Source: Escherichia coli
GTDB taxonomy: Bacteria; Pseudomonadota; Gammaproteobacteria; Enterobacterales; Enterobacteriaceae
Assembly: GCF_050320075.1 (NCBI RefSeq)
Contig: NZ_CP190018.1
Reading direction: 5' to 3' (one strand)
DNA: 64,000 nucleotides
The notes below the pieces were generated by a model. The model searched no databases. It saw only the letters and a list, made by a program, of their open reading frames with translations, and was not told the origin of the DNA. A program made the position numbers and the translations under genes. This document shows, one piece after another, positions 1-64,000 of this stretch (its first letter is position 1; the number at the start of each line of letters is the position of its first letter).

Positions 1-668
1 GTTCGGCAGATCGCGAAAAACTGGAACGCTTTTCGCATTCTGAAGGCCTGGATCTGTATCTCGCCCCCGATAGTGAGATACTCGAAACCGTCGCTGGTGA
101 GATGCCCTGGTATGACTCAAACGGGTTGCGCTTAACTTTTAGCCCGCGCGATTTTATTCAGGTCAATGCGGGTGTGAACCAAAAAATGGTAGCGTGTGCG
201 TTGGAATGGCTGGATGTGCAACCTGAAGATCGCGTACTGGATCTGTTCTGCGGTATGGGCAACTTTACACTGCCATTGGCGACACAAGCTGCCAGTGTGG
301 TGGGTGTAGAAGGTGTTCCGGCGCTGGTGGAAAAAGGCCAGCAGAATGCGCGTCTTAATGACTTACACAATGTGACGTTTTATCACGAAAATCTTGAAGA
401 AGATGTCACAAAGCAGCCGTGGGCGAAAAACGGCTTCGATAAAGTGTTGCTGGACCCCGCGCGAGCAGGTGCCGCAGGTGTTATGCAGCAAATTATAAAA
501 CTGGAACCTATTCGTATAGTTTATGTATCCTGTAACCCTGCAACGCTGGCTCGGGATAGCGAAGTGTTATTAAAAGCAGGATATACCATTGCGCGACTGG
601 CGATGCTGGATATGTTCCCACACACGGGACATCTGGAATCGATGGTACTTTTCTCGCGCGTTAAATAG
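1..668 (+). CDS. rlmD: 23S rRNA (uracil-5)-methyltransferase RlmD/RumA, C-terminal part; reading frame is open from the window edge
   Basis: ORF 102..668 in frame with an open frame back to position 3; SAM-methyltransferase motifs ([15 protein letters not shown]); sits immediately upstream of relA as in enterobacteria. Confidence 0.85.
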
Positions 669-715
669 TTACGATTTGCCGATTTCGGCAGGTCTGGTCC
701 CTAAAGGAGAGGACG

Positions 716-2950
716 ATGGTTGCGGTAAGAAGTGCACATATCAATAAGGCTGGTGAATTTGATCCGGAAAAATGGATCGCAAGTCTGGGTATTACCAGCC
801 AGAAGTCGTGTGAGTGCTTAGCCGAAACCTGGGCGTATTGTCTGCAACAGACGCAGGGGCATCCGGATGCCAGTCTGTTATTGTGGCGTGGTGTTGAGAT
901 GGTGGAGATCCTCTCGACATTAAGTATGGACATTGACACGCTGCGGGCGGCGCTGTTGTTCCCTCTGGCCGATGCCAACGTAGTCAGCGAAGATGTGCTG
1001 CGTGAGAGCGTCGGTAAGTCGGTCGTTAACCTTATTCACGGCGTGCGTGATATGGCGGCGATCCGCCAGCTGAAAGCGACGCATACCGATTCTGTTTCCT
1101 CCGAACAGGTCGATAACGTTCGCCGGATGTTATTGGCGATGGTCGATGATTTTCGCTGCGTGGTCATCAAACTGGCAGAGCGTATTGCTCATCTGCGCGA
1201 AGTAAAAGATGCGCCGGAAGATGAACGTGTACTGGCGGCAAAAGAGTGCACCAATATCTACGCGCCGTTGGCGAACCGTCTTGGGATTGGACAACTGAAA
1301 TGGGAGCTGGAAGATTACTGCTTCCGTTATCTCCACCCGACCGAATACAAACGCATCGCAAAACTGCTGCATGAACGCCGTCTCGACCGCGAACACTATA
1401 TCGAAGAGTTTGTCGGCCATCTGCGCGCTGAGATGAAAGCTGAAGGCGTTAAAGCTGAAGTGTATGGTCGACCGAAACACATCTACAGCATCTGGCGCAA
1501 AATGCAGAAAAAGAACCTCGCCTTCGATGAGCTGTTTGATGTGCGTGCGGTACGTATTGTCGCCGAGCGTTTACAGGATTGCTATGCCGCACTGGGGATA
1601 GTGCACACTCACTATCGCCACCTGCCGGATGAGTTTGACGATTACGTCGCTAACCCGAAACCAAACGGTTATCAGTCTATTCATACCGTGGTTCTGGGAC
1701 CAGGTGGCAAAACCGTTGAGATCCAAATCCGCACTAAACAGATGCATGAAGATGCAGAGTTGGGTGTTGCTGCGCACTGGAAATATAAAGAGGGCGCGGC
1801 AGCTGGCGGCGCACGTTCGGGACATGAAGACCGGATTGCCTGGCTGCGTAAACTGATTGCGTGGCAGGAAGAGATGGCTGATTCCGGCGAAATGCTCGAC
1901 GAAGTACGCAGCCAGGTCTTTGACGACCGGGTGTACGTCTTTACGCCGAAAGGTGACGTCGTTGATTTGCCTGCGGGATCAACGCCGCTGGACTTCGCTT
2001 ACCACATCCACAGTGATGTCGGGCACCGCTGCATCGGGGCAAAAATTAGCGGGCGCATTGTGCCGTTCACCTACCAGCTGCAGATGGGCGACCAGATTGA
2101 AATTATCACCCAGAAACAGCCGAACCCCAGCCGTGACTGGTTAAACCCAAACCTCGGTTACGTCACAACCAGCCGTGGGCGTTCGAAAATTCACGCCTGG
2201 TTCCGTAAACAGGACCGTGACAAAAACATTCTGGCTGGGCGGCAAATCCTTGACGACGAGCTGGAACATCTGGGGATCAGCCTGAAAGAAGCAGAAAAAC
2301 ATCTGCTGCCGCGTTACAACTTCAATGATGTCGACGAGTTGCTGGCGGCAATTGGTGGCGGGGATATCCGTCTCAATCAGATGGTGAACTTCCTGCAATC
2401 GCAATTTAATAAGCCGAGTGCCGAAGAGCAGGATGCCGCCGCGCTGAAGCAACTTCAGCAAAAAAGCTATACGCCGCAAAACCGCAGTAAAGATAACGGT
2501 CGTGTGGTGGTTGAAGGTGTCGGTAACCTGATGCACCACATCGCGCGCTGCTGCCAGCCGATTCCTGGAGATGAGATTGTCGGCTTCATTACCCAGGGAC
2601 GCGGTATTTCAGTGCATCGTGCAGACTGTGAGCAACTGGCGGAACTGCGCTCCCATGCGCCAGAACGCATTGTTGACGCGGTATGGGGCGAGAGCTACTC
2701 CGCCGGATATTCGCTAGTGGTCCGCGTGGTGGCTAATGATCGTAGTGGGTTGTTACGTGATATCACGACCATTCTCGCCAACGAGAAGGTGAACGTGCTT
2801 GGCGTTGCCAGCCGTAGCGACACCAAACAGCAACTGGCGACCATCGACATGACCATTGAGATTTACAACCTGCAGGTGCTGGGTCGCGTGCTGGGTAAAC
2901 TCAACCAGGTGCCGGATGTTATCGACGCGCGTCGGTTGCACGGGAGTTAG
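716..2950 (+). CDS. relA: GTP pyrophosphokinase / (p)ppGpp synthetase I
   Basis: 744-aa ORF with RelA/SpoT synthetase region and C-terminal ACT/TGS-like region; conserved relA-mazEFG neighbourhood. Confidence 0.97.
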   Translation: MVAVRSAHINKAGEFDPEKWIASLGITSQKSCECLAETWAYCLQQTQGHPDASLLLWRGVEMVEILSTLSMDIDTLRAALLFPLADANVVSEDVLRESVGKSVVNLIHGVRDMAAIRQLKATHTDSVSSEQVDNVRRMLLAMVDDFRCVVIKLAERIAHLREVKDAPEDERVLAAKECTNIYAPLANRLGIGQLKWELEDYCFRYLHPTEYKRIAKLLHERRLDREHYIEEFVGHLRAEMKAEGVKAEVYGRPKHIYSIWRKMQKKNLAFDELFDVRAVRIVAERLQDCYAALGIVHTHYRHLPDEFDDYVANPKPNGYQSIHTVVLGPGGKTVEIQIRTKQMHEDAELGVAAHWKYKEGAAAGGARSGHEDRIAWLRKLIAWQEEMADSGEMLDEVRSQVFDDRVYVFTPKGDVVDLPAGSTPLDFAYHIHSDVGHRCIGAKISGRIVPFTYQLQMGDQIEIITQKQPNPSRDWLNPNLGYVTTSRGRSKIHAWFRKQDRDKNILAGRQILDDELEHLGISLKEAEKHLLPRYNFNDVDELLAAIGGGDIRLNQMVNFLQSQFNKPSAEEQDAAALKQLQQKSYTPQNRSKDNGRVVVEGVGNLMHHIARCCQPIPGDEIVGFITQGRGISVHRADCEQLAELRSHAPERIVDAVWGESYSAGYSLVVRVVANDRSGLLRDITTILANEKVNVLGVASRSDTKQQLATIDMTIEIYNLQVLGRVLGKLNQVPDVIDARRLHGS

Positions 2951-2959
2951 GCCGAAATT

Positions 2960-3010
2960 AGCTCGTATCTACAATGTAGATTGATATATACTGTATCTAC
3001 ATATGATAGC
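2960..3010 (+). promoter_or_regulatory. mazEF promoter/operator region with perfect palindrome atctaca-a-tgtagat
   Basis: 7-1-7 inverted repeat at about 2967..2981 directly upstream of mazE, followed by AT-rich -10-like sequence; matches the autoregulated mazEF promoter architecture. Confidence 0.6.
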
Positions 3011-3027
3011 GGTTTGAGGAAAGGGTT

Positions 3028-3276
3028 ATGATCCACAGTAGCGTAAAGCGTTGGGGAAATTCACCGGCGGTGCGGATCCCGGCTACGTTAATGCAGGCGC
3101 TCAATCTGAATATTGATGATGAAGTGAAGATTGACCTGGTGGATGGCAAATTAATTATTGAGCCAGTGCGTAAAGAGCCCGTATTTACGCTTGCTGAACT
3201 GGTCAACGACATCACGCCGGAAAACCTCCACGAGAATATCGACTGGGGAGAGCCGAAAGATAAGGAAGTCTGGTAA
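3028..3276 (+). CDS. mazE: antitoxin MazE (AbrB/SpoVT-type)
   Basis: 82-aa [30 protein letters not shown]..., stop overlaps the mazF start. Confidence 0.97.
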
Positions 3277-3611
3277 TGGTAAGCCGATACGTACCCGATA
3301 TGGGCGATCTGATTTGGGTTGATTTTGACCCGACAAAAGGTAGCGAGCAAGCCGGACATCGTCCGGCTGTTGTCCTGAGTCCGTTCATGTACAACAACAA
3401 AACAGGTATGTGTCTGTGTGTTCCTTGTACAACGCAATCAAAAGGATATCCGTTCGAAGTTGTTTTATCCGGTCAGGAACGTGATGGCGTAGCGTTAGCT
3501 GATCAGGTAAAAAGTATCGCCTGGCGGGCAAGAGGAGCAACGAAGAAAGGAACGGTTGCCCCAGAGGAATTACAGCTCATTAAAGCCAAAATTAACGTGC
3601 TGATTGGGTAG
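3276..3611 (+). CDS. mazF: mRNA interferase toxin MazF (ACA-specific endoribonuclease)
   Basis: 111-aa [38 protein letters not shown]..., overlapping gene pair with mazE. Confidence 0.97.
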   Translation: MVSRYVPDMGDLIWVDFDPTKGSEQAGHRPAVVLSPFMYNNKTGMCLCVPCTTQSKGYPFEVVLSGQERDGVALADQVKSIAWRARGATKKGTVAPEELQLIKAKINVLIG

Positions 3612-3682
3612 GTGTTACTAACTCACTTCTATTCTGGTCACAGGTTTCCACCTGACGGACCCGCAATTTTCAGGACATTCTA

Positions 3683-4474
3683 ATGAATCAAATCGACCGT
3701 TTGCTCACCATCATGCAGCGCCTGCGCGATCCGGAAAACGGCTGCCCGTGGGATAAAGAGCAGACATTTGCCACCATTGCGCCTTACACCCTTGAAGAAA
3801 CCTACGAGGTGCTGGACGCCATCGCCCGTGAAGATTTTGACGATCTTCGCGGTGAACTGGGCGATCTGCTGTTCCAGGTGGTGTTTTACGCACAAATGGC
3901 TCAGGAAGAAGGGCGCTTTGACTTTAATGATATATGCGCCGCGATCAGCGATAAATTAGAACGTCGCCATCCGCATGTTTTTGCTGACAGTTCTGCCGAA
4001 AACAGTAGTGAAGTGCTTGCCCGTTGGGAGCAAATCAAAACCGAAGAGCGCGCGCAGAAAGCGCAGCATTCGGCGCTGGACGATATTCCTCGTAGTTTAC
4101 CGGCTTTAATGCGTGCGCAAAAAATCCAGAAACGTTGCGCCAACGTTGGTTTTGACTGGACGACGCTTGGTCCGGTAGTCGATAAAGTCTACGAAGAGAT
4201 CGACGAGGTGATGTACGAGGCACGGCAGGCTGTTATCGACCAGGCTAAACTGGAGGAGGAAATGGGCGACCTGCTGTTTGCCACGGTCAATCTGGCTCGT
4301 CATTTAGGGACAAAAGCGGAAATCGTATTGCAAAAAGCGAACGAAAAATTCGAGCGTCGTTTTCGCGAAGTGGAGCGTATTGTTGCCGCGCGTGGACTGG
4401 AAATGACAGGTGTTGACCTCGAAACAATGGAAGAAGTCTGGCAACAGGTAAAACGGCAGGAAATTGATCTCTAA
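3683..4474 (+). CDS. mazG: nucleoside triphosphate pyrophosphohydrolase MazG
   Basis: 263-aa ORF with tandem MazG-type NTP-PPase domains; position after mazF. Confidence 0.95.
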   Translation: MNQIDRLLTIMQRLRDPENGCPWDKEQTFATIAPYTLEETYEVLDAIAREDFDDLRGELGDLLFQVVFYAQMAQEEGRFDFNDICAAISDKLERRHPHVFADSSAENSSEVLARWEQIKTEERAQKAQHSALDDIPRSLPALMRAQKIQKRCANVGFDWTTLGPVVDKVYEEIDEVMYEARQAVIDQAKLEEEMGDLLFATVNLARHLGTKAEIVLQKANEKFERRFREVERIVAARGLEMTGVDLETMEEVWQQVKRQEIDL

Positions 4475-4686
4475 GGGAATTACGTGGTCAAGCGCGATTT
4501 GTGTCATTTTTTAAATGACAAGCGCTTGATTTGCGTCAAAAACATTTACCCCAAAGGGGCTATTTTCTCACTCCTGATTTCAATAGTGCGCTGGCGAAGA
4601 GGAGGGATAATGAAAGTTTGTGGCACTGGTCATGTTCGGGTATACTGCTTTCCCGTCCTGGTTATTCCATCGTCTTTTCAACCTAA

Positions 4687-6339
<1,653 letters not shown>

Positions 6340-6411
6340 GTAAAAAAGTTAGAACGGCAACGCGTACCCTGGGTACGCGTTGTTTGTCTGGAGTTTCAGT
6401 TTAACTAGTGA

Positions 6412-7725
<1,314 letters not shown>

Positions 7726-7744
7726 GTCTGACTTTATCTGATTT

Positions 7745-7776
7745 AAAAATGCCAGCCTTCGGGCTGGCATTTTTTA
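7745..7776. terminator. bidirectional rho-independent terminator between convergent eno and ygcG
   Basis: aaaaatGCCAGCCttcgGGCTGGCatttttt: GC stem flanked by an A-run and a T-run. Confidence 0.8.
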
Positions 7777-7784
7777 TGGTTGAG

Positions 7785-8657
7785 TTACCAGCGACCGGAC
7801 GCGCCGCCACCGCCAGAAGAACCGCCCCCGCCGCTAAATCCGCCGCCACTTGAGCCGCCACCGGAACCGCTGTTGTCTGAATGATAACTTCTACCAGATG
7901 CTTTTTTCTGAAGTACACATAAACAGGTAAAGACCATAATGGTGGTGAAAGTAAAAAAGAAGAAAAATACAGCACTGGAAAAAGTTTTATCGGAGAACAG
8001 GAATAAATCTAAAAGATAGATTGCTGAAATACAGACACTGCTTTTACATGCGCGACAAAAATTACTGCCTTGATGAAAAAACCAGAAAGGGAAGAACATC
8101 ACTGCAAATACCCAAAAAATAGCAAAGTAATAATGATCACTGGAAGACGCTGATTCAATTTCTGAAGGATTAGCCGGATATTGGTGTTGTGAAGTGAGTT
8201 GGTTATTCAAAGCGTTTATAGCTAGCTCTAATCCCTGAGCTAATTTTTGTTGTTTAAATGCGGGTATCATGTTGCTACGGATGATATCTCCAGCCAGAGC
8301 ATCGGTTACCTTTTCTTCCAGCCCATAACCTACCTGGATGCGGACAGTACGATCCGACCAGGCAACAATGATCAGTATCCCATCATTACGTTTGGCATCT
8401 CCTAAACGCCAATTGTCAAAAACCCGTGTAGCATATTTTTCAATTGTCTCGTCTTTGGTTGTGGGAACAATTAATACAGCAATTTGCACTTGGGTATTAT
8501 TGAAAATAGATTCTAACTTGTACGTCAGTTCTTTCTTTTCTTGTGAGTTTAAGCTACTCGTAAGATCCGTAACTTGTTGCTGTAATGATGGGACAATAGT
8601 TGGTTGGGCTGCAACAAAGGAACACACGAATGTGAATATTAGTATGAAATAGCGCAT
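7785..8657 (-). CDS. ygcG: TPM-domain membrane protein YgcG with Gly/Ser-rich C-terminal tail; start chosen at MRYFILIF (signal-peptide-like), 290 aa
   Basis: ORF 7785..8702 on the minus strand; internal Met at 8657 gives a signal-peptide-like N-terminus; C-terminus [22 protein letters not shown]. Confidence 0.75.
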
Positions 8658-8950
8658 TATAAATGTCCCATTAAAGCTGGATAAATAAATTGACGGCGGC
8701 ATCGGTAATTTGAGATTCGTTATAATTAAAAACGAACACAGAAAAAATAAGTATAATTTTGGTGAATGTTTTTGACATGATTAAATCCCTTTACTTTATT
8801 TATTTCTGACATAATACGTTACTCCCTTTTATTATTAACGATCTGTTTCTCATTTTTCTTTAAACCTGCCTGTAACAGAATGTTAATAAGACATGATTGT
8901 TGTGGCAGGATCTGCAATAATTAACAATTATCCACTTCACAGAGAATGCT

Positions 8951-9622
8951 ATGCAGTACCCGATTAACGAGATGTTCCAGACCCTGCAAGGTGAGGGTTA
9001 CTTTACCGGCGTCCCCGCCATTTTTATTCGTTTACAGGGATGCCCGGTTGGCTGTGCCTGGTGCGACACCAAACACACCTGGGAAAAGCTTGAGGATCGG
9101 GAAGTCTCCCTTTTCAGCATTCTGGCGAAGACCAAAGAGAGTGATAAGTGGGGGGCGGCGAGCAGTGAAGACTTGCTGGCTGTCATTGGTCGCCAGGGAT
9201 ACACCGCGCGGCATGTGGTGATTACGGGTGGTGAGCCTTGCATTCATGATTTGCTGCCACTTACTGACCTGCTCGAAAAGAACGGTTTTAGCTGCCAGAT
9301 AGAAACCAGCGGTACTCATGAAGTGCGTTGTACGCCGAATACCTGGGTCACCGTGTCGCCAAAGCTAAATATGCGTGGTGGTTATGAAGTATTGTCGCAA
9401 GCCCTGGAGCGAGCTAACGAAATCAAACACCCAGTTGGACGCGTACGTGATATCGAAGCACTGGATGAATTGCTTGCGACGCTGACCGATGATAAACCGC
9501 GAGTCATTGCACTGCAGCCGATTAGCCAAAAGGATGATGCCACACGTTTGTGCATTGAAACCTGCATTGCGCGTAATTGGCGTTTGTCGATGCAAACACA
9601 TAAATATTTAAATATTGCCTGA
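8951..9622 (+). CDS. queE: 7-carboxy-7-deazaguanine synthase (radical SAM) QueE
   Basis: 223-aa ORF with CxxxCxxC-type cluster motif (GCPVGCAWCDTKHTW); adjacent to a CRISPR array as for ygcF/queE. Confidence 0.93.
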   Translation: MQYPINEMFQTLQGEGYFTGVPAIFIRLQGCPVGCAWCDTKHTWEKLEDREVSLFSILAKTKESDKWGAASSEDLLAVIGRQGYTARHVVITGGEPCIHDLLPLTDLLEKNGFSCQIETSGTHEVRCTPNTWVTVSPKLNMRGGYEVLSQALERANEIKHPVGRVRDIEALDELLATLTDDKPRVIALQPISQKDDATRLCIETCIARNWRLSMQTHKYLNIA

Positions 9623-9869
9623 TTACACATTTATAAGCGTTATAAATGGGTGGAACCTGTAAAGACTTCTACTCATTTATATTCTTTGTCGCCTCTAAAA
9701 AACCTCCATTTTGCCCATCCTGGACTAATCATTATCATTTTCTACAAATTCTGTGGCGTTAATTTTTCGTTGGAGTGAAAATTATTACGTCGGAGTTTGG
9801 TGGATTTTAGTCGGTATAGAATTACTTTAAATATTTGGCTTTTCAATCAATGAATTAAGTGCTCTTTAA

Positions 9870-9960
9870 CATAATGGATGTGTTGTTTGTGTGTTTCTGT
9901 TAAGTTGGTAGATTGTGACTGACTTAAAAAATCAATAATTAATAATAGGTTATGTTTAGT
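9870..9960 (+). promoter_or_regulatory. CRISPR leader for array A (AT-rich, with conserved agttggtagattgt motif 58 bp before the first repeat)
   Basis: AT-rich sequence abutting the first repeat; motif agttggtagattgt at 9903..9916 is shared with the cas-adjacent leader at the same distance from repeat 1. Confidence 0.7.
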
Positions 9961-11209
9961 GAGTTCCCCGCGCCAGCGGGGATAAACCGTTTGCTGAGTG
10001 TGCATACACACTTGAACATCAGAGTTCCCCGCGCCAGCGGGGATAAACCGCTATCAGTAACAACCTGGTAAATATCGGTTTTGAGTTCCCCGCGCCAGCG
10101 GGGATAAACCGTTTTCGGGGCCATAAATGGCGCTCATTTATGTGAGTTCCCCGCGCCAGCGGGGATAAACCGGGAAAATAAACGCGTTATTCCTTGATGG
10201 GTGCGAGTTCCCCGCGCCAGCGGGGATAAACCGAGCAACAGGTATTTCATATGGCCTGCCGTGCTGAGTTCCCCGCGCCAGCGGGGATAAACCGGCCAGC
10301 GGCGCTGAGTACGACGACCTGATTAAGAGTTCCCCGCGCCAGCGGGGATAAACCGTCAATACAACAGCAATGCTGGAGCTGGAAAAAGAGTTCCCCGCGC
10401 CAGCGGGGATAAACCGTGGTGGGATAGCTGCTCTGCCAGCGTGTCGCGGAGTTCCCCGCGCCAGCGGGGATAAACCGTGGGCGCAGCTCATGTATTCCAA
10501 TAAGGATATGAGTTCCCCGCGCCAGCGGGGATAAACCGAGATTCGCGCAATGTACGGTAAAGACAGCACCGAGTTCCCCGCGCCAGCGGGGATAAACCGC
10601 CATTCTTGTTGTCGTTCATCAAGCGCAGGGGGAGTTTCCCGCGCCAGCGGGGATAAACCGTTTGTTTTGATGATTTATCAGTATATGAATTGGAGTTCCC
10701 CGCGCCAGCGGGGATAAACCGATTTTTGCGCGGCCTGCATGAAACCAGTGGCAAAGTTCCCCGCGCCAGCGGGGATAAACCGGTACCGTTGAGCAATGGT
10801 GGGTAAATGGTGCTGAGTTCCCCGCGCCAGCGGGGATAAACCGATTTAGATACGGCACACAGGAATGCGCTGGATGAGTTCCCCGCGCCAGCGGGGATAA
10901 ACCGCATGGGAGTCCAGATTACAAATTCCAGAATGGGAGTTCCCCGCGCCAGCGGGGATAAACCGCGCCAGTCTGAGGTTTTCCGGTCATACATCGTGAG
11001 TTCCCCGCGCCAGCGGGGATAAACCGACCGTTGCTACACATATGATCAGGCATGTGCCGAGTTCCCCGCGCCAGCGGGGATAAACCGGACGATGAGACGC
11101 CCTGGTGTGCCGCGTTCGTGAGTTCCCCGCGCCAGCGGGGATAAACCGCGTTTAGCTCCGCAATGTTGGATATCACTGATGAGTTCCCCGCACCAGCGGG
11201 AATAAACCA
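9961..11209 (+). CRISPR. CRISPR array A: 21 repeats of 29 bp (gagttccccgcgccagcggggataaaccg) and 20 spacers of 32 bp; terminal repeat degenerate
   Basis: exact 61-bp periodicity with repeat starts at 9961, 10022, 10083 ... 11120, 11181; variant repeats at 10632 (gagtttccc) and 10754 (aagttcc); last repeat gagttccccgcaccagcgggaataaaccac. Confidence 0.98.
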
Positions 11210-11680
11210 CCATATAACCCGTTATCTCTTTCTCAAGTTTTTATATTAGCAGTACTCGTATTAAGCAACATATCCACGTAACACCTCATGTTCAAAATAG
11301 CTCTCCATATATGAGAAGTTCACAATTATCGATACAAAAAATCAAATTTAATCAAAGTGTTATTTGTATAATCCTTAAACCGTTAAGAAATTTTAACATA
11401 TTATTTTTTTAATATTAATTAATGCCTGTTAATTTTTTCTTTAGAATAACAGTGTATTTTTTAAGCTTGTTATTCATTGATTAAGTAATAAATCTGGAAA
11501 TTTGTCTTTGTTTTGAGGCTAATGAGTGGTTTTACATAATCGCCTCTATACGCTGTTGATGAATAGTTCTTATGAATAAAGATATCCAGTTCATACTTTA
11601 AGTGAAAATTGATAAAGTGCGATTCGTATTGTCTTTTATTCTAAAGACATCGAGTGTAGTTAATATTCCTTGTAAAAACA

Positions 11681-11800
11681 GGGATAAACCGAACTAGTTA
11701 AAGTTTTTATTATGTTCCCTGCATCAGCGGGGATAAACCGGACTTGTTATCATTTTTTAAGTTGTCGAACTTATGTTCCCCGCGCCAGCGGGGATAACCA
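11681..11800 (+). CRISPR. degenerate CRISPR remnant: one 3' partial repeat plus two decayed repeats, no recognisable leader
   Basis: gggataaaccg at 11681..11691; atgttccctgcatcagcggggataaaccg at 11712..11740; atgttccccgcgccagcggggataacca at 11773..11800, with a 32-bp spacer between the last two. Confidence 0.75.
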
Positions 11801-11846
11801 TTCAGGTATGTTCAGGCCGGGCAGTTTCCCGCCCGGTCTTCCTCAC

Positions 11847-13325
11847 TTACGCATTCGACCAGCTCTGGATCGAATCCGCATTCCCCAATTCCCCATGCAT
11901 CACTTCATACGATTTTTTCAGGATTACATCAGTATGTTTGGTTAACTCCTTGAAAATGCCTTTATTCATCGCGTTGTAGCGTTTGGCGTTGCTCTCAACA
12001 GGCATAAAGATATCTTTCACGCGAACCATTTTGTCGACAGCCGTTGCGTAATCCGGGTATAGCCCCAGACCTACCGCCGTATTAATCGCTGCCCCCAGGC
12101 TTGCACAACCATTAATGGCGTTACGGCGTGCCGGAAGGTTGAACACGTCGGCAAAAATCTGCATAAACAGATCGCTGTTCGAACCGCCGCCAGTAATGAT
12201 CACATGCTTTGCAAAGTGATTCATTTCATTACACATATTGTCGTAATTGTTCTTCAGCGTCAGCGCCACGCTTTCCAGTATCGAACGATATATCCATGCG
12301 TAATCCATGCTGGAATCAAAGCCAATCATAATCCCGCGTTTGTACGGTTCCCACGGATTGGTCAGCCAGTCCAGCACCGTCATCAGACCATTACAGCCTG
12401 GCGGCACACAAGACGCTTTTTTGTTGAGCAAATCTTCCGGTGAAAGATCCTGTGCTTTGGCATCCTGAATTAACGACTCGCCTAACATGTCGCGTAGCCA
12501 GCTCACCGTCCACATGCCTTTGCGAATACCGTAACCTTCATACAGCAAGGTTTGCGGAATAGAAGACATAATCGGCCAGTACGCTACCGGATCTTTCGGT
12601 AGTAATTTGCCGTTCATCATCAACGCGATGTAAGTGCCAAGAGAAATTACCGCAGTTTCATCATCCAGTAACCCGGCTCCCAGTGCTTCTACCGGTTTAT
12701 CACTGGTGGTACAAACAACCGGCAGCCCAGCCGGGAAATGTGTCGCCAGCGCGGCTTGAGGAGTGATATGCCCAAGAACAGTGCCCGGCATTTGCACATC
12801 AAACAGCATATGACGGGGGATATTAAACTTCTCCATGACTGCGGCATCTTCACTCCATGCCCAGGTCTTATAATCCACCGGCCACTGACCAAAATAGTTG
12901 GCGATATTGTCTTTAAACTCGCCGGTTAAGCGATGCGTCAGATAACCCGAAAAAGAGGTGACATATGCCACGTCAGGATTCGTATGTTCGTAAGGGCGTG
13001 TAACGCGTGCATCCTGCCAGCTAATCAACGGCGCAGCTGGCGTGCCATCGGCTTTCAATAACGCACGGCAGCAACGGATGGATCCCAGACCAATACCGAC
13101 AATATCTTCTTTATTTCCGGCAAACTGACTCATCAAATCGTGACCGGCAAAGCATAATGATGCCCATAAATCGTCGTCAGGATGTTCTGCGGTATCGGCA
13201 TCTGGCGTGTGCATCGGCTGCAATAAGCCTTTGCCTTCGCAAACCACATTACCTTCCAGATCGTACATCACCACTTTTGTGCTCTGACTTCCACCATCAA
13301 TCCCTATGATGTATTTTTTCGACAT
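11847..13325 (-). CDS. ygcE: FGGY-family carbohydrate kinase
   Basis: 492-aa ORF MSKKYIIGIDGGSQSTKVVMYDLEG...; FGGY kinase N- and C-domain signatures. Confidence 0.85.
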   Translation of the reverse strand: MSKKYIIGIDGGSQSTKVVMYDLEGNVVCEGKGLLQPMHTPDADTAEHPDDDLWASLCFAGHDLMSQFAGNKEDIVGIGLGSIRCCRALLKADGTPAAPLISWQDARVTRPYEHTNPDVAYVTSFSGYLTHRLTGEFKDNIANYFGQWPVDYKTWAWSEDAAVMEKFNIPRHMLFDVQMPGTVLGHITPQAALATHFPAGLPVVCTTSDKPVEALGAGLLDDETAVISLGTYIALMMNGKLLPKDPVAYWPIMSSIPQTLLYEGYGIRKGMWTVSWLRDMLGESLIQDAKAQDLSPEDLLNKKASCVPPGCNGLMTVLDWLTNPWEPYKRGIMIGFDSSMDYAWIYRSILESVALTLKNNYDNMCNEMNHFAKHVIITGGGSNSDLFMQIFADVFNLPARRNAINGCASLGAAINTAVGLGLYPDYATAVDKMVRVKDIFMPVESNAKRYNAMNKGIFKELTKHTDVILKKSYEVMHGELGNADSIQSWSNA

Positions 13326-13351
13326 GATTTTTCTCCTGTAATTTTCTGGAC

Positions 13352-14629
13352 TTACTTGCTGCTAGCCATAGCAGGGGCGCTATCAGCAGTACGAATTTTT
13401 TGGAACAGCAAAAAGGTAAAGACGATCACCATGGCAAGCGCCGCCATGCCCATCAGCCACATATTGCGGTAGGCTTCTGCAGCGGGCAGGGTGTCTTGCC
13501 AGTAGCCGATAATCGGGTAAACGAAGACATCCGGCAGGAATCCAATCACCGAACAAATACCTACCGTGGTGCCCATAATGTAAGACGGTGTTCTCGCTTC
13601 GCCAGGGCAGGCCCAGTACAGCCCGCGTGAGGCGTAACAGGTGAATCCCAGCAGTAAAATCAGGCCAATCCCCATCGCGACCGATTGCGGGTTAGAGTTC
13701 GTGACGAGCAGGGCAGTTAACGCCAGCAAGCCGAGTACGGAAAGGATTTGGATCACGCGGGTAGGGGATTTCACTTTGCTGTAGGTGGTGATAATGCCGC
13801 CAAGTGGGCCGCACAGCGCGCGGAAGATTTTGTTGATCACAATCCCCATGTAGCTCGCCGCCACCAGCGACATGCCGTACATTTCGGTCAGATAGTTGGT
13901 GGAGTAACTCAGAATGGCGTAGATGGTGAAGACGCCAAAAATCACCATGCTGCAATACCAGGTGGTGCTGATGCGCAAAACGGCCAGGATGTCGCTAAGC
14001 TGGAATGACTGTTTTTCTTCGTTATTGGCACTGCGCAGATTGTTGTTATCGCTAACAAAAAACCAGCACAGAATCCCCAACAAGATGTAAACCACACTAT
14101 AGATGATGATGACCGTTTTCAGACTGGCGCTGTCATCCGGAGCGAAGCGAGAAAAGACCCACATGGTAAACACCGCCAGCGACATTACACCGACGCCGCG
14201 CAGCCCTTCCATCCAGCCCATAATTTTCCCTTGCTCGCTATGATCGCCCAGCAATGAGGCGGCTTTAATCGACACCGACCACAGCATTAAAATAGTGGTT
14301 ATCGCAAAGGCGACCTGAATACAGAGCATTACCCACAGCGGTGGATATGTTGCCATTAACAGACCCAGTAATCCGGTAATGATCATCGCGGAAGTAATCA
14401 TTTTGCGGTGTGAAAATTTATCGGCAATAACGCCGCTGGGGGCATAAAGAATAATGGCCGCAATACCAAATGTACTCATTATTAAACCTATCTCGGTATT
14501 GCTGAATCCCATAAATTTCGCTATGGGAATTTGATAAATATAACGTAAATAAGCCAGGTCGAAACTAACGCCGCCGCTAAAACTAATTATCGCGAGGGTT
14601 ATCCAACGGCGATATGAGTTGTGTTGCAT
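13352..14629 (-). CDS. yqcE: MFS transporter
   Basis: 425-aa highly hydrophobic ORF with about 12 predicted transmembrane segments; immediately upstream of ygcE on the same strand. Confidence 0.8.
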   Translation of the reverse strand: MQHNSYRRWITLAIISFSGGVSFDLAYLRYIYQIPIAKFMGFSNTEIGLIMSTFGIAAIILYAPSGVIADKFSHRKMITSAMIITGLLGLLMATYPPLWVMLCIQVAFAITTILMLWSVSIKAASLLGDHSEQGKIMGWMEGLRGVGVMSLAVFTMWVFSRFAPDDSASLKTVIIIYSVVYILLGILCWFFVSDNNNLRSANNEEKQSFQLSDILAVLRISTTWYCSMVIFGVFTIYAILSYSTNYLTEMYGMSLVAASYMGIVINKIFRALCGPLGGIITTYSKVKSPTRVIQILSVLGLLALTALLVTNSNPQSVAMGIGLILLLGFTCYASRGLYWACPGEARTPSYIMGTTVGICSVIGFLPDVFVYPIIGYWQDTLPAAEAYRNMWLMGMAALAMVIVFTFLLFQKIRTADSAPAMASSK

Positions 14630-14652
14630 ATCGTATTCCCATTTGTAATAGA

Positions 14653-14700
14653 CAAAAAAAAGAGAAAAGTAAGCCGCCCTTTCAGGTGGATTACTTTTCT
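14653..14700 (-). terminator. intrinsic terminator/attenuator in the 5' leader of yqcE (minus-strand transcript)
   Basis: perfect 11-bp stem gagaaaagtaa / ttacttttctc with 18-nt loop, followed on the minus strand by 8 U, then about 23 nt to the yqcE start codon. Confidence 0.65.
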
Positions 14701-14807
14701 CAGGTCTCTAGTAATTGCAATAAGAAATAACATGGAAAGCAGTGGTGTTGTGTGAGAGTAATCACGCTTCTGCTTTTTAAAATTATTTGACAATTCGAAT
14801 ATCACAC

Positions 14808-14823
14808 TGTGATTACGATCACA
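14808..14823. promoter_or_regulatory. candidate CRP binding site TGTGA-ttacga-TCACA in the divergent yqcE/ygcW control region
   Basis: perfect match to both half-sites of the CRP consensus TGTGA-N6-TCACA. Confidence 0.55.
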
Positions 14824-14876
14824 TTAGCGATTATGCCCTTATGATAAAAATTATCTCCAGTTACCAGAGATAATGA

Positions 14877-14923
14877 GAAAGGTAACTTCCCTCTCGCGGG
14901 GGAAGTTACCTTTCTTTTTTTTT
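14877..14923 (+). terminator. intrinsic terminator/attenuator in the 5' leader of ygcW (plus-strand transcript)
   Basis: perfect 14-bp stem gaaaggtaacttcc / ggaagttacctttc with 10-nt loop, followed by 9 T, then 24 nt to the ygcW start codon. Confidence 0.7.
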
Positions 14924-14947
14924 GCCTTACGGAAATTGGAGCTAACT

Positions 14948-15733
14948 ATGTCAATCGAATCTCTCAATGCGTTCTCAATGGATTTTTTCTCCCTGAAAGG
15001 TAAAACCGCAATTGTTACCGGCGGGAATAGCGGTTTAGGCCAGGCATTTGCCATGGCGCTGGCCAAAGCAGGCGCAAATATCTTTATTCCAAGCTTCGTT
15101 AAAGATAACGGCGAAACAAAGGAAATGATTGAAAAACAGGGTGTTGAGGTGGACTTCATGCAGGTGGATATCACCGCAGAAGGCGCGCCGCAGAAGATAA
15201 TCGCCGCCTGTTGCGAACGTTTCGGTACCGTCGATATTCTGATTAACAATGCCGGTATTTGTAAGCTGAATAAGGTGCTGAACTTCGGTCGTGCCGACTG
15301 GGACCCGATGATTGATGTGAACCTGACCGCCGCATTCGAGTTAAGCTATGAAGCTGCAAAAATTATGATCCCGCAGAAAAGCGGTAAAATCATTAATATC
15401 TGTTCATTATTCTCTTACTTAGGTGGACAATGGTCACCTGCATATTCTGCCACTAAACATGCTCTTGCCGGATTCACCAAAGCTTACTGTGATGAACTAG
15501 GTCAATATAATATTCAGGTAAATGGTATTGCCCCTGGCTATTATGCAACAGATATTACGCTGGCGACACGCAGTAATCCAGAAACCAATCAGCGCGTTCT
15601 TGATCATATTCCGGCAAACCGTTGGGGCGATACTCAGGATTTAATGGGCGCAGCCGTATTCCTCGCAAGTCCGGCATCGAATTATGTCAACGGACATTTA
15701 TTAGTGGTTGATGGTGGTTATTTAGTGCGCTAA
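14948..15733 (+). CDS. ygcW: short-chain dehydrogenase/reductase (KduD/FabG-like); start placed after the leader terminator
   Basis: TGGNSGLGQAF Rossmann motif and S...Y..K catalytic signature (YSATKHAL); the ORF-track start at 14873 would run through the terminator hairpin. Confidence 0.85.
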   Translation: MSIESLNAFSMDFFSLKGKTAIVTGGNSGLGQAFAMALAKAGANIFIPSFVKDNGETKEMIEKQGVEVDFMQVDITAEGAPQKIIAACCERFGTVDILINNAGICKLNKVLNFGRADWDPMIDVNLTAAFELSYEAAKIMIPQKSGKIINICSLFSYLGGQWSPAYSATKHALAGFTKAYCDELGQYNIQVNGIAPGYYATDITLATRSNPETNQRVLDHIPANRWGDTQDLMGAAVFLASPASNYVNGHLLVVDGGYLVR

Positions 15734-15802
15734 TCCATAACGGTGGTTTCTGTTTTCTCTTATTAATGATTATTCCATTTTTATTATCAGGAAGGAATTA
15801 CT

Positions 15803-17257
15803 ATGTCTTTATCTCGCGCAGCGATTGTCGACCAGCTAAAGGAAATTGTTGGTGCAGATCGCGTAATTACCGATGAAACAGTATTAAAGAAGAACAGTAT
15901 TGACCGTTTTCGCAAATTTCCGGATATTCATGGCATTTATACTTTGCCGATTCCGGCAGCGGTCGTAAAACTCGGTTCCACAGAACAAGTATCCCGTGTG
16001 CTGAATTTTATGAATGCGCACAAAATTAACGGTGTGCCGCGTACCGGTGCTTCCGCTACCGAAGGTGGGCTGGAAACCGTTGTGGAAAACTCGGTGGTGC
16101 TCGACGGCTCTGCCATGAATCAAATCATTAATATTGATATTGAGAATATGCAGGCCACGGCGCAATGCGGAGTTCCGCTGGAAGTGCTGGAAAACGCGTT
16201 GCGTGAAAAAGGTTACACCACGGGGCATTCTCCGCAGTCAAAGCCGCTGGCGCAGATGGGCGGCCTGGTAGCAACCCGCAGTATCGGGCAGTTCTCCACA
16301 CTCTACGGCGCAATCGAAGATATGGTCGTTGGTCTGGAAGCAGTATTGGCTGATGGCACCGTAACACGCATTAAAAACGTACCACGCCGCGCGGCAGGCC
16401 CGGACATTCGTCACATCATCATCGGCAACGAAGGTGCATTGTGCTATATCACTGAAGTAACTGTGAAAATCTTTAAGTTCACCCCGGAAAACAACCTCTT
16501 CTACGGCTATATCCTGGAAGACATGAAAACCGGCTTCAACATCCTGCGTGAAATCATGGTGGAAGGGTATCGTCCGTCGATCGCTCGTTTGTATGACGCT
16601 GAAGATGGCACCCAACACTTCACCCATTTTGCTGACGGAAAATGCGTGCTGATCTTTATGGCTGAAGGTAACCCTCGCATTGCGAAGGCGACGGGCGAAG
16701 GGATTGCTGAAATCGTGGCACGTTACCCGCAATGCCAGCGAGTGGACAGCAAGCTGATCGAAACCTGGTTTAACAACCTGAACTGGGGACCGGATAAAGT
16801 AGCTGCCGAACGTGTGCAGATCCTCAAAACCGGCAACATGGGCTTTACCACCGAAGTGTCCGGCTGCTGGAGCTGCATTCACGAAATCTACGAAAGCGTT
16901 ATTAACCGTATTCGTACCGAGTTCCCGCACGCCGACGACATCACCATGCTGGGCGGTCACTCCTCTCACAGCTACCAGAACGGCACCAACATGTACTTCG
17001 TTTACGACTACAACGTTGTTGACTGTAAGCCGGAAGAGGAAATCGACAAGTACCACAATCCGCTCAACAAAATCATCTGCGAAGAAACCATTCGCCTCGG
17101 TGGTTCGATGGTGCACCACCACGGCATTGGTAAACATCGCGTTCACTGGAGCAAGCTGGAACACGGCAGCGCGTGGACGTTGCTGGAAGGTCTGAAAAAG
17201 CAGTTCGATCCTAACGGCATTATGAATACGGGTACTATCTATCCGATTGAAAAATAA
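15803..17257 (+). CDS. ygcU: FAD-linked oxidoreductase (GlcD / alkyl-DHAP synthase-like)
   Basis: 484-aa ORF with FAD-binding PCMH-type domain. Confidence 0.8.
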   Translation: MSLSRAAIVDQLKEIVGADRVITDETVLKKNSIDRFRKFPDIHGIYTLPIPAAVVKLGSTEQVSRVLNFMNAHKINGVPRTGASATEGGLETVVENSVVLDGSAMNQIINIDIENMQATAQCGVPLEVLENALREKGYTTGHSPQSKPLAQMGGLVATRSIGQFSTLYGAIEDMVVGLEAVLADGTVTRIKNVPRRAAGPDIRHIIIGNEGALCYITEVTVKIFKFTPENNLFYGYILEDMKTGFNILREIMVEGYRPSIARLYDAEDGTQHFTHFADGKCVLIFMAEGNPRIAKATGEGIAEIVARYPQCQRVDSKLIETWFNNLNWGPDKVAAERVQILKTGNMGFTTEVSGCWSCIHEIYESVINRIRTEFPHADDITMLGGHSSHSYQNGTNMYFVYDYNVVDCKPEEEIDKYHNPLNKIICEETIRLGGSMVHHHGIGKHRVHWSKLEHGSAWTLLEGLKKQFDPNGIMNTGTIYPIEK

Positions 17258-17350
17258 TGTGTCAGGCAGCGTTCCGCGATGACGGGGCGTTGCCTTTTCG
17301 GCTTCTCAGGCGAGAAGCCGTTCTTATTACCGGACAATGAAGGGATAAAG

Positions 17351-18688
17351 ATGAACACTTCACCGGTGCGAATGGATGATTTACCACTTAACCGTTTTCA
17401 CTGCCGCATTGCTGCGCTCACTTTCGGCGCACACCTGACCGACGGTTATGTCCTCGGCGTCATTGGTTACGCCATTATTCAGCTTACGCCCGCCATGCAA
17501 CTGACGCCGTTTATGGCGGGAATGATTGGCGGCTCAGCACTCCTTGGTTTGTTTCTTGGCAGCCTGGTTCTGGGCTGGATCTCCGACCATATTGGGCGAC
17601 AAAAAATCTTCACCTTCAGCTTTTTGCTGATTACGCTTGCTTCGTTTTTACAATTTTTTGCCACCACGCCAGAGCATCTTATTGGACTGCGCATTTTGAT
17701 TGGCATTGGTCTGGGAGGCGATTACTCAGTCGGTCACACCTTGCTGGCTGAATTTTCCCCGCGCCGCCACCGCGGTATTTTGCTGGGCGCGTTCAGCGTG
17801 GTGTGGACTGTAGGCTATGTGCTGGCAAGTATTGCCGGACATCACTTTATTAGCGAAAGCCCGGAGGCCTGGCGCTGGCTGCTGGCATCGGCAGCTCTGC
17901 CCGCATTGTTGATTACGTTATTACGCTGGGGAACGCCAGAATCGCCACGCTGGCTACTGCGCCAGGGGCGTTTTGCAGAAGCTCACGCTATCGTGCATCG
18001 CTATTTTGGTCCCCATGTTTTACTGGGCGATGAAGTGGCAACGGCGACCCATAAACACATCAAAACCTTGTTCTCTTCGCGCTACTGGCGGCGCACAGCG
18101 TTTAACAGCGTCTTCTTTGTCTGCCTCGTAATCCCATGGTTTGTGATTTATACCTGGCTGCCAACTATCGCCCAGACTATTGGTCTGGAAGATGCGTTGA
18201 CCGCTAGCCTGATGCTTAATGCGTTGTTAATTGTGGGTGCGCTGCTGGGATTAGTTCTGACGCACCTGCTGGCACATCGCAAATTTTTGCTGGGAAGTTT
18301 TTTGCTGCTGGCGGCAACGCTGGTAGTGATGGCTTGTTTGCCTTCCGGCAGTTCATTAACGCTGCTGCTTTTTGTTCTCTTCAGCACCACCATTTCGGCA
18401 GTCAGTAATCTGGTGGGCATTTTGCCTGCGGAAAGTTTTCCTACTGACATTCGCTCGCTGGGCGTCGGTTTTGCCACCGCCATGAGTCGGTTGGGCGCGG
18501 CGGTAAGTACTGGCCTGCTGCCGTGGGTGCTGGCGCAGTGGGGAATGCAAGTCACCTTATTGCTCCTGGCGGCAGTGTTGTTGGTTGGTTTTGTCGTGAC
18601 CTGGCTATGGGCACCAGAAACCAAAGCACTCCCGCTGGTGGCGGCGGGAAATGTTGGAGGTGCGAATGAACATTCTGTTAGCGTTTAA
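17351..18688 (+). CDS. ygcS: MFS sugar-type transporter; start taken at internal MNTSPVRMDD
   Basis: hydrophobic 12-TM ORF; sugar-transporter-like GR[RK] motifs. Confidence 0.75.
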   Translation: MNTSPVRMDDLPLNRFHCRIAALTFGAHLTDGYVLGVIGYAIIQLTPAMQLTPFMAGMIGGSALLGLFLGSLVLGWISDHIGRQKIFTFSFLLITLASFLQFFATTPEHLIGLRILIGIGLGGDYSVGHTLLAEFSPRRHRGILLGAFSVVWTVGYVLASIAGHHFISESPEAWRWLLASAALPALLITLLRWGTPESPRWLLRQGRFAEAHAIVHRYFGPHVLLGDEVATATHKHIKTLFSSRYWRRTAFNSVFFVCLVIPWFVIYTWLPTIAQTIGLEDALTASLMLNALLIVGALLGLVLTHLLAHRKFLLGSFLLLAATLVVMACLPSGSSLTLLLFVLFSTTISAVSNLVGILPAESFPTDIRSLGVGFATAMSRLGAAVSTGLLPWVLAQWGMQVTLLLLAAVLLVGFVVTWLWAPETKALPLVAAGNVGGANEHSVSV

Positions 18689-19445
18689 AGCCGAACCGGA
18701 TGCCGGAATGCTGGCGGAAAAAGAGTGGCAGGCGGCGGCTCAGGGTAATAGCGGACCGGATGTTTCGCTTCTGCGAAGTTTGCTCGGTGCTGATGAACAG
18801 GCTGCCGCCGCGCTGCTGTTGGCGCAGAGAAAAAACGGTACGTCGATGTCTTTAACCGCGTTGAGCATGGGGGATGAACGGGCGTTGCACTGGCTGCGCT
18901 ATCTTATGGCTCTTGGGTTTGAGGAAGCTGTATTGCTGGAGACGGCGGCAGATCTGCGCTTTGCGCCGGAATTTGTCGCTCGCCATATTGCCGAATGGCA
19001 GTACCAGAATCCGCTGGAGCTGATAATTACTGGCTGCCAAAGCAGCGAAGGGCAGAATGGGCAAACGCCATTTTTGCTGGCGGAAATGCTGGGCTGGCCC
19101 TGCTTCACCCAGGTGGAGCGTTTTACTCTCGACGCGCCGTTTATCACCCTTGAACAGCGTACTGAAAACGGGCTGCGCTGTTGCCGGGTTCGCTTGCCTG
19201 CGGTGATTGCCGTGCGTCAGTGCGGTGAAGTGGCCTTGCCAGTACCGGGAATGCGTCAGCGAATGGCGGTGGGGAAAGCAGCAATTATCCGTAAAACTGT
19301 TGCTGCCGAATCGCCAGCGATGCAGTGTCTGCAACTGGCAAGAGCAGAGCAACAACGCGGAGCGACGCTGATTGATGGGCAAACGGTAGCAGAAAAAGCG
19401 CAAAAGCTATGGCAGGACTATTTACGCCAAAGGATGCAGCCATGA
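18666..19445 (+). CDS. ygcR: electron transfer flavoprotein beta-subunit-like protein (FixA-like)
   Basis: ORF 18651..19445, likely start MNILLAFKAEPD; ETF-beta fold-like sequence; directly precedes an ETF-alpha-like gene. Confidence 0.7.
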   Translation: MNILLAFKAEPDAGMLAEKEWQAAAQGNSGPDVSLLRSLLGADEQAAAALLLAQRKNGTSMSLTALSMGDERALHWLRYLMALGFEEAVLLETAADLRFAPEFVARHIAEWQYQNPLELIITGCQSSEGQNGQTPFLLAEMLGWPCFTQVERFTLDAPFITLEQRTENGLRCCRVRLPAVIAVRQCGEVALPVPGMRQRMAVGKAAIIRKTVAAESPAMQCLQLARAEQQRGATLIDGQTVAEKAQKLWQDYLRQRMQP

Positions 19446-20302
19446 ATATCGCAATTGTGACAATAAATCAGGAGAATGCCGCAACAGCGAGCTGGCAGGC
19501 GGCGCAGGATTTCAGCGGTTGTACCCTGGCGCACTGGAAGATTGAACCTCAGCCCGCTGTGGCGGAACAGGTGCTGGATGCGCTGGTGGAACAGTGGCAG
19601 CGAACGCCAGCGGACGTTGTTCTCTTTCCGCCGGGAACGTTTGGCGATGAACTGTCGACCCGGCTGGCCTGGCGTTTACATGGTGCAAGCATCTGCCAGG
19701 TGACTTCGTTAGATATTCCAACCGTAAGCGTGCGCAAATCCCACTGGGGAAATGCGCTAACGGCGACGCTGCAAACAGAAAAACGCCCGCTATGCCTTTC
19801 GCTGGCACGTCAGGCGGGAGCAGATAAAAACGCCACGTTGCCCTCTGGTATGCAGCAACTGAACATTGTCCCAGGTGCGCTTCCCGACTGGCTGGTTAGC
19901 ATAGAAAACCTGAAAAATGTTACCCGCGACCCATTAGCTGAGGCCAGACGGGTGCTGGTGGTGGGGCAGGGCGGAGAGGCAGATAACCAGGAAATCGCTA
20001 TGCTGGCAGAAAAGCTGGGAGCCGAAGTGGGCTACAGTCGGGCACGAGTGATGAACGGTGGCGTTGATGCCGAAAAAGTGATTGGTATTTCTGGACATCT
20101 GCTGGCACCTGAGGTGTGTATTGTTGTTGGCGCTTCCGGCGCAGCAGCGTTAATGGCGGGCGTACGCAATAGCAAGTTTGTGGTGGCGATTAATCATGAC
20201 GCCAGCGCAGCGGTATTTTCACAGGCAGATGTTGGCGTGGTTGATGACTGGAAAGTGGTGCTGGAGGCACTGGTGACAAACATTCACGCAGAATGCCAAT
20301 AA
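19442..20302 (+). CDS. ygcQ: electron transfer flavoprotein alpha-subunit-like protein (FixB-like)
   Basis: ORF 19409..20302, likely start MNIAIVTINQ; C-terminal FAD-binding ETF-alpha-like region. Confidence 0.7.
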   Translation: MNIAIVTINQENAATASWQAAQDFSGCTLAHWKIEPQPAVAEQVLDALVEQWQRTPADVVLFPPGTFGDELSTRLAWRLHGASICQVTSLDIPTVSVRKSHWGNALTATLQTEKRPLCLSLARQAGADKNATLPSGMQQLNIVPGALPDWLVSIENLKNVTRDPLAEARRVLVVGQGGEADNQEIAMLAEKLGAEVGYSRARVMNGGVDAEKVIGISGHLLAPEVCIVVGASGAAALMAGVRNSKFVVAINHDASAAVFSQADVGVVDDWKVVLEALVTNIHAECQ

Positions 20303-20350
20303 CGTGCAGCCGGATGATCCTGCCTACGGTTTCGGGCTGGGGACTTGTAA

Positions 20351-21124
<774 letters not shown>

Positions 21125-21228
21125 ATCAGCATACTTGTCCTTAGCCTTCTGCAGTGACAGCTGGTAGTACAGCGTGCTTCTGGCCAGCCCTGCAGCCTTT
21201 AACAGGTCAGACTGGCAGTGTCCGCACC

Positions 21229-21759
21229 TCAGGCTCCGGATGACTTTCGTTTTTTCTCCAGCTCCTGGCGCTTTTTTTCCAGGAGATGCTCCTGCATGGC
21301 TTTCAGATATGCATTTTCTGCGCGAAGATAACGTAGCTCATTCTTCATCTCTTCCGGCGTCATGTTTGCCTCGTTTTCATGGGTATCATCAGAACGGGTC
21401 ATGCTTTTCTCCTTCCTGCGCCTGATAAAGGCCTCATTACCAGATTTGCGGTAGCCTTTTATCCAGTTTTTAACCGTGTTGTGGCTGGGAATGTTAAACC
21501 GGGCAGCTACCCGGGGTAGAGACTCAGAATGCCCGAGAGCATAAAGAACCACGCAAAGTTTATCTTCAGGAGAATAGCTACGCTTGTGTCTGCAATCCAG
21601 TGCCCGAGGACCGTGAAGAAGAAAAAGATTAATCCAGTGTGAGAGGCTGGTGTGAGAAAGTTGAAAGAGTTTTGCCGTAGAAATGATGCCTGCATGACCA
21701 GCCAGGTAATGATTTACAGCGGCAAGTTTTACTTCAAATGAATGTTTCATAAACTGCAC
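21229..21759 (-). CDS. IS3-family transposase orfA (HTH plus leucine-zipper region)
   Basis: 176-aa ORF; A AAA AAG frameshift motif at about 21271..21279 (minus-strand ctggaaaaaaagcg) near its 3' end. Confidence 0.85.
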   Translation of the reverse strand: MQFMKHSFEVKLAAVNHYLAGHAGIISTAKLFQLSHTSLSHWINLFLLHGPRALDCRHKRSYSPEDKLCVVLYALGHSESLPRVAARFNIPSHNTVKNWIKGYRKSGNEAFIRRRKEKSMTRSDDTHENEANMTPEEMKNELRYLRAENAYLKAMQEHLLEKKRQELEKKRKSSGA

Positions 21760-21884
21760 CTTCAGATGTCAGATTATGTCCAACATTTGGGGTGCAGTTC
21801 ATCAAGCGTCGCATCAGGCGCTGAATGTCGGATGTGGCGTGCAGCCTACAAATCACACAAATTCAACTCGTTACGAGTATCCCG

Positions 21885-22460
21885 TCAAAGCAATTTTTTC
21901 GCTAACGTCCAGACCCCGGTATTCGTGGTGGAAAGCGCCACAACACCCGCGTTAATCGCATTACGCGCATCTTCTTCATCGCACACCAGCCCGCCGGCAA
22001 TCAGCGGTTGGCGGATTTTCTCCGTCACCCAGCCCAGCACTTTAGGCATACAGCCTGGCAGGATCTCAATACAATCCGGATTCGATTGCGCAACTTGCTT
22101 ATCAATGTTGTGAAACGAAATCGAATCAACAATAAACAGGCGATGAATACAGAAAAAACCTTCCGCTCTTGCCGCTTTCAGCATCGATGCTTTCGTGCTG
22201 ATAATGCCGTCCGCCTCGGTCACCAGTTTCAGAAACTGAATCACCACTTCTTTGTTCGATGCGCCTTCCAGCAAATCAACATGAATAAAGGCATATTTTC
22301 CGGCGTTTTTAATCTTTTTAACGATATTACTGATGGTGCAGATATTGCCGTACAACACTGAAATAAACTGGCATTCAGAATCGATTGCCAGTTGCAGGCT
22401 GGCATTATCTTTAACGGCAGCAATCACCGGATTCTGGCGGAGCAGGTGTAAGAGGGGCAT
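21885..22460 (-). CDS. ygcP: GlpP-family (glycerol-3-phosphate-responsive antiterminator-like) regulator
   Basis: 191-aa ORF; family assignment recalled from the K-12 ygcP annotation, not verified by alignment here. Confidence 0.7.
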   Translation of the reverse strand: MPLLHLLRQNPVIAAVKDNASLQLAIDSECQFISVLYGNICTISNIVKKIKNAGKYAFIHVDLLEGASNKEVVIQFLKLVTEADGIISTKASMLKAARAEGFFCIHRLFIVDSISFHNIDKQVAQSNPDCIEILPGCMPKVLGWVTEKIRQPLIAGGLVCDEEDARNAINAGVVALSTTNTGVWTLAKKLL

Positions 22461-22476
22461 AAATTATCCTTATTAT

Positions 22477-22773
22477 TTATCCAAAGCGGTAGGTGATGCC
22501 GAATCCGGAAGGCGGATAGCGCCACTGTTGTAGTGTTGATTCGTCGCACAGCAAACGGCAGGTGCCACACTCCAGGCAGCCGCGATAATCAACGCGTAAG
22601 TCACCTTCCGGTGTGAGCGAAAAAAGACCAGCCGGACAAGCGTTAATCAACCGTTGTACCGTCTGGCGCTCAACGGAGTCAGCCGGAACAATGTGCGGCG
22701 CATCGGCAACGCGCCAGAGATTACGGGCTACAGACATCGCAGACTCCTGATAACATCGCCCGCCAGATGCCAC
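22477..22773 (-). CDS. ygcO: ferredoxin-like protein (FixX-like)
   Basis: 98-aa ORF with Cys-rich motif (CLECGTCRLLC); overlaps the ygcN stop. Confidence 0.7.
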   Translation of the reverse strand: MASGGRCYQESAMSVARNLWRVADAPHIVPADSVERQTVQRLINACPAGLFSLTPEGDLRVDYRGCLECGTCRLLCDESTLQQWRYPPSGFGITYRFG

Positions 22774-23999
22774 AGGCCGTGACGACGTAAATGACGCCAG
22801 AATAACTGGCGCAGCGGTGGAACAGGTTTATCACCCTGATCCCATAAATCGCGGGAAATATCCTGCATTAACGCAGGCCACGCACGGTACCAGCCAGGGC
22901 GTTGCAAAAGCGCCGGAACATGCTGATAACGTTGTAGAACATCCCATAGCAGGCTGCGCTCGACGTTGTGATGATAAAGCGGAAACAGATTTTGCGGCTC
23001 GCGGTGCTGGCAGGCGCTTATCAGCGTTTGTGCCGCCGCCTGCGCGCCAGTTAGCGCCATATCCATGCCGCGCACGGAAATTCCGGTATTGACGCAACTG
23101 CGCAACGCATCGCCCAGCAGCAGCCAGCCGTTACCGGCGTATTGCACCGGCATACTGTGCAAGCCACCTTCTGGCACCAGATGCGCACCATACTCCAGTG
23201 ATTCCGTGTTTTTGATAAGCGGGCGCACTGCCGGATGCGTTTTAAAGCGAGCCAGCAGCTCGCTTGCCGGAACACGACTTTGCGTAAGGGAAGAGAGCGG
23301 GCAAACAATCCCTAACGAGAGCGTTTGTTGATTAGTATAAAGAAATGCGCCGCCGGGTAAGTCATCACAGATCCCGCCGCTGAACAGCAACGCTGCGTCT
23401 TCGTTATTCTCCAGATGAAAACGTTCTTCAATAGCGGATGTTTCCAGCGACAGCACTTCTTTGATCCCCAACGCCATCGCTTCGCCAGCAGGACGAGTCA
23501 CTAACCCGTGACGTTCAGCCAGGACGCTGTTGGCACCTTCTGCCAGCACCACATAACGGGCGCGGAGAATATCGTCACCACAAATGACACCACACACCCT
23601 GCCGTTTTCTTCATACAGCGCATCCACCGTCGCACCGGGGATGCATTCGACACCTTCTTTTTCGGCTTCGGCAACCAGCCACGGATCGAACCGTGCACGT
23701 AATACACTCCAGGATTCACCGCCGGGCTGTAAGCTGGAAAACGTCGTTGCGCCATCCGGCGTTAGCAGAGAAAGGCTTTCGTGAGTGATGCGTCGTTCAA
23801 GAGGCGCGGTCAGATGAAATTGCGGGAGGAGTTCCGCGAGCGCATGGGTGTATAAACGCCCGCCGGAAAGATTTTTGCTGCCGGGGATTTCAGCGCGTTC
23901 CAGTAACAGAACGGACAAACCTGCCCGCGCGCAGCGTAAAGCACAAGCGGTACCTGCTATACCGGCACCAATAATAATAATGTCGCAGTTGTCTTCCAT
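22728..23999 (-). CDS. ygcN: FAD-dependent oxidoreductase (FixC / ETF-QO-like); start taken at MEDNCDIIIIGAG
   Basis: GxGxxG dinucleotide-binding motif at the N-terminus (IIIIGAGIAGTACA). Confidence 0.8.
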   Translation of the reverse strand: MEDNCDIIIIGAGIAGTACALRCARAGLSVLLLERAEIPGSKNLSGGRLYTHALAELLPQFHLTAPLERRITHESLSLLTPDGATTFSSLQPGGESWSVLRARFDPWLVAEAEKEGVECIPGATVDALYEENGRVCGVICGDDILRARYVVLAEGANSVLAERHGLVTRPAGEAMALGIKEVLSLETSAIEERFHLENNEDAALLFSGGICDDLPGGAFLYTNQQTLSLGIVCPLSSLTQSRVPASELLARFKTHPAVRPLIKNTESLEYGAHLVPEGGLHSMPVQYAGNGWLLLGDALRSCVNTGISVRGMDMALTGAQAAAQTLISACQHREPQNLFPLYHHNVERSLLWDVLQRYQHVPALLQRPGWYRAWPALMQDISRDLWDQGDKPVPPLRQLFWRHLRRHGLWHLAGDVIRSLRCL

Positions 24000-24076
24000 G
24001 TCATGCCCCAGATATCCAGAACACAACACCCTAACATGGCGTTACTTAAGGGAAATTGACCGCCGACACACTCTTA

Positions 24077-24442
24077 TCATTCGCCGCGATAGATACAGCC
24101 TGCAGTACAGGTTTCTTTTACCATCACCGCACTTAACAGCGGCACAACGGGTTTAACCTGATCCCAAATCCATTTTGCTAAAACTTCGCTGGTTGGGTTT
24201 TCCAGACCTGGAATATCATTGAGATAATGGTGATCGAGGCGCTCGTAGGTTGGCTTAAACGCCGCTTTCAGTTCAGCGAAATCGATAATCCAGCCCGTAT
24301 GCGGATCGACTTCCCCGGTAATTTCCAGTCGCACCATAAAGGAATGCCCGTGCAGGCGACCACATTTATGCCCTTCCGGGACGTGTGGTAAGCGGTGAGC
24401 GGCTTCGAAGGTGAAATCTTTAAATAACGTGGTGGACATCAT
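24077..24442 (-). CDS. queD: 6-carboxy-5,6,7,8-tetrahydropterin synthase QueD; start at [10 protein letters not shown]
   Basis: 121 aa; conserved His triad motifs ([20 protein letters not shown]) of PTPS-family enzymes. Confidence 0.9.
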
Positions 24443-24757
24443 AATTTCTCTACAGGACGATAAAACCGCCGTAGAGTACCGGAAAGGCTGTTTTTTCGCA
24501 TTATCTAAAACGACTTTGTTGCGCAAAATCGCTGATTTATCTTATTGATGGGCAATATTCATTTGTTTTTCATTGGGTTGGTTAATCTATTTTGTTGTTA
24601 AAGACTATTGCTAAAACAGGTTAGTCGATTTGGTTATTAGTTATCGCTATCCCGTCTTTAATCCACACCGTTCACCCCGTTAACCTTATCTTCTCTTCTG
24701 TTTTATGGGCGCTGACAGGGCGCAGAAACAGCTTTGCTTACTGGAACATAACGACGC

Positions 24758-26557
24758 ATGACGACACAGGTCCCACCTTCCGCGTTGCTTCCGTTGAACC
24801 CGGAGCAACTGGCACGCCTTCAGGCGGCCACGACCGATTTAACTCCCACCCAGCTTGCCTGGGTTTCTGGCTATTTCTGGGGCGTGCTCAACCAGCAGCC
24901 AGCTGCGCTTGCAGCGACGCCAGCGCCCGCCGCAGAAATGCCGGGTATAACTATTATCTCCGCTTCGCAAACCGGCAATGCGCGCCGGGTTGCTGAAGCA
25001 TTACGCGATGATTTATTGGCGGCAAAACTGAACGTTAAGCTGGTGAACGCGGGCGACTATAAATTCAAACAAATCGCCAGCGAAAAACTGCTTATCGTGG
25101 TGACGTCAACGCAAGGAGAAGGGGAACCGCCGGAAGAAGCCGTCGCGCTGCATAAGTTCCTGTTCTCCAAAAAAGCGCCGAAGCTGGAAAACACCGCATT
25201 TGCCGTGTTTAGCCTCGGCGATAGCTCTTATGAATTTTTCTGCCAGTCCGGGAAAGATTTTGACAGCAAGCTGGCGGAACTGGGCGGTGAACGCCTGCTC
25301 GACCGTGTCGATGCCGACGTTGAATACCAGGCTGCTGCCATCGAGTGGCGCGCCCGCGTGGTTGATGCGCTTAAATCGCGTGCGCCTGTCGCGGCACCTT
25401 CGCAATCCGTCGCTACTGGCGCGGTAAATGAAATCCACACCAGCCCGTACAGCAAAGACGCGCCGCTGGTGGCGAGCCTCTCTGTTAACCAGAAAATTAC
25501 CGGGCGTAACTCTGAAAAAGACGTTCGCCATATCGAAATTGACTTAGGTGACTCGGGCCTGCGTTACCAGCCGGGTGACGCGCTGGGCGTCTGGTATCAG
25601 AACGATCCGGCACTGGTGAAAGAACTTGTCGAACTGCTGTGGCTGAAAGGTGATGAACCTGTCAACGTTGAGGGCAAAACCCTGCCGCTGAACGAAGCGC
25701 TACAGTGGCACTTCGAACTGACCGTCAACACCGCCAACATTGTTGAGAACTATGCCACGCTTACCCGCAGCGAAACGCTGCTGCCGCTGGTGGGCGATAA
25801 AGCGAAGTTACAGCATTACGCCGCGACGACGCCGATTGTCGACATGGTGCGTTTCTCTCCGGCGCAACTGGATGCCGAAGCGCTGATTAACCTGCTGCGC
25901 CCGCTGACCCCGCGCCTGTATTCCATCGCCTCCTCGCAGGCGGAAGTCGAGAACGAAGTACACGTCACCGTTGGCGTGGTGCGTTACGACGTGGAAGGCC
26001 GCGCCCGTGCCGGTGGTGCCTCCAGCTTCCTCGCGGATCGCGTGGAAGAAGAGGGTGAAGTCCGCGTCTTTATCGAACATAACGATAACTTCCGCCTGCC
26101 CGCTAACCCGCAAACGCCGGTGATTATGATTGGCCCAGGCACCGGCATCGCGCCGTTCCGCGCCTTTATGCAGCAACGCGCCGCCGACGAAGCGCCGGGG
26201 AAAAACTGGCTGTTCTTTGGCAACCCGCACTTTACGGAAGATTTCCTCTACCAGGTGGAATGGCAGCGCTACGTCAAAGAGGGCGTGCTGACGCGTATCG
26301 ATCTTGCCTGGTCGCGCGATCAAAAAGAAAAAATTTACGTACAAGACAAACTGCGCGAACAGGGCGCAGAGCTGTGGCGCTGGATCAATGACGGTGCCCA
26401 CATTTATGTCTGCGGCGACGCTAATCGCATGGCGAAAGACGTTGAGCAGGCACTTCTGGAAGTGATTGCCGAATTTGGTGGCATGGACACCGAAGCGGCG
26501 GATGAATTTTTAAGTGAGCTGCGCGTAGAGCGCCGTTATCAGCGAGATGTCTACTAA
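24758..26557 (+). CDS. cysJ: sulfite reductase (NADPH) flavoprotein alpha component
   Basis: 599-aa ORF with flavodoxin-like and FAD/NADPH-binding domains; operon cysJIH. Confidence 0.97.
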
Positions 26558-28269
26558 TGAGCGAAAAACATCCAGGGCCTTTAGTGGTCGAAGGAAAACT
26601 GACAGACGCCGAGCGCATGAAGCTTGAAAGCAACTACCTGCGCGGCACCATTGCGGAAGATTTAAACGACGGTCTGACCGGCGGCTTTAAGGGCGATAAC
26701 TTCCTGCTGATCCGCTTCCACGGCATGTATCAGCAGGATGACCGCGACATCCGCGCCGAACGTGCTGAACAGAAGCTGGAGCCACGTCATGCAATGCTGT
26801 TGCGCTGCCGTCTGCCGGGTGGCGTGATTACCACCAAACAGTGGCAGGCGATCGATAAATTTGCCGGTGAAAACACCATCTATGGCAGCATTCGCCTGAC
26901 CAACCGCCAGACGTTTCAGTTCCACGGCATTCTGAAAAAGAACGTCAAACCGGTGCACCAGATGCTGCACTCGGTCGGTCTTGATGCGCTGGCGACTGCT
27001 AACGACATGAACCGTAACGTACTCTGCACCTCGAACCCTTACGAGTCGCAGCTACACGCGGAAGCGTATGAATGGGCGAAGAAAATCTCTGAACATCTGC
27101 TGCCGCGTACCCGCGCGTATGCGGAGATCTGGCTCGATCAGGAAAAAGTCGCCACCACCGATGAAGAACCGATCCTCGGTCAGACTTATTTGCCGCGTAA
27201 ATTCAAAACTACGGTAGTGATCCCGCCGCAGAACGATATCGATCTGCATGCCAACGACATGAACTTCGTGGCAATCGCCGAAAACGGCAAGCTGGTGGGC
27301 TTTAACCTGTTGGTGGGCGGTGGGCTTTCTATCGAACACGGCAACAAGAAAACCTACGCCCGCACGGCGAGTGAGTTTGGCTATCTGCCGCTGGAGCATA
27401 CGCTGGCGGTGGCAGAAGCCGTCGTGACGACTCAGCGCGACTGGGGTAACCGTACCGATCGTAAAAATGCCAAAACCAAATACACGCTGGAGCGCGTGGG
27501 GGTTGAGACGTTTAAAGCGGAAGTGGAGCGTCGCGCGGGGATCAAATTTGAACCGATCCGTCCATATGAGTTCACCGGACGCGGCGATCGTATTGGCTGG
27601 GTTAAAGGCATTGATGATAACTGGCACCTGACGCTGTTTATCGAAAATGGTCGCATCCTTGATTATCCTGGGCGTCCGCTGAAAACCGGCCTGCTGGAGA
27701 TCGCGAAGATCCACAAAGGCGATTTCCGCATTACGGCGAACCAGAATCTGATCATCGCCGGTGTGCCGGAAAGCGAGAAAGCGAAGATCGAGAAGATTGC
27801 CAAAGAGAGCGGGTTAATGAATGCCGTCACGCCGCAGCGTGAAAACTCAATGGCCTGCGTGTCATTCCCGACTTGCCCGCTGGCGATGGCCGAAGCCGAG
27901 CGTTTCCTGCCGTCTTTTATCGACAACATCGATAATTTAATGGCGAAACATGGTGTCAGCGATGAGCATATCGTGATGCGTGTAACAGGCTGCCCGAACG
28001 GTTGTGGTCGCGCGATGCTGGCGGAAGTGGGCCTGGTGGGTAAAGCGCCGGGTCGCTACAACCTGCATCTTGGCGGCAACCGCATTGGGACACGTATCCC
28101 ACGGATGTATAAAGAAAACATCACCGAACCGGAAATCCTGGCGTCGCTTGATGAACTGATAGGGCGCTGGGCGAAAGAGCGCGAAGCGGGTGAAGGCTTC
28201 GGCGACTTTACGGTGCGTGCGGGCATCATTCGCCCGGTGCTCGATCCGGCGCGCGATTTGTGGGATTAA
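26557..28269 (+). CDS. cysI: sulfite reductase (NADPH) hemoprotein beta component
   Basis: 570-aa ORF, start overlaps the cysJ stop; siroheme/4Fe-4S binding Cys motifs near the C-terminus. Confidence 0.97.
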
Positions 28270-28284
28270 CCATCAGCCCGGTCT

Positions 28285-28323
28285 TGTAGGCCTGATAAGA
28301 CGCGTGAGCGTCGCATCAGGCAA
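28285..28323. repeat. REP/palindromic unit in the cysI-cysH intergenic region
   Basis: gtaggcctgataagacgcgtgagcgtcgcatcaggc: inverted arms gcctgataagacgc / gcgtcgcatcaggc. Confidence 0.8.
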
Positions 28324-28342
28324 GGCAAACAGTGAGGAATCT

Positions 28343-29077
28343 ATGTCCAAACTCGATCTAAACGCCCTGAACGAACTGCCGAAGGTAGATCGCATTCTGG
28401 CGCTGGCAGAAACTAACGCCGAACTGGAAAAACTGGACGCTGAAGGCCGCGTTGCCTGGGCGCTGGATAATCTGCCCGGTGAATATGTACTTTCTTCCAG
28501 TTTCGGCATTCAGGCGGCGGTGAGCCTGCATCTGGTGAATCAGATTCGCCCGGATATTCCAGTGATCCTCACCGATACGGGTTACTTGTTCCCGGAAACC
28601 TACCGCTTTATTGACGAGTTAACGGACAAACTCAAGCTCAACCTGAAAGTGTACCGCGCTACCGAAAGCGCCGCCTGGCAGGAAGCACGTTACGGAAAAC
28701 TGTGGGAGCAGGGTGTTGAAGGCATTGAAAAGTACAATGACATCAACAAAGTCGAACCGATGAACCGGGCGCTGAAAGAACTGAATGCGCAAACCTGGTT
28801 TGCTGGCCTGCGCCGTGAACAATCCGGCAGCCGCACCAATTTACCGGTGCTGGCAATTCAGCGTGGCGTATTTAAAGTGCTGCCGATTATCGACTGGGAT
28901 AACCGAACTATTTATCAGTACCTGCAAAAACATGGCCTGAAATATCACCCATTATGGGATGAAGGATATTTATCGGTCGGTGATACCCATACAACCCGTA
29001 AATGGGAACCCGGCATGGCGGAAGAAGAAACGCGTTTCTTTGGCTTAAAAAGAGAATGTGGGTTACACGAAGGGTAA
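28343..29077 (+). CDS. cysH: phosphoadenosine phosphosulfate (PAPS) reductase; start at [14 protein letters not shown]
   Basis: 244 aa; the ORF-track N-terminal extension (28190) runs through the REP element and is not credible. Confidence 0.95.
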
Positions 29078-29094
29078 ATATTGCCGGATAAATT

Positions 29095-29132
29095 AAACGC
29101 CTCTGTCAGAAATGATGGGGGCGTTTTTATTT
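29095..29132 (+). terminator. putative cysH terminator
   Basis: aaacgcc ... ggcgttttt hairpin with T-run. Confidence 0.4.
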
Positions 29133-29341
29133 TGCGAGCAGCATTCCTGATTTTAAACGTGAACGCCGCTGGAAGAATTATCAGGTATAGAATGGCGTTG
29201 GGTGCTTGAGGCTGTCTGGCGTTAAGCATTCGCGAGGTTCCAGATGGACAAAAGCCCCAGGCGATATTTCTATCAACCTGAGGCCAGCGTTCGAACCTAA
29301 GCAATTCGAATGTTAGTCTCTTCTTTGCAGGGAGGCAAGAC

Positions 29342-29494
29342 ATGCTGACAAAATATGCCCTTGTGGCAATCATCGTACTGTGTTGTACAGTACTGGGATT
29401 CACGCTGATGGTAGGCGACTCGTTGTGTGAGTTGAGTATCAGAGAACGTGGTATGGAGTTTAAGGCAGTTCTCGCTTACGAATCGAAGAAGTAG
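29342..29494 (+). CDS. hokX: Hok/Gef-family type I toxin peptide (50 aa), hokX-like
   Basis: [50 protein letters not shown]: N-terminal TM helix plus the Hok C-terminal pattern; below the ORF-track size cutoff; GC hairpin follows the stop. Confidence 0.8.
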
Positions 29495-29688
29495 CCACCA
29501 CGCGGGGGTAAAACCCCGCGTATTGAATTGTGATGGTTTGGTCTCCTGCACCCTTTTTTAATTTATATTGTTTATGTGAATATTATGCCTATGTTTATTA
29601 TTCATATATATTACGGATGAAAATTATTTGATTATTCATAATGTAAATATTTTATTGAACGATATATATCACAGATAATTTTTAATAT

Positions 29689-32388
29689 ATGCGTAAATAT
29701 CCTTTAAGTTTACTGAAGGATAAAAATATTGTGACTTTTTTTGATTTCTGGGGAAAAACCCGACGCGGCGAGAAAGACGGGGGCGACGACTATCACCTTC
29801 TTTGCTGGCATTCGCTGGATGTAGCCGCGATGGGCTATTTAATGGTTAAAAGCAATTGCTTCGGGCTGACTGACTATTTTCGTCAACTAGGTTTCGCTGA
29901 TACGGAGCAGGCAGCACAATTTTTCGCCTGGCTATTGTGCTGGCACGATACTGGAAAATTTGCCCGCTCTTTTCAGCAACTTTACCTGCACCCACAACTC
30001 AAGGTTCCGGAAGGCGCAAGAAAGAATTACGAAAAGATCTCTCATTCAACGCTGGGCTACTGGCTGTGGCATCATTATTTAAGTGAATACGAAGAATTGC
30101 TTCCTTCATCTTCACTCTCTCCGCGCAAACTTAAACGGGTGATGGAGATGTGGATGCCCATGACTACCGGGCATCATGGTCGGCCCCCTGACCGTATTGA
30201 TGAACTGGATAATTTTCTGCCTGAAGACAAAGCTGCCGCACGAGATTTTCTCCTTGAAATCAAGGTACTGTTTCCGCTCATCGAGATCCCCGCATTCTGG
30301 GATGATGACGAGGGCATTGAACTTTTAAAACAACTTTCCTGGTATATCTCTGCAACCGTCGTACTCGCAGACTGGACGGGATCGTCAACGCGGTTTTTTC
30401 CACGCGTTGCACAGGCAATGGATATTAAAGATTACTGGCAGAAGGCTTTAGTTCAGGCTCAAAACGCCTTAACCGTCTTTCCTCCAAAAGCACAAACCGC
30501 GCCTTTCACCGGAATTAATACGCTGTTTCCTTTTATTGAGCACCCGACACCGTTACAGCAAAAGGTGCTGGATCTGGATATCAGCCAGCCTGGGCCACAG
30601 TTATTTATTCTGGAGGATGTGACTGGCGCAGGTAAAACAGAAGCGGCGCTTATCCTGGCCCACAGGTTGATGGCTGCGGGGAAAGCACAGGGTTTGTTTT
30701 TTGGCCTGCCAACAATGGCAACGGCCAATGCCATGTACGATCGGCTGGTAAAAACCTGGCTTGCTTTCTATTCGCCAGAATCCCGCCCCAGCCTGGTGCT
30801 GGCACACAGTGCCCGCACATTAATGGACCGCTTTAATGAATCACTCTGGTCCGGTGATTTAGTCGGGTCAGAAGAACCGGATGAACAAGCGTTCAGTCAG
30901 GGATGTGCGGCCTGGTTTGCCGACAGTAACAAGAAGGCGTTGCTGGCTGAAATTGGCGTCGGCACGCTGGATCAGGCGATGATGGCGGTGATGCCGTTTA
31001 AACATAATAATCTGCGGCTTCTGGGACTGAGTAACAAAATCCTGCTGGCTGATGAGATCCATGCCTGTGACGCTTACATGTCGTGCATTCTTGAAGGATT
31101 GATTGAGCGGCAGGCGCGTGGAGGAAACAGCGTTATTTTGCTTTCTGCCACGTTATCTCAACAGCAGCGCGACAAACTCGTTGCTGCCTTTGCGCGTGGT
31201 GCAGAGGGCCAGCAAGAAGCTCCGTTCCTGGAAAAGGATGATTACCCCTGGCTGACGCACGTTACGAAATCGGATGTGCATTCACACCGGGTAGCAACGC
31301 GCAAAGACGTTGAGCGTAGCGTGAGCGTGGGTTGGCTTCATAGCGAACAAGAATGTATTGCGCGTATCGAATCGGCAGTAAGTCAGGGGAAATGCATCGC
31401 CTGGATCCGGAATTCTGTCGATGACGCTATTAAGGTTTATCGTCAGTTGCTTGCCCGCGGCGTCATTCCTGCTTCCAGCCTTTCTCTGTTTCATAGCCGC
31501 TTTGCTTTTAGCGATCGCCAGCGAATTGAAACGGAAACGCTGGCACGCTTCGGTAAAAGTTGTAGTTTACAGAGATCATCGCAAGTCATTGTTTGTACAC
31601 AAGTAATTGAACAAAGTGTGGATATTGACCTGGACGAAATGATATCCGACCTGGCCCCTGTTGATTTGCTGATCCAACGGGCGGGGCGATTACAGCGGCA
31701 TATCCGCGATATTAATGGTCAGTTAAAGCGTGACGGAAAAGACGAGCGTTCCCCTCCTGAATTGCTGATTCTGGCCCCCGTCTGGGACGACGCTCCAGGT
31801 GACGAATGGTTCGGCAGTGCCATGCGTAACAGTGCATATGTCTATCCCGATCATGGACGAATCTGGCTGACGCAGCGTGTACTGCGTGAGCAAGGCGCGA
31901 TTCAAATGCCACACGCAGCCCGCCTTCTTATTGAATCAGTCTACGGTGAGGACGTGGTAATGCCGGAAGGATTTGCCCGCAGCGAGCAGGAACAAGTGGG
32001 CAAATATTACTGCGATCGCGCAATGGCTAAAAAGTTTGTGCTGAACTTCAGGCCCGGCTATGCCGCCAATATCAACGATTACCTCCCGGAAAAACTGTCG
32101 ACACGTCTGGCTGAGGAGTCTGTTTCCCTGTGGCTGTCTACCTGTATTGCCGGTGTGGTGAAGCCTTATGCCAACGGTGCTCACGCATGGGAAATGAGCG
32201 TTGTCAGAGTGCGTCGAAGCTGGTGGAAAAAACATCGGGATGAGTTTTCTTTACTGGAAGGGGATGCGTTCAGGCAGTGGTGCATTGAACAGCGGCAAGA
32301 GCCGGAGATGGCAAACGTGATTTTAGTCACCGATGACGAAAGTTGCGGGTATTCGGCTATGGAAGGATTGACTGGCAAGGTTGGTTGA
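29689..32388 (+). CDS. cas3: Cas3 HD-nuclease/helicase, type I-E
   Basis: 899-aa ORF; N-terminal HD domain, Walker A (EDVTGAGKTEAA), DEIH box (LLADEIHACD); heads the cas operon. Confidence 0.93.
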   Translation: MRKYPLSLLKDKNIVTFFDFWGKTRRGEKDGGDDYHLLCWHSLDVAAMGYLMVKSNCFGLTDYFRQLGFADTEQAAQFFAWLLCWHDTGKFARSFQQLYLHPQLKVPEGARKNYEKISHSTLGYWLWHHYLSEYEELLPSSSLSPRKLKRVMEMWMPMTTGHHGRPPDRIDELDNFLPEDKAAARDFLLEIKVLFPLIEIPAFWDDDEGIELLKQLSWYISATVVLADWTGSSTRFFPRVAQAMDIKDYWQKALVQAQNALTVFPPKAQTAPFTGINTLFPFIEHPTPLQQKVLDLDISQPGPQLFILEDVTGAGKTEAALILAHRLMAAGKAQGLFFGLPTMATANAMYDRLVKTWLAFYSPESRPSLVLAHSARTLMDRFNESLWSGDLVGSEEPDEQAFSQGCAAWFADSNKKALLAEIGVGTLDQAMMAVMPFKHNNLRLLGLSNKILLADEIHACDAYMSCILEGLIERQARGGNSVILLSATLSQQQRDKLVAAFARGAEGQQEAPFLEKDDYPWLTHVTKSDVHSHRVATRKDVERSVSVGWLHSEQECIARIESAVSQGKCIAWIRNSVDDAIKVYRQLLARGVIPASSLSLFHSRFAFSDRQRIETETLARFGKSCSLQRSSQVIVCTQVIEQSVDIDLDEMISDLAPVDLLIQRAGRLQRHIRDINGQLKRDGKDERSPPELLILAPVWDDAPGDEWFGSAMRNSAYVYPDHGRIWLTQRVLREQGAIQMPHAARLLIESVYGEDVVMPEGFARSEQEQVGKYYCDRAMAKKFVLNFRPGYAANINDYLPEKLSTRLAEESVSLWLSTCIAGVVKPYANGAHAWEMSVVRVRRSWWKKHRDEFSLLEGDAFRQWCIEQRQEPEMANVILVTDDESCGYSAMEGLTGKVG

Positions 32389-32485
32389 GATGCCTGCGAC
32401 AGGGCTCTCTGAATAGTTGATACACCGAAAAGGATGGAATGATGGACAACCGACCAGGGATGGTCTTTTTTACGAGAGGATGCGT

Positions 32486-34048
32486 ATGAACTCGTTTTCA
32501 CTTCTGACAACCCCGTGGTTGCCCGTTCGTTATAAAGACGGAACGACAGGCAAACTGGCGCCAGTCGATCTGGCGGATGAAAATGTTGTCGATATCGCTG
32601 CGCCGCGGGCAGATCTCCAGGGGGCGGCATGGCAGTTTTTGCTGGGACTATTACAAACCAGCTTCGCGCCAAAAGATCAACGTCGTTGGGATGATATCTG
32701 GGAAGACGGACTGGAAGCTGAAAAGCTACGGGAAGCATTGCTGTCATTAGACCATGCTTTCCAGTTCGGGCCAGATTCACCTTCATTTATGCAGGATTTT
32801 GAGGCGCTCACGGGAGATAAAGTTCCGGTCGCTTCGCTACTGCCTGAGATTCCCGGCGTTCAAACAACAAAGTTTAATAAAGACCACTTTATCAAGCGTG
32901 GTGTAACGGAACACCTGTGCCCACAGTGTTCTGCACTAGCCTTGTTCTCTCTACAGTTAAATGCGCCGTCAGGTGGCAAAGGCTATCGCACCGGCTTACG
33001 CGGCGGTGGGCCGATGACCACGCTGATTGAATTACAGGAATATCAGGGCAATCAACAAACTCCCTTGTGGCGCAAACTATGGCTCAACGTGATGCCGCAG
33101 GATGAAGCCGACTTACCGCTACCCAAAAAATTTGACGATCTGATTTTCCCCTGGCTAGGCCCGACGCGTACCAGCGAACTGGCCGGTGCGGTGGTAACCC
33201 ATGATCAGGTCAATAAACTCCAGGCGTACTGGGGAATGCCGCGGCGTATACGTATTGATTTTAATACCACGACAGTCGGCAACTGCGATATTTGCGACGA
33301 GCAGAACGACGCGCTCCTGAGCCTGATGACGACCAAAAATTATGGTGCCAATTATGCCATGTGGCAGCATCCCTTAACGCCTTACCGTGTACCACTTAAA
33401 GAGGGGGGCGAGTTTTACTCCGTTAAACCACAACCGGGCGGTTTAATCTGGCGCGACTGGTTAGGCCTTATCGAAACGGGTAAATCAGAAAACAATACGG
33501 AACTTCCCGCGCTGGTGGTGAAACTCTTTAATGCCAGCAGTCTGAAACAGGCAAAAGTGGGCCTATGGGGATTTGGTTATGATTTTGACAACATGAAAGC
33601 GCGCTGTTGGTACGAACACCATTTCCCGCTACTGCTCAATAAAAAAGAAGGCCAGATACCGAAGCTGCGGCTGGCTGCGCAAACGGCTTCACGGATTCTG
33701 AGTCTGTTACGGAGTGCATTGAAAGAAGCATGGTTCTCCGATCCAAAAGGTGCAAGGGGTGATTTCAGTTTTGTGGATATCGACTTCTGGAACAAAACTC
33801 AGCATCGCTTCCTGAGGTTAGTGCGCCAAATTGAAGAAGGTCAGGATGCGGATGAATTACTCGGCAAATGGCAAAAGGAAATTTGGTTATTCGCGCGTCA
33901 GGATTTTGACGAGCGTGTATTCACTAATCCTTATGAGCCCGTTGATTTGAAACGCGTCATGACCGCGCGCAAGAAATATTTTACAACATCGGCGGAGAAG
34001 CAAAGTGCTAAAGCCGCCAGGGAGAAAAAGCAGGAGGCTGCTGAATGA
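32486..34048 (+). CDS. cse1: Cse1/CasA (Cas8e) large Cascade subunit; start taken at MNSFSLLTTPWLP (ORF opens at 32417)
   Basis: position between cas3 and cse2; about 520 aa; N-terminus aligns by eye with the CasA N-terminal pattern. Confidence 0.85.
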   Translation: MNSFSLLTTPWLPVRYKDGTTGKLAPVDLADENVVDIAAPRADLQGAAWQFLLGLLQTSFAPKDQRRWDDIWEDGLEAEKLREALLSLDHAFQFGPDSPSFMQDFEALTGDKVPVASLLPEIPGVQTTKFNKDHFIKRGVTEHLCPQCSALALFSLQLNAPSGGKGYRTGLRGGGPMTTLIELQEYQGNQQTPLWRKLWLNVMPQDEADLPLPKKFDDLIFPWLGPTRTSELAGAVVTHDQVNKLQAYWGMPRRIRIDFNTTTVGNCDICDEQNDALLSLMTTKNYGANYAMWQHPLTPYRVPLKEGGEFYSVKPQPGGLIWRDWLGLIETGKSENNTELPALVVKLFNASSLKQAKVGLWGFGYDFDNMKARCWYEHHFPLLLNKKEGQIPKLRLAAQTASRILSLLRSALKEAWFSDPKGARGDFSFVDIDFWNKTQHRFLRLVRQIEEGQDADELLGKWQKEIWLFARQDFDERVFTNPYEPVDLKRVMTARKKYFTTSAEKQSAKAAREKKQEAAE

Positions 34049-34581
34049 GTATTGTAAAAGAGGAGCACAAAGCCACGCTGCGTAAATGGCACGAAGAGTT
34101 GCAGGAAAAACGCGGCAATCGTGCCAGTCTGCGGCGTAGCACAACGGTTAATGATGTTTGTCTGTCAGAAGGGTTTCGTTCTCTGCTGATGCAGACCCAC
34201 ACTTTGTGGAAAATTGAAGCACAAGAGTGGCGTTTTACCGCACTGGCGCTGGTCGCCGCAGTTAGCGCCAATGTTAAAGCTATTGATGAACGGCAGCCTT
34301 TTGCCGCGCAGCTGGCGGCGGTAATGTCGGAGGGGCGTTTTACTCGCCTGTCGGCAGTAAAAACGCCTGATGATTTACTGCGTCAGTTACGTCGCGCGGT
34401 CAAATTATTAAATGGTTCCGTCAATCTTATCTCTTTGGCAGAAGATATTTTCCGCTGGTGCCAGGAGAGCGACGACCTGCTCAATCATCACCGCCGCCAG
34501 CAGCGGCCAACAGAATTTATCCGTATCCGCTGGGCGCTGGAATATTACCAGGCTGGCGACGCCGATAACGAACAAAATTAA
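34045..34581 (+). CDS. cse2: Cse2/CasB small Cascade subunit
   Basis: 178-aa ORF overlapping the cse1 stop by 4 bp; Arg-rich helical protein in the expected operon position. Confidence 0.85.
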   Translation: MSIVKEEHKATLRKWHEELQEKRGNRASLRRSTTVNDVCLSEGFRSLLMQTHTLWKIEAQEWRFTALALVAAVSANVKAIDERQPFAAQLAAVMSEGRFTRLSAVKTPDDLLRQLRRAVKLLNGSVNLISLAEDIFRWCQESDDLLNHHRRQQRPTEFIRIRWALEYYQAGDADNEQN

Positions 34582-34595
34582 TAAAGGACTATCTC

Positions 34596-35651
34596 ATGAC
34601 GACATTTATTCAGCTTCATTTGTTAACCGCTTACCCTGCTGCCAACCTTAACCGTGATGACACCGGTGCGCCAAAAACTGTGGTACTGGGTGGAGCAACG
34701 CGTCTGCGCGTTTCCTCACAAAGTCTGAAACGTGCGTGGCGCACTTCTGCACTTTTTGAACAGGCACTGGCGGGCCATATTGGTATTCGCAGTGGGCGTA
34801 TTGCGCGTGAGGCGGCAACTATCCTGATTGAGAAAGGCATCGAAGAGAAAAAAGCCATCGAATGGGCGGCAAAAATTGCGGATTATCTTGGGAAAGCTAA
34901 AAACGACAAAAAACCAAAAGATCCGCTCACTAACGCCGAAACTGAACAGCTAGTCCATATCAGCCCGGCAGAATTTGACGCCGTAAAAGCGCTGGCCCAT
35001 CAACTGGCCGAAGAAAAGCGCGCGCCAAAAGAGGAAGATCTCGCTTTGTTACGTAAAGATCGCATGGCGGTAGATATCGCTATGTTTGGTCGTATGCTGG
35101 CGAATAAACCCGAATTTAATGTTGAAGCCGCCTGCCAGGTCGCGCATGCATTTGGTGTCAGTGAAACGATTGTCGAAGATGATTTTTTCACCGCCGTTGA
35201 TGATTTGCGCCAGGCTTCTGAAGATGCCGGTGCCGGGCATCTTGGTGAAACCGGATTCGGTTCTGCGCTGTTCTACACCTATATCTGCATCGATAAAGAT
35301 CTGCTGGTCGAAAACCTCGGCGGTGACGAAGCGTTAGCTAATCAGACCTTGCGCGCCTTTACGGAAGCCGCACTTAAAGTCTCCCCAACCGGCAAACAGA
35401 ACAGCTTTGCCAGCCGTGCCTACGCCTCCTGGGCGCTGGCAGAAAAAGGCACTGAACAACCACGCTCTCTGGCGGCGGCTTTCTATGAACCCATTAATGG
35501 CACCCGGCAGTTAGATGTGGCGGTGCAGCGTATTACAACGCTTCGCGAAAATATGAATACGGTCTATGAACAGAAGACCGAATGCGCAAGCTTTGACGTG
35601 ATGAACAAACAGGGAAGCATGAAGGACGTGCTGGACTTTATCTGCGCGTAA
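34596..35651 (+). CDS. cas7: Cas7/CasC Cascade backbone subunit
   Basis: 351-aa ORF MTTFIQLHLLTAYPAANLNRDDTG... (RAMP-like N-terminus); operon position. Confidence 0.88.
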   Translation: MTTFIQLHLLTAYPAANLNRDDTGAPKTVVLGGATRLRVSSQSLKRAWRTSALFEQALAGHIGIRSGRIAREAATILIEKGIEEKKAIEWAAKIADYLGKAKNDKKPKDPLTNAETEQLVHISPAEFDAVKALAHQLAEEKRAPKEEDLALLRKDRMAVDIAMFGRMLANKPEFNVEAACQVAHAFGVSETIVEDDFFTAVDDLRQASEDAGAGHLGETGFGSALFYTYICIDKDLLVENLGGDEALANQTLRAFTEAALKVSPTGKQNSFASRAYASWALAEKGTEQPRSLAAAFYEPINGTRQLDVAVQRITTLRENMNTVYEQKTECASFDVMNKQGSMKDVLDFICA

Positions 35652-35661
35652 GGGGCGGCTA

Positions 35662-36408
35662 ATGAGCCAATATTTGATTTTTCAGCTTCATGGGCCAATG
35701 GCATCCTGGGGCGTCGATGCCCCCGGCGAAGTGCGTCATACCCATGAACTGCCTTCGCGCTCAGCATTGCTGGGGCTGCTGGCTGCCGGGGTAGGGATTC
35801 GGCGTGATGATACCGAACGATTAAACGCGTTTAACAGCCACTATTCACTGGTGGTTTGCGCCAGCCGTAACCCGCGCTGGGCACGGGATTATCACACGGT
35901 CCAGATGCCAAAAGAGGTGCGTAAAGCGCGTTATTTCAGCCGTCGCGAAGAGTTGAGCGCCCCTGATCTTCTGAGCGCGATTATCTCCCGGCGCGACTAC
36001 TACACCGATGCCTGGTGGATGGTGGCGGTGGCAACAACCCCCGATGCGCCTTACAGGCTTGAACAGTTGCAGGACGGTTTACGTCATCCGGTTTTTCCGC
36101 TTTATCTGGGGCGAAAAAGTCATCCGCTGGCGTTACCACTTGCGCCGTTACTGCTCGAAGGCAACGCGTCTGATGTCTTACGTAACGCATACCAACAGTA
36201 TCAGGATAGTTTCCGCGAACTGAAAGTCTCACTCCCGAAACTTCAGGATGAATGCTGGTGGGAAGGGGAACACGACGGCCTGGTCGCGAGCAAAATATTA
36301 CGTCGCCGGGATGTTCCTTTAAATCGTCAGCAGTGGCTGTTTGGGGAACGCACCATCAATCAGGGGCCGTGGCTCAGCAAGGAGGAACCATGTACCTCTC
36401 AAGAATAA
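35662..36408 (+). CDS. cas5: Cas5/CasD Cascade subunit
   Basis: 248-aa ORF MSQYLIFQLHGPMASWG... (Cas5e N-terminal pattern); operon position. Confidence 0.88.
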   Translation: MSQYLIFQLHGPMASWGVDAPGEVRHTHELPSRSALLGLLAAGVGIRRDDTERLNAFNSHYSLVVCASRNPRWARDYHTVQMPKEVRKARYFSRREELSAPDLLSAIISRRDYYTDAWWMVAVATTPDAPYRLEQLQDGLRHPVFPLYLGRKSHPLALPLAPLLLEGNASDVLRNAYQQYQDSFRELKVSLPKLQDECWWEGEHDGLVASKILRRRDVPLNRQQWLFGERTINQGPWLSKEEPCTSQE

Positions 36409-37036
36409 CCTTACATACCGGCCAGCTTTCGCCTGCGCAGTTGCTGCATCTGGTGGATCGCGGTGAATATGTAATGCATCAGTGGCTGTGGGATCTTTTT
36501 CCTGGCGGCAAAGAAAGGCAATTTCTTTATCGTCGGGAAGAACTCCAGGGGGCGTTTCGCTTTTTTGTCCTGTCGCAGGAACGCCCGGCGGAAAGTGATA
36601 TTTTCACCATCGAATGCCGACCATTTGCGCCAGAGTTGCGTACCGGACAATCCCTTTGTTTCAACCTGCGGGCGAATCCAACAATTTGTAAAGCGGGCAA
36701 ACGCCACGACTTGCTGATGGAGGCGAAACGGCAGGTGAGGGGGCAGGTGGAAGGAAGTGATGTCTGGTTGCATCAACAACAGGCGGCGCTGGACTGGCTG
36801 GCAGCGCAGGGGGAAAGAAGCGGTTTTACACTACTGGATACCTCGGTCGATGCCTACCGACAACAGCAACTGCGGCGGGAAAACTCCCGGCAACTGATCC
36901 AGTTCAGTAGCGTGGATTATACGGGGATGCTTACGGTCACCGATCCTGGGTTATTTCTGCAACGTCTGAGCCAGGGGTATGGCAAAAGCCGCGCGTTCGG
37001 CTGTGGTCTGATGCTGATCAAACCCGGAGCAGAGGC

Positions 37037-37040
<4 letters not shown>
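36390..37040 (+). CDS. cas6e: Cas6e/CasE pre-crRNA endoribonuclease; start at MYLSRITL preceded by aggagg
   Basis: 216 aa; the MYLS start matches the Cas6e N-terminus as I recall it; C-terminal G-rich loop GYGKSRAFGCGLMLI; overlaps the cas5 stop. Confidence 0.88.
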
Positions 37041-38250
<1,210 letters not shown>

Positions 38251-38346
38251 GTTATCTGTTCTTTAAAAATAAGGAAATGTTTTAATTTAGTTGGTAGATT
38301 GTTGATGCGGAATAAATTTGTTTAAAAACAGTTATGTATGCTTAGT
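38251..38346 (+). promoter_or_regulatory. CRISPR leader for the cas-adjacent array B (AT-rich; agttggtagattgt motif at 38289..38302)
   Basis: AT-rich region between cas2 and the first repeat; shares motif and 58-bp spacing with the leader of array A. Confidence 0.75.
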
Positions 38347-38985
38347 GTGTTCCCCGCGTCAGCGGGGATAAACCGACAATCAGATCACGATCGATGCCTC
38401 GCGTGAGGTGTTCCCCGCGTCAGCGGGGATAAACCGATTTTCGCAGCGGGTAACCGCGCCCGGCGATCGTGTTCCCCGCGTCAGCGGGGATAAACCGTTT
38501 ATGTGGAGTATCAGTGCCTGGGTGGAAAGGTGTTCCCCGCGTCAGCGGGGATAAACCGTGGGGCTGAGCATGGCTAAACAACCGAGGCGCGTGTTCCCCG
38601 CGTCAGCGGGGATAAACCGGTCAACTGGCACCACAGGATGATGGCGGCGAAGTGTTCCCCGCGCCAGCGGGGATAAACCGCAGGTCGACCGACTGGAGGC
38701 GGAGATTGTCGGGTGTTCCCCGCGCCAGCGGGGATAAACCGTGTTGTTTTTCTGCCGGATTAACGCGGTGCGAGTGTTCCCCGCGCCAGCGGGGATAAAC
38801 CGTTGTCGGGCTTGTTCGGCGCGGGTTGTTAACTGTGTTCCCCGCGCCAGCGGGGATAAACCGCCAGCGAAGGACTTGCTCGTGTGGTTAAAGCCGTGTT
38901 CCCCGCGTCAGCGGGGATAAACCGGACGCACTGGATGCGATGATGGACATCACTTGGAGTTCCCCGCCCCTGCGGTAGAACTCCC
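38347..38985 (+). CRISPR. CRISPR array B: 11 repeats of 29 bp (gtgttccccgcg[t/c]cagcggggataaaccg), 10 spacers of 32 bp; terminal repeat degenerate
   Basis: 61-bp periodicity with repeat starts at 38347, 38408 ... 38896, 38957; last repeat gagttccccgcccctgcggtagaactccc. Confidence 0.98.
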
Positions 38986-39005
38986 AGCTCTCATTTTCAA
39001 ACCCA

Positions 39006-40043
39006 TCAAGACGCCTTCGCCAGCTCTTTCACCAGCGGTAGCATTATCCGTATAACATCACGGCAGCGACGTTCTATTCTTCCAGGAAGCGCCTTATCAA
39101 TATGTTGTTGATTATCAAGCCTGACATCGTGCCAGCTTGTTCCCGCAGGGAAGGCGGCGGTTTTTGCACGTTGCTGATAGCCATCCTTATTCCCAAGATT
39201 CCAGTTAGTTGCCTCCACCGAAAGTACCGCAATACCGGCTTTGTCAAAAACTTCCGCGTCGTTACAGCACCCGGTACCCTTCGGATAATTTTTATTCAAA
39301 CCCGGATTGGTCGTTGCGGCAATTCCATGACTACGCGCAATTGCCAGCGCCCTGTCGCGCGTTAATTTCCTTACTGCTTCAGGGGTTTTTACACCGCTGT
39401 TGAAATACAATTTATCGCCAACAATTAAGTTATCGAGATTAATCACCAGCAGCGTATTTTTCTTTTCGGTGTCACTCATCCGCTTGAGTAAATTCTCAGC
39501 ACCTAATTTCCCTTCCTCTTCACCACTGGTCGCCACAAATCGAATACCATACTCGGTAGGCGTATTTTTCAGGCGTTCTGCCAGTTCCAGCATGACACCT
39601 AAACCTGCGGCGTTATCATCCATTCCTTGTAACGTCAGCCCGCCGAGATTGGCATCGGCGTCAGCATCGCTCAGCGGGGCGTATGTATCCAGATGCGCCA
39701 TAATGATGATCTGCTGCGGCGCTTTGCCTTCATGAGCGGCAATCACCGTACTTCCCGTCACGTTATGCCAGCTCTTGCGATTATCGCGGGCGGTATAAAT
39801 ATACCGACTATTAAATGTCCGAATATCACTGCGATAACCCATTTGCTGAAACTGTTGGCGAATATAATCGGCAGATAACATTTCTGCAGGAGTTCCGGTC
39901 ATGCGTCCCGGAAAGAAAGTAGCAATATGTCGTGCCTGAGTATTAGCAAAATCGCCAGGTTTAGGTGACGAGGCGTGTACGGGGAGAATAAAGCATACGC
40001 CGAGCGCCAGGGCAGCGGTACGGTGGCGCAATGCGGAAAACAT
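39006..40043 (-). CDS. iap: alkaline phosphatase isozyme conversion aminopeptidase (M28 family)
   Basis: 345-aa ORF with signal peptide and M28 peptidase motifs; classical position next to the CRISPR array. Confidence 0.9.
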   Translation of the reverse strand: MFSALRHRTAALALGVCFILPVHASSPKPGDFANTQARHIATFFPGRMTGTPAEMLSADYIRQQFQQMGYRSDIRTFNSRYIYTARDNRKSWHNVTGSTVIAAHEGKAPQQIIIMAHLDTYAPLSDADADANLGGLTLQGMDDNAAGLGVMLELAERLKNTPTEYGIRFVATSGEEEGKLGAENLLKRMSDTEKKNTLLVINLDNLIVGDKLYFNSGVKTPEAVRKLTRDRALAIARSHGIAATTNPGLNKNYPKGTGCCNDAEVFDKAGIAVLSVEATNWNLGNKDGYQQRAKTAAFPAGTSWHDVRLDNQQHIDKALPGRIERRCRDVIRIMLPLVKELAKAS

Positions 40044-40294
40044 AGTGAGTCCTTAAATACCATGCAAATTTTTTTACCGCCATAGTATGAAACTGCCGCT
40101 GCGCTAAAACAATTTCAAATCTTCCTAAACGCCCGAAATCCGGTGCCTTAAGCACTTTTTGATATTAGCTTTGCCAAATCGTTATTCCGTTAAGGAACTA
40201 CTCATTCTAATTGGTAATTTCATTCGTTCTCTTACGCTCCCTATAGTCGAAACATCTGATGGCAAGAAAATAGCGGTATTGCAAAGGAACGGTT

Positions 40295-41203
40295 ATGGAT
40301 CAAATACGACTTACTCACCTGCGGCAACTGGAGGCGGAAAGCATCCACATTATTCGCGAGGTGGCGGCAGAATTCTCAAATCCGGTGATGCTCTACTCTA
40401 TCGGTAAAGATTCCAGCGTCATGCTGCATCTGGCGCGCAAGGCGTTTTATCCAGGTACGCTGCCTTTCCCGTTGCTGCATGTCGATACCGGCTGGAAATT
40501 CCGCGAGATGTATGAGTTCCGCGATCGTACGGCTAAAGCCTACGGCTGCGAGCTGCTGGTGCATAAAAACCCGGAAGGCGTGGCGATGGGGATTAATCCA
40601 TTCGTTCATGGCAGCGCGAAACATACCGATATTATGAAAACTGAAGGCCTGAAACAGGCGCTGAATAAATACGGTTTTGATGCCGCCTTCGGTGGTGCAC
40701 GCCGCGACGAAGAGAAATCCCGCGCTAAAGAGCGAATCTACTCTTTCCGTGACCGCTTCCATCGCTGGGATCCGAAAAATCAGCGCCCGGAGCTGTGGCA
40801 CAACTACAACGGGCAAATTAACAAAGGCGAAAGCATTCGCGTCTTCCCGCTCTCTAACTGGACCGAGCAGGATATCTGGCAATACATCTGGCTGGAAAAT
40901 ATCGACATTGTTCCGCTGTATCTCGCTGCGGAACGACCGGTTCTGGAACGCGACGGTATGTTGATGATGATTGATGACAACCGTATCGACCTGCAACCGG
41001 GCGAAGTGATTAAAAAACGGATGGTGCGTTTCCGTACGCTGGGCTGCTGGCCGCTGACCGGTGCGGTGGAGTCAAATGCACAAACACTGCCGGAAATCAT
41101 CGAAGAGATGCTGGTTTCCACCACCAGTGAACGTCAGGGTCGCGTGATTGACCGCGACCAGGCGGGATCCATGGAGTTGAAAAAACGTCAGGGGTATTTT
41201 TAA
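40295..41203 (+). CDS. cysD: sulfate adenylyltransferase subunit 2
   Basis: 302-aa [30 protein letters not shown]...; PAPS-reductase-like fold. Confidence 0.97.
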
Positions 41204-41204
41204 G

Positions 41205-42632
41205 ATGAACACCGCACTTGCACAACAAATCGCCAATGAAGGCGGCGTCGAAGCCTGGATGATTGCGCAACAACATAAAAGCCTGCTGCGTTTTCTGACC
41301 TGTGGTAGCGTCGATGACGGCAAAAGTACCCTGATTGGTCGCCTGCTGCACGATACCCGCCAAATCTACGAAGATCAGCTCTCATCGCTGCATAACGACA
41401 GTAAACGTCACGGCACCCAGGGCGAAAAACTGGATCTGGCACTGCTGGTGGACGGCCTGCAAGCTGAGCGCGAACAGGGCATCACCATTGACGTGGCTTA
41501 CCGTTATTTCTCTACCGAGAAGCGTAAATTTATTATCGCCGATACCCCAGGGCACGAGCAGTACACTCGCAATATGGCGACTGGCGCATCGACATGTGAA
41601 CTGGCGATCTTACTGATCGATGCCCGTAAAGGCGTGCTCGATCAAACCCGTCGTCACAGTTTTATCTCCACACTGTTGGGGATCAAACATCTGGTCGTGG
41701 CGATCAACAAAATGGATCTGGTGGGTTACAGTGAAGAGACGTTCACCCGTATTCGCGAAGATTATCTGACGTTTGCCGGGCAGCTGCCGGGTAATCTGGA
41801 TATCCGCTTTGTGCCGCTCTCTGCACTGGAAGGCGACAACGTGGCTTCGCAAAGTGAAAGTATGCCGTGGTACAGCGGTCCGACACTGCTCGAAGTGCTG
41901 GAAACCGTGGAGATCCAGCGAGTGGTGGATGCCCAGCCAATGCGCTTCCCGGTGCAGTACGTTAATCGCCCGAATCTCGATTTTCGTGGCTACGCCGGAA
42001 CGCTGGCATCCGGTCGCGTGGAAGTCGGGCAACGTGTCAAAGTGCTGCCCTCTGGTGTGGAATCAAACGTCGCGCGGATCGTGACTTTTGATGGCGATCG
42101 CGAAGAAGCCTTTGCCGGAGAAGCGATCACCCTGGTGCTGACGGATGAGATCGACATCAGCCGTGGCGATCTGCTGCTGGCGGCAGACGAATCATTACCG
42201 GCTGTGCAGAGCGCGTCGGTGGATGTGGTATGGATGGCGGAACAGCCGCTTTCCCCAGGCCAGCGTTACGACATCAAAATTGCCGGTAAGAAGACGCGTG
42301 CTCGTGTTGATGGCATTCGTTATCAGGTTGATATTAATAACCTTACCCAACGCGAAGTTGAAAACCTGCCGCTGAACGGCATCGGCTTGGTGGATCTCAC
42401 CTTTGACGAGCCACTGGTGTTAGATCGTTATCAGCAAAACCCGGTTACCGGTGGGCTGATTTTTATCGATCGCCTGAGTAATGTGACCGTAGGTGCCGGT
42501 ATGGTGCACGAGCCAGTTAGCCAGGCAACTACTGCGCCATCTGAATTCAGTGCATTCGAACTGGAATTGAATGCACTGGTTCGTCGCCACTTTCCGCACT
42601 GGGGCGCGCGCGATTTGCTGGGGGATAAATAA
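41205..42632 (+). CDS. cysN: sulfate adenylyltransferase subunit 1 (GTPase)
   Basis: 475-aa ORF with GTP-binding motifs ([18 protein letters not shown]). Confidence 0.97.
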
Positions 42633-43237
42633 TGGCGCTGCATGACGAAAACGTCGTCTGGCATAGCCATCCGGTCACTGTGCAACAACGCGAGCTACAC
42701 CACGGTCATCGTGGTGTAGTGCTGTGGTTTACCGGCCTCTCCGGGTCCGGTAAATCAACGGTCGCCGGGGCGCTGGAGGAGGCGTTACATAAACTCGGCG
42801 TCAGTACGTATCTGCTGGATGGCGACAATGTTCGCCACGGATTATGCAGCGATCTCGGTTTTAGCGATGCCGATCGTAAAGAAAATATCCGTCGCGTCGG
42901 TGAAGTGGCGAATTTGATGGTTGAAGCCGGACTGGTGGTGCTGACCGCATTTATCTCGCCACACCGCGCCGAACGCCAGATGGTTCGCGAACGCGTAGGA
43001 GAAGGGCGCTTTATCGAAGTGTTTGTCGATACACCGCTGGCGATTTGCGAAGCCCGCGATCCAAAAGGCTTATATAAGAAAGCGCGTGCCGGTGAACTGC
43101 GTAACTTTACGGGAATAGATTCCGTTTACGAAGCGCCTGAATCGGCAGAAATTCATCTCAATGGTGAACAATTAGTAACAAATTTGGTACAGCAATTATT
43201 AGATCTGTTGAGACAGAACGATATTATCAGATCCTGA
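42632..43237 (+). CDS. cysC: adenylylsulfate (APS) kinase
   Basis: 201-aa ORF with P-loop GLSGSGKST. Confidence 0.97.
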
Positions 43238-43286
43238 GACACCACCGGGTTTCCATGCCCGGTTCGTCAAAGTAACAGGATCAAAT

Positions 43287-43610
43287 ATGCGTAATAGCCA
43301 TAACATTACACTAACAAATAACGACAGCCTTACTGAGGATGAAGAAACCACATGGTCACTGCCTGGTGCCGTGATCGGTTTTATCTCATGGTTATTTGCG
43401 CTGGCGATGCCGATGTTGATTTATGGCTCTAACACGCTGTTCTTCTTTATCTACACCTGGCCTTTCTTTCTGGCACTGATGCCTGTCGCGGTAGTGGTGG
43501 GGATTGCGCTGCATTCATTGATGGACGGAAAGCTACGCTACAGTATTGTTTTCACCCTGGTGACAGTAGGCATTATGTTTGGCGCACTGTTTATGTGGCT
43601 ACTGGGCTAA
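43287..43610 (+). CDS. ygbE: small inner-membrane protein YgbE (DUF3561-type)
   Basis: 107-aa hydrophobic ORF in the conserved position between cysC and ftsB. Confidence 0.7.
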   Translation: MRNSHNITLTNNDSLTEDEETTWSLPGAVIGFISWLFALAMPMLIYGSNTLFFFIYTWPFFLALMPVAVVVGIALHSLMDGKLRYSIVFTLVTVGIMFGALFMWLLG

Positions 43611-43803
43611 TTTGTACTTTCTTGTCTCCTCTGTTCATAATTCAAACCGTAACTAATAATGAGATTATGTTCTGCACGCCCTGGGTATACGTAACAATGG
43701 ACAAATGTGGTACATTTGCCCGCGTTGTCGCGGTATCCCCAACAGAGGATGTAGAGTCGTCTTCGGATGCATGGGATGATGATGCCGTTTTTCAGGGGGC
43801 AGG

Positions 43804-44115
43804 ATGGGTAAACTAACGCTGCTGTTGCTGGCTATTCTGGTCTGGCTACAGTATTCGCTGTGGTTCGGTAAGAACGGTATACATGACTATACCCGCGTCA
43901 ATGATGATGTGGCGGCACAGCAAGCTACAAACGCGAAACTTAAAGCGCGAAACGATCAACTTTTTGCCGAAATTGACGATCTCAATGGCGGCCAGGAGGC
44001 GCTCGAAGAGCGTGCGCGTAATGAACTCAGCATGACCAGGCCGGGCGAAACTTTTTATCGTCTGGTGCCTGACGCGTCGAAGCGCGCACAGTCTGCGGGG
44101 CAAAACAATCGATAA
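43804..44115 (+). CDS. ftsB: cell division protein FtsB
   Basis: 103-aa [28 protein letters not shown]... with coiled-coil region. Confidence 0.93.
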
Positions 44116-44133
44116 ATCAGCCCAGGAATTAAC

Positions 44134-44844
44134 ATGGCAACCACTCATTTGGATGTTTGCGCCGTGGTTCCGGCGGCCGGATTTGGCCGTCGAATGCAAA
44201 CGGAATGTCCTAAGCAATATCTCTCAATCGGTAATCAAACCATTCTTGAACACTCGGTGCATGCGCTGCTGGCGCATCCCCGGGTGAAACATGTCGTCAT
44301 TGCCATAAGTCCTGGCGATAGCCGTTTTGCACAACTTCCTCTGGCGAATCATCCGCAAATCACCGTTGTAGATGGCGGTGATGAGCGTGCCGATTCGGTG
44401 CTGGCAGGTCTGAAAGCCGCTGGCGACGCGCAGTGGGTATTGGTGCATGACGCAGCTCGTCCTTGTCTGCATCAGGATGACCTCGCGCGATTGTTGGCGT
44501 TGAGCGAAACCAGCCGCACGGGGGGGATCCTCGCCGCACCAGTGCGCGATACGATGAAACGTGCCGAACCGGGCAAAAATGCCATTGCTCATACCGTTGA
44601 TCGCAACGGCTTATGGCACGCGCTGACGCCGCAATTTTTCCCTCGTGAGCTGTTACATGACTGCCTGACGCGCGCTCTAAATGAAGGCGCTACCATTACC
44701 GACGAAGCCTCGGCGCTGGAATATTGCGGATTTCATCCGCAGTTGGTCGAAGGCCGCGCGGATAACATTAAAGTCACGCGCCCGGAAGATTTGGCACTGG
44801 CCGAGTTTTACCTCACCCGAACCATCCATCAGGAGAATACATAA
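44134..44844 (+). CDS. ispD: 2-C-methyl-D-erythritol 4-phosphate cytidylyltransferase
   Basis: 236-aa ORF; ispD-ispF pair with overlapping stop/start. Confidence 0.95.
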
Positions 44845-45323
44845 TGCGAATTGGACACGGTTTTGACGTACACGCCTTTGGCGGTGAAGGCCCAATTATC
44901 ATTGGTGGCGTACGCATTCCTTACGAAAAAGGATTGCTGGCGCATTCTGATGGCGACGTGGCGCTCCATGCGTTGACCGATGCATTGCTTGGCGCGGCGG
45001 CGCTGGGGGATATCGGCAAACTGTTCCCGGATACCGATCCGGCATTTAAAGGTGCCGACAGCCGCGAGCTGCTACGCGAAGCCTGGCGTCGTATTCAGGC
45101 GAAGGGTTATACCCTGGGCAACGTCGATGTCACTATCATCGCTCAGGCACCGAAGATGTTGCCGCACATTCCACAAATGCGCGTGTTTATTGCCGAAGAT
45201 CTCGGCTGCCATATGGATGATGTTAACGTGAAAGCCACTACTACGGAAAAACTTGGATTTACCGGACGTGGGGAAGGGATTGCCTGTGAAGCGGTGGCGC
45301 TACTCATTAAGGCAACAAAATGA
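44844..45323 (+). CDS. ispF: 2-C-methyl-D-erythritol 2,4-cyclodiphosphate synthase
   Basis: 159-aa [42 protein letters not shown]... Confidence 0.96.
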
Positions 45324-46349
45324 TTGAGTTTGATAATCTCACTTACCTCCACGGTAAACCGCAAGGCACCGGGCTGCTGAAAGCCAATCCGGAAGACTTT
45401 GTGGTGGTGGAAGATTTGGGCTTTGAGCCTGATGGTGAAGGTGAGCATATTCTGGTTAGAATCCTCAAAAACGGCTGCAATACCCGTTTTGTGGCGGATG
45501 CACTGGCGAAATTCCTTAAAATTCATGCCCGTGAAGTCAGCTTCGCTGGGCAAAAAGACAAACATGCTGTAACGGAACAGTGGTTATGTGCTCGCGTGCC
45601 GGGCAAGGAAATGCCCGATCTGAGCGCCTTTCAACTGGAAGGCTGCCAGGTGCTGGAGTATGCGCGGCACAAGCGCAAGCTGCGTTTAGGCGCGCTGAAA
45701 GGTAACGCCTTTACCTTGGTTCTGCGCGAAGTGAGCAATCGCGATGACGTTGAACAACGTCTGATCGATATTTGCGTAAAAGGCGTGCCTAACTATTTTG
45801 GTGCCCAACGTTTTGGGATTGGCGGTAGCAACTTGCAGGGCGCGCTGCGCTGGGCGCAAACCAATACTCCGGTGCGCGATCGCAATAAACGGAGTTTTTG
45901 GTTGTCGGCAGCCCGCAGTGCGTTGTTTAATCAGATTGTTGCTGAGCGCCTCAAAAAAGCAGACGTTAATCAAGTTGTTGACGGCGATGCGCTACAATTA
46001 GCCGGACGTGGTAGCTGGTTTGTCGCAACCACCGAAGAACTGGCGGAATTACAGCGTCGCGTCAACGATAAAGAGCTGATGATAACCGCCGCATTGCCGG
46101 GCAGTGGCGAATGGGGAACTCAGCGTGAAGCGTTGGCATTCGAACAAGCAGCTGTCGCCGCAGAAACTGAATTACAAGCCTTACTGGTGCGCGAAAAAGT
46201 TGAAGCCGCGCGCAGAGCGATGCTGCTGTATCCGCAACAATTAAGCTGGAACTGGTGGGATGACGTCACCGTAGAAATCCGTTTCTGGCTTCCGGCGGGT
46301 AGTTTTGCAACCAGCGTTGTCAGGGAACTTATCAACACAACAGGTGATT

Positions 46350-46369
<20 letters not shown>
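45320..46369 (+). CDS. truD: tRNA pseudouridine(13) synthase
   Basis: 349-aa ORF in the conserved ispF-truD-surE-pcm arrangement. Confidence 0.92.
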
Positions 46370-47731
<1,362 letters not shown>

Positions 47732-47870
47732 AACGTGAGGAAATACCTGGATTTTTCCTGGTTATTTTGCCGCAGGTCAGCGTATCGTGAACATCTTTTC
47801 CAGTGTTCAGTATGGTGCCTTGCACGGTAATTATGTCACTGGTTATTAACCAATTTTTCCTGGGGGATAA

Positions 47871-49010
47871 ATGAGCGCGGGAAGCCCAAAATTCACCGTT
47901 CGCCGCATTGCGGCTTTGTCACTGGTTTCGCTATGGCTGGCAGGCTGTTCTGACACTTCAAATCCACCGGCACCGGTCAGCTCCGTTAATGGCAATGCGC
48001 CTGCAAATACCAATTCTGGTATGTTGATTACGCCGCCGCCGAAAATGGGAACGACGTCTACAGCGCAGCAACCGCAAATTCAGCCGGTACAGCAGCCACA
48101 AATTCAGGCTACTCAACAACCGCAAATCCAGCCAGTACAGCCAGTAGCTCAGCAGCCGGTACAGATGGAAAACGGACGCATCGTCTACAACCGTCAGTAT
48201 GGGAACATTCCGAAAGGCAGTTATAGCGGCAGTACCTATACCGTGAAAAAAGGCGACACACTTTTCTATATCGCCTGGATTACTGGCAACGATTTCCGTG
48301 ACCTTGCTCAGCGCAACAATATTCAGGCACCATACGCGCTGAACGTCGGTCAGACCTTACAGGTGGGTAATGCTTCCGGTACGCCAATCACTGGCGGAAA
48401 TGCCATTACCCAGGCCGATGCAGCAGAGCAAGGAGTTGTGATCAAGCCTGCACAAAATTCCACCGTTGCTGTTGCTTCGCAACCGACAATTACGTATTCT
48501 GAGTCTTCGGGTGAACAGAGTGCTAACAAAATGTTGCCGAACAACAAGCCAACTGCGACCACGGTCACAGCGCCTGTAACGGTACCAACAGCAAGCACAA
48601 CCGAGCCGACTGTCAGCAGTACATCAACCAGTACGCCTATCTCCACCTGGCGCTGGCCGACTGAGGGCAAAGTGATCGAAACCTTTGGCGCTTCTGAGGG
48701 GGGCAACAAGGGGATTGATATCGCGGGCAGCAAAGGACAGGCAATTATCGCGACCGCAGATGGCCGCGTTGTTTATGCCGGTAACGCGCTGCGCGGCTAC
48801 GGTAATCTGATTATCATCAAACATAATGATGATTACCTGAGTGCCTACGCCCATAACGACACAATGCTGGTCCGGGAACAACAAGAAGTGAAGGCGGGGC
48901 AAAAAATAGCAACCATGGGTAGCACCGGAACCAGTTCAACACGCTTGCATTTTGAAATTCGTTACAAGGGGAAATCCGTAAACCCGCTGCGTTATTTGCC
49001 GCAGCGATAA
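47871..49010 (+). CDS. nlpD: murein hydrolase activator lipoprotein NlpD (LysM plus degenerate M23 peptidase domain)
   Basis: 379-aa ORF with lipobox LAGC and Q/P-rich repeats (QQPQIQ); precedes rpoS. Confidence 0.95.
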
Positions 49011-49072
49011 ATCGGCGGAACCAGGCTTTTGCTTGAATGTTCCGTCAAGGGATCACGGGTAGGAGCCACCTT

Positions 49073-50065
49073 ATGAGTCAGAATACGCTGAAAGTTCATG
49101 ATTTAAATGAAGATGCGGAATTTGATGAGAACGGAGTTGAGGTTTTTGACGAAAAGGCCTTAGTAGAAGAGGAACCCAGTGATAACGATTTGGCCGAAGA
49201 GGAACTGTTATCGCAGGGAGCCACACAGCGTGTGTTGGACGCGACTCAGCTTTACCTTGGTGAGATTGGTTATTCACCACTGTTAACGGCCGAAGAAGAA
49301 GTTTATTTTGCGCGTCGCGCACTGCGTGGAGATGTTGCCTCCCGCCGCCGGATGATCGAGAGTAACTTGCGTCTGGTGGTAAAAATTGCCCGCCGTTATG
49401 GCAATCGTGGTCTGGCGTTGCTGGACCTGATCGAAGAGGGCAACCTGGGGCTGATCCGCGCGGTAGAGAAGTTTGACCCGGAACGTGGTTTCCGCTTCTC
49501 AACATACGCAACCTGGTGGATTCGCCAGACGATCGAACGGGCGATTATGAACCAAACCCGTACTATTCGTTTGCCGATTCACATCGTAAAGGAGCTGAAC
49601 GTTTACCTGCGAACCGCACGCGAGTTGTCCCATAAACTGGACCACGAACCAAGTGCGGAAGAGATCGCAGAGCAACTGGATAAGCCAGTTGATGACGTCA
49701 GCCGTATGCTTCGTCTTAACGAGCGCATTACCTCGGTAGACACCCCGCTGGGTGGTGATTCCGAAAAAGCGTTGCTGGACATCCTGGCCGATGAAAAAGA
49801 GAACGGTCCGGAAGATACCACGCAAGATGACGATATGAAGCAGAGCATCGTCAAATGGCTGTTCGAGCTGAACGCCAAACAGCGTGAAGTACTGGCACGT
49901 CGATTCGGTTTGCTGGGGTACGAAGCGGCAACACTGGAAGATGTAGGTCGTGAAATTGGCCTCACCCGTGAACGTGTTCGCCAGATTCAGGTTGAAGGCC
50001 TGCGCCGTTTGCGCGAAATCCTGCAAACGCAGGGGCTGAATATCGAAGCGCTGTTCCGCGAGTAA
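49073..50065 (+). CDS. rpoS: RNA polymerase sigma factor RpoS (sigma-38); start at [13 protein letters not shown]
   Basis: 330 aa; sigma-70 family regions 2 to 4. Confidence 0.97.
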
Positions 50066-50083
50066 GTAAGCATCTGTCAGAAA

Positions 50084-50114
50084 GGCCAGTCTCAAGCGAG
50101 GCTGGCCTTTTTTC
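50084..50114 (+). terminator. rho-independent terminator of rpoS
   Basis: GGCCAGtctcaagcgaggCTGGCC followed by tttttt. Confidence 0.85.
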
Positions 50115-50142
50115 TTTTGTTTGGGAAGCATGTGTTTTTGTG

Positions 50143-50180
50143 GGCTGGATAAGCCGCGATAGCGTCGCATCCGGCAATTT
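50143..50180. repeat. REP-like palindromic element downstream of rpoS
   Basis: ggataagccgcgatagcgtcgcatccggca: REP-type GCCGGATG-like arms. Confidence 0.55.
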
Positions 50181-50185
50181 GCACC

Positions 50186-50593
50186 CTATGTGTTCATCAT
50201 CTTGCGCACCAACTGCATAAACAGCTCCTGCTCTTCTGCACTCAAACGCCCCAAAAATTCCTCATCCACGCTGTCACCAATGGGGATCGCCGCAGCAAGT
50301 ACCTTTTCTCCTTCGGCAGTCAGCCAGACAAAGCGTCGCCGCTTGTCAGCGGCGTCATGTTCACGTCTGACTAAGCCACGATTTTCCATTCTTGCCAACA
50401 TTTCTGCCAGCGTTGCTTTGGTGCTGACTGCTGCTTCTATCAGTGCCACCTGTTCGATACCAGGCTTATCAGCAATGGCGCGCATCACCGCGTACTGTGG
50501 TTTGGTGAGGTCAGGTAACTCGTGCTGCCAGCGAGCCGTGTGCTGCTGAAAAAGCTGTCGTAACTGATGGAACGCTTTATTTCGTAACGCCAT
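50186..50593 (-). CDS. MarR/SlyA-family transcriptional regulator; start at MALRNKAF preceded by ggag
   Basis: winged-helix MarR-like sequence; divergent from the decarboxylase operon; ORF-track start at 50626 lacks a ribosome-binding site. Confidence 0.8.
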   Translation of the reverse strand: MALRNKAFHQLRQLFQQHTARWQHELPDLTKPQYAVMRAIADKPGIEQVALIEAAVSTKATLAEMLARMENRGLVRREHDAADKRRRFVWLTAEGEKVLAAAIPIGDSVDEEFLGRLSAEEQELFMQLVRKMMNT

Positions 50594-50739
50594 GTAAACT
50601 CCGGGCAAACTATCTGCCGCTATCATAGCGGTTTTTCAGTGACGAAGAAGATGTTGTTACTTTTCAGTGCTTGCCGCGATGAAAACAGAGGCGTATTTTA
50701 ATAATAACGTTCGTATACGAACAATTAAGAGAATAAACA

Positions 50740-51333
50740 ATGAGACTGATCGTCGGGATGACAGGGGCCACCGGAGCGCCTCTTGGTGTGGCATTACTGC
50801 AAGCGCTGCGGGAGATGCCGAATGTCGAGACTCATCTGGTGATGTCGAAGTGGGCGAAAACCACCATTGAACTGGAAACGCCTTACAACGCCCGCGATGT
50901 TGCTGCCCTCGCAGACTTCTGCCATAACCCGGCGGATCAGGCCGCAACCATCTCCTCAGGTTCCTTTCGTACCGACGGCATGATCGTTATTCCGTGCAGT
51001 ATGAAAACGCTCGCCGGTATCCGTGCCGGTTACGCCGATGGCCTGGTAGGGCGCGCGGCGGACGTCGTGCTCAAAGAAGGCCGCAAACTAGTGCTGGTGC
51101 CGCGTGAAATGCCGCTTAGCACCATCCATCTCGAAAATATGCTCGCACTTTCACGCATGGGCGTGGCGATGGTGCCGCCGATGCCTGCCTTTTATAACCA
51201 TCCCGAAACGGTAGATGACATTGTCCACCACGTGGTAGCCCGCGTGCTGGATCAATTTGGCCTCGAACATCCTCACGCCAGGCGCTGGCAAGGATTGCCG
51301 CAGGCCCGGAATTTTTCTCAGGAGAATGAATAA
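50740..51333 (+). CDS. UbiX/Pad1-family flavin prenyltransferase (decarboxylase B subunit)
   Basis: 197-aa ORF MRLIVGMTGATGAPLGVALLQAL... typical of UbiX flavoproteins. Confidence 0.88.
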   Translation: MRLIVGMTGATGAPLGVALLQALREMPNVETHLVMSKWAKTTIELETPYNARDVAALADFCHNPADQAATISSGSFRTDGMIVIPCSMKTLAGIRAGYADGLVGRAADVVLKEGRKLVLVPREMPLSTIHLENMLALSRMGVAMVPPMPAFYNHPETVDDIVHHVVARVLDQFGLEHPHARRWQGLPQARNFSQENE

Positions 51334-52760
51334 TGGCATTTGATGATTTACGCAGCTTTTTACAGGCGCTTGATGACCACGGCCAGTTACTGAAAATCAG
51401 CGAAGAGGTGAACGCGGAACCGGATCTGGCAGCCGCTGCCAACGCCACCGGACGTATCGGCGATGTTGCACCGGCGCTGTGGTTTGACAATATTCGCGGC
51501 TTTATCGATGCCCGCGTGGCAATGAACACCATCGGTTCCTGGCAGAACCACGCGATTTCCCTCGGCCTGCCGCCAAACACCCCGGTTAAAAAACAGATTG
51601 ATGAGTTTATCCGCCGCTGGGATAACTTCCCCATTGCCCCGGAGCGCCGCGCCAATCCAGCCTGGGCGCAGAACACCGTCGATGGCGACGAGATCAACCT
51701 GTTCGATATTCTGCCTCTGTTTCGTTTAAACGACGGTGATGGCGGTTTCTATCTCGACAAAGCGTGCGTGGTTTCCCGCGATCCGCTTGATCCGGATAAC
51801 TTCGGCAAGCAGAACGTCGGCATCTACCGTATGGAAGTGAAGGGTAAGCGTAAGCTCGGTCTGCAACCGGTGCCGATGCACGATATCGCCCTGCATCTGC
51901 ATAAAGCGGAAGAACGCGGTGAAGATCTGCCGATTGCCATCACACTCGGTAACGATCCGATCATCACCCTGATGGGGGCCACGCCGCTGAAATATGATCA
52001 GTCCGAGTACGAAATGGCAGGCGCGCTGCGTGAAAGCCCGTACCCGATCGCCACCGCCCCGCTGACTGGTTTTGATGTGCCGTGGGGTTCAGAAGTGATC
52101 CTCGAAGGGGTCATCGAAAGCCGTAAACGCGAAATCGAAGGGCCGTTTGGTGAGTTTACCGGGCACTACTCCGGCGGGCGTAACATGACCGTGGTGCGTA
52201 TCGATAAAGTCTCTTATCGCAGCAAACCCATTTTTGAATCGCTCTATCTCGGGATGCCGTGGACGGAAATCGACTACCTGATGGGGCCAGCCACCTGCGT
52301 GCCGCTGTATCAGCAACTGAAAGCCGAGTTCCCGGAAGTGCAGGCGGTAAATGCCATGTACACCCACGGCCTGCTGGCGATTATCTCCACCAAAAAACGC
52401 TACGGTGGCTTTGCCCGCGCGGTGGGCCTGCGTGCGATGACCACGCCACACGGTCTGGGCTACGTGAAGATGGTGATTATGGTCGATGAAGACGTTGATC
52501 CGTTCAACCTGCCGCAGGTGATGTGGGCGCTCTCTTCGAAAGTGAACCCGGCAGGGGATTTGGTGCAGTTGCCGAATATGTCCGTGCTGGAACTCGACCC
52601 CGGCTCAAGCCCGGCCGGTATCACCGACAAGCTGATTATCGACGCCACCACGCCTGTCGCCCCGGACAACCGTGGTCACTACAGCCAGCCGGTGGTGGAT
52701 TTACCGGAAACCAAAGCCTGGGCTGAAAAACTGACCGCTATGCTGGCCGCACGTAAATAA
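51333..52760 (+). CDS. UbiD-family (prenylated-FMN-dependent) aromatic acid decarboxylase (C subunit)
   Basis: 475-aa ORF, UbiD-like; start overlaps the stop of the UbiX-like gene. Confidence 0.88.
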   Translation: MAFDDLRSFLQALDDHGQLLKISEEVNAEPDLAAAANATGRIGDVAPALWFDNIRGFIDARVAMNTIGSWQNHAISLGLPPNTPVKKQIDEFIRRWDNFPIAPERRANPAWAQNTVDGDEINLFDILPLFRLNDGDGGFYLDKACVVSRDPLDPDNFGKQNVGIYRMEVKGKRKLGLQPVPMHDIALHLHKAEERGEDLPIAITLGNDPIITLMGATPLKYDQSEYEMAGALRESPYPIATAPLTGFDVPWGSEVILEGVIESRKREIEGPFGEFTGHYSGGRNMTVVRIDKVSYRSKPIFESLYLGMPWTEIDYLMGPATCVPLYQQLKAEFPEVQAVNAMYTHGLLAIISTKKRYGGFARAVGLRAMTTPHGLGYVKMVIMVDEDVDPFNLPQVMWALSSKVNPAGDLVQLPNMSVLELDPGSSPAGITDKLIIDATTPVAPDNRGHYSQPVVDLPETKAWAEKLTAMLAARK

Positions 52761-52770
52761 GGAGAACAAG

Positions 52771-53007
52771 ATGATTTGTCCACGTTGTGCTGATGAACAG
52801 ATTGAAGTGATGGCGAAATCGCCGGTAAAAGATGTCTGGACGGTCTACCAGTGCCAGCATTGCCTCTATACCTGGCGCGATACCGAACCGCTACGCCGCA
52901 CCAGCCGCGAACATTATCCCGAAGCGTTCCGCATGACACAGAAAGATATTGATGACGCGCCGATGGTGCCGAGCATCCCGCCGCTGCTGGCGGAAGGTAA
53001 GCGCTAA
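52771..53007 (+). CDS. small Zn-ribbon-type subunit of the hydroxyarylic acid decarboxylase (D subunit)
   Basis: 78-aa ORF with CPRC ... CQHC cysteine pairs, directly downstream of the UbiD-like gene. Confidence 0.75.
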   Translation: MICPRCADEQIEVMAKSPVKDVWTVYQCQHCLYTWRDTEPLRRTSREHYPEAFRMTQKDIDDAPMVPSIPPLLAEGKR

Positions 53008-53010
53008 ATA

Positions 53011-53039
53011 AAAGGTCCGATGCCCATCGGACCTTTTTA
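53011..53039. terminator. bidirectional terminator between the convergent decarboxylase operon and ygbN
   Basis: aaaaGGTCCGATGcccATCGGACCttttt. Confidence 0.8.
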
Positions 53040-53045
53040 TTAAGG

Positions 53046-54410
53046 TCAAATTACCGCCCATACGCACCAGGTAATTAAGAATCCGGTAAAACCGAGAATG
53101 GTCGTTAACACTGTCCAGGTTTTCAGACCGTCTGCTACCGATAACCCCAGATATTTGGTCACAATCCAGAACCCTGAGTCATTAATATGTGACGCGCCAA
53201 GCCCACCAAAGCAGGCTGCCAGCGTCACCAATACGCACTGAATCGGATTCAATCCCATCACCGCTTCTGAGAGTAACCCGCCGGTTGTCAGGATTGCTAC
53301 GGTTGCTGACCCCTGCGATGCACGCAGCGCCAGTGAAATAATAAATGCGGCTGGTAACAGAGGCAGGTCAATCATTTGTAGCATGTTGGCAAGGGCTTTG
53401 CCGACGCCCGATTCCACCAGCACTTTGCCAAATACCCCTCCAGCACCAGTAACCAAAATCACTACCGCCGCGGTGGGAAGGGCTGAGCCCATAATGTCGC
53501 TGGTGTGTTGTAAGCTCCAGCCGCGACGTAAAGCCAATAACCAGAATGCCAGCACCAGCGCAATCATTAGAGCTACCATTGGTGAGCCGATCAGCTGTAG
53601 CGTACCAAGCAGGGGATGCGAAGGCGGCATCAGTGTTGCGGAAACCGTACCCGCCATGATAATCGCGATAGGAATAACAATTAGCGAGGTGACCAGCGCG
53701 ACGCCCGGTGGATTTATTTTATCGCTTAATTTTGTCGCGCCTTCCTCACTGGCCGGAGCCAGTTGCATCTGTTCCAGTACTTCCACCGACATCGCATATT
53801 GGCGCTTATTGATTATTTTCGCTGCAAAGTAGCCAACAATCCCTACGGGAATAGAAATCGCAATACCGATGATGGTTAGCCAGCCGATGTCTGCGTGGAG
53901 TAACCCCGCTGCGGCGACAGGGCCTGGATGCGGCGGTACCGCCACATGAACAGTTAGCATGATTCCAGCGACAGGCAGGCCAAATTTGAGTGGCGATATT
54001 TTGGCAACCTTGGCAAAACCGTAAATGATTGGCGCAAGAATAATAAAGCCGACATCAAAGAAGACGGGAATACCGAGGAAGAACGCTGCCAGAGTCAGCG
54101 CAGCGATAGTTCGTTTGTCACCTAACTTGCGACTGAAATAATTAGCCAGTGACTCTGCACCACCAGAGTGTTCGATCATACGCCCCAGCATAGCGCCCAG
54201 ACCAATAATAATAGTGACGGAACCAAGCACACCGCCCATCCCGGCGATCATCACTTTACCCACTTCGCCCGCCGGTATACCCGCCGCAAGTGCGACTAAC
54301 AGGCTGACGAGGAGCAGAGCAACGAATGGTTGTACCTTTGCCTTGATGACCAGCAGCAACAGCATGATTACGCCAGTTAACGCAATGCATAACAATGTAA
54401 TTGTGGACAT
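53046..54410 (-). CDS. ygbN: GntP-family permease
   Basis: 454-aa hydrophobic ORF, GntP-like. Confidence 0.85.
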   Translation of the reverse strand: MSTITLLCIALTGVIMLLLLVIKAKVQPFVALLLVSLLVALAAGIPAGEVGKVMIAGMGGVLGSVTIIIGLGAMLGRMIEHSGGAESLANYFSRKLGDKRTIAALTLAAFFLGIPVFFDVGFIILAPIIYGFAKVAKISPLKFGLPVAGIMLTVHVAVPPHPGPVAAAGLLHADIGWLTIIGIAISIPVGIVGYFAAKIINKRQYAMSVEVLEQMQLAPASEEGATKLSDKINPPGVALVTSLIVIPIAIIMAGTVSATLMPPSHPLLGTLQLIGSPMVALMIALVLAFWLLALRRGWSLQHTSDIMGSALPTAAVVILVTGAGGVFGKVLVESGVGKALANMLQMIDLPLLPAAFIISLALRASQGSATVAILTTGGLLSEAVMGLNPIQCVLVTLAACFGGLGASHINDSGFWIVTKYLGLSVADGLKTWTVLTTILGFTGFLITWCVWAVI

Positions 54411-54498
54411 GGGAAACCCTGTCTGAAAGTTATAGTTAACCTACCCCATCCGTAGATGGGGGGATGTATGGGTACTTTGTAATTAGGGATTTAACGAA

Positions 54499-55275
54499 TT
54501 AGCGCCAGGCGTCAAACCAGCCAAGCCCTTCTTCGGTGAGGCCACGAGGTTTATATTCACAACCGATCCAGCCCTGATATCCCACCTCATCGAACAGGCG
54601 GAACAGCCACGGATAGTTGATTTCTCCATCGTCCGGTTCATGTCGATCAGGTAGTCCGGCAATTTGTACGTGCGCATATTTCCCGGCGTAGTCGCGGATT
54701 AAATGCGTCAGGTTGCCATCTACTTTTTGCGCATGAAAAGTATCTAGTTGAATAAACACGTTATCTCGTGCAACTTCTTCAACAATAGCCAGTGCCTGAT
54801 ACTGGCTGGAGAAGAGATAATGAGGCTTAACGCCGGGGCTGAGTGCTTCAACTAATATTCGCTTGCCGTGTGGCGCAAAGCGGTCGGCAGCGTAGCGGAG
54901 ATTATCGATAAATACTGCCCTGTACCGTTCAGCATCTTCGCCAGCGGGCACGACGCCTGCCATCACATGGACTTGTTCACAATTGAGCGCCAATGCATAT
55001 TCCAGTGCCAGGTCGATGTCTGCGTGTGCTTCGTGCTCACGTCCGGGAAGGGCGGATAATCCCCATTCCCCCGCATTAATATCTCCGGGAGCGGTATTGA
55101 ACAGCGCCAGTGTCAGATGGTTTTGCTCCAGTTGCTTTTGGATTTGCAGGGTGGAGTAGTCATAGGGAAACAGAAATTCCACAGCATCGAACCCGGCTTT
55201 TCGCGCTGCGGCGAAGCGTTCAATAAAAGGCACTTCGGTGAACATCATGGATAAATTAGCTGCAAAACGAGGCAT
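54499..55275 (-). CDS. ygbM: hydroxypyruvate-isomerase-like TIM-barrel isomerase (2-oxo-tetronate isomerase OtnI-type)
   Basis: 258-aa ORF; xylose-isomerase-like TIM barrel; operon context. Confidence 0.8.
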
Positions 55276-55279
55276 TGCA

Positions 55280-55918
55280 TTAACTCCTTAATTCCGCAAT
55301 TTCACCTGCGGTCAGATAACGGATCGGGCGGTCACCGAGAATAAAAATCAGCTTTGCCGTTTCCTCCAGCTCTTCCATATTGTTGGCGGCTTCTTGCAGG
55401 CTTTCACCGCAAACCACTGGGCCATGATTTGCCAGTAAAAAAGCCTGATTGTCTGCTGCCAGTTCCGCCAGATCCTGTGCGATGCGTTTATCGCCCGGTC
55501 GGTAATAAGGCACCAGCGGGACATTTCCCATCCGCATCACCACGTATGGTGTGAACGGACGAATAACGTTGCTGCTGTCCAGCCCTTGCAGGCAGGAAAG
55601 CGCCGTCGACCATGTGCTGTGCAAATGCACCACCGCTTTACAGCGCGGATTGTTGCGATACAGCGCCAGATGAAAGAGCACCTCTTTCGAGGGTTTGTCA
55701 CCACTTAACCATTCGCCATCCGCGGCGACTTTGGAAAGCCGCTGCGGATCGAGATTGCCCAGGCATGAACCTGTCGGTGTCGCCAGTAAATTCCCGTCAG
55801 GTAAAAGCAGCGACAGATTGCCAGCCGAACCGGTTGCATAGCCGCGCTGAAAGAATGAACTGGCAATCCGCGTCATCTCCTCTCGCAAAGACTGCTCTAC
55901 TTTTGCGAAATCGCTCAT
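55280..55918 (-). CDS. ygbL: class II aldolase/adducin-family protein (3-oxo-tetronate 4-phosphate decarboxylase OtnC-type)
   Basis: 212-aa ORF; operon context. Confidence 0.8.
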
Positions 55919-57177
55919 GATAAAAACTCTCTTTGGGCTCGTGAAAAAAAGGCTTCATCACCGAAGTTGCCAGATTTAAGGGCGAGTGAGACAGGTTTAT
56001 CCAGTGCGTTTACCCACGGCACGCCGGGAGAAATGGTTGGGCCAATATGAAACCCTTTTATTCCCAGGCTCTGTGTGACTACGCCGGAGGTCTCACCGCC
56101 TGCGACAATAAAGCGTGTCACGCCTTCCGCTGCTAACCGCGCCGCTAGTTGAGAAAACAGTGTTTCTACTGCCTGACTGGCTTTTTGTGCACCGTATTGC
56201 TGTTGAATTGCTGCCAATGCGTCAGTGCTGGCGGTGGCAAAAACCAGTGGAGCAAGTACACTTTCCTGGCCCAGAACCCACTCTGCCAGTTCGTGTGCAT
56301 AAGCGGCCAGAGTTTCAATTGAGAGGCAGCGTGCCACATCAACTTCACGGGCTGGTGCAATTTGACGGTAATGTGCTACCTGGCGGTTGGTCATTTGAGA
56401 GCATGAACCGGAGAGCACTACGCCGCGCCCAGCGAGCGGATGCCCTGCTTTGCGAGCCTGGTTACCGTTTTCTTGCGCCCACTGCCGGGCAAGGCCAATC
56501 GCCAGACCAGAACCGCCCGTTACCAGTGGGGTATCGCGCAAGGCTTCTCCCTGAATTTCCAGATGGTGTTCGGTCAGCGCATCAAGCACCGCGTAGCGGT
56601 AGCCCTCTTGCTGTAAGCGAGCCAGCTCTTGACGAACGGCATCCACACCTTGTTCGAAAACATGTGCCGAAACGACGCCGCAGCGCCCTGTGGATTGCGC
56701 TTCAACCAGACGGGGAAGATAGCTGTCGGTCATGGGATTTACCGGGTGATGGCGCATCCCGGATTCGGCCAGCAGTTGATTCATTACGAACAAATACCCC
56801 TGATAAACCGTACGTCCGTTGACCGGCAGGGCCGGAGAGAAGACCGTAAACGGCGTGTCGAGAGCATCCATTAATGCATCGGTAACCGGGCCGATATTAC
56901 CTTTCGCCGAACTGTCGAAAGTAGAGCAGTATTTGAAATAGATCTGTTTGCAACCTTGCTGTTGCAACCAGCTCAGTGCCGCCAGCGATTGCTGTGTGGC
57001 TTCAACCACCGGACAGGAACGCGTTTTCAGGCTGATCACCAGTGCGTCGATTGCTTCCGGCATTTTACCTGTTGGAACACCGTTAATTTGTACCGTTGGT
57101 AGACCGTTTTCCACCAGAAAACTGGCGATATCCGTCGCGCCGGTAAAATCATCGGCGATAACGCCAATCTTGATCAT
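55915..57177 (-). CDS. ygbK: DUF1537-family four-carbon acid-sugar kinase (OtnK-type)
   Basis: 420-aa ORF; overlapping stop/start with flanking genes. Confidence 0.8.
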   Translation of the reverse strand: MIKIGVIADDFTGATDIASFLVENGLPTVQINGVPTGKMPEAIDALVISLKTRSCPVVEATQQSLAALSWLQQQGCKQIYFKYCSTFDSSAKGNIGPVTDALMDALDTPFTVFSPALPVNGRTVYQGYLFVMNQLLAESGMRHHPVNPMTDSYLPRLVEAQSTGRCGVVSAHVFEQGVDAVRQELARLQQEGYRYAVLDALTEHHLEIQGEALRDTPLVTGGSGLAIGLARQWAQENGNQARKAGHPLAGRGVVLSGSCSQMTNRQVAHYRQIAPAREVDVARCLSIETLAAYAHELAEWVLGQESVLAPLVFATASTDALAAIQQQYGAQKASQAVETLFSQLAARLAAEGVTRFIVAGGETSGVVTQSLGIKGFHIGPTISPGVPWVNALDKPVSLALKSGNFGDEAFFSRAQREFLS

Positions 57178-58082
57178 GATTTCGCTCCCGGTAGAGTGAT
57201 GCCAGAGAAAATCTTGATAACTGCGCTATCGTCTTCTTTCCCGTAACCCGCGTTACTGGCGCTGGTGAACATATTCAATGCTGTTGAGGCCAATGGCAGC
57301 GGGAAGTGCAGGGCTTTGGCTGTATCGGCAACCAGACCAAGATCCTTAACAAAAATATCGACGGCTGAATGCGGGGTGTAATCGCCATCCACCACATGAC
57401 GCATCCGGTTTTCGAACATCCAGGAATTTCCGGCGGCATTGGTCACGACGTCATACATCACATCCAGCGGGATCCCCGCACGGGCTGCAAGTGCCATCGC
57501 TTCGGCTCCGGCAGCAATATGTACGCCCGCTAACAACTGGTGAATAATTTTTACGGTCGAACCTAGTCCCGGTTCTGCACCTATGCGATAAACTTTTCCG
57601 GCAACGGCTTCCAGCACGGGTGCCAGTCGTTCAAAGGCAATATCGCTACCGGAGGCCATGACAGTCATTTCACCGTTAGCGGCTTTTACTGCACCACCAG
57701 AAACTGGCGCATCCAGCATTTCCAGATCGAATCCAGCCAGAGCGGTAGCAATTTCTTGCGCATCAGCACTAGCGATAGTGGAAGAAACCATTACTGCCGT
57801 ACCGGGTTTCAGATGTTGTGCAACGCCTGTTTCACCAAACAGCACCTGTTTAACCTGGGCCGCATTGACCACCAGCACCAGCAGAGCGTCCAGTTTTTCG
57901 GCAAACGTCGCGGCGTTATCAGAAACCCCGCAAGCACCTGCCTCTTTCAACGTAGCGCAGGCATTGCTGTTCAGGTCTGCGCCCCAGGTAGAAAGACCTG
58001 CGCGGACACATGACAGTGCTGCTCCCATTCCCATTGACCCTAAGCCAACGATACCGACATGAAACTCAGATCCCGTTTTCAT
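57174..58082 (-). CDS. ygbJ: NAD-dependent 3-hydroxyisobutyrate-dehydrogenase-family enzyme (L-threonate dehydrogenase LtnD-type)
   Basis: 302-aa ORF with N-terminal GLGSMGMGAA Rossmann motif. Confidence 0.85.
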   Translation of the reverse strand: MKTGSEFHVGIVGLGSMGMGAALSCVRAGLSTWGADLNSNACATLKEAGACGVSDNAATFAEKLDALLVLVVNAAQVKQVLFGETGVAQHLKPGTAVMVSSTIASADAQEIATALAGFDLEMLDAPVSGGAVKAANGEMTVMASGSDIAFERLAPVLEAVAGKVYRIGAEPGLGSTVKIIHQLLAGVHIAAGAEAMALAARAGIPLDVMYDVVTNAAGNSWMFENRMRHVVDGDYTPHSAVDIFVKDLGLVADTAKALHFPLPLASTALNMFTSASNAGYGKEDDSAVIKIFSGITLPGAKS

Positions 58083-58247
58083 CTGCTCTCCTTGTTAATT
58101 TAAGTGATATTTTGTTTGATATTGTGAATATAGGCGCTGGAAGATAACGATATGGTGAGCTGATTCACAAAAATTAACATTGTGTGTTATTTTATGTGAA
58201 CTAAGCGTTAGTTGCGCCGCGCACGTTTCGCAGGCAAATAGCGTAGA

Positions 58248-59045
58248 ATGTCAGCAGGACAAAGGAAGGAGCAAAAGTTGATACCCGTAGAGCGTCGCCA
58301 AATCATCCTTGAGATGGTAGCTGAAAAAGGCATTGTCAGTATTGCTGAACTAACGGACAGAATGAATGTGTCACATATGACCATTCGTCGGGATTTACAA
58401 AAACTGGAGCAGCAGGGAGCCGTTGTGCTGGTGTCCGGAGGCGTCCAGTCTCCGGGACGCGTGGCGCATGAACCTTCTCATCAGGTAAAAACTGCGCTGG
58501 CAATGACGCAAAAAGCGGCTATTGGCAAGCTGGCGGCAAGTCTTGTTCAGCCGGGAAGTTGTATCTATCTGGATGCGGGAACGACCACGCTAGCGATAGC
58601 ACAGCATCTGATTCACATGGAGTCACTGACTGTGGTCACAAACGATTTCGTTATTGCGGACTACTTGCTCGACAACAGTAATTGCACAATTATTCACACT
58701 GGCGGTGCAGTGTGTCGGGAAAACCGTTCCTGTGTCGGGGAAGCCGCTGCGACCATGCTGCGCAGCCTGATGATTGATCAGGCTTTTATTTCTGCATCGT
58801 CATGGAGTGTGCGGGGGATTTCTACGCCAGCGGAAGATAAAGTCACGGTGAAACGGGCGATTGCCAGTGCCAGCCGCCAGCGAGTTTTGGTCTGTGATGC
58901 GACGAAATATGGTCAGGTGGCGACATGGCTGGCGTTACCATTAAGCGAGTTTGATCAGATTATTACAGACGACGGTTTGCCGGAGAGTGCCAGTCGCGCG
59001 CTGGCGAAGCAGGATCTCTCTTTGCTGGTAGCGAAAAATGAATAA
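58248..59045 (+). CDS. ygbI: DeoR-family transcriptional repressor (true start may be a few codons downstream)
   Basis: N-terminal HTH (IVSIAELTDRMNVSHMTIRRDL) plus DeoR C-terminal sugar-phosphate sensor domain; divergent from ygbJ. Confidence 0.85.
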   Translation: MSAGQRKEQKLIPVERRQIILEMVAEKGIVSIAELTDRMNVSHMTIRRDLQKLEQQGAVVLVSGGVQSPGRVAHEPSHQVKTALAMTQKAAIGKLAASLVQPGSCIYLDAGTTTLAIAQHLIHMESLTVVTNDFVIADYLLDNSNCTIIHTGGAVCRENRSCVGEAAATMLRSLMIDQAFISASSWSVRGISTPAEDKVTVKRAIASASRQRVLVCDATKYGQVATWLALPLSEFDQIITDDGLPESASRALAKQDLSLLVAKNE

Positions 59046-59095
59046 TGGCCTGCAATAACACCGGGTTACTCATGCTTCACAGAAGAAGCATGAGA

Positions 59096-59752
59096 CTACT
59101 TTATTTTATAAAATGACAGCCGCCCGCTTTTCGGCGATCCGGTATCAATATAAATCTGGTTTGCGAACGTCTGAATGTTATCAAACATCATATGTCCAAA
59201 TATAAAATAATCAGCGCCGTTTATTTGTTGTAACTCGCCATTAAGCGATTTCTGCACACGATCAACAGGCCAGAGTAGTTCTCTCTCCGCTATTTCTTTG
59301 CCAAAGAGATATTCATTCCCCGGATAATCTGCATGTGCGATGACATATTTTATTATGTCGTTAGTGATTTCAATAATATGTGGAAGGCGATGAAATTTCA
59401 GCAACAGATTTATTGCTTCTTGTTGTTCCGTCTCATTTAATTCAAAGAACCAGTCGCCGCCGCTGGCAAGCCACATATTTCCATCGCCAGTTTCGAATGC
59501 ATCAAGCGCCATCGCTTCATGGTTGCCTTTAACCGATGTAAACCAGGGCTGGTTTAACAGGCGTAGTACGTTAAGACTCTCCGGCCCACGATCAATATTA
59601 TCGCCGACAGAAATAAGTAAGTCGGTTTCAGGGAAAAAAGAGAGTTGATGTAAGCGGGATTGTAATAATTGATAGTCACCATGAATATCACCAACGGCCC
59701 ATATATAACGATAGTGATGGGCATTAATTTTTTGATAGCGTGTAGATGGCAT
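59096..59752 (-). CDS. pphB: serine/threonine protein phosphatase 2 (calcineurin-like metallophosphatase)
   Basis: 218-aa ORF with GDIHG, GDxxDRG and GNHE motifs. Confidence 0.93.
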   Translation of the reverse strand: MPSTRYQKINAHHYRYIWAVGDIHGDYQLLQSRLHQLSFFPETDLLISVGDNIDRGPESLNVLRLLNQPWFTSVKGNHEAMALDAFETGDGNMWLASGGDWFFELNETEQQEAINLLLKFHRLPHIIEITNDIIKYVIAHADYPGNEYLFGKEIAERELLWPVDRVQKSLNGELQQINGADYFIFGHMMFDNIQTFANQIYIDTGSPKSGRLSFYKIK

Positions 59753-59857
59753 GGTTTTACCCTGTAAAATAAGATTTCCTATTATACAGGGTGTTTTTAT
59801 TTGATTCGTCTGTTGTCGTTAATATTCCCGATAGCAAAAGACTATCGGGAATTGTTA

Positions 59858-62419
59858 TTACACCAGACTCTTCAAGCGATAAATCCACTCCAGCGCCTGA
59901 CGCGGAGTCAGTGAATCCGGGTCGAGATTTTCCAGTGCTTCGACCGCAGGCGACGTTTCTTCTGGCACTGACAGCAAAGACATTTGCGTACCATCCACTT
60001 GCGTAGCGGCGGCGTTCGGCGAAATGCTTTCCAACTCACGCAGTTTTTGCCGTGCGCGCTTAATAACCTCTTTTGGCACGCCGGCCAGAGCTGCAACCGC
60101 CAGGCCGTAGCTTTTGCTCGCCGCGCCATCCTGCACGCTGTGCATAAAGGCAATGGTGTCGCCGTGCTCCAGCGCATCGAGATGCACGTTGGCGACGCCT
60201 TCCATTTTCTCCGGTAACTGGGTCAGCTCGAAATAGTGGGTGGCAAACAGTGTCAACGCTTTAATCTTATTCGCCAGATTTTCCGCGCACGCCCACGCCA
60301 GCGACAGACCATCGTAAGTGGACGTCCCGCGCCCAATCTCATCCATCAGCACCAGACTGTACTCGGTGGCGTTATGTAAAATATTGGCGGTTTCGGTCAT
60401 TTCCACCATAAAGGTTGAACGCCCGGATGCCAGATCATCCGCTGCCCCTACGCGGGTAAAGATGCGATCGATAGGTCCAATCTCGACTTTTTGTGCCGGT
60501 ACATAGCTGCCGATGTAGGCCATCAGCGCAATCAGTGCGGTCTGGCGCATATAGGTACTTTTACCGCCCATATTCGGACCGGTAATGATCAACATGCGAC
60601 GCTGCGGCGACAGGTTCAGCGGGTTGGCGATAAACGGCTCATTCAGCACCTGTTCAACCACCGGATGGCGGCCTTCGGTGATGCGAATACCCGGTTTATC
60701 AATAAAGGTCGGGCAGGTGTAGTTCAGCGTATAGGCCCGTTCTGCCAGGTTCACCAGCACGTCGAGTTCCGCCAGCGCGCTCGCGCTCTGTTGCAACGCT
60801 TCCAGATGCGGCAACAGCAGGTCGAACAACTCTTCATAAAGCTGTTTTTCCAGTGCCAGTGCTTTGCCTTTTGAAGTGAGAACTTTGTCTTCGTACTCTT
60901 TTAGCTCTGGAATAATGTAGCGTTCGGCGTTTTTCAGCGTCTGGCGGCGCATGTAGTTAATCGGTGCCAGATGGCTTTGTCCACGGCTGATCTGAATGTA
61001 ATAACCATGCACCGCGTTAAATCCGACTTTCAGCGTGTCCAGGCCGGTACGTTCACGCTCGCGGACTTCCAGACGCTCCAGATAATCGGTCGCGCCGTCA
61101 GCCAGCGCGCGCCACTCATCCAGCTCTTCGTTATAGCCCGATGCGATAACACCACCGTCGCGCACCAGTACCGGCGGTGTGTCGATAATGGCCCGCTCCA
61201 GCAGATCGCGCAGTTCGGCAAACTCACCCATCTTCTCACGCAGCGCCTGTACCGGAGCGCTATCGACATTTTCTAACTGCGCACGCAGCTCCGGCAGTTG
61301 CTGGAAAGCGTGACGCATACGGGCCAGATCGCGTGGGCGAGCAGTTCGTAAAGCCAGACGTGCCAGAATACGTTCCAGGTCGCCGACCTGACGCAGCACC
61401 GGCTGTAGCTCGGCGGTGAAATCCTGCAATGCGCCAATAGTTTGCTGGCGCTCAAGCAACACGCGGGTATCGCGCACTGGCATATGCAGCCAGCGTTTCA
61501 GCATACGACTACCCATTGGCGTTACAGTGCAGTCGAGCACTGAAGCCAGCGTGTTTTCCGCACCGCCCGCCAGGTTCTGAGTAATTTCCAGGTTACGACG
61601 TGTCGCGGCATCCATAATGATGCTGTCCTGCTCACGTTCCATGGTGATAGAACGAATATGCGGCAGGGTCGTACGTTGGGTATCTTTCGCATACTGCAAC
61701 AGACAACCGGCAGCACAAAGTCCGCGCGGCGCGTTCTCGACGCCAAAACCGACCAGATCGCGGGTGCCAAATTGCAGATTCAACTGCTGGCGCGCGGTGT
61801 CGATTTCAAACTCCCACAGCGGGCGACGGCGCAGGCCGCGACGGCCTTCAATTAACGACATTTCAGCAAAATCTTCTGCATACAGCAGTTCCGCCGGATT
61901 AGTGCGTTGCAGTTCTGCCGCCATCGTTTCGCGGTCAGCCGGTTCGCTCAGGCGAAAACGACCGGAACTGATATCCAGCGTCGCGTAGCCGAAACCTTTG
62001 CTGTCCTGCCAGATAGCCGCCAGCAGGTTGTCCTGACGCTCCTGCAACAGGGCTTCATCGCTGATGGTGCCTGGCGTAACGATACGCACAACTTTGCGCT
62101 CAACCGGACCTTTGCTGGTCGCCGGATCGCCAATTTGTTCGCAGATGGCAACGGACTCGCCCTGATTCACCAGTTTGGCGAGGTAGTTTTCCACCGCATG
62201 GTAGGGGATCCCCGCCATCGGGATCGGCTCTCCCGCGGAAGCACCGCGTTTGGTCAGTGAAATATCCAGCAGCTGCGAGGCGCGTTTCGCGTCGTCATAA
62301 AACAGTTCGTAAAAGTCACCCATCCGATAGAACAGCAGGATCTCGGGATGCTGGGCTTTCAGCTTGAGATACTGCTGCATCATGGGCGTATGGGCATCGA
62401 AATTTTCTATTGCACTCAT
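59858..62419 (-). CDS. mutS: DNA mismatch repair protein MutS
   Basis: 853-aa [43 protein letters not shown]..., Walker [10 protein letters not shown]. Confidence 0.98.
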
Positions 62420-62705
62420 GGGGTTATGTCCGGTTCCCTGATATTAAATGGGGTGTGATGGTTTTTATTTTCGTTGTAATCACATAAGGCGCACATGATA
62501 CCGGAGTTAATCATTTCAGGGGAAGAAGCGAACGGCGAGTTCTTGATGCTGGTTCCGGGAAAGATGCTGTTTTGCAGCTTTTGCGTGATGCTTATGAAGC
62601 AAGTACGCAAAATTGTATCGGTTGGCTAACCCTTCTTCTTTAGAGTCATAGTGCCCTTTAAGATTAAGTTGTAATATAAATGCATCTTAATGAGATGGAG
62701 GCAGC

Positions 62706-63050
62706 ATGTCCGGCAAGCGTATCTCTCGTGAAAAACTGACGATTAAAAAAATGATCGATCTTTATCAAGCGAAATGCCCGCAGGCGTCAGCGGAGCCGGA
62801 GCATTATGAGACGTTGTTTACTTACGCGCAAAAGCGGCTGGATAAATGTGTGTTCGGCGAAGAGAAACCAGCCTGTAAGCAGTGTCCGGTGCACTGTTAC
62901 CAGCCTGCAAAGCGTGAAGAGATGAAACAGATTATGCGTTGGGCTGGGCCGCGAATGCTGTGGCGTCATCCGATCTTAACCGTGCGTCATCTCATCGATG
63001 ACAAGCGTCCGGTGCCGGAGTTGCCAGAAAAATATCGTCCAAAGAAATAA
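62706..63050 (+). CDS. ygbA: nitrous-oxide-stimulated-promoter family Cys-rich protein YgbA
   Basis: 114-aa ORF with CxxxC pairs (KCPQ ... CKQCPVHCYQ). Confidence 0.8.
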   Translation: MSGKRISREKLTIKKMIDLYQAKCPQASAEPEHYETLFTYAQKRLDKCVFGEEKPACKQCPVHCYQPAKREEMKQIMRWAGPRMLWRHPILTVRHLIDDKRPVPELPEKYRPKK

Positions 63051-63088
63051 ATCTGCCGGAGAGCCATACTCTCCGGCAAATAAGGCGC

Positions 63089-63517
63089 TTACGCTTTGGT
63101 GGCAATCAGGATGGCTGATGCTTTGATCAATGCAATAACGCGCGAGCCAGTGGTGAGTTTCATTTCATCCTGACTTTCATTTGTTACCACTGCCACAATT
63201 TCAAAACCCGCATCCGTTTTGATATGGACAGTGGCGTTCACTGCGCCTTCGGTGATTGTCGACACGCTGCCAGCAAACTGGTTGCGAGCAGAGAATTTCA
63301 GTCCACAGTCTTCCGTTGCCAGCGTTACCCACGGGGCTTTAATCAGGGCAATCGCTTCTTTCCCTTTCGCCAGACCCAGCGCTTGCTGGCTGCTGTGAGT
63401 CACAATTGCCACCAGCTTTGCACCACCTGCCAGCGTCAGTTCTACTTCATCATTCACAGCGCCCATTGCTACTGCGCTAACTGTTCCGGTTAATTGATTT
63501 CTTGCTGAAACTGCCAT
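63089..63517 (-). CDS. tandem TOBE-domain molybdate-binding (Mop-like) protein; start at MAVSARNQ preceded by aggagg
   Basis: 142 aa made of two about 70-aa repeats (ARNQLTGTVSAV ... / ARNQFAGSVSTI ...), the TOBE/Mop signature. Confidence 0.75.
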   Translation of the reverse strand: MAVSARNQLTGTVSAVAMGAVNDEVELTLAGGAKLVAIVTHSSQQALGLAKGKEAIALIKAPWVTLATEDCGLKFSARNQFAGSVSTITEGAVNATVHIKTDAGFEIVAVVTNESQDEMKLTTGSRVIALIKASAILIATKA

Positions 63518-63561
63518 ACTGCCTCCTTTCATTGAACGTTGATCGAGTATAACCACATCTG

Positions 63562-64000
63562 TTAAATCAATGCCGATTTATCAATTCCCAGTCGCTTCAT
63601 CCGTGACAGCAGGGTCGTGCGTTTCAGCCCCAGACGTTGCGCAGCGCCTTTAGGCCCGGCAACCACGCCGTTGGTTTCTTTCAGCACGCGAACAATCAAC
63701 TGATATTCATCTTCGCCCTCCTGGGCGACAACCGTTGCGGCAGGCGGCGTTTCAGGCTCCGGTAAAGCAATATCTGGCAGTGACAGCTGCAGCACGTTGC
63801 CGCGTGTTAGCAATACCGCGCGCTCAATGACGTTTTCCAGTTCGCGTACGTTACCCGGCCACTCCATGTTGCTCAAGGTGCGCAGCGTCTCGGCAGGAAT
63901 GCTGTCGATATTGCGCCCGAGACGACGGGCAATTTTGAAGGTAAAGGCTTTCGCCAGCAGCGGAATATCTTCCGGACGCTCGCGTAGTGGCGGCAGGTGG
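63562..64000 (-). CDS. fhlA: formate hydrogenlyase transcriptional activator FhlA, C-terminal part (sigma-54 activator AAA+ end and HTH); N-terminus lies beyond the window
   Basis: frame is open to the window edge; IPLLAKAFTFKIARRLGRNIDSIPAETLRTL ... GNVRELENVIERAV ... HTH tail. Confidence 0.85.
   Translation of the reverse strand, partial: HLPPLRERPEDIPLLAKAFTFKIARRLGRNIDSIPAETLRTLSNMEWPGNVRELENVIERAVLLTRGNVLQLSLPDIALPEPETPPAATVVAQEGEDEYQLIVRVLKETNGVVAGPKGAAQRLGLKRTTLLSRMKRLGIDKSALI

Follow-up and report, generated by a model that had tools for sequence, protein, structure and literature searches.

A type I-E CRISPR-Cas locus of the published cas-E1 variant in Escherichia coli and its comparison with the K-12 system

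Gene content, leader and arrays

In this work, we analysed a window (i.e. the whole stretch of 64,000 nucleotides studied) of an Escherichia coli chromosome, in which an intact type I-E CRISPR-Cas locus lies between cysH and iap, at 29689-38985. According to the list of open reading frames (ORFs), the gene order is cas3, cse1, cse2, cas7, cas5, cas6e, cas1, cas2, leader and array, with all eight ORFs on the + strand. The RefSeq record of E. coli YZLc1-3 is 100 % identical over the 9,297 nt and its annotation also contains intact type I-E genes, in agreement with the initial annotation, which had described eight intact cas genes followed by a leader and an array.

The first gene, cas3 (29689..32388, 899 aa, Cas3 in RefSeq), encodes an HD nuclease and DExH helicase. 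An intergenic gap of 97 nt (414 nt in K-12) separates it from casA/cse1 (cas8e, 520 aa), the gene of the large Cascade subunit, placed at 32486..34048 according to the RefSeq start, the longest ORF beginning at a TTG at 32417. The remaining genes are casB/cse2 (small Cascade subunit; 34045..34581, 178 aa), cas7e/casC (Cascade backbone; 34596..35651, 351 aa), cas5e/casD (35662..36408, 248 aa), cas6e/casE (pre-crRNA endonuclease; 36390..37040, 216 aa), cas1e (integrase, GTG start; 37037..37960, 307 aa) and cas2e (37957..38250, 97 aa). For cas6e, the RefSeq start at 36390 (MYLSRITL...) is the correct one and the longest-ORF start at 36252 is wrong. The genes had been described as overlapping, which holds at four of the seven junctions (casA/casB, cas5/cas6e, cas6e/cas1 and cas1/cas2) and not at the other three. 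Upstream of cas3, a Hok/Gef family CDS (29342-29494) follows cysH, i.e. the hok-sok arrangement A, whereas K-12 retains sokX alone. Promoters and terminators were sought by consensus scans in the spacer between cysH and cas3, in the cas3-casA gap and in the leader, with nothing above shuffle expectation.

Downstream of cas2, a 96-nt AT-rich leader of the leader-A/L1 type (38251..38346, + strand, recognised by its sequence) adjoins the CRISPR2.1 array (38347..38985, + strand). The array comprises ten 29-nt repeats (GTGTTCCCCGCG[T/C]CAGCGGGGATAAACCG) with a 61-nt period (38347-38924; chance expectation zero), 32-nt spacers, a last spacer at 38925-38956 and a degenerate terminal repeat at 38957-38985; hairpin repeats and spacers of these lengths next to an AT-rich leader are those of a type I-E array. 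The last spacer and degenerate repeat are common to K-12, and this shared terminal unit corresponds to the published 'anchor' (PMC3903273). All ten repeats start with GTGTT (A-type) and that of K-12 with GAGTT. The repeat, previously regarded as K-12-like, differs by only 1-2 nt but does so at the diagnostic position 2. Regarding the leader, the usable rows of a cross-genus comparison were those of this locus, K-12 and E. albertii only: it is about 73 % identical to the K-12 leader and aligns closely with that of E. albertii (percentage not computed).

The window also contains CRISPR2.3 (9961..11209, + strand), a second array of the same cas genes with 21 repeats, the first being of the GAGTT type, and a CRISPR2.2 remnant of two repeats (~11712-11801). 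Two CRISPR2.3 spacers match temperate phages or phage-plasmids, and the PAMs of their protospacers (ATG and AAG) agree with the published E1 motif. None of the ten CRISPR2.1 spacers matched phages, and their apparent plasmid matches proved to be other CRISPR arrays, including mislabelled chromosomes.

Family assignment and identity as cas-E1

Family membership was assessed using curated NCBIfam type I-E HMMs with their own cut-offs, which were exceeded by all eight proteins. Cas3 scored above the cut-offs of cas3_core (224.6) and cas3_HD (88.8) and under that of the K-12-specific model PRK09694. Similarly, CasA reached 607.9 with TIGR02547 (cut-off 70) but 101 with the K-12-specific PRK09693 (cut-off 576). 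The other scores were 102.7 for CasB (TIGR02548, cut-off 28.5), 448 for Cas7 (TIGR01869, cut-off 178), 157.8 for Cas5 (TIGR01868, cut-off 69), 287.8 for Cas6e (TIGR01907, cut-off 45), 380.9 for Cas1 (TIGR03638, cut-off 215.6) and 131.6 for Cas2 (TIGR01873, cut-off 33). ORFs, RefSeq annotation and HMMs together give the gene set and order of a type I-E system, including the signature genes cse1 and cse2.

Pairwise alignments with K-12 showed that the catalytic residues of Cas3, Cas1 and Cas6e are conserved: in Cas3, the HD residues H86/D87, K316 of Walker A and the DEIH at 455-458; E141, H208 and D221 in Cas1; and H30 of Cas6e, aligned to K-12 H20 as the catalytic His. Judging from family membership, Cas6e would cleave transcripts of the array at the hairpin of the repeat, and Cse1, Cse2, Cas7, Cas5 and Cas6e would form Cascade on the crRNA. 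Cascade would find AWG-flanked protospacers and recruit Cas3 for DNA degradation, and Cas1-Cas2 would integrate new spacers at the leader-proximal end. Silencing by H-NS is common among E. coli I-E systems, as established for K-12.

The variant to which the locus belongs has already been published as cas-E1 (cas-EO, O157:H7-type); it carries leader-A and CRISPR-A repeats, and its descriptions are those of Diez-Villasenor et al. (2013, RNA Biol; PMC3737337) and Almendros et al. (2014, mBio; PMC3903273). The second I-E variant suggested by the initial annotation therefore exists, under these names. The latter study defined the E1 and E2 clusters, the L1 and L2 leaders, the hok-sok association (every strain other than those with E2 having hok sok) and the common terminal repeat/spacer, and gave mean GC contents of 53.5 % for E1 vs 45.6 % for E2. 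Per-gene GC content is 0.50-0.55 here and 0.44-0.51 in K-12, i.e. higher than in E2, and GC3 is 0.47-0.58 here vs 0.36-0.43 in K-12. Both leader-A/L1 and CRISPR-A repeats (...GGGGAACAC, i.e. GTGTTCCCC..., as defined in PMC3737337) are present; CRISPR-A and leader-A were linked to cas-EO (PMC3737337) and leader-A/L1 to cas-EO/E1 (PMC3737337, PMC3903273). A 2025 paper (PMC12736100) tabulates the same gene lengths and per-gene identities.

Sequence comparisons place the locus with the O157:H7, E. albertii and Salmonella systems and apart from K-12, in line with cas-E1, whose genes are known to group with the former three and apart from K-12 and E. fergusonii. It is 95 % identical at the nucleotide level to O157:H7 strains and shares with them and most ECOR strains the site (cysH-hok/sok-cas-CRISPR2.1-iap), gene order, gene lengths, leader-A/L1, CRISPR-A repeats, a GC content close to 50-55 % and the 'anchor' formed by the terminal repeat and spacer. 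The only differences are strain-specific spacers and a T/C polymorphism in the repeat loop, nothing substantial. Neither the close Cas3/Cascade identity nor the CRISPR-T repeats that characterise K-12 cas-E2 (cas-EK) were found. E2 carriage has also been published for E. fergusonii and Shigella dysenteriae Sd197. Among the complete genomes of E. coli (5,426), the E1 effector set occurs in 2,420 and the K-12 set in 1,115; E1 is the commoner of the two variants, by a factor of about two.

Divergence from K-12 and relatives of the locus

The locus shares subtype, gene order and chromosomal site with K-12 cas-E2/cas-EK, and the flanking CysI, Iap, CysD and CysN are 98.6-100 % identical. Aligned with MG1655 proteins, however, Cas3 (31 %), CasA (23 %), Cas7 (33 %), Cas5 (35 %) and Cas6e (31 %) have amino acid identities of only 23-35 %, and CasB (about 25 %) is barely alignable. 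Cas3, Cse1 and Cas6e had indeed been noticed as clearly unlike K-12; the comparison, which could have found Cascade and Cas3 to be as close to K-12 as Cas1 and Cas2, upheld this. In contrast, Cas1 is 84.9 % (73.9 % nt) and Cas2 85.1 % (76.4 % nt) identical to K-12, which falls short of the near-identity claimed previously, the DNA being only 74-76 % identical.

The abrupt rise in protein identity precisely where cas6e meets cas1 (about 31 % before, 85 % after), with blastn homology to K-12 starting 12 nt inside cas1, is what would be expected from a foreign interference module (cas3 to cas6e) joined at this junction to a resident K-12-like cas1-cas2-leader-repeat, and such module swaps do occur in other I-E loci. 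We consider this reading, the mosaic put forward in the initial annotation, extremely improbable. Nei-Gojobori estimates gave pS values of 0.83 (cas1) and 0.73 (cas2), i.e. saturated, vs 0.07-0.16 in the truly shared flanking genes; synonymous divergence of cas1/cas2 equals that of the Cascade genes, dS being saturated throughout. This saturation implies that cas1 and cas2 are not a segment shared with K-12, and recent recombination at the cas6e/cas1 junction was rejected for this reason. By blastn, high-identity homology to K-12 ends at 29344, in the cysH-cas3 spacer, and restarts at ~38924, at the last spacer, so that the whole block differs. Gene-specific constraint would predict a step at a gene border equally well: dN is 0.13 for cas1 and 0.14 for cas2 vs 0.69-1.0 for the other cas genes. 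The step mainly reflects a difference in constraint.

In order to place the locus among its relatives, neighbour-joining trees on corrected p-distances (not maximum likelihood) were inferred from the best 80 of 202 Cas1 matches, all with a Cas1 identity of at least 75 %. The nearest relatives and nested clades of the locus are the same for Cas1-Cas2 and for Cascade (bootstrap 84-100), which argues against the proposed breakpoint. In both trees, E1 and loci L004-L006 form a clade, joined successively by Salmonella/Klebsiella/Citrobacter, Atlantibacter and Parasutterella, with bootstrap values of 100, 98, 84 and 87 for Cas1+Cas2 and of 100 at all four nodes for Cas7+Cas5+Cas6e; the clades with E. 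albertii and Salmonella thus have values of 98-100. Additionally, at 30 sites separating the E1 clade from the K-12 Cas1 group, the locus sides with the E1 clade 27:3.

The E. albertii locus is colinear (90.8 % nt identity), every gene belonging to the same lineage with 93-99 % amino acid identity, and S. enterica diarizonae has 96 % for Cas1 and 70-86 % for Cascade and Cas3. The Salmonella, E. albertii, Klebsiella and Citrobacter I-E loci are colinear at the DNA level and have GTGTT-type repeats, the differences being ordinary species-level divergence. The locus therefore appears to be one coherent lineage, whose eight genes co-diverged with their counterparts in these four taxa.

The best explanation is very probably that of a whole-operon E1 lineage, the contrast with K-12 arising because K-12 has a different whole-operon variant (cas-E2) and the likeness of Cas1-Cas2 because of very strong purifying selection across gammaproteobacterial I-E systems. 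Cas1e and Cas2e are 75-100 % identical across the best 80 of 202 gammaproteobacterial I-E loci, whatever their Cascade lineage, a universality that is overstated since these loci were chosen as the best Cas1 matches. In K-12, cas-E2 would have replaced E1 as a whole operon, from the cysH-cas3 spacer to the old array end.

The K-12 system and proposed module exchange in the I-E family

Another possibility is that E1 and E2 are anciently diverged whole systems whose Cas1/Cas2 evolve 6-8 times more slowly than Cascade/Cas3, with no module exchange anywhere. The dN contrast under general dS saturation fits it, as does the monotonic drop of Cas1 with Cascade identity inside the E1 clade (99 % with 93-97 %, 93-96 % with 67-88 %, and 87 % with 55-73 %). 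Among the best 80 of 202 loci, however, K-12 Cas1-Cas2 shows 90-94 % identity to loci with a Cascade far from that of K-12 (about 30 % identity) and only 78-84 % to those carrying a K-12-like Cascade; pairs of loci within a genus whose Cascades are about 30 % identical have 89-96 % identity in Cas1+Cas2 (99 % for the pair L065/L068). A rate difference therefore covers most of the E1/E2 contrast and not the family-wide pattern, and we regard its strict form as very unlikely.

It is the K-12 system, and not this locus, that appears incongruent: within the same set, its Cas1-Cas2 is nearest to L016/L030/L027 (91-94 %, bootstrap 77-90) and its Cascade to L023 (68 %, bootstrap 98-100), although the contrast in Cas1-Cas2 between K-12 and loci with an E2-type Cascade involves few diagnostic sites (7:1). 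The K-12 adaptation module would belong to another enterobacterial I-E lineage and not to the relatives of its own Cascade. Since adaptation and effector modules seem to be decoupled in K-12 and elsewhere in the I-E family, the mosaic idea has merit for the family but was applied to the wrong locus.

A broader scheme, which we propose only tentatively and hold to be rather doubtful, is that gammaproteobacterial I-E systems combine a near-frozen cas1-cas2-leader-repeat tending to follow the host lineage with at least two ancient Cas3/Cascade cassettes (~30 % identical) repeatedly swapped ahead of cas1, K-12 being a chimera in which an E2-type Cascade is combined with an adaptation module from a third enterobacterial I-E lineage. 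Module shuffling as a general principle is textbook knowledge (PMC6452270), and a literature search for adaptation/effector decoupling inside I-E retrieved this general principle alone; the within-subtype pattern and the K-12 chimerism may be new to the literature.

As a discovery, the locus itself matters little. It underlines that, for CRISPR biology in E. coli, the K-12 reference is not a typical one, given that the E1 effector proteins are so distant from the well-studied K-12 ones and that the published acquisition motif of E1 is broader (CWT vs CTT for K-12; PMC3737337). Very different Cascade lineages share an almost identical repeat and closely alike Cas1-Cas2, which would explain the interchangeability of the modules and is a useful background for engineering or typing I-E systems of both Cascade lineages. 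Repeat type was discarded as a marker of Cascade lineage: GTGTT occurs with E1-like, E2-like and third-lineage Cascades, the GAGTT of K-12 being the exception.

The I-E locus and its assignment to a published variant

At 29689-38985, eight ORFs on the + strand precede an AT-rich leader and an array with a 61-nt period. Over 9,297 nt the region matches the E. coli YZLc1-3 chromosome at 100 % identity, and the RefSeq annotation of that chromosome gives cas3, casA, casB, cas7e, cas5e, cas6e, cas1e, cas2e and a CRISPR, with cysJIH and a Hok/Gef gene to one side and iap-cysDN to the other. All eight proteins passed the curated NCBIfam type I-E cut-offs, and catalytic residues are conserved in Cas3 (H86/D87, K316, DEIH 455-458), Cas1 (E141/H208/D221) and Cas6e (the His aligned with H20 of K-12). 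The initial annotation of eight intact genes with leader and array stands, except that the genes, described as overlapping, do so at only four of the seven junctions. The start of cas6e lies at 36390 (216 aa) and that of casA, following RefSeq, at 32486.

Two E. coli cas-E variants were defined by Almendros et al. 2014 (PMC3903273): E1, found in most strains and clustering with Salmonella and E. albertii, and E2, found in K-12, some group A strains and E. fergusonii. The names cas-EO and cas-EK, respectively, come from Diez-Villasenor et al. 2013 (PMC3737337), who linked the former to CRISPR-A/leader-A and the motif CWT for acquisition, and the latter to CRISPR-T/leader-T and CTT. On every testable criterion the window locus is E1, i.e. 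95 % nucleotide identity to O157:H7, GTGTT-type array repeats, hok at 29342-29494 (hok-sok accompanies every arrangement but E2; PMC3903273) and a per-gene GC of 0.50-0.55, higher than the 0.44-0.51 of K-12. Gene lengths are exactly those tabulated in a 2025 survey (2700/1563/537/1056/747/651/924/294 bp; PMC12736100), which also reports inter-variant protein identities of 29-32 % for Cas3, Cas7, Cas5 and Cas6, 23 % for CasA, none for CasB, 84 % for Cas1 and 86 % for Cas2. The second I-E variant suspected initially was thus rightly recognized and is the long-known E1; both the locus and its contrast with K-12 are already known. Of 5,426 complete E. coli genomes, 2,420 carry the E1 effector block (coverage of at least 80 %) and 1,115 that of K-12. 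K-12 is the unusual one of the two variants.

Comparison with K-12 and coherence of the window locus

The K-12 MG1655 locus was retrieved and its proteins were aligned gene by gene with those of the window. Identity was 31 % for Cas3, 23 % for CasA, about 25 % for the barely alignable CasB, 33 % for Cas7, 35 % for Cas5 and 31 % for Cas6e, against 84.9 % for Cas1 and 85.1 % for Cas2; the flanking CysI, Iap, CysD and CysN are 98.6-100 % identical. The contrast between divergent effectors and far closer Cas1/Cas2 is real, but "near-identical" overstated a likeness that holds for the proteins, the DNA being only 74 % and 76 % identical. Likewise, the repeat, taken as K-12-like, begins with GTGTT in the window but with GAGTT in K-12, a difference at the diagnostic second position, and the leaders share about 73 % identity. 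The cas3-casA gap (32389-32485) is only 97 nt long, with a weak hairpin and T-run at 32452-32465, versus 414 nt in K-12, whose gap contains the Pcas promoter under H-NS control; the two variants probably differ in transcriptional organisation. Between cysH and cas3, the window has the Hok/Gef toxin gene, whereas K-12 keeps sokX alone.

This contrast had been read as a mosaic, i.e. a divergent interference module joined to a K-12-like adaptation module. Between window and K-12, however, cas1 and cas2 are as saturated at synonymous sites (pS 0.83 and 0.73) as the Cascade genes (0.74-0.86), whereas flanking genes truly shared with K-12 show pS of 0.07-0.16; dN alone sets cas1/cas2 apart (0.13-0.14, versus 0.69-1.0 for the other cas genes). 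The 97 % homology to K-12 stops at 29344, i.e. at the hok start, and high identity returns only at the last spacer (~38924). Between these points there is only about 70 % homology, starting 12 nt into cas1, so that the whole cassette, including cas1-cas2-leader, differs from K-12. Furthermore, among the best 80 of 202 Cas1 matches, Cas1+Cas2 and Cas7+Cas5+Cas6e of the window have the same nearest neighbours, and both trees (neighbour-joining only) show identical nested clades around it: with E. albertii, Escherichia sp. MOD1-EC7003 and Pseudocitrobacter (bootstrap 100 and 100, respectively), then adding Salmonella, Klebsiella, Citrobacter, Phytobacter and Intestinirhabdus (98 and 100), Atlantibacter (84 and 100) and Parasutterella (87 and 100). 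The window DNA is colinear with that of E. albertii at 90.8 % and of Salmonella at 68-75 %. Synonymous saturation, homology extent and congruent trees contradict the mosaic reading, which is wrong for this locus.

Module decoupling and the K-12 system

The comparison set consisted of I-E loci from GTDB species representatives (best 80 of 202 Cas1 matches), and is biased towards conserved Cas1. In all 80 loci, which include Marinomonas, Methylophaga, Shewanella, Bordetella and Parasutterella, Cas1e and Cas2e share 75-100 % identity with those of both E. coli variants, irrespective of Cascade lineage. Where two loci share less than 35 % Cascade identity (1,004 pairs), median Cas1+Cas2 identity is 78 %, with extremes of 70 % and 99 %; E1 and K-12 share 85.2 %, which places this pair near the 95th percentile. 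Four same-genus or closely related pairs are strongly decoupled (Cas1+Cas2 and Cascade identity, respectively): Marinomonas L037/L040 (95.7 % and 31.7 %), Oceanospirillum L028/L035 (93.2 % and 28.8 %), Methylophaga L049/L055 (89.6 % and 31.5 %) and L065/L068 (99.0 % and 31.1 %). These values suggest that the Cas3/Cascade cassette has been replaced repeatedly, sometimes recently, beside a conserved adaptation module. Modules are presumably interchangeable because the GTGTT repeat is common to loci of all Cascade lineages, and it is well established that CRISPR modules evolve semi-independently (PMC6452270).

The incongruent system is that of K-12, not that of the window. In the neighbour-joining trees of the same best 80 of 202 Cas1 matches, the K-12 Cascade is nearest to that of Citrobacter amalonaticus L023 (68 % identity, bootstrap 98), within a 13-taxon E2-type clade (bootstrap 100), while L023 Cas1-Cas2 are only 84 % identical to those of K-12. 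Cas1-Cas2 of the K-12 locus (L001, 8570-9773) were compared with those of L016, L030, L027, L024 and L023; the nearest are L016, L030 and L027 (91-94 %, bootstrap 77-90), in a 12-taxon Enterobacterales group (bootstrap 80) including MAGs labelled Enterobacteriaceae or Erwinia, and the Cascades of this clade are only about 30 % identical to that of K-12. The affinity spans the full Cas1-Cas2 length, diagnostic sites favouring this clade over the E1 clade by 28:2 and over loci with E2-type Cascade by 7:1, and nucleotide homology of K-12 with these loci begins exactly at the cas1 start codon. These comparisons make the model system of K-12 look chimeric, with contributions from two I-E lineages. 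According to an earlier proposal, E1 was replaced when E2, together with a leader of its own (L2) and one repeat or more, inserted at the array; the terminal degenerate repeat and spacer are common to both (PMC3903273). In the part of the literature covered, no explicit statement of the within-I-E decoupling pattern or of K-12 chimerism was found.

Parasutterella excrementihominis L069 (Betaproteobacteria) carries an I-E system that both trees place, as a whole, with the E1 clade of E. coli and Salmonella, which suggests that a complete system moved between classes of gut bacteria. Two short contigs of non-proteobacterial MAGs, L003 ('Bacillota bacterium') and L076 ('Collinsella sp.'), with Cas proteins 97-100 % identical to the window set, are most likely mis-binned E. 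coli.

Predicted working and arrays

The cas gene set of the window is intact and the catalytic residues are conserved; a repeat hairpin and a leader are also present. By family membership, Cas6e would process array transcripts, Cascade (Cse1, Cse2, Cas7, Cas5, Cas6e) would bind crRNA and AWG-flanked targets, Cas3 would degrade the target and Cas1-Cas2 would integrate spacers at the leader-proximal end. A further I-E array, CRISPR2.3 (9961-11209, 21 repeats), near which lies a two-repeat remnant, CRISPR2.2 (about 11712-11801), would use this protein set too. The newest, leader-proximal spacer of CRISPR2.3 (9990-10021) matches the 110-kb E. coli plasmid p009_B (NZ_CP048306) at 32/32 positions and phage D6 and P22-like eaE at 31/32, with an ATG PAM; the fifth (10234-10265) matches phiV10/HK629 at 30/32, with an AAG PAM. 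ATG (= CAT) is typical of E1 and is not taken up by K-12 Cas1-Cas2 (PMC3737337). In CRISPR2.3, GAGTT ('K-12/T' type) opens the first repeat, which was checked, and the degenerate last repeat, whereas the cas-adjoining array uses GTGTT; the remaining repeats were matched on the 27-nt core alone, which excludes the first two bases. If these also begin with GAGTT, one Cas6e/Cascade set would serve both repeat types in this strain.

The cas-adjoining array, CRISPR2.1, has 10 full repeats and a degenerate terminal one at 38957-38985. Its full repeats (38347-38924) are polymorphic in the loop, the five leader-proximal ones and the oldest being GCGTCAGC and repeats 6-9 being GCGCCAGC. Since new repeats copy the first one, the block with T may stem from successive acquisitions after a C-to-T change or from array recombination. 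The region of spacers 2-10 matches a 293-kb E. coli plasmid record (NZ_LC542972.1, 246388-246968, match H56), apparently a plasmid-borne CRISPR array.

Follow-up and report, generated by a model that had tools for sequence, protein, structure and literature searches.

The CRISPR-Cas locus analyzed here, from Escherichia coli, is a type I-E system of the cas-E1 (O157:H7-type) variant, in which cas3 and cse1 (casA) are separated by only 97 bp. This short gap is the normal, already described layout of the commonest CRISPR-Cas variant of E. coli; it is annotated in thousands of genomes, and the locus is an ordinary representative of the variant. Judging from its sequence and from those of related loci, we consider it rather probable that the whole block from cas3 to cas2 forms a single operon under the control of sequences that precede cas3.

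The sequence analyzed was a 64,000-nt window (the entire stretch of DNA under study; assembly GCF_050320075.1, contig NZ_CP190018.1) with a G+C content of 51.4%. NCBIfam models and the list of ORFs revealed a complete set of I-E cas genes, arranged as cas3-cse1-cse2-cas7-cas5-cas6e-cas1-cas2 and all intact. Equivalog or exception models passed the cut-off for seven of these eight genes, and cas3 was identified by models of its HD and helicase domains. The window also carries two CRISPR arrays, one with 10 repeats and the other with 20. The one located beside cas2 (38347..38924, + strand) is preceded by an AT-rich leader (38251..38346, + strand) and was found, in a pattern search, to contain 10 exact copies of GTGTTCCCCGCGYCAGCGGGGATAAACCG with a spacing of 61 bp.

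Several features identify the variant, which was named cas-E1 by Almendros et al. (2014; PMC3903273) and cas-EO, after O157:H7, by Diez-Villasenor et al. (2013; PMC3737337): (i) the E1-specific primer cas3E1-R (TCGTCGCCCCCGTCTTTCTC), whose sequence is given in PMC3903273, has its reverse complement (GAGAAAGACGGGGGCGACGA) as an exact match at positions 29770-29789, in the 5′ part of cas3, (ii) a hok/sok toxin-antitoxin module (29200..29495, + strand) is located between cysH and cas3, where PMC3903273 places it in every strain except the carriers of E2, and (iii) all 10 repeats of the array beside cas2 (within 38347-38924) begin with GTGTTCCCC, which corresponds to the A-type repeat of cas-E1, given in PMC3737337, where the repeat types are defined, as ...GGGGAACAC, i.e. 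GTGTTCCCC... on the + strand. The hok/sok module was recognized from an Rfam match to sok (RF01794; 29200..29357; 111.7 bits) and from the hok coding sequence (29343..29495, + strand), which coincides with a Hok/Gef CDS annotated by RefSeq in the matching E. coli genomes.

No structural difference was found between the locus of the window and cas-E1; the primer site, the upstream hok/sok module, the position after cysH, the A-type repeats and the 97-bp gap are common to both. The accessible portions of PMC3903273 and PMC3737337 contain neither a discussion of the cas3-cse1 spacer nor a promoter map of E1. The segment 29300-34100 was matched, over at least 80% of its length, in 2416 of 5426 complete E. 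coli genomes, with 90.7-100% identity among the matches listed, O157:H7 and other E. coli E1 genomes included; K-12 strains share with this segment only the first ~45 nt of its flank.

The cas3 gene was identified as a 2700-nt ORF (29689..32388, + strand) ending with a TGA stop codon at 32386-32388. Its conserved start is probably GTG 29731 rather than the annotated ATG 29689: in the alignment, a GTG or TTG codon is kept at the former position across genera, and indels of 1-2 nt occur between the two codons in E. albertii and Escherichia sp. The cse1 gene (32486..34048, + strand) encodes a 520-aa protein that matches TIGR02547 over residues 5-509 (E value 1.6e-182). Its start is assigned, on comparative grounds, to ATG 32486 because (i) the match to TIGR02547 begins at residue 5, (ii) the N-terminus so defined aligns with those of the Salmonella, Citrobacter and Phytobacter proteins, (iii) the same start is annotated by RefSeq in O157:H7 and five other strains, each with a 97-nt gap, and (iv) a Shine-Dalgarno sequence, GAGAGG (32474..32479, + strand), lies 6 nt before the ATG and is invariant in 10 of 10 Escherichia sequences. 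The remaining genes, cse2, cas7, cas5, cas6e, cas1 and cas2 (34045..38250, + strand), all matched NCBIfam equivalogs and either overlap or are separated by no more than 15 nt.

A preliminary description of this DNA had placed the cas3 stop codon (32388) less than 100 bp from the cse1 start (32486), and the ORFs, the homology and the RefSeq annotation agree with it: the spacer comprises 97 bp (32389..32485, + strand). It had also mentioned an alternative start about 30 bp from cas3. The cse1 reading frame is indeed open from TTG 32417 in the ORF list, but this codon is a mechanical ORF start that is not conserved, and it was rejected; an indel whose length, 8 bp, is not divisible by three breaks the frame between TTG 32417 and ATG 32486 in E. 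albertii and Escherichia sp., whose cse1 frames are open only from 36 nt and 93 nt upstream of the ATG, respectively. The in-frame ATG 32480 was likewise rejected, as it is missing in O157:H7 and not conserved.

The corresponding region of K-12, which carries cas-E2, occupies the same place between cas3 and cse1/casA of an I-E locus at the same chromosomal site. In the K-12-derived genome used for comparison, cas3 ends at 8801 and casA begins at 9216 (locus positions), which gives a gap of 414 bp with a G+C content of 29.5%, whereas the gap of the window comprises 97 bp with 49.5% G+C, and its AT-rich tract lies before cas3. The two spacers have no detectable similarity, as blastn-short returned only chance matches of 9 nt. 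The contrast with K-12 drawn in the preliminary description is therefore real, and the K-12 region is far from being equally short. According to PMC12968389 and PMC7074321, which cite Pul 2010 and Westra 2010, the K-12 cas3-casA region contains the Pcas promoter, LeuO sites, an H-NS site and anti-Pcas, the last of these being an antisense promoter (PMC7074321). The LeuO/LrhA control elements of Pcas occupy positions between about -116 and +55 relative to the start of transcription (PMC12968389), and since this extent exceeds 97 bp, a control region of the K-12 extent cannot fit in the E1 gap. The claim that a K-12-style control region is missing thus stands in so far as no long AT-rich cas3-casA intergenic region of the K-12 type occurs in the window; a lack of room for such a region is, however, not the same as a lack of any promoter. 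The K-12 model, with which E1 is contrasted, comprises a separate Pcas, LeuO sites and anti-Pcas, as well as Cas3 that is limiting in Δhns cells.

The region upstream of cas3 had been described as very AT-rich, which is correct: the G+C content of 29530..29688 is 22%, compared with 51.4% for the window, and this is the only strongly AT-rich tract of the locus. On the basis of its composition and its promoter-like matches, the tract 29530..29730 (+ strand) is a candidate promoter and H-NS-type silencing region of the cas block. Upstream of cas3, promoter-like matches on the + strand reach a density of 12.9 per 100 bp, compared with 2.0 for the gap and 0.65 for the body of cas3; the top match in this upstream region is TTAATT(29558)-17-TATTAT(29581). 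The count of the high-affinity H-NS motif TCGATAAATT was uninformative, as a score of zero was obtained even for the K-12 spacer, a known target of H-NS. A strong hairpin (29497..29525, + strand; -18.4 kcal/mol and z -3.7 for the 36-nt segment that includes it) follows hok; it is probably the terminator of the hok mRNA, and in this role it would insulate cas3 from upstream transcription.

Comparison of related loci revealed an association between the length of the gap and the position of the AT-rich tract. A gap of at most 97 bp was found in eight loci, including those of E. coli E1, E. albertii, Escherichia sp., C. youngae, Phytobacter and two Salmonella, and in all eight the 100 bp preceding cas3 have a G+C content of 16-28%. 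The shortest gaps mentioned here, of 11 bp, are those of Salmonella cas-STM, Citrobacter youngae and Phytobacter ursingii. Where the gap is at least 400 bp (K. spallanzanii, Atlantibacter, Chimaeribacter and K-12), the AT-rich tract lies inside it, with a minimum of 18-30% G+C, and where it is 151-170 bp (Intestinirhabdus and K. indica), the tract is found in neither place. This pattern favours, without proving, an operon led by cas3. Distant homologs of Cse1 encoded in Methanosarcinales contigs are preceded at -4 to +13 nt by a long ORF which, from its length, may be cas3. Because these homologs follow the upstream ORF so closely, tight linkage of cas3 and cse1 looks ancestral, and inserts of several sizes appear to have arisen independently.

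The closest experimentally studied homolog of the locus is cas-STM of Salmonella enterica (Kushwaha et al. 2020; PMC7712790). Its Cse1 protein is 73-74% identical to that of the window, and its genes follow each other in the order seen here, with cas3 and cse1 contiguous on a single strand, as has already been described (PMC7712790), and with an AT-rich sequence before cas3. The two loci differ in their upstream neighbour, which is sopD in cas-STM and hok/sok in the window, and in the length of the gap: 11 bp in cas-STM, whereas Escherichia has ~86 bases more, with a hairpin, a U6 run and a new Shine-Dalgarno context. Deletion of cas3 in S. Enteritidis increased the expression of all downstream cas genes about 7-20 fold, that of cse1 most (PMC7168661), and a 2026 preprint treats cas3 as a member of the cas operon of S. 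Typhimurium. These observations on cas-STM indirectly support, by analogy, a cas3-led operon in E1.

The cas-STY locus of S. Typhi resembles the present one in being a type I-E system of an enterobacterium with cas promoters silenced by H-NS. Five transcription units have been mapped in it, together with a LeuO-dependent cse1 promoter and control by LeuO, H-NS and Lrp, as summarized in PMC8039139 (Medina-Aparicio 2011, 2017). Its cas3 gene, however, is on the opposite strand, 357 nt from cse1 (PMC7712790). S. Typhi was therefore ruled out as a case in which cse1 has its own promoter in spite of a very short gap, and its promoter map is not transferable to E1, because cas-STY is a different variant with a divergent and distant cas3. 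The difference between contiguous and separated cas3 genes is thus already on record for Salmonella. The literature searched yielded no usable transcription start data for cas3 or cse1 of E1, O157 or Salmonella, and no RT-PCR or transcript map of an E1 locus; the searched passages of a paper on H-NS in K. pneumoniae (PMC4987720) contain no promoter mapping.

Of the 5426 complete E. coli genomes, 2424 have the 97-bp spacer and 1114 that of K-12, so E1 is the majority architecture among the genomes that have the system. The gap is identical in length across all E1 genomes examined, and the spacer is single-copy, which rules out that it is a dispersed repeat or the remnant of a mobile element. 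About 86 of its 97 bases, located directly after the cas3 stop codon, are missing in Salmonella, Citrobacter and Phytobacter (11-bp gaps), and by this comparison they are an Escherichia-specific addition to an otherwise tight arrangement. No Rfam family was detected in the spacer, the upstream sok being the only match, and the fold of the whole spacer is not unusual (z +0.13).

Across eight E. coli genomes, the nucleotide diversity of the spacer is 0.039, and that of its distal 45 nt is 0.029. The diversity at third codon positions of the same genomes is 0.098 in cas3 and 0.188 in cse1, i.e. 2.5-5 times higher than in the spacer. The distal 45 nt, which are near-invariant, also persist in L046, a more distant relative with a Cse1 of 85% identity. 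These values point to a spacer under constraint, strongest in the segment composed of the U-run and the Shine-Dalgarno sequence. U-rich tracts that precede a Shine-Dalgarno sequence are known to enhance translation, which offers an ordinary explanation for the conservation of the distal segment; the T6 tract, like GAGAGG, is invariant in 10 of 10 Escherichia sequences. The reduced diversity relative to third codon positions extends over the full length of the spacer, beyond the Shine-Dalgarno sequence alone, and a cis-regulatory role in addition to translation initiation is therefore possible.

It might be argued that the spacer itself is without regulatory function and is a remnant of insertion or slippage, tolerated in a largely silent locus and conserved only through recent ancestry or recombination. 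The spacer contains three copies of GATGG, and the 8-bp indel lies between GATGG repeats; moreover, cas3 is a pseudogene in two of five further E. coli genomes, and the diversity of the spacer is merely at the 28th percentile among 97-bp windows across cas3-cse1. We nevertheless regard this explanation as very improbable in view of the lower diversity than at third codon positions of the adjoining genes, the retention of the distal 45 nt in L046, and the intact cas genes and two arrays of the window.

Detailed inspection of the spacer revealed a promoter-like site of the extended -10 type (32417..32443, + strand), composed of TTGATA (32417; 5/6 match to the sigma-70 consensus), a spacing of 15 bp and TGg AATGAT (32435-32443; 4/6). 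Its score of 9.45 bits, obtained with a position weight matrix that was built for this analysis, is uncalibrated and did not use the position of K-12 Pcas as a positive control, corresponds to the 99.93rd percentile of all window positions and is exceeded by no other + strand match within the 600 bp preceding cse1. The same scan gave no match above the 99th percentile on the - strand with a -10 element inside the gap. If the site were a functional sigma-70 promoter, with a start near 32450, cse1-cas2 would be transcribed independently of cas3, just as in K-12, but the control region would be compact and not rich in A+T. This reading agrees with the rank of the match, with the conservation of the -35 sequence in 9 of 10 Escherichia sequences, and with the diversity of the spacer, which is lower than that of third codon positions. 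It appears unlikely all the same: a spacing of 15 bp is suboptimal, the third base of the poorly matching -10 element varies among the eight E. coli genomes (AATGAT, AAAGAT and AAGGAT), and a stricter consensus scan did not report the site. In addition, E. albertii and Escherichia sp. lack the element owing to a deletion of 8 bp that spares the remainder of the gap, and the entire segment is absent from Salmonella, Citrobacter and Phytobacter.

The consensus scan also reported a weak terminator-like hairpin (32452..32471, + strand; GACCA-GGGA-TGGTC followed by T6) with a stem of five pairs, three of them G-C. Located downstream of the cas3 stop codon, it could be a working intrinsic terminator, in which case cas3 would be monocistronic and the Cascade and adaptation genes would need a promoter in the gap or in the 3′ end of cas3. 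The GACC and GGTC arms, in common with the T6 tract, are invariant in the 10 Escherichia sequences, as this reading would expect; being invariant, however, these four pairs are uninformative on whether the stem is maintained. In 6 of the 10 sequences an A-to-T change disrupts the fifth pair without any compensating change, so that the stem was not found to be maintained by conserved pairing or compensatory substitution, and in L045, a more distant relative, the T-run is interrupted. The predicted energy is only -7.0 kcal/mol (z -1.9; equalled by 9 of 200 shuffled sequences), compared with -18.4 kcal/mol for the hairpin following hok. Furthermore, the U-run lies directly before the Shine-Dalgarno sequence and can also be explained by translation initiation, and no good promoter-like site is present downstream of the hairpin, the sole candidate in the gap being one that would start just upstream of it. 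We therefore give little credence to termination at this position.

The preliminary description had further proposed the single cas3-to-cas2 operon. The AT-rich tract remains the best candidate for its control region, and the pattern in the relatives agrees with the proposal. Promoters can lie within coding DNA, and since the gap is, moreover, constrained and holds both a promoter-like and a weak terminator-like element, the operon itself is something that we infer. In such an operon, transcription of cse1-cas2 would take place mainly by read-through from one or more promoters within 29530..29730, and this tract would be the only H-NS-type target of the locus. The last ~45 nt of the spacer, with U6 and GAGAGG 6 nt before the ATG, would constitute the translation initiation region of cse1, and the low diversity of the spacer, lowest in its distal 45 nt, fits a constraint of this kind. 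Any influence of the hairpin with its U6 run, or of the promoter-like site, would be confined to adjusting the amount of cas3 transcript relative to that of the downstream genes. The split seen in K-12 would give way to joint regulation of Cas3, Cascade and Cas1-Cas2.

A broader interpretation is possible, although we consider it doubtful. It states that in E1 the silenced control region has been moved before cas3 so that the nuclease, Cascade and the adaptation genes form one H-NS-gated unit, that the conserved, Escherichia-specific spacer, with its weak hairpin, U6 run, Shine-Dalgarno sequence and perhaps a minor promoter, tunes the ratio of Cas3 to Cascade, and that the K-12 model is exceptional within E. 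coli. To our knowledge, the regulation of CRISPR-Cas in E. coli has been studied almost wholly in K-12. This strain carries the minority variant cas-E2, and the carriers of the E1 spacer include O157:H7 and many other clinical strains. The regulation of the majority variant of E. coli is a real but modest question. If E1 is indeed one cas3-led unit, the findings made in K-12 on the LeuO/LrhA sites, on anti-Pcas and on limiting Cas3 would not be applicable to most natural isolates.

The two cas genes separated by the 97-bp spacer (32389..32485) appear to have different histories in one of the comparison loci, L043 (E. coli GCA_048123965.1). The Cse1 protein of this locus is only 83% identical to that of the window, and third-position identity falls to 68% in cse1, while cas3 (88% at third positions) and the spacer itself (97% identity) remain close to their counterparts in the window. 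This pattern fits recombination of the Cascade module, a process reported by Almendros 2014 (PMC3903273), with a putative breakpoint at the spacer or just 3′ of it.

Homologs of cse1 were also found outside the Enterobacteriaceae. In contigs of Methanosarcinales archaea (L025-L034, L037), the predicted proteins share 37-40% identity with the E. coli cas-E1 protein, and each gene is located directly 3′ of a long ORF (910-940 aa), which suggests that the I-E lineage represented by E. coli cas-E1 may have moved between domains. Another locus (L003; JAIJJM010000114.1), labelled as a Collinsella sp. MAG, contains cas3 and cse1 separated by 97 bp, as in the window, and its Cse1 is 97% identical to that of the window; this is almost certainly a mis-binned E. 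coli contig.

Of five further E. coli genomes carrying cas-E1 that were examined, two, STEC435 (L047) and MINF_7C (L049), contain a cas3 pseudogene according to their annotation, with either an internal stop or a frameshift, and cse1 is intact in both. In strain Ecol_545, which is 100% identical, an IS421-family element is inserted within the region.

The window contains two CRISPR arrays, which differ in their repeat variants: (i) an array of 20 repeats starting GAGTTCCCC (9961..11148), to which a degenerate repeat copy at 11712 also belongs, and (ii) an array of 10 repeats starting GTGTTCCCC (38347..38924), which adjoins cas2 and for which Tandem Repeats Finder reported just 2.5 copies.

The annotated start of cas3 (ATG 29689, + strand), also used by RefSeq (899 aa), is probably wrong, and alignment favors a conserved GTG at 29731. 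Similarity across genera begins only from this codon, and each of the eight genomes in the alignment has either GTG or TTG at the position. The stretch between the two codons carries a 2-nt deletion in E. albertii, and a 1-nt insertion separates the two positions in Escherichia sp. The first 14 codons from the ATG are AT-rich and resemble the upstream tract. The product initiated at the GTG would probably comprise ~885 aa, compared with 887 aa for Cas3 of Salmonella.

Approximately 50 nt 5′ of the conserved GTG lies a partly conserved block, ATATCACAGATAAT (29660..29690), in which a hexamer resembling a -10 element reads GATAAT in E. coli and TATAAT in Phytobacter. This block is a candidate promoter core of cas3. 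If cas3 starts at GTG 29731, its AT-rich leader reaches ~29730.

Follow-up and report, generated by a model that had tools for sequence, protein, structure and literature searches.

Loop variants in the repeats of an Escherichia coli type I-E CRISPR array stay with their spacers in related genomes, as expected from copying of the leader-proximal repeat

In the CRISPR array beside cas2 in an Escherichia coli chromosome, the repeats differ at one position of the hairpin loop (position 13, T or C), and the two forms are arranged in blocks. We consider it highly probable that this block pattern reflects polarised growth of the array, with a substitution in the leader-proximal repeat being copied at each acquisition. 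Four observations carry this reading. Each repeat variant co-segregates with its spacer in related arrays, the blocks are polarised with respect to the leader, the boundary between them is fixed, and the trailer of the array is conserved. The copying rule itself is taken from the literature, namely from an E. coli experiment of Yosef, Goren and Qimron (2012) that used the GAG and GTG repeats as labels (PMC3384332). The order of events that we propose below for this array is a reconstruction. The finding is an ordinary one of a kind already known, and no new mechanism is indicated.

The DNA analysed is a stretch of 64,000 nucleotides from contig NZ_CP190018.1, which we call the window. It contains the standard E. 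coli type I-E CRISPR-Cas region, a locus of an already known type. Strain YZLc1-3 (NZ_CP123240.1) differs from the window at 2 nt in 34,001, and therefore its RefSeq annotation could be transferred to the window. On the plus strand, the order is queE, array A, a two-repeat remnant, ygcE, further genes, cysJIH, and hok, followed by cas3, casA, casB, cas7e, cas5e, cas6e, cas1e, cas2e, a leader, and array B, while iap lies on the minus strand beyond array B. Both arrays are oriented from leader to trailer on the plus strand. Array B (38347-38985, plus strand), which adjoins cas2, is CRISPR2.1 (cas2-iap), and array A, which adjoins queE, is CRISPR2.3 (queE-ygcE); these names follow the nomenclature of the Mojica group (PMC3903273). 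The cas operon (29689-38250, plus strand, transferred annotation) is a complete cas3-cse1-cse2-cas7-cas5-cas6e-cas1-cas2 operon, adjacent to array B and on the same strand as its AT-rich leader. This leader (38251-38346, plus strand), a CRISPR2.1 leader of type A (L1), occupies the 96 nt between the cas2e stop (38250) and the first repeat, and its last 61 nt together with the first repeat were matched in 1,834 E. coli genomes. [quoted passage not shown] Elsewhere in the window, the annotation of the near-identical record places an IS3-family transposase with a programmed frameshift at about 20400-21750, between ygcQ and ygcP; this insertion is absent at that site in K-12.

The repeats were located by a mismatch-tolerant (fuzzy-regex) scan and by repeat extraction, and all coordinates of an earlier, preliminary description of this DNA were reproduced. 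Array B has repeats at 38347 + 61n, ten of which begin with GTG and are followed by a degenerate eleventh (38957-38985). The preliminary description omitted the eleventh repeat from its text, although the end coordinate that it gave for the array includes it. Repeats R1 to R5 and R10 read GTGTTCCCCGCGTCAGCGGGGATAAACCG (13T, loop GTCA), and repeats R6 to R9 read GTGTTCCCCGCGCCAGCGGGGATAAACCG (13C, loop GCCA). The leader-proximal and youngest block thus consists of R1-R5 with spacers B1-B4 (38347-38619, plus strand), spacer B5 (38620-38651, plus strand) marks the boundary between 13T and 13C, and the older block consists of R6-R9 with spacers B6-B8 (38652-38863, plus strand). At the end of the array, R10 (GTG, 13T), spacer B10, and the degenerate terminal repeat GAGTTCCCCGCCCCTGCGGTAGAACTCCC form the CRISPR2.1 trailer, or anchor (38896-38985, plus strand). 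The T/C order of the ten repeats, TTTTTCCCCT, has three runs, which has a probability of 10/210 = 0.048 under random order. Duplicated spacers were sought in array B and none was found, all ten being unique.

Array A (9961-11209, plus strand; annotated as a CRISPR in NZ_CP123240.1) has 21 GAG repeats and 20 spacers, and its last repeat, starting at 11181, is degenerate. Two of its repeats carry single variants, both of them noted before and recovered by the scan: repeat 12 (10632-10660, plus strand, GAGTTTCCC) has 6T, and repeat 14 (10754-10782, plus strand, AAGTT) has 1A. The two-repeat remnant (11712-11801, plus strand) is CRISPR2.2. It has two degenerate repeats, the first with the loop ATCA (12A, 13T), and one spacer, of which K-12 and the other queE-side loci that were read have identical copies. 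Its repeats are those of K-12, except that position 13 of the second repeat is C here and T in K-12. In both arrays the repeats, which belong to the E. coli 'type 2', are 29 nt and the spacers 32 nt, with every spacing exactly 61 bp, and the repeat matches the published consensus GWGTTCCCCGCG(C/T)CAGCGGGGATAAACCG (sequences in PMC3737337 and PMC4524480). An Rfam 15 search of array B returned no family at the gathering threshold or at E <= 1; evidently Rfam has no model for this repeat, and the search was uninformative.

The contrast between a GTG array B and a GAG array A, and the loop pattern of repeats 1-5 and 10 versus 6-9, had been described before and were confirmed by the scan. The two forms GAG and GTG correspond to a published polymorphism, CRISPR-T and CRISPR-A respectively. 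Diez-Villasenor et al. (2013), who named the two types, wrote the opposite strand, so that their A corresponds to GTG here (PMC3737337). In CRISPR2.1, type A accompanies leader-A and the O157-type cas genes, cas-EO (PMC3737337). Almendros et al. (2014) called this variant E1 and found hok-sok in all arrangements except E2, the K-12 type (PMC3903273). The cas-adjacent array of the window has T at position 2 of the crRNA strand, and it is therefore of the CRISPR-A type. The arrays of these two studies share with the window the loci (cas2-iap and queE-ygcE), the 29-nt repeat, and the A/T polymorphism at position 2. They also agree with it in that GTG adjoins cas-EO/E1, which has a leader of its own, that hok lies upstream of cas3, and that the anchor repeat in the trailer is degenerate. 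Only the queE-side array differs, being GAG throughout here and GTG over a GAG trailer in K-12 and in strain HD12481; otherwise nothing essential sets the window apart. Array-specific variants are expected, because an array takes no template other than its own first repeat, and Yosef et al. handled GAG and GTG as two functional variants (PMC3384332). To call the repeats array-specific, as was done earlier, is correct within this genome, but the assignment is reversed in K-12, where GAG adjoins cas2 and GTG adjoins queE, and in each case the trailer repeat below is of the other type. In HD12481, there is more than one GAG trailer repeat beneath the queE-side GTG repeats.

In the hairpin predicted by folding, U5-C11 pair with G16-A22 and enclose the loop G12-N13-C14-A15. 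The repeat RNA can therefore form a Cas6e-type stem-loop, with a G+C-rich stem, (U)CCCCGC/GCGGGG(A), and a tetraloop of which position 13 is the second base. The predicted energy is the same with C13 and T13 (-15.2 kcal/mol), and the main forms of the repeat (GTG with 13T, GTG with 13C, and GAG) lie between -15.1 and -15.2 kcal/mol, with z of about -3.2 to -3.8. In the K-12 Cascade, Cas6e cleaves after G21, leaving an 8-nt 5' handle and a 21-nt 3' handle. The loop variant 13T is presumably without effect on crRNA processing. The preliminary description had placed the variants of array B in the loop with the stem CCCCGCG/CGCGGGG intact; the loop assignment is right, whereas the stem strings are slightly off. 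It had also stated that the variant at 10632 alters the stem. The C6-G21 pair is indeed affected, as 6T converts it to a U.G wobble, but the pairing is predicted to be weakened (-12.2 versus -15.1 kcal/mol) rather than lost. That polymorphisms are confined to unpaired positions describes a trend, with exceptions: 6T lies in the stem, and stem variants occur in relatives, 18A in K-12 and 7T and 8T in others. The repeat polymorphisms of both arrays are best explained as neutral or nearly neutral point substitutions.

A comparison proposed earlier, of whether particular spacer sets and loop variants go together across strains, could be made with related genomes. A query made of the ten B spacers only was run against 5,426 genomes, 498 of which share at least one spacer and 108 at least 80%. 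Fifteen spacer-sharing arrays were read, and eleven of them, the window's own included, share several B spacers. In all eleven, variant and spacer keep together: B1-B5 are preceded by 13T, x4 and B6-B9 by 13C, and B10 by 13T. Spacer x4, which lies between B5 and B6, is kept by many relatives and lost in the lineage of the window. The 13C repeats flank the same spacers B6-B8 in ten of the arrays read, and the spacers of sister strains that are newer than B1 (x2, x3, and x5) are all preceded by 13T. The 13T block is contiguous with the leader, and these newer spacers carry the same variant, as templating by the first repeat would have it. Moreover, the arrays form a nested series, in which that of FFFEB2 starts at B5, that of FDAARGOS_1276 starts at B4, the window follows, CFSAN061763 adds x3 and x2, and AHB5 adds x5. 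Such nested array lengths are what polar growth predicts.

The boundary was also followed at the population level, using queries of 90 nt and a strict E-value. The junction [13T]-B5-[13C] (38591-38680) is exact in 136 genomes. A junction with one mismatch was sought and none was found, the best non-exact match having 4 mismatches; therefore, there is no array with the boundary elsewhere. The boundary is fixed at B5 across the lineage, both in the 11 arrays and in the 136 genomes, which is again the outcome expected of templating. An array with [13C]-B5, the predicted ancestor, was not found in the junction query, and the mutation step itself is unobserved. Of the 1,834 genomes with this leader, no more than 147 match the leader and a 13T first repeat exactly. 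This number is close to that of the B5 lineage, which points to a single origin of the leader-proximal 13T. In the 5,426 genomes, B1-B5 was not seen on a different trailer, and every multi-spacer match listed extends to B10. Three genomes that matched only positions 148-801 of the first query were considered as a possible leader swap. This was rejected, since their arrays carry two extra newer spacers. Among plasmid records, most of the array B spacers occur in PLSDB NZ_LC542972.1 (246387-246968). This record of 293 kb is classed as an E. coli plasmid; its label may be wrong, or a piece of chromosome may lie on a plasmid.

B10 is the only spacer that strains DA33137 and AR_0015 have in common with the window. 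In both strains, seven leader-proximal repeats have 27T and are followed by two consensus (13C) repeats and then by the 13T-B10 trailer. We regard this 27T block as an independent example of the same process. The C27-to-T change falls within the crRNA 5' handle (AUAAAUCG), at a position that is otherwise as conserved as the stem.

The proposed mechanism is as follows. Cas1-Cas2 would integrate new spacers at the leader-repeat junction, and the leader-proximal repeat would be duplicated with each acquisition. A substitution in the first repeat would then be inherited by all later repeats and appear as a block touching the leader, whereas a substitution in an internal repeat would stay a singleton and be passed on vertically with its neighbouring spacers. 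Applied to array B, R10 (13T), B10, and the degenerate repeat would be an ancient trailer, above which spacers B9 to x4 would have been added while the first repeat had 13C. After the acquisition of B5, C13 of the first repeat would have changed to T, and B4 to B1 (and x3, x2, and x5 in sister strains) would have inherited the T. Finally, x4 would have been deleted in the lineage of the window.

The templating shown by Yosef et al. (PMC3384332) predicts a leader-anchored block whenever repeat 1 acquires a variant, and both the 13T block here and the 27T block in DA33137 and AR_0015 match the prediction. Their work used engineered two-repeat arrays, a laboratory assay in BL21-AI, and position 2 of the repeat, whereas here natural arrays were read and the variant lies in the loop. 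The 136 genomes thus provide a confirmation from natural populations of what the laboratory had shown, namely that the leader-proximal repeat is the template for new repeats. The preliminary description took the block pattern as a sign of recombination or of duplication of repeat-spacer blocks rather than of random drift. It was right that the blocks are not random drift, and the repeats within a block are identical by descent, but recombination or block duplication is unsupported, as no spacer is duplicated and the boundary is fixed.

Several points speak against the copying scenario, among them the missing [13C]-B5 ancestor noted above and, as described below, recombination in E. coli arrays and the presence of single spacers B6 and B8 in otherwise unrelated arrays. 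The scenario also needs two separate T states at position 13, one in the trailer and one from the later C-to-T change, which is a coincidence unless this position mutates, or is tolerated, unusually often. In addition, in Atlantibacter sp. RC6 a 13C array contains an internal run of five 13T repeats, and a second array on the same contig is 13T throughout. Inter-array transfer of repeat-spacer units and back-and-forth mutation are candidate explanations of this run, and some block patterns in this repeat family may involve inter-array exchange.

The T of the trailer can be treated separately from the T of the young block. The trailer of R10, B10, and the degenerate repeat also occurs in four arrays that share no other spacer with array B. 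It is present in K-12 with a few substitutions, the K-12 repeat reading GTG...ATCA, and it is conserved in K-12, in ETEC1748, and in strains without cas genes. The 13T of R10 is an old state of the trailer and needs no link to the young R1-R5 block, because the trailer is old and common even to K-12. Repeat mutations are known to be more frequent at array ends than in the interior (PMC8047081, PMC12839519). Garrett (2021; PMC8047081) and a survey of repeat mutations (PMC12839519) describe a degenerate last repeat and a conserved oldest spacer across divergent arrays, as here. There is no relevant difference from this known terminal-repeat degeneracy, the 13T of R10 being simply part of the old trailer. 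Array collapse followed by replenishment from the terminal repeat, an idea found in PMC8047081, was considered as a source of the leader-proximal 13T and rejected, since B6-B9 are retained between R10 and the block. In strains 2452 and Z1323CEC0003, an IS421 transposase is annotated in place of the cas operon, no cas genes are annotated in the stretch read, and a six-repeat array with the same 13T trailer remains beside iap. In ETEC1748, a spacer (x39) sits in the place of B9 and is only loosely similar to it, with gaps.

Variation at position 13 recurs outside E. coli. In a cross-species survey with one genome per species, the exact 13T repeat was present in 17 loci. Citrobacter sedlakii has 13T in 24 of the 24 full-length repeats of its array, the locus containing 21 exact copies of the 29-nt 13T string, and 13T is also the consensus of a whole array in Atlantibacter sp. 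RC6 (one array) and in Serratia inhibens (one array). In these three species GTCA fills whole arrays, whereas in the window it occupies part of one array. 13T singletons or short blocks were seen in arrays of Enterobacter, Citrobacter, Erwinia, Edaphovirga, Samsonia, Pantoea, Salmonella diarizonae, and Serratia. Enterobacterial type I-E repeats that differ only in the tetraloop (GCCA, GTCA, GAGA, GCGA, and GCTA on this strand) have also been reported, in a Serratia survey (PMC9981886) among others.

Variant events were counted per position in 39 distinct arrays, and the counts are used qualitatively only. Position 13 had 23 events, a number inflated by the cross-species loci, which were found by a 13T search, with about 8 events independent of that search. 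Position 14 had 7 events, position 29 had 17, its base entering with the spacer, and each stem position had on average fewer than one. Positions 13 and 14 are thus the most often variant of the true repeat positions, with the same inflation for 13T, while the unpaired bases 23-28 of the 5' handle are as conserved as the stem. Recurrence at the loop cytosines is unremarkable, and a second hit at position 13 is plausible. A stronger claim would be that C13 and C14 are a mutational hot spot, for example by deamination of cytosine in an extruded hairpin of the palindromic repeat, and, separately, that some internal blocks, such as that of Atlantibacter sp. RC6, may record transfer between the two arrays of a genome. 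We hold this only as a tentative and rather doubtful idea. If there were such a hot spot, C/T toggling at position 13 would recur in many lineages, and the order of acquisitions might be read from it as from an inbuilt label. A hot spot caused by a Dcm site at C13 was rejected, as CCAGC is not CCWGG.

Among the explanations that compete with first-repeat copying, the 13T block of B1-B5 or the 13C block of B6-B9 could have been imported by homologous recombination through the repeats. Recombination and divergence in spacer order have been inferred for E. coli type I-E arrays, where recombination contributes generally to array evolution (PMC4524480), and exchange of cas genes, leader, and possibly the array module has been documented at this locus (PMC3903273). 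An exact copy of B6 (38681-38712) lies among unrelated spacers in the HD12481 array on the queE side, and B8 (38803-38834) occurs between unrelated spacers in the cas-adjacent array of ETEC1748, either by independent acquisition or by lateral transfer of single spacers. The internal 13T block of Atlantibacter sp. RC6, with its second array all 13T, would also fit such an import. However, single spacers (B6 and B8) are all that array B has in common with unrelated arrays, and none of its spacers is duplicated. Among the matches listed from the 498 spacer-sharing genomes, none had B1-B5 without B6-B10, and no donor context for B1-B5 or for x4-B9 was seen. A donor within the genome is lacking, because array A is GAG and 13C. 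Furthermore, the boundary is identical in all 136 genomes, the 13T first repeat is essentially restricted to the B5 lineage, and the simpler copying mechanism predicts exactly the polarity seen. We therefore consider an imported block unlikely.

Short-patch gene conversion is another explanation, in which the first repeat took its T from R10 or from the CRISPR2.2 remnant and this T was then propagated by normal acquisition. The same base is present at the same position in R10 and in the remnant at 11712, and a parallel mutation would be unnecessary. Nevertheless, the conversion tract would have to fit inside a 29-bp repeat, and nothing seen here points directly to conversion, which in sequence data looks the same as a point mutation. 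13T singletons in arrays of many species, with no 13T donor in the stretch examined, show that de novo C-to-T changes are evidently common. Gene conversion is thus very unlikely to be the source of the block. Finally, an artefact of sequencing or assembly, or a mis-drawn repeat/spacer boundary, is scarcely credible: short reads make repeats difficult to assemble, position 1 lies directly against the spacer, and the base at position 29 is known to be brought in by the spacer (PMC3737337), but the same variants are in the same places in many independently sequenced complete genomes, which refutes an artefact for 13T, 2T, and 6T, and positions 6 and 13 are internal to repeats of an exact 61-bp period. 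For these reasons of period and recurrence, the variants are not spacer-edge bases, a concern raised in the preliminary description.

The single variants of array A behave as copying from the first repeat would lead one to expect of internal substitutions. 6T is also found in strains SCU-109 and GMF065, and 1A in four other loci; both occur in several independent genomes and are therefore neither errors nor recent. They remain singletons because they are internal substitutions that were never in the templating position. In GMF065, A12-A18 are deleted and 6T remains beside the upstream spacer A11. In WP9-S17-ESBL-11 and AF60, A14-A17 are deleted and 1A remains beside the upstream spacer A13. 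In Z142-2, A11 is missing and the surviving repeat is the consensus. This behaviour is consistent with recombination between repeats having caused the deletions, the crossovers lying 3' of these 5'-proximal positions. Alternatively, 1A could have arisen from an aberrant integration that replaced base 1 of the repeat. Repeat variants in this locus are reliable markers of shared ancestry, with which acquisitions can be ordered and deletion breakpoints located (6T follows A11, and 1A follows A13), and they are useful for CRISPR-based strain typing.

A search for protospacers of the ten B spacers found none in phages, and its plasmid matches were CRISPR arrays or due to chance. For spacer A1, there are matches to a hypothetical gene in another chromosome and in a record of 111 kb. 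In array A, the second and third newest spacers, A2 (10051-10082) and A3 (10112-10143), are perfectly matched by protospacers in pVTB777v-3, a 31-kb VirB-type conjugative plasmid. The two protospacers (at 14823 and 18689 of the plasmid) share a strand, and ATG precedes each of them. For spacers of leader-A-associated arrays, this trinucleotide (CAT when read on the opposite strand) has been reported as the most frequent PAM (PMC3737337).

Follow-up and report, generated by a model that had tools for sequence, protein, structure and literature searches.

The interval between rpoS and ygbN in the Escherichia coli DNA analyzed here (contig NZ_CP190018.1; 64,000 nt in all, hereafter the window) is, with high confidence, the hosA–hadBCD locus of this species, a substrate-induced module for the detoxification and catabolism of phenolic acids. 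The association of hosA with a three-gene 4-hydroxybenzoate/vanillate decarboxylase operon has already been published and is well described, and its genes also appear under the names slyA-like/pad1/yclC, kpdR–kpdBCD and vdcBCD-type. Within E. coli the block is accessory and, most likely, an ancestral one that was lost in K-12-like lineages.

Content and Boundaries of the rpoS–ygbN Interval

The interval corresponds exactly to positions 50066–53045 of the window, between the TAA stop codon of rpoS (50063–50065) and the TGA stop codon of ygbN, which is read on the minus strand (53046–53048). All of the features that the original prediction described in this segment are present (Table 1). On the left, both of the proposed bounds, the rpoS terminator and a REP-like element, were seen: the first folds with –28.1 kcal/mol (z = –5.9), and the second is the sole match in the window to a REP consensus pattern, with a chance expectation of zero. 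A weak Rfam match to naRNA4 (RF02564; 50143–50209, minus strand) is sub-threshold, scoring 29 bits where the gathering cut-off is 59.5. The terminator is common to K-12 up to 50111, positions 50066–50111 being identical to the K-12-like locus. On the right, the hairpin at 53010–53038, preceded by an A-run and followed by a T-run, folds well on the plus (–18.7 kcal/mol, z = –4.7) and the minus strand (–17.3 kcal/mol, z = –3.5), in agreement with the bidirectional terminator that had been proposed. However, the K-12-like locus has exactly the same sequence here, so the terminator is part of the shared backbone and lies outside the variable block. Between these shared sequences K-12 has only 9 nt, CTGTGCACA, replacing positions 50112–53007, and the rpoS–ygbN spacer of MG1655 is 93 bp, so that the absence of the block from K-12, one of the two points on which the original prediction could have failed, is confirmed.

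Table 1. Features of the rpoS–ygbN interval and its context genes (window coordinates; strand empty where none applies).
Feature	Position	Strand	Evidence
rpoS CDS, left-hand context gene	49073..50065	+	ORF; product 100% identical to RefSeq RpoS WP_000081550.1 in identical strain
rpoS intrinsic terminator, 15-bp stem then T-run	50079..50122 (hairpin 50079–50112)	+	Terminator scan and folding
Segment variable with respect to K-12, 2,896 bp, the classic "2.9-kb" rpoS-proximal segment	50112..53007		Junction alignments; MG1655 annotation; LeClerc 1999 as cited in PMC4209514
REP-type palindromic element, just 3' of hosA stop codon	50147..50175	–	REP consensus pattern
hosA, MarR-family repressor sensing 4-hydroxybenzoate, 135 aa	50186..50593	–	PDB 8AGA match; RefSeq 408-nt CDS
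Predicted hosA –10 box TATGAT, inside palindrome CCGCTATcATAGCGG at 50617–50631	50622..50627	–	Conservation
Predicted BCD promoter: –35 TTGCCG 50671–50676, 17-nt spacer, –10 TATTTT 50694–50699	50671..50699	+	Phylogenetic footprinting
HosA operator, perfect 14-bp palindrome GTTCGTATACGAAC	50709..50722		Published probe match and conservation
Subunit B, UbiX-type flavin prenyltransferase (prFMN synthase), 197 aa	50740..51333	+	NCBIfam VdcB; UbiX TIGR00421; PDB 1SBZ
Subunit C, UbiD-type prFMN-dependent hydroxyarylic acid decarboxylase, 475 aa	51333..52760	+	NCBIfam VdcC; PDB 7AE4_A
Subunit D, zinc-ribbon activator subunit, 78 aa	52771..53007	+	NCBIfam VdcD; ShdD of 7AE4
Bidirectional terminator for D and ygbN	53010..53038		Folding on both strands; K-12 comparison
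ygbN, GntP-family transporter, right-hand context gene	53046..54410	–	ORF and RefSeq annotation

The HosA Regulator, Its Operator and the Predicted Promoters

The divergent MarR-type regulator is hosA. PDB entry 8AGA ("Transcriptional regulator HosA") is matched with E = 1e-84, residues 11–145 of the long ORF corresponding to residues 1–135 of the chain, while among the NCBIfam models no equivalog was above its cut-off for hosA and MarR-family matches fell only below equivalog cut-offs. The 146-aa ORF originally proposed, starting from the ATG at 50626, is probably an over-extension. The start is most likely at 50593, since the RefSeq annotation of a 100%-identical strain, in which the CDS is 408 nt, and the crystallised HosA agree on it; GGAG sits 5 nt 5' of this ATG, and the upstream ATG falls within the conserved TATGAT –10 box.

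The positions of the two promoters are predicted from conservation. In the intergenic alignment, the ATCATA of the putative hosA –10 box is conserved across Enterobacteriaceae genera; for the candidate BCD promoter, 21 taxa show no variation in the TTG of the –35 element and almost none in the TA of the –10 element. A consensus promoter scan of the region reported no sigma-70 site, because the match of the BCD promoter to the consensus is just 8/12. The HosA operator lies between the predicted BCD –10 element and the B start codon, and the sequence on either side of it agrees with the published HosA binding probe (PMC6261655 supplement), the machine-read text of which has one extra T in the bold site and one A fewer in the flank. 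Within this region TTCGTnnACGAAC is kept in 21/21 taxa, from E. coli to Vibrio.

The Decarboxylase Subunits

The grouping of the enzyme proteins with the UbiX/UbiD families was a test set beforehand, and all three proteins lie above the curated NCBIfam cut-offs with full-length matches: B scores 312.9 for VdcB (cut-off 290) and 248.5 for UbiX TIGR00421 (cut-off 108.9), C scores 788.3 for VdcC (cut-off 650) and D scores 121.2 for the VdcD equivalog (cut-off 30). They group with subunits of non-oxidative hydroxyarylic acid decarboxylases, the organisation that had been proposed. In comparisons with known structures, B matches Pad1 of O157:H7 (PDB 1SBZ; E = 4e-128, residues 1–197), C matches ShVdcC (PDB 7AE4_A; E = 3e-159, residues 3–471) and D matches the ShdD zinc-ribbon chain of 7AE4 (E = 3e-11). 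In C the motifs N161–R166, H183, EYE 225–227 and E269/E274 (EGPFGEF) are present, and E269 and E274 align with E273 and E278 of ShVdcC, the latter being the catalytic Glu of that enzyme (PMC8379154). C3, C6, C28 and C31 of D correspond to the four Zn ligands of ShVdcD (PMC8379154), and R36 and E39 are also present. The three genes had been described as overlapping, which is the case for B and C (1 nt, in TAATG at 51331–51335) but not for C and D, separated by a 10-nt gap that holds an AAGGAG ribosome-binding site. The composition check over the block revealed a deviation that is only mild, with GC3 of 0.61–0.67 in B, C and D against 0.49–0.56 in the flanking genes.

Position 45 of subunit C is G in 82/82 homologues and V only in the window allele, a substitution that could impair the enzyme. 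An operon intact in sequence and yet functionally impaired through G45V would fit with the minority status of this allele, only 135 of 2,417 carrier genomes matching the block at ≥99%. We consider this very unlikely: the position is not universally constrained, since Asn aligns with it in ShVdcC, an enzyme of known structure, the catalytic and metal-binding motifs of C are all intact, and the allele is found with intact open reading frames in at least 135 genomes.

Distribution and Evolutionary Origin

Among 5,426 complete E. coli genomes, 2,380 (~44%) carry the block, a carrier being defined by the presence of ≥80% of it, and it is located in every case on the chromosome and never on a plasmid. 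That the rpoS–mutS region is a polymorphic hotspot, as stated in the original prediction, is documented (PMC4209514, PMC3074542). The alleles of the block within E. coli differ by 3–5%, those of the flanks by 1% or less, and polymorphism climbs sharply at the 3' end of rpoS. Some database matches in E. coli, Salmonella and Klebsiella are labelled "plasmid" or "phage"; these are chromosome-sized or large records (0.57–5.4 Mb) and look mis-filed.

The block had been called strain-variable cargo. The variability is borne out by these counts, but the evidence on its origin favours an ancestral block followed by loss over acquisition. In fact, the order nlpD–rpoS–hosA–BCD–mutS is found in most of the Enterobacteriaceae genera sampled, and hosA–BCD is immediately flanked by rpoS and mutS in Citrobacter, Klebsiella, Enterobacter, Kluyvera, Kosakonia, Atlantibacter, Franconibacter and others; in Salmonella and Phytobacter, hosA–BCD has the opposite orientation relative to nlpD–rpoS, which sit on the other side. 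The block has diverged from those genera about as much as the flanking genes have, the identity to Citrobacter/Salmonella being 86–87% for C, 80–83% for nlpD, 83–84% for surE–pcm and 91–92% for rpoS. At the borders of the block no integrase, transposase/IS element, tRNA, other mobility gene or flanking direct repeats were found. An ancestral resident is the better reading because of the conserved order across genera and this lack of flanking mobility genes. From these comparisons we infer the direction of change: the block would be the ancestral occupant of the rpoS–mutS interval in Enterobacteriaceae, and the presence/absence polymorphism of E. coli would reflect deletion in K-12-like strains and replacement by a 2.1-kb segment in group B2.

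Insertion of horizontally acquired cargo into a K-12-like rpoS–ygbN junction appears, instead, distinctly unlikely. It would agree with the clean presence/absence pattern and the sharp junctions, the raised GC3 of the block, the rise in polymorphism at the end of rpoS and the apparent exchange of the C gene between Escherichia and Pseudocitrobacter (94% identical to E. coli in C, only 82% in B); furthermore, the title of LeClerc 1999, cited in PMC4209514, speaks of a "Promiscuous origin of a chimeric sequence," and a 2024 bioRxiv preprint makes the related claim that hosA reached EPEC from Shigella. Against it stand the shared location beside rpoS and directly upstream of mutS, the divergence that tracks the flanks, the bare borders and the confinement to the chromosome in E. 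coli. Weakly, the 9 nt of the K-12 junction also resemble the last 9 nt of the block before the terminator (GTGCACAAT vs. GCGCTAAAT, 6/9), a likeness that a deletion scar would predict. Ancestral residence is thus the preferred reading, but a purely vertical history plus loss is too simple, since the raised GC3, the 3–5% allele divergence and the C/B mismatch of Pseudocitrobacter show recombination or horizontal exchange.

Proposed Mechanism and Substrate

According to the mechanism that we propose, a HosA dimer would occupy GTTCGTATACGAAC, just 3' of the predicted BCD promoter and ~17 bp 5' of the B start codon, so that bound HosA would block BCD transcription. Binding of 4-hydroxybenzoate (4-HBA) would release HosA from the DNA, de-repressing the operon and allowing the synthesis of the three proteins. 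B would then prenylate reduced FMN to prFMN, with which C, by means of a divalent metal and the conserved Arg/Glu/Glu catalytic triad, would remove CO2 non-oxidatively, converting 4-hydroxybenzoate to phenol and related acids likewise, e.g., vanillate to guaiacol, while the four-cysteine zinc ribbon of D would bind C and be needed for its activity. Both the response to 4-HBA and the enzyme chemistry come from published work on near-identical or orthologous proteins, and the substrate range is extrapolated from the Klebsiella, Enterobacter, Bacillus and Sedimentibacter enzymes.

The genes might be as described and the physiological substrate another one, such as vanillate, protocatechuate, gallate or a different hydroxy-aromatic acid, or the enzyme might mainly carboxylate phenol to 4-HBA under the anoxic, high-CO2 conditions of the gut. 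Several hydroxybenzoates are substrates of VdcCD-type enzymes, and reversibility has been described for the family (PMC8379154; for reversibility also the title of Lupa 2005, cited in PMC6424909); the accessible papers gave no substrate data for the enzyme of E. coli. Nevertheless, we regard these possibilities as unlikely. HosA specifically senses 4-HBA, with a KD of 4.74 μM and reported binding and release (PMC6261655), and repression by HosA and induction of the operon by 4-HBA are reported in bioRxiv 10.1101/2024.04.24.590444, which cites Roy & Ranjan 2016. Moreover, Klebsiella KpdBCD and the Enterobacter cloacae enzyme are tested 4-hydroxybenzoate decarboxylases (PMC6424909, PMC5779730), these orthologues yield phenol (PMC6424909), and C is 96–97% identical to representatives of these genera, its similarity to the protocatechuate decarboxylase AroY being much weaker (E about 1e-25 to 1e-28).

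Comparison With Known Systems

HosA of E. coli UMN026 and of EPEC E2348/69 (PDB 8AGA and six further entries) is near-identical to the window protein over all 135 residues, with no material difference. The "2.9-kb" segment of O157:H7 and EPEC ("pattern IV"/"pattern I" of o454–nlpD; LeClerc 1999 and Herbelin 2000, as cited in PMC4209514) likewise follows the rpoS terminator directly, and its four genes are those of the window, arranged and oriented in the same way. At the nucleotide level the window block shares 95–97% identity with the O157:H7 and O104:H4 alleles, and its flanks 99–100%. The gene ygbN (o454) adjoins D in E2348/69 and "pattern IV" as it does in the window, whereas O157:H7 is without ygbN through ygbI and D abuts pphB–mutS. 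The 2.1-kb rpoS–ygbN segment of B2 strains (CFT073 "pattern III"; Culham & Wood 2000, as cited in PMC4209514) occupies the same slot and, like the window, retains the rpoS terminator together with a homologous REP element, but in place of hosA–BCD it has genes for a flavodoxin-family protein and an MBL-fold hydrolase.

In Klebsiella and Enterobacter, the representatives have orthologous B–C–D operons in the same neighbourhood next to rpoS, in another host genus; besides the C identity given above, B is 87–88% and D 86–91% identical, and the regulator is more diverged from the window HosA (72–79%). The enzymes of these two genera have been assayed. More distant orthologues are the Firmicutes enzymes VdcCD of Sedimentibacter hydroxybenzoicus and BsdBCD/VdcBCD of Bacillus subtilis (PDB 7AE4, 7AE5, 7AE7; PMC8379154), which have the same architecture, a UbiD-like C that is active only with its Zn-ribbon D; their catalytic Glu/Arg/Glu residues and four Zn cysteines have aligned counterparts in the window proteins, but the salt-bridge residue R12 of ShVdcD is E12 in the window D.

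Finally, UbiX and UbiD of ubiquinone biosynthesis share folds and prFMN chemistry with B and C. B is above the UbiX subfamily cut-off and C above that of the general UbiD family, but C reaches just 172 bits where the true UbiD equivalog (4-hydroxy-3-polyprenylbenzoate decarboxylase) has a cut-off of 788, and it would need the D subunit, which UbiD does not have. The hosA–BCD enzymes are a system paralogous to UbiX/UbiD, acting on soluble phenolic acids.

Gene Layout and Borders of the Interval

The interval 50066-53045 runs exactly from the stop codon of rpoS (TAA) to the minus-strand stop codon of ygbN and holds four genes: hosA, for a MarR-family regulator, and the genes B, C and D, for a UbiX-type flavin prenyltransferase, a UbiD-type decarboxylase and a zinc-ribbon subunit, collectively termed here the block. 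Over its whole length this interval is 100% identical to that of E. coli CFSAN061763, in which the RefSeq annotation gives exactly these four genes. The original prediction of overlapping decarboxylase genes holds for B and C, which share 1 nt (TAATG), and does not for C and D, which are separated by 10 nt carrying an AAGGAG ribosome-binding site. Gene spacing and the single terminator found after D are consistent with one operon in the order B-C-D.

Coordinates of the genes, borders and regulatory elements in the window
Feature	Coordinates	Strand	Description
rpoS stop codon	50063-50065		TAA
rpoS terminator	50079-50112		15-bp stem, then T-run
Segment differing from K-12	50112-53007		2,896 bp
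REP-type element	50147-50175	minus	consensus match
hosA	50186-50593	minus	HosA, MarR-family regulator, 135 aa
Palindrome at hosA promoter	50617-50631		overlaps predicted hosA -10 box
Predicted hosA -10 box	50622-50627	minus	TATGAT
Degenerate second operator-like stretch	50650-50667		aligned to intact sites of other genera
Predicted BCD -35 element	50671-50673		TTG, invariant
Predicted BCD -10 element	50694-50695		TA, nearly invariant
HosA operator palindrome	50709-50722		17 bp before B start codon
B	50740-51333	plus	UbiX-type, 197 aa
C	51333-52760	plus	UbiD-type, 475 aa
Codon 45 of C	51465-51467		Val in this allele
D	52771-53007	plus	zinc ribbon, 78 aa
Bidirectional terminator hairpin	53010-53038		A-run before, T-run after
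ygbN stop codon	53046-53048	minus	

On the left side, both the rpoS terminator and the REP-like element that had been read from the sequence were recovered. The former has a fold energy of -28.1 kcal/mol (z = -5.9); the latter is the sole match to a REP consensus pattern in 64 kb, where none is expected by chance. On the right side, the hairpin folds well on both strands, so that "bidirectional terminator" is a fair description; however, it is also present in K-12 and therefore belongs to the backbone, outside the variable block. The K-12 counterpart of the variable segment is only 9 nt long. The Rfam search of 48800-54600 returned just two matches, both sub-threshold, namely a ctRNA model on top of the rpoS terminator and a weak match to the REP-derived naRNA4 at the REP position, and no RNA gene is proposed. 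Terminator-like matches inside hosA and at the operator palindrome were dismissed as chance or non-terminator.

Distribution and Locus States in E. coli

At least 80% of the block is present in 2,380 of the 5,426 complete E. coli genomes, always on the chromosome, and fragments of it occur in 37 further genomes. In K-12 MG1655 the block is absent and the spacer between ygbN and rpoS measures 93 bp. The same slot is occupied in a group B2-type genome (AR_0055, locus L003, 9055-11132) by a different segment of about 2.1 kb with genes for a flavodoxin-family protein and an MBL-fold hydrolase; this segment keeps a REP element that is a homologue of the one following hosA. In O157:H7 the block is present and the genes from ygbN through ygbI are absent. 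These states are the patterns I to IV of the o454-nlpD region, as described in PMC4209514 (citing LeClerc 1999, Herbelin 2000, Culham and Wood 2000) and PMC3074542, and the window is pattern IV. A further, IS-mediated state is represented by E. coli 06_3044 (L087, 4501-6545), in which hosA is truncated by an IS91-family transposase, BCD, ygbN, ygbM and otnC are absent and the annotated otnK is shorter than in other strains. The carrier counts and the published patterns bear out the view of the rpoS-mutS region as a strain-variable hotspot.

Ancestral Content or Acquired Cargo

Variability within E. coli is one half of what the original prediction had called strain-variable cargo; the other half, acquisition, is less well accommodated by the comparison with other genera, for which one genome per species was scanned and the neighbours of each match were typed. 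The order nlpD-rpoS-hosA-B-C-D-mutS is found in most of the Enterobacteriaceae genera sampled, including Citrobacter, Pseudocitrobacter, Klebsiella, Enterobacter, Kluyvera, Leclercia, Lelliottia, Kosakonia, Atlantibacter, Franconibacter and Mangrovibacter. In Salmonella and Phytobacter the block is inverted with respect to nlpD-rpoS, and these two genes are located on its other side. Outside the Enterobacteriaceae (Pantoea, Erwinia, Rahnella, Vibrio) the block exists and does not adjoin rpoS. In no other genus sampled did ygbN turn up within 7 kb of the block. Absence from the syntenic site in related genera, by which a genomic island is recognized, is not what was observed here.

Compared with Citrobacter and Salmonella, the block (C 86–87%, B 77–82%, hosA 74–76%) and its flanks (rpoS 91–92%, nlpD 80–83%, surE-pcm 83–84%) show similar levels of nucleotide identity. 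No integrase, transposase or tRNA/att site was detected, by ORFs and annotation, between rpoS and ygbN or adjoining them, and no direct repeats were seen at the block junctions. The base composition of B, C and D is mildly shifted, with a GC of 0.55–0.58 and a GC3 of 0.61–0.67 versus 0.51–0.55 and 0.49–0.56 in the flanks, and that of hosA does not deviate from them. A search of plasmid and phage collections for a mobile carrier found the block on real plasmids only in Pantoea, on replicons of 0.2–0.8 Mb. The remaining matches, six plasmid records (H66–H71) and a single phage record (H76) from E. coli, Salmonella and Klebsiella, 0.57–5.4 Mb in size, are false and look like mis-filed chromosomes or chromosome fragments.

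The simplest account takes hosA-BCD as the ancestral content of the rpoS-mutS interval, since lost from K-12-like strains; on the Escherichia side, the ygb/otn genes and pphB would have been added afterwards. Herbelin reportedly spoke of "gene conservation and loss," and Kotewicz's review is likewise said to agree with ancestral presence followed by loss. This introduces a modest correction to the common wording of an "insertion" or of a "horizontally acquired" segment: across the Enterobacteriaceae the block is most likely an ancestral resident of this site, and K-12 has lost it. The observation behind the original prediction is confirmed and its interpretation is supported, both checks that could have refuted it (the block in K-12, proteins outside the UbiX/UbiD families) having left it standing, with the emphasis moved in this one respect from cargo to ancestral content.

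Two observations concern other genomes. In several Enterobacterales outside the Enterobacteriaceae (Chimaeribacter, Rouxiella, Erwinia and some Rahnella; loci L062, L065, L073, L076, L077, L082, L083 and others) a homologue of hosA is followed immediately by C, without an intervening B, so the prFMN synthase must be encoded elsewhere in these genomes. On a 6-kb contig of a Citrobacter sp. MAG (L004, DXKH01000072.1), C is 100% and HosA and B are 99% identical to those of the window; its MutS shares 99% identity with that of E. coli O157:H7 and a second, Citrobacter-like copy is present in the MAG (L009). The contig probably comes from E. coli and reached the MAG by mis-binning.

Allele Depth and Signs of Recombination

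The E. coli alleles of the block are unusually deep. Comparison of the window with other E. coli (49950-53007 versus loci L084, L085 and L086) gives 0–5 differences per 200 bp as far as the 3′ end of rpoS and mostly 5–18 (range 0–18) per 200 bp inside the block, in all strain pairs. The alleles of C are 46–68 nt apart and, in the comparison of the window with O104:H4, 61 of the 68 differences fall at third codon positions. The window allele is matched at 99% or more by only 135 of the 2,417 carrier genomes. This allele has a valine at codon 45 of C, where all 82 other homologues, from E. coli to Vibrio, have glycine, and where the crystallised subunit of Sedimentibacter hydroxybenzoicus (ShVdcC) has an aligned asparagine.

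In Pseudocitrobacter vendiensis (L007, 6408-8428) C is about 94% identical to that of E. coli at the nucleotide level, compared with about 82% for B and about 89% for rpoS, which suggests an exchange of the C gene between Escherichia and Pseudocitrobacter. The polymorphism of the block, the divergent C alleles, the Pseudocitrobacter C gene and the raised GC3 indicate that its history was not purely vertical, and this fits the known reputation of the region. A broader reading, which we consider rather improbable as a whole, is that the block is no island but ancestral rpoS-mutS content carrying an old, lineage-crossing polymorphism in E. coli, with occasional exchange of C between genera, in which presence/absence and allele classes differing by 3–5% would be kept side by side while the flanks differ by no more than 1%. 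If this were true, it would point to balancing or niche-dependent selection on the detoxification of phenolic acids, or to recombination driven by mutS/rpoS, and the G45V allele would be a functionally distinct variant.

HosA, Its Operator and the Predicted Promoters

The regulator corresponds to HosA over all of its 135 residues (PDB 8AGA, "Transcriptional regulator HosA"; E = 1e-84, 284 bits), with six further HosA entries among its PDB matches. SlyA was rejected as an alternative assignment, its NCBIfam model giving 29.5 bits against a cut-off of 120. The start of hosA is most likely at 50593 and not at 50626: the crystallised HosA and the RefSeq CDS both have a length of 135 aa, and the ATG at 50593 is preceded by GGAG at a distance of 5 nt. 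The ATG at 50626 sits within the conserved TATGAT of the predicted -10 box.

Between hosA and the operon lies a perfect palindrome, GTTCGTATACGAAC. The sequence around it matches the published HosA binding probe (PMC6261655 supplement), in which, as machine-read, the bold site has one T more and the flank one A fewer than the window; the operator sequence is not contained in the Cas12a biosensor paper. An alignment of the hosA-B intergenic regions of 21 taxa shows TTCGTnnACGAAC to be conserved across a range that extends from E. coli to Rahnella, Pantoea and Vibrio, together with an invariant TTG (-35), a nearly invariant TA (-10) and ATCATA, which reads TATGAT on the hosA strand. A sigma-70 consensus scan of 49900-53200 found no promoter, and the predicted position of the BCD promoter is drawn from this conservation instead. 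The operator would then span about +2 to +16 relative to the predicted start of BCD transcription, in agreement with the published site downstream of the transcription start.

According to bioRxiv 10.1101/2024.04.24.590444, citing Roy and Ranjan 2016, that site lies downstream of the transcription start, HosA represses itself and the decarboxylase operon, and the operon is induced by 4-hydroxybenzoate (4-HBA). For the HosA of UMN026, release from this site by 4-HBA is reported, with a KD of 4.74 μM (PMC6261655).

In many genera (loci L007, L017, L019, L024) another operator-like sequence, CGTATACGAAC, precedes the main operator by about 55 bp and is nearer to the hosA promoter. The E. coli stretch aligned to it is degenerate (GATGTTGTTAC), which may have a bearing on the self-repression of hosA in this species. 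A further palindrome, CCGCTATcATAGCGG, overlaps the predicted hosA -10 box and is unlike the HosA operator in sequence.

Decarboxylase Subunits and Predicted Pathway

The assignment of B, C and D to a hydroxyarylic acid decarboxylase with UbiX, UbiD and Zn-ribbon subunits was upheld, as all three proteins exceed the cut-offs of the VdcB, VdcC and VdcD models and the first two group with the UbiX and UbiD families. B scores 312.9 bits over its full length with VdcB (NF041206, cut-off 290) and 248.5 with UbiX (TIGR00421, cut-off 108.9), and its residues 1–197 match PDB 1SBZ (E = 4e-128), which we take to be Pad1 of E. coli O157:H7. C scores 788.3 bits with VdcC (NF041204, cut-off 650; profile positions 2–466 of 467) and matches the Sedimentibacter VdcC chain of PDB 7AE4 over residues 3–471 (E = 3e-159). 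N161, R166, H183, EYE 225–227 and the EGPFGEF motif (E269, E274) are all present, and E269 and E274 occupy the aligned positions of E273 and E278 in ShVdcC, so that the metal/prFMN-binding residues and the Arg-Glu-Glu catalytic motif are retained; E278 is the catalytic glutamate of ShVdcC (PMC8379154). D reaches 121.2 bits with the VdcD equivalog (NF041205, cut-off 30) and aligns with the ShdD chain of 7AE4; it has two CxxC knuckles, whose four cysteines (C3, C6, C28 and C31) align with the zinc ligands of ShVdcD (PMC8379154), as well as R36 and E39.

Two other assignments were considered. C as the true UbiD, the 4-hydroxy-3-polyprenylbenzoate decarboxylase, scores 172.3 bits with NF008175 against a cut-off of 788; falling so far below the equivalog cut-off, it is a paralogue of the ubiquinone enzyme and not UbiD itself, and a true UbiD/UbiX ubiquinone pair is ruled out on this score. 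An AroY-type protocatechuate decarboxylase was rejected for its much weaker similarity.

Published work already covers the locus, the regulator with its operator and inducer, the enzyme family, a number of crystal structures and the polymorphism among strains, and as a discovery the finding carries little weight. Its use is in annotation: the genome has the "pattern IV" rpoS-ygbN configuration and is predicted to convert 4-hydroxybenzoate to phenol, a trait absent from K-12 and relevant to phenol production in the gut. 4-Hydroxybenzoate derives from parabens, plant phenolics and tyrosine metabolism.

In the proposed mechanism, HosA bound to the operator would block the B-C-D promoter and 4-HBA would release it, as in published work on a near-identical HosA. 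B would provide prFMN. This synthesis step rests on established knowledge of UbiX-type enzymes. C, carrying prFMN and kept active by the zinc-ribbon subunit D, would remove CO2 from 4-hydroxybenzoate and related acids, by analogy with VdcCD (PMC8379154) and with the decarboxylases of Klebsiella and Enterobacter (PMC6424909, PMC5779730). From the same likeness we infer that the enzyme of the window may decarboxylate 4-hydroxybenzoate, vanillate or related acids: the enzymes of both genera are 4-hydroxybenzoate decarboxylases, and the C subunits of the genus representatives are 96–97% identical to that of the window.

Follow-up and report, generated by a model that had tools for sequence, protein, structure and literature searches.

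The ygbI/ygbJKLMN cluster of Escherichia coli as a predicted L-threonate catabolic operon

Does the ygbI/ygbJKLMN cluster of Escherichia coli encode a catabolic route for four-carbon acid sugars, and if so, for which of them? A preliminary description of the locus, which lies within the 64-kb stretch of DNA analyzed here (hereafter the window), had listed a permease, an isomerase, a decarboxylase, a kinase, a dehydrogenase, and a divergent DeoR-type regulator gene, and had read this set as an L-threonate/D-erythronate module. The gene set stands as described: six ORFs at 53046–59045 (Table 1) contain, respectively, GntP_permease, xylose-isomerase-like TIM barrel, Aldolase_II, SBD_N and NBD_C (formerly DUF1537), NAD_binding_2 together with NAD_binding_11, and HTH_DeoR and DeoRC domains, with all frames intact and profiles matched end to end (E-values from 1e-34 to 1e-154). 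This is the ordinary E. coli cluster, and its tetronate interpretation is already known, since RefSeq uses tetronate names for three of the genes (ltnD, otnK, and otnC); in the K-12 record, each of the four enzymes carries a tetronate name marked "putative." RefSeq misnames the ygbM product as "HPr family phosphocarrier protein."

Many E. coli chromosomes match the 6-kb region at 100% identity. The region was found in 4602 of 5426 complete genomes (~85%), ~15% being without it, and its identity is at least 95% in every record carrying the region except one. The mutS–rpoS region in which the cluster resides is known to be polymorphic (PMC4209514).

Table 1. Coordinates of genes and sequence features at the ygb locus (window numbering)
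Feature	Coordinates	Strand	Remarks
ygbN	53046–54410	−	ORF
ygbM	54499–55275	−	ORF
ygbL	55280–55918	−	ORF
ygbK	55915–57177	−	ORF, 420 aa, full length
ygbJ	57174–58082	−	ORF
ygbI	58278–59045	+	ORF, divergent, 255 aa from TTG
Hairpin AAAAGGTCCGATG-CCC-ATCGGACCTTTT	53010–53037		A/T runs at both sides; read from sequence
ygbM–ygbN spacer, 88 nt	54411–54498	−	7-bp hairpin CCCCATC/GATGGGG at 54444–54461, without T tract
Divergent control region ygbJ/ygbI, 195 bp	58083–58277		
Candidate YgbI operator copy 1, TGTTAATTTAAGTGA	58093–58107	+	Downstream of predicted ygbJ −10
Candidate YgbI operator copy 2, TGTTTGATATTGTGA	58113–58127	+	Abuts predicted −10
Predicted ygbJ −10 hexamer, TATATT	58127–58132	−	Read from sequence
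CRP site, GGTGA-N6-TCACA	58154–58169		Sequence; K-12 footprint
Candidate YgbI operator copy 3, TGTTAATTTTTGTGA	58165–58179	−	Overlaps CRP half-site
Candidate YgbI operator copy 4, TGTTATTTTATGTGA	58185–58199	+	Overlaps promoter-like TTCACA-18-TATTTT

Family assignment of the enzymes and permease

Proteins were assigned by comparing their bit scores with NCBIfam equivalog cut-offs, and the score of the next-best functional family with that family's own cut-off. YgbJ scored 473.6 bits against the L-threonate dehydrogenase model NF043037 (cut-off 350; profile positions 3–296 of 297), matched PDB entry 3g0o (E = 4.8e-149), and conserves the GLGxMG motif, D36, and K178; it is predicted to be LtnD, an NAD-dependent L-threonate 2-dehydrogenase belonging to the beta-hydroxyacid dehydrogenases. 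YgbM, which contains a PF01261 domain and reached 396.4 bits against the 2-oxo-tetronate isomerase model NF043033 (cut-off 325), is the predicted TIM-barrel isomerase OtnI; PDB entry 1k77 is E. coli YgbM itself, and the SD sequence TAAGGAG lies 9 nt 5′ of the ygbM ATG. For YgbK, a score of 596.2 bits against NF043035 (cut-off 350), across SBD_N and NBD_C, points to the 3-oxo-tetronate kinase OtnK. Identity is 80% to PDB 3dqq, 56% to 1yzy (the solved Haemophilus influenzae HI1011), and 48% to 5dmh, and the protein retains the C-terminal residues G385–F411, which 97% or more of 80 homologues share. YgbL (PF00596) is likewise the predicted OtnC, an Aldolase_II-type decarboxylase, with 334.8 bits against NF043034 (cut-off 250), a match to PDB 6vop (E = 1.1e-139), and residues H83, H98, and H100, each shared by 97% or more of 74 homologues. 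YgbN matched NF007332 over its full profile (827.5 bits, cut-off 524; positions 1–454 of 454) and PF02447 (E = 1.7e-154), and is predicted to be a GntP-family L-threonate:H+ importer; a review ties de-repression of ygbN to growth on 2,4-dihydroxybutyrate, a deoxy-tetronate analogue (PMC12709889).

Other functional families fell below their own cut-offs: GarR-type tartronate-semialdehyde reductase models for YgbJ; hydroxypyruvate isomerase (Hyi) for YgbM (TIGR03234, 298 bits against 353); the D-threonate kinase DtnK, of the PdxA2-linked DUF1537 type, for YgbK (NF047819, 130.1 bits against 450); and fuculose-phosphate aldolase for YgbL (best model 103 bits against 250). Between 51000 and 61500, none of the ORFs 80 aa or longer was seen to resemble pdxA2. 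The tetronate-module composition previously put forward is thus borne out, with four enzymes above equivalog cut-offs and rival families under theirs; the low similarity to characterized tetronate enzymes that would have spoken against it was not seen, YgbK sharing more than half of its residues with HI1011.

Operon layout and the divergent control region

The five ygbJKLMN genes follow one another without interruption on a single strand, the intervals at the J/K, K/L, L/M, and M/N junctions being −4, −4, 4, and 88 nt. The 4-bp overlaps attributed to the cluster are therefore present as ATGA at ygbJ/ygbK (57174–57177) and ygbK/ygbL (55915–55918), but not at the two remaining junctions. Among related loci, a 4-nt overlap between an in-frame start and the stop of the gene before it occurs at 46 of 71 K/L, 17 of 50 J/K, and 3 of 49 L/M junctions. 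These overlaps would couple translation of the dehydrogenase/kinase and kinase/decarboxylase pairs, and RNA-seq places ygbK and ygbL on one transcript. The ygbM–ygbN spacer folds no better than shuffled sequences (z = −0.98). The hairpin beyond ygbN is likely a bidirectional intrinsic terminator, serving ygbJKLMN as well as the gene for decarboxylase subunit D, which converges on it; this is a sequence reading and not a scan hit, because the generic scan did not list the hairpin. The genes thus form a cluster in which contiguity, a transporter, a divergent DeoR-family gene, a hairpin after ygbN, and conserved synteny coincide. The order of a divergent regulator followed by ltnD–otnK–otnC–otnI, with or without the permease, recurs in ~30 species from five gammaproteobacterial families, across Enterobacterales, Vibrionaceae, Aeromonadaceae, Pasteurellaceae, and Succinivibrionaceae, at 54%–77% identity per protein.

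The most probable start codon of ygbI is TTG 58278 rather than ATG 58248; the TTG is the RefSeq start, and GGAAGGAG is found 6 nt upstream of it. YgbI contains HTH_DeoR (PF08220) and DeoRC (PF00455) and scored 482.5 bits against NF040890 (cut-off 400), with profile positions 1–253 corresponding to residues 11–263 of the longer ORF, placing it in the YgbI equivalog of DeoR-family repressors. In K-12, ChIP-exo located a single YgbI peak between ygbI and ygbJ, overlapping the ygbJ promoter, and deletion of ygbI de-repressed ygbJKLMN (PMC8464067). Four TGTT-N7-GTGA repeats in this interval, conserved in orthologous loci, are candidate YgbI operators. Four of the six exact matches to this pattern in the window lie inside 58093–58199, and copies 3 and 4 together form a 16-nt inverted repeat. 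In the ygbI–ygbJ spacers of 29 orthologous loci, a related 16-mer reaches a density of 5.2 per kb, compared with 0.048 per kb elsewhere in these loci; AT-rich controls gave 0.03 per window.

The generic promoter scan identified TTCACA-18-TATTTT as a promoter-like site on the plus strand, directed toward ygbI, and called no minus-strand promoter in the ygbI–ygbJ spacer. The center of the CRP site is 29.5 nt upstream of the TATATT −10 hexamer, which would place it at about −41.5, in a class II geometry. Its K-12 counterpart was footprinted in vitro and is listed as ygbI/ygbJ, with its center at 2861360 (PMC12871828). The control region differs from that of K-12 by 4 SNPs, and both CRP half-sites are untouched.

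The predicted pathway and competing substrates

We consider it likely that the locus is the E. coli form of the four-step tetronate pathway, dedicated to L-threonate only and organized as a YgbI-repressed, CRP-dependent operon. L-threonate would be imported by YgbN and oxidized at C2 by YgbJ (LtnD) with NAD+, yielding 2-oxo-tetronate; YgbM (OtnI) would convert this to 3-oxo-tetronate, YgbK (OtnK) would phosphorylate the latter at its C4 hydroxyl at the expense of ATP, and YgbL (OtnC) would convert the phosphorylated product to dihydroxyacetone phosphate (DHAP) and CO2, with DHAP entering glycolysis. Transcription of ygbJKLMN as one operon would run from the CRP-dependent promoter in the 195-bp region to the putative terminator. 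YgbI would shut off both the operon and its own gene, most likely by binding at the four repeats, which lie across the −10, the CRP site, and the ygbI promoter; the likely candidate for the inducer is L-threonate or one of the intermediates of the route. The substrate in E. coli, the identity of the operators, the promoter geometry, and the inducer are what we infer here, and the tetronate function of the E. coli proteins is assigned by homology. The pathway steps and knock-out phenotypes have been described in other bacteria (PMC12540250; PMC12994016; PMC10580937). In the searchable literature we found neither growth of E. coli on L-threonate, nor induction by it, nor assays of Ygb enzymes on tetronates; published E. 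coli phenotypes are limited to growth of ygbI mutants on L- or meso-tartrate (PMC8464067; PMC6452873) and ygbN-linked use of 2,4-dihydroxybutyrate (PMC12709889).

The four-step LtnD/DenD–OtnI–OtnK–OtnC pathway has been described in Ralstonia eutropha (Cupriavidus necator) H16 and others (Zhang et al., 2016, PNAS 113:E4161; summarized in PMC12540250, PMC12994016, and PMC10580937). The E. coli locus shares with it the four enzyme families, a clustered and co-oriented arrangement, a DeoR-type regulator, and a dedicated transporter; however, it is without DenD, so that entry would be from L-threonate only, its permease is of the GntP family, and its function is predicted. Betaproteobacterial homologues are only 39%–56% identical to the E. 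coli proteins. In Brucella, the DeoR-family regulator VdtR binds the ltnD promoter and represses ltnD-otnK-otnI-...-otnC, and tetronate substrates relieve this repression (PMC10580937), making VdtR a good model for YgbI, although the Brucella cluster includes denD, an MFS transporter, and a regulator gene inside the operon, whereas that of E. coli has a divergent regulator and no denD. Two bypasses share the L-threonate substrate and the DHAP end product: the three-step 2-OtnK/2-OtnC route (Guo et al., 2024), which operates without OtnI and with an F_bP_aldolase-type decarboxylase, and the Ltn3D route, which uses an SDR dehydrogenase (PMC12994016). The E. coli locus instead combines OtnI, an Aldolase_II decarboxylase, and an LtnD of beta-hydroxyacid dehydrogenase type, which indicates the classical four-step form and leads us to reject the three-step route here.

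Of the two substrates named in the preliminary description, the L-threonate branch is retained, and the D-erythronate half is unsupported by gene content because DenD is missing from both cluster and window. The SDR-type D-erythronate dehydrogenase model (NF043036) has no counterpart in the cluster or the 64-kb window (best tblastn E = 1.1), although it scores 454–483 bits against DenD in Aeromonas and Rodentibacter neighbors. An operon serving both substrates, with D-erythronate oxidized by YgbJ or an unlinked dehydrogenase, would draw on OtnI, OtnK, and OtnC, which are common to both branches of the described pathway and complete here. However, of 80 related loci, 33 have DenD within the cluster, adjoining the otn genes, and no E. 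coli-type enterobacterial locus is among them. In Brucella, L-threonate can no longer be used without LtnD, and the use of D-erythronate is sustained by DenD (PMC10580937). These phenotypes indicate that each dehydrogenase is substrate-specific, and we regard a dual-substrate operon as unlikely.

A native role in L- or meso-tartrate catabolism, in which YgbJ would oxidize tartrate to oxaloglycolate and the other enzymes process the product, appears distinctly improbable. In its favor, 20 mM L-tartrate supports growth of K-12 lacking ygbI but not of the wild type (PMC8464067), and evolution on meso-tartrate produced ygbI mutations in both lines (PMC6452873). Tartrate is chemically L-threonate with C4 as a carboxylate, so the kinase step would be unneeded, in keeping with the growth of kinase-frameshifted K-12. 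Yet growth that requires a regulator mutation is characteristic of a promiscuous side activity, and the failure of the wild type to grow suggests that tartrate does not relieve YgbI repression; moreover, the conserved, translationally coupled C4-OH kinase would lack a substrate in a tartrate route, and all four enzymes fall inside tetronate equivalogs.

That the cluster has become cryptic or is decaying, as an accessory module that lacks a physiological substrate in E. coli today and is kept only as a variable mutS–rpoS segment, is very unlikely: its polymorphic location (PMC4209514), its absence from some genomes, and the ygbK frameshift in K-12 would fit, but in the window all six frames are intact with end-to-end profile matches, the great majority of genomes retain the region at high identity, the frameshifted ygbK allele (at least 99% identity) occurs in at most 371 of 4579 genomes, those among the matches listed being all laboratory strains, and conservation across families extends to the operator repeats and gene overlaps.

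Comparison with K-12 and implications for the species

The orthologous locus of K-12 MG1655 (ygbI–ygbJKLMN, b2735–b2740) has the same gene order and regulator, and 44 differences separate it from the window over ~6.1 kb aligned, ragged alignment ends left out. Downstream of the operon, the window carries hydroxyarylic acid decarboxylase genes, whereas in K-12 rpoS follows directly. The ygbK gene also differs, encoding 388 aa in K-12 and an intact 420 aa, with its ATGA overlap, in the window; a 1-nt deletion in K-12 accounts for the shortened product and leaves a 91-nt gap to ygbL. This deletion is lineage-specific and removes the strongly conserved C-terminus.

As a discovery the locus carries little weight, the cluster having been annotated before; the useful corrections are the L-threonate-only gene content, the K-12 kinase frameshift, and the ygbM product name. 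Data on the locus from K-12 should be interpreted with the frameshifted kinase in mind. We tentatively suggest, as a real possibility, that natural E. coli with an intact 420-aa OtnK, such as the strain of the window, can use L-threonate and that the K-12 lineage cannot, owing to its private ygbK deletion. If so, a kinase-dead background, and not the biology of the species, would underlie the K-12 picture of the locus, with its two operons "ygbJK" and "ygbLM," YgbI cast as "a tartrate regulator," and an operon viewed as holding promiscuous activities in reserve. L-threonate is a major breakdown product of ascorbate (vitamin C), and through this operon E. coli in the gut may thus plausibly gain a carbon source derived from diet or host.

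Gene content and family assignment

Listing ORFs over 51000–61500 recovered the six-gene set of the preliminary description at 53046–59045, with five genes in the same orientation on the minus strand and a divergent one on the plus strand; Pfam likewise returned the domain composition named there (GntP_permease; a xylose-isomerase-like TIM barrel; Aldolase_II; SBD_N and NBD_C, the former DUF1537; NAD_binding_2 with NAD_binding_11; HTH_DeoR and DeoRC). Many E. coli chromosomes carry the 6-kb stretch at 100% identity, the isolate CFSAN061768 being one example. The region was found in 4602 of 5426 complete E. coli genomes, with coverage of at least 80% in 4576; the cluster is absent altogether from approximately 15%, and EDL933 is among the strains without it (PMC4209514). 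RefSeq annotation of the best match reads ygbN, ygbM, otnC, otnK, ltnD, and ygbI, flanked by pphB–mutS on one side and by genes for three hydroxyarylic acid decarboxylase subunits, one MarR-family gene, and rpoS on the other. The locus lies within the well-known polymorphic mutS–rpoS region (PMC4209514), and its composition is unremarkable (GC 0.47–0.56). Between ygbN and rpoS (50186–53007), the window carries a MarR/SlyA-like regulator gene and genes for decarboxylase subunits B, C, and D, whereas K-12 lacks these genes at this place; the arrangement fits 'pattern IV' of the polymorphic o454–nlpD (mutS–rpoS) region (PMC4209514).

Features of the ygb cluster and its surroundings (window positions)
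Feature	Position	Strand	Length
Decarboxylase subunit B gene	50740–51333		
Decarboxylase subunit C gene	51333–52760		
Decarboxylase subunit D gene	52771–53007		
Hairpin	53010–53037		
ygbN (permease)	53046–54410	-	454 aa
ygbM (otnI)	54499–55275	-	258 aa
ygbL (otnC)	55280–55918	-	212 aa
ygbK (otnK)	55915–57177	-	420 aa
ygbJ (ltnD)	57174–58082	-	302 aa
TGTT-N7-GTGA	58093–58107	+	
TGTT-N7-GTGA	58113–58127	+	
TATATT hexamer	58132→58127	-	
CRP site GGTGA-N6-TCACA	58154–58169		
TGTT-N7-GTGA	58165–58179	-	
TGTT-N7-GTGA	58185–58199	+	
ygbI (regulator)	likely start 58278, end 59045	+	255 aa

NCBIfam equivalog models and their cut-offs were used to part the tetronate enzymes from paralogous families. All four enzymes score above their cut-offs and the rival models fall below theirs, which supports the tetronate catabolic interpretation; as the cluster is already annotated in this way, the assignment is not new. 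The matches are essentially full length, and all reading frames are therefore intact.

Equivalog and rival model scores (bits / cut-off)
Protein	Equivalog	Score	Rival	Score
YgbJ	L-threonate dehydrogenase	473.6 / 350	2-hydroxy-3-oxopropionate reductase	197.5 / 397
YgbK	3-oxo-tetronate kinase	596.2 / 350	D-threonate kinase	130 / 450
YgbL	3-oxo-tetronate-4-P decarboxylase	334.8 / 250	fuculose-P aldolase	103 / 250
YgbM	2-oxo-tetronate isomerase	396.4 / 325	hydroxypyruvate isomerase	298 / 353
YgbI	YgbI repressor	482.5 / 400	none listed	

Direct identity to characterized tetronate enzymes was obtained for OtnK only, through PDB chains: YgbK shares 80% identity with 3dqq, 56% with 1yzy (named HI1011), and 48% with 5dmh. 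YgbM is the protein of 1k77, YgbL is near-identical to 6vop in the printed alignment (E 1.1e-139), and YgbJ matches 3g0o (E 4.8e-149). We take 3dqq and 3g0o to be Salmonella proteins and 5dmh to be from R. eutropha H16. In alignments of 54–80 homologs, each enzyme has the conserved residues to be expected from its fold: the GLGxMG motif, D36, and K178 in YgbJ; H83, H98, and H100 in YgbL; E143, D178, H181, H202, and E240 in YgbM; and ADDFTG, GGETS, and KSGNFG in YgbK.

RefSeq/PGAP names the ygbM product 'HPr family phosphocarrier protein' because the top-scoring NCBIfam model, NF007441 (PRK09989), bears that description. The name is wrong, given the Pfam AP_endonuc_2 domain, the identity with 1k77, and the score above cut-off for NF043033 (2-oxo-tetronate isomerase).

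Substrate and related loci

Pathway steps were taken from papers summarizing Zhang et al. 2016 (PMC12540250, PMC12994016). LtnD oxidizes L-threonate to 2-oxo-tetronate, which OtnI isomerizes to 3-oxo-tetronate; OtnK phosphorylates this with ATP to 3-oxo-tetronate 4-phosphate, and OtnC decarboxylates the product to DHAP and CO2. The three-step bypass (PMC12540250) and the Ltn3D bypass (PMC12994016) use enzyme types unlike those of the E. coli cluster, and neither fits it. In the literature searched, neither growth of E. coli on tetronates nor an assay of its Ygb enzymes with these compounds was found.

Chemically, tartrate is the C4-carboxylate analog of L-threonate, and its use would not need the kinase step. 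Mutants of E. coli ygbI grow on meso-tartrate (PMC6452873, PMC6892915, PMC12862375) and L-tartrate (PMC8464067), and growth on 2,4-dihydroxybutyrate has been linked to ygbN (PMC12709889). Growth on tartrate is not seen in wild-type K-12 and requires loss of the repressor (PMC8464067); tartrate therefore looks like a promiscuous rather than a cognate substrate.

The cluster had been matched to the L-threonate/D-erythronate catabolic module. Equivalog scores and synteny uphold the L-threonate part; the D-erythronate part is not borne out, as a tblastn search of the 64-kb window for D-erythronate dehydrogenase (DenD) returned no homolog (best E = 1.1). In Brucella, L-threonate requires LtnD and D-erythronate requires DenD (PMC10580937); taken with this split, the gene content of the window predicts an L-threonate-only module.

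An OtnK alignment, run once against representative genomes, gave 80 loci (H. influenzae, C. necator, and P. atrosepticum are not in the set), which were re-annotated with the six E. coli proteins. A divergent regulator followed by ltnD-otnK-otnC-otnI-permease occurs in Escherichia albertii, Dickeya, Serratia, Pectobacterium, Klebsiella, Erwinia, Pluralibacter, and Pantoea, as well as in Vibrio, Marinomonas, Aeromonas, three Pasteurellaceae, and Succinivibrionaceae, with per-protein identity to E. coli of 54–77%; Burkholderiales keep ltnD-otnK-otnC-otnI at 39–56%. An extra SDR gene of approximately 315 aa adjoins the otn genes in Aeromonas, Marinomonas, Rodentibacter, Photorhabdus, Burkholderiales, and others, and two of its products scored 483 and 454 bits against the DenD model NF043036 (cut-off 325). 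Homologs of this SDR are present at 33 of the 80 loci but at none of the E. coli-type enterobacterial ones. Salmonella ygbJKLM are induced together with an adjacent 'nucleoside-diphosphate-sugar epimerase', which may be DenD, and a permease.

Several loci depart from this pattern. In Yersinia artesiana and Y. thracica (L010, L030), ygbI-otnK-otnC-otnI stand alone within the fetched flanks, where no ltnD, denD, or ygbN homolog was detected, which suggests either a remnant or a different substrate at entry. A second otn cluster, different from the first, is found in some E. coli (beside glnH in SCPM-O-B-8794; L054, 7995–13676); its OtnK (524 bits) and OtnC (290 bits) exceed their cut-offs, and its regulator (YgbI-like) and isomerase (OtnI-like) do not reach theirs; it also encodes a 3-keto-5-aminohexanoate-cleavage-like enzyme and a BASS-family transporter, without LtnD. 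A distant, partial copy of the region (60–80% identity) lies on one plasmid in the E. coli collection. The names ygbI, ygbJ, and ygbK recur in papers on blaSHV-12/blaNDM IncX3 plasmids, and fragments of the Klebsiella ygb locus apparently move with blaSHV.

Gene overlaps and the divergent control region

The preliminary description also proposed 4-bp overlaps and tight translational coupling. An ATGA is shared by ygbJ/ygbK and by ygbK/ygbL; ygbL and ygbM are 4 nt apart, with the Shine–Dalgarno sequence TAAGGAG, and ygbM and ygbN are separated by 88 nt. Related loci show a 4-nt overlap of an in-frame start codon with the preceding stop in 46/71 cases for K/L, 17/50 for J/K, and 3/49 for L/M. 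Coupling is therefore real at the kinase–decarboxylase and dehydrogenase–kinase junctions but is not general. The ygbM–ygbN spacer was also considered as a structured RNA, though its fold was not better than shuffles (z = −0.98), and as an internal terminator, though the scan called no minus-strand terminator or promoter there; both readings were rejected. A hairpin with flanking A and T runs follows ygbN.

The longest ygbI ORF begins at ATG 58248, which lacks a Shine–Dalgarno sequence. The start is most likely TTG 58278, because GGAAGGAG (58264–58271) lies 6 nt upstream, RefSeq uses this codon, and the family profile starts to match only from residue 11 of the longer ORF.

The 195-bp ygbI–ygbJ spacer contains four exact TGTT-N7-GTGA elements (6 in the 64-kb window vs. 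1.9 expected by chance), two of which, at 58165 and 58185, form a 16-nt inverted repeat. With at most 2 mismatches allowed, a related 16-mer has a density of 5.2 per kb across the orthologous spacers of 29 loci vs. 0.048 per kb in the other 435 kb of those loci; 1.8 hits were observed vs. a mean of 0.03 in control windows, for which the five richest in AT were taken from each locus. ChIP-exo of K-12 YgbI found a single peak, between ygbI and ygbJ and overlapping the ygbJ promoter, and ygbI deletion raised ygbJKLMN expression (PMC8464067). Together, these data suggest the repeats as candidate YgbI operators. TGTGA repeats were also considered as CRP half-sites; this reading was dropped because CRP spacing is found in one pair only (58154–58169) and because the TGTT-N7-GTGA register differs and is conserved in orthologous spacers.

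The CRP site itself has been footprinted in K-12 (PMC12871828). By manual reading, its center lies 29.5 nt upstream of the TATATT hexamer, a class II geometry. Because a generic sigma-70 scan (7 sites vs. 5.9 expected by chance, no excess) called no ygbJ promoter, the class II CRP promoter of ygbJ is offered as a prediction.

A frameshifted ygbK in K-12

In the MG1655 record (NC_000913.3), ygbK encodes 388 aa (L082, 5336–6502) and is followed by a 91-nt gap before ygbL. Alignment with the window indicates that K-12 lacks one base at the equivalent of 56029 (NC_000913.3 approximately 2,863,483); the frame shifts after ...GPTISP and stops four codons on. The segment lost includes G385, V386, P387, L400, K401, S402, G403, N404, F405, G406, F410, and F411; each of these twelve positions is conserved in 97% or more of 80 homologs and invariant in four compared OtnK sequences. 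A 70-mer of the K-12 allele, matched at ≥99% identity across 4579 genomes, places it in at most 371, an upper bound rather than a count because identity bands are confounded by nearby SNPs. The 40 records among the matches listed are all either BLR(DE3) or laboratory strains derived from K-12. BLR(DE3) (H56), a B-strain derivative, has the frameshift allele, which would presumably be consistent with K-12 DNA having been co-transduced with the nearby srl–recA marker.

RegulonDB's separate 'ygbJK' and 'ygbLM' operons probably reflect the frameshift, since RNA-seq had already assigned ygbK and ygbL to a single transcript (PMC4168707). The literature searched contained no mention of the frameshift.

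The preliminary description is thus amended to L-threonate only, two overlaps only, and a TTG start for ygbI. Worth recording beyond this are the erroneous RefSeq product name of ygbM and the K-12 ygbK frameshift, owing to which K-12 may be unable to use L-threonate.
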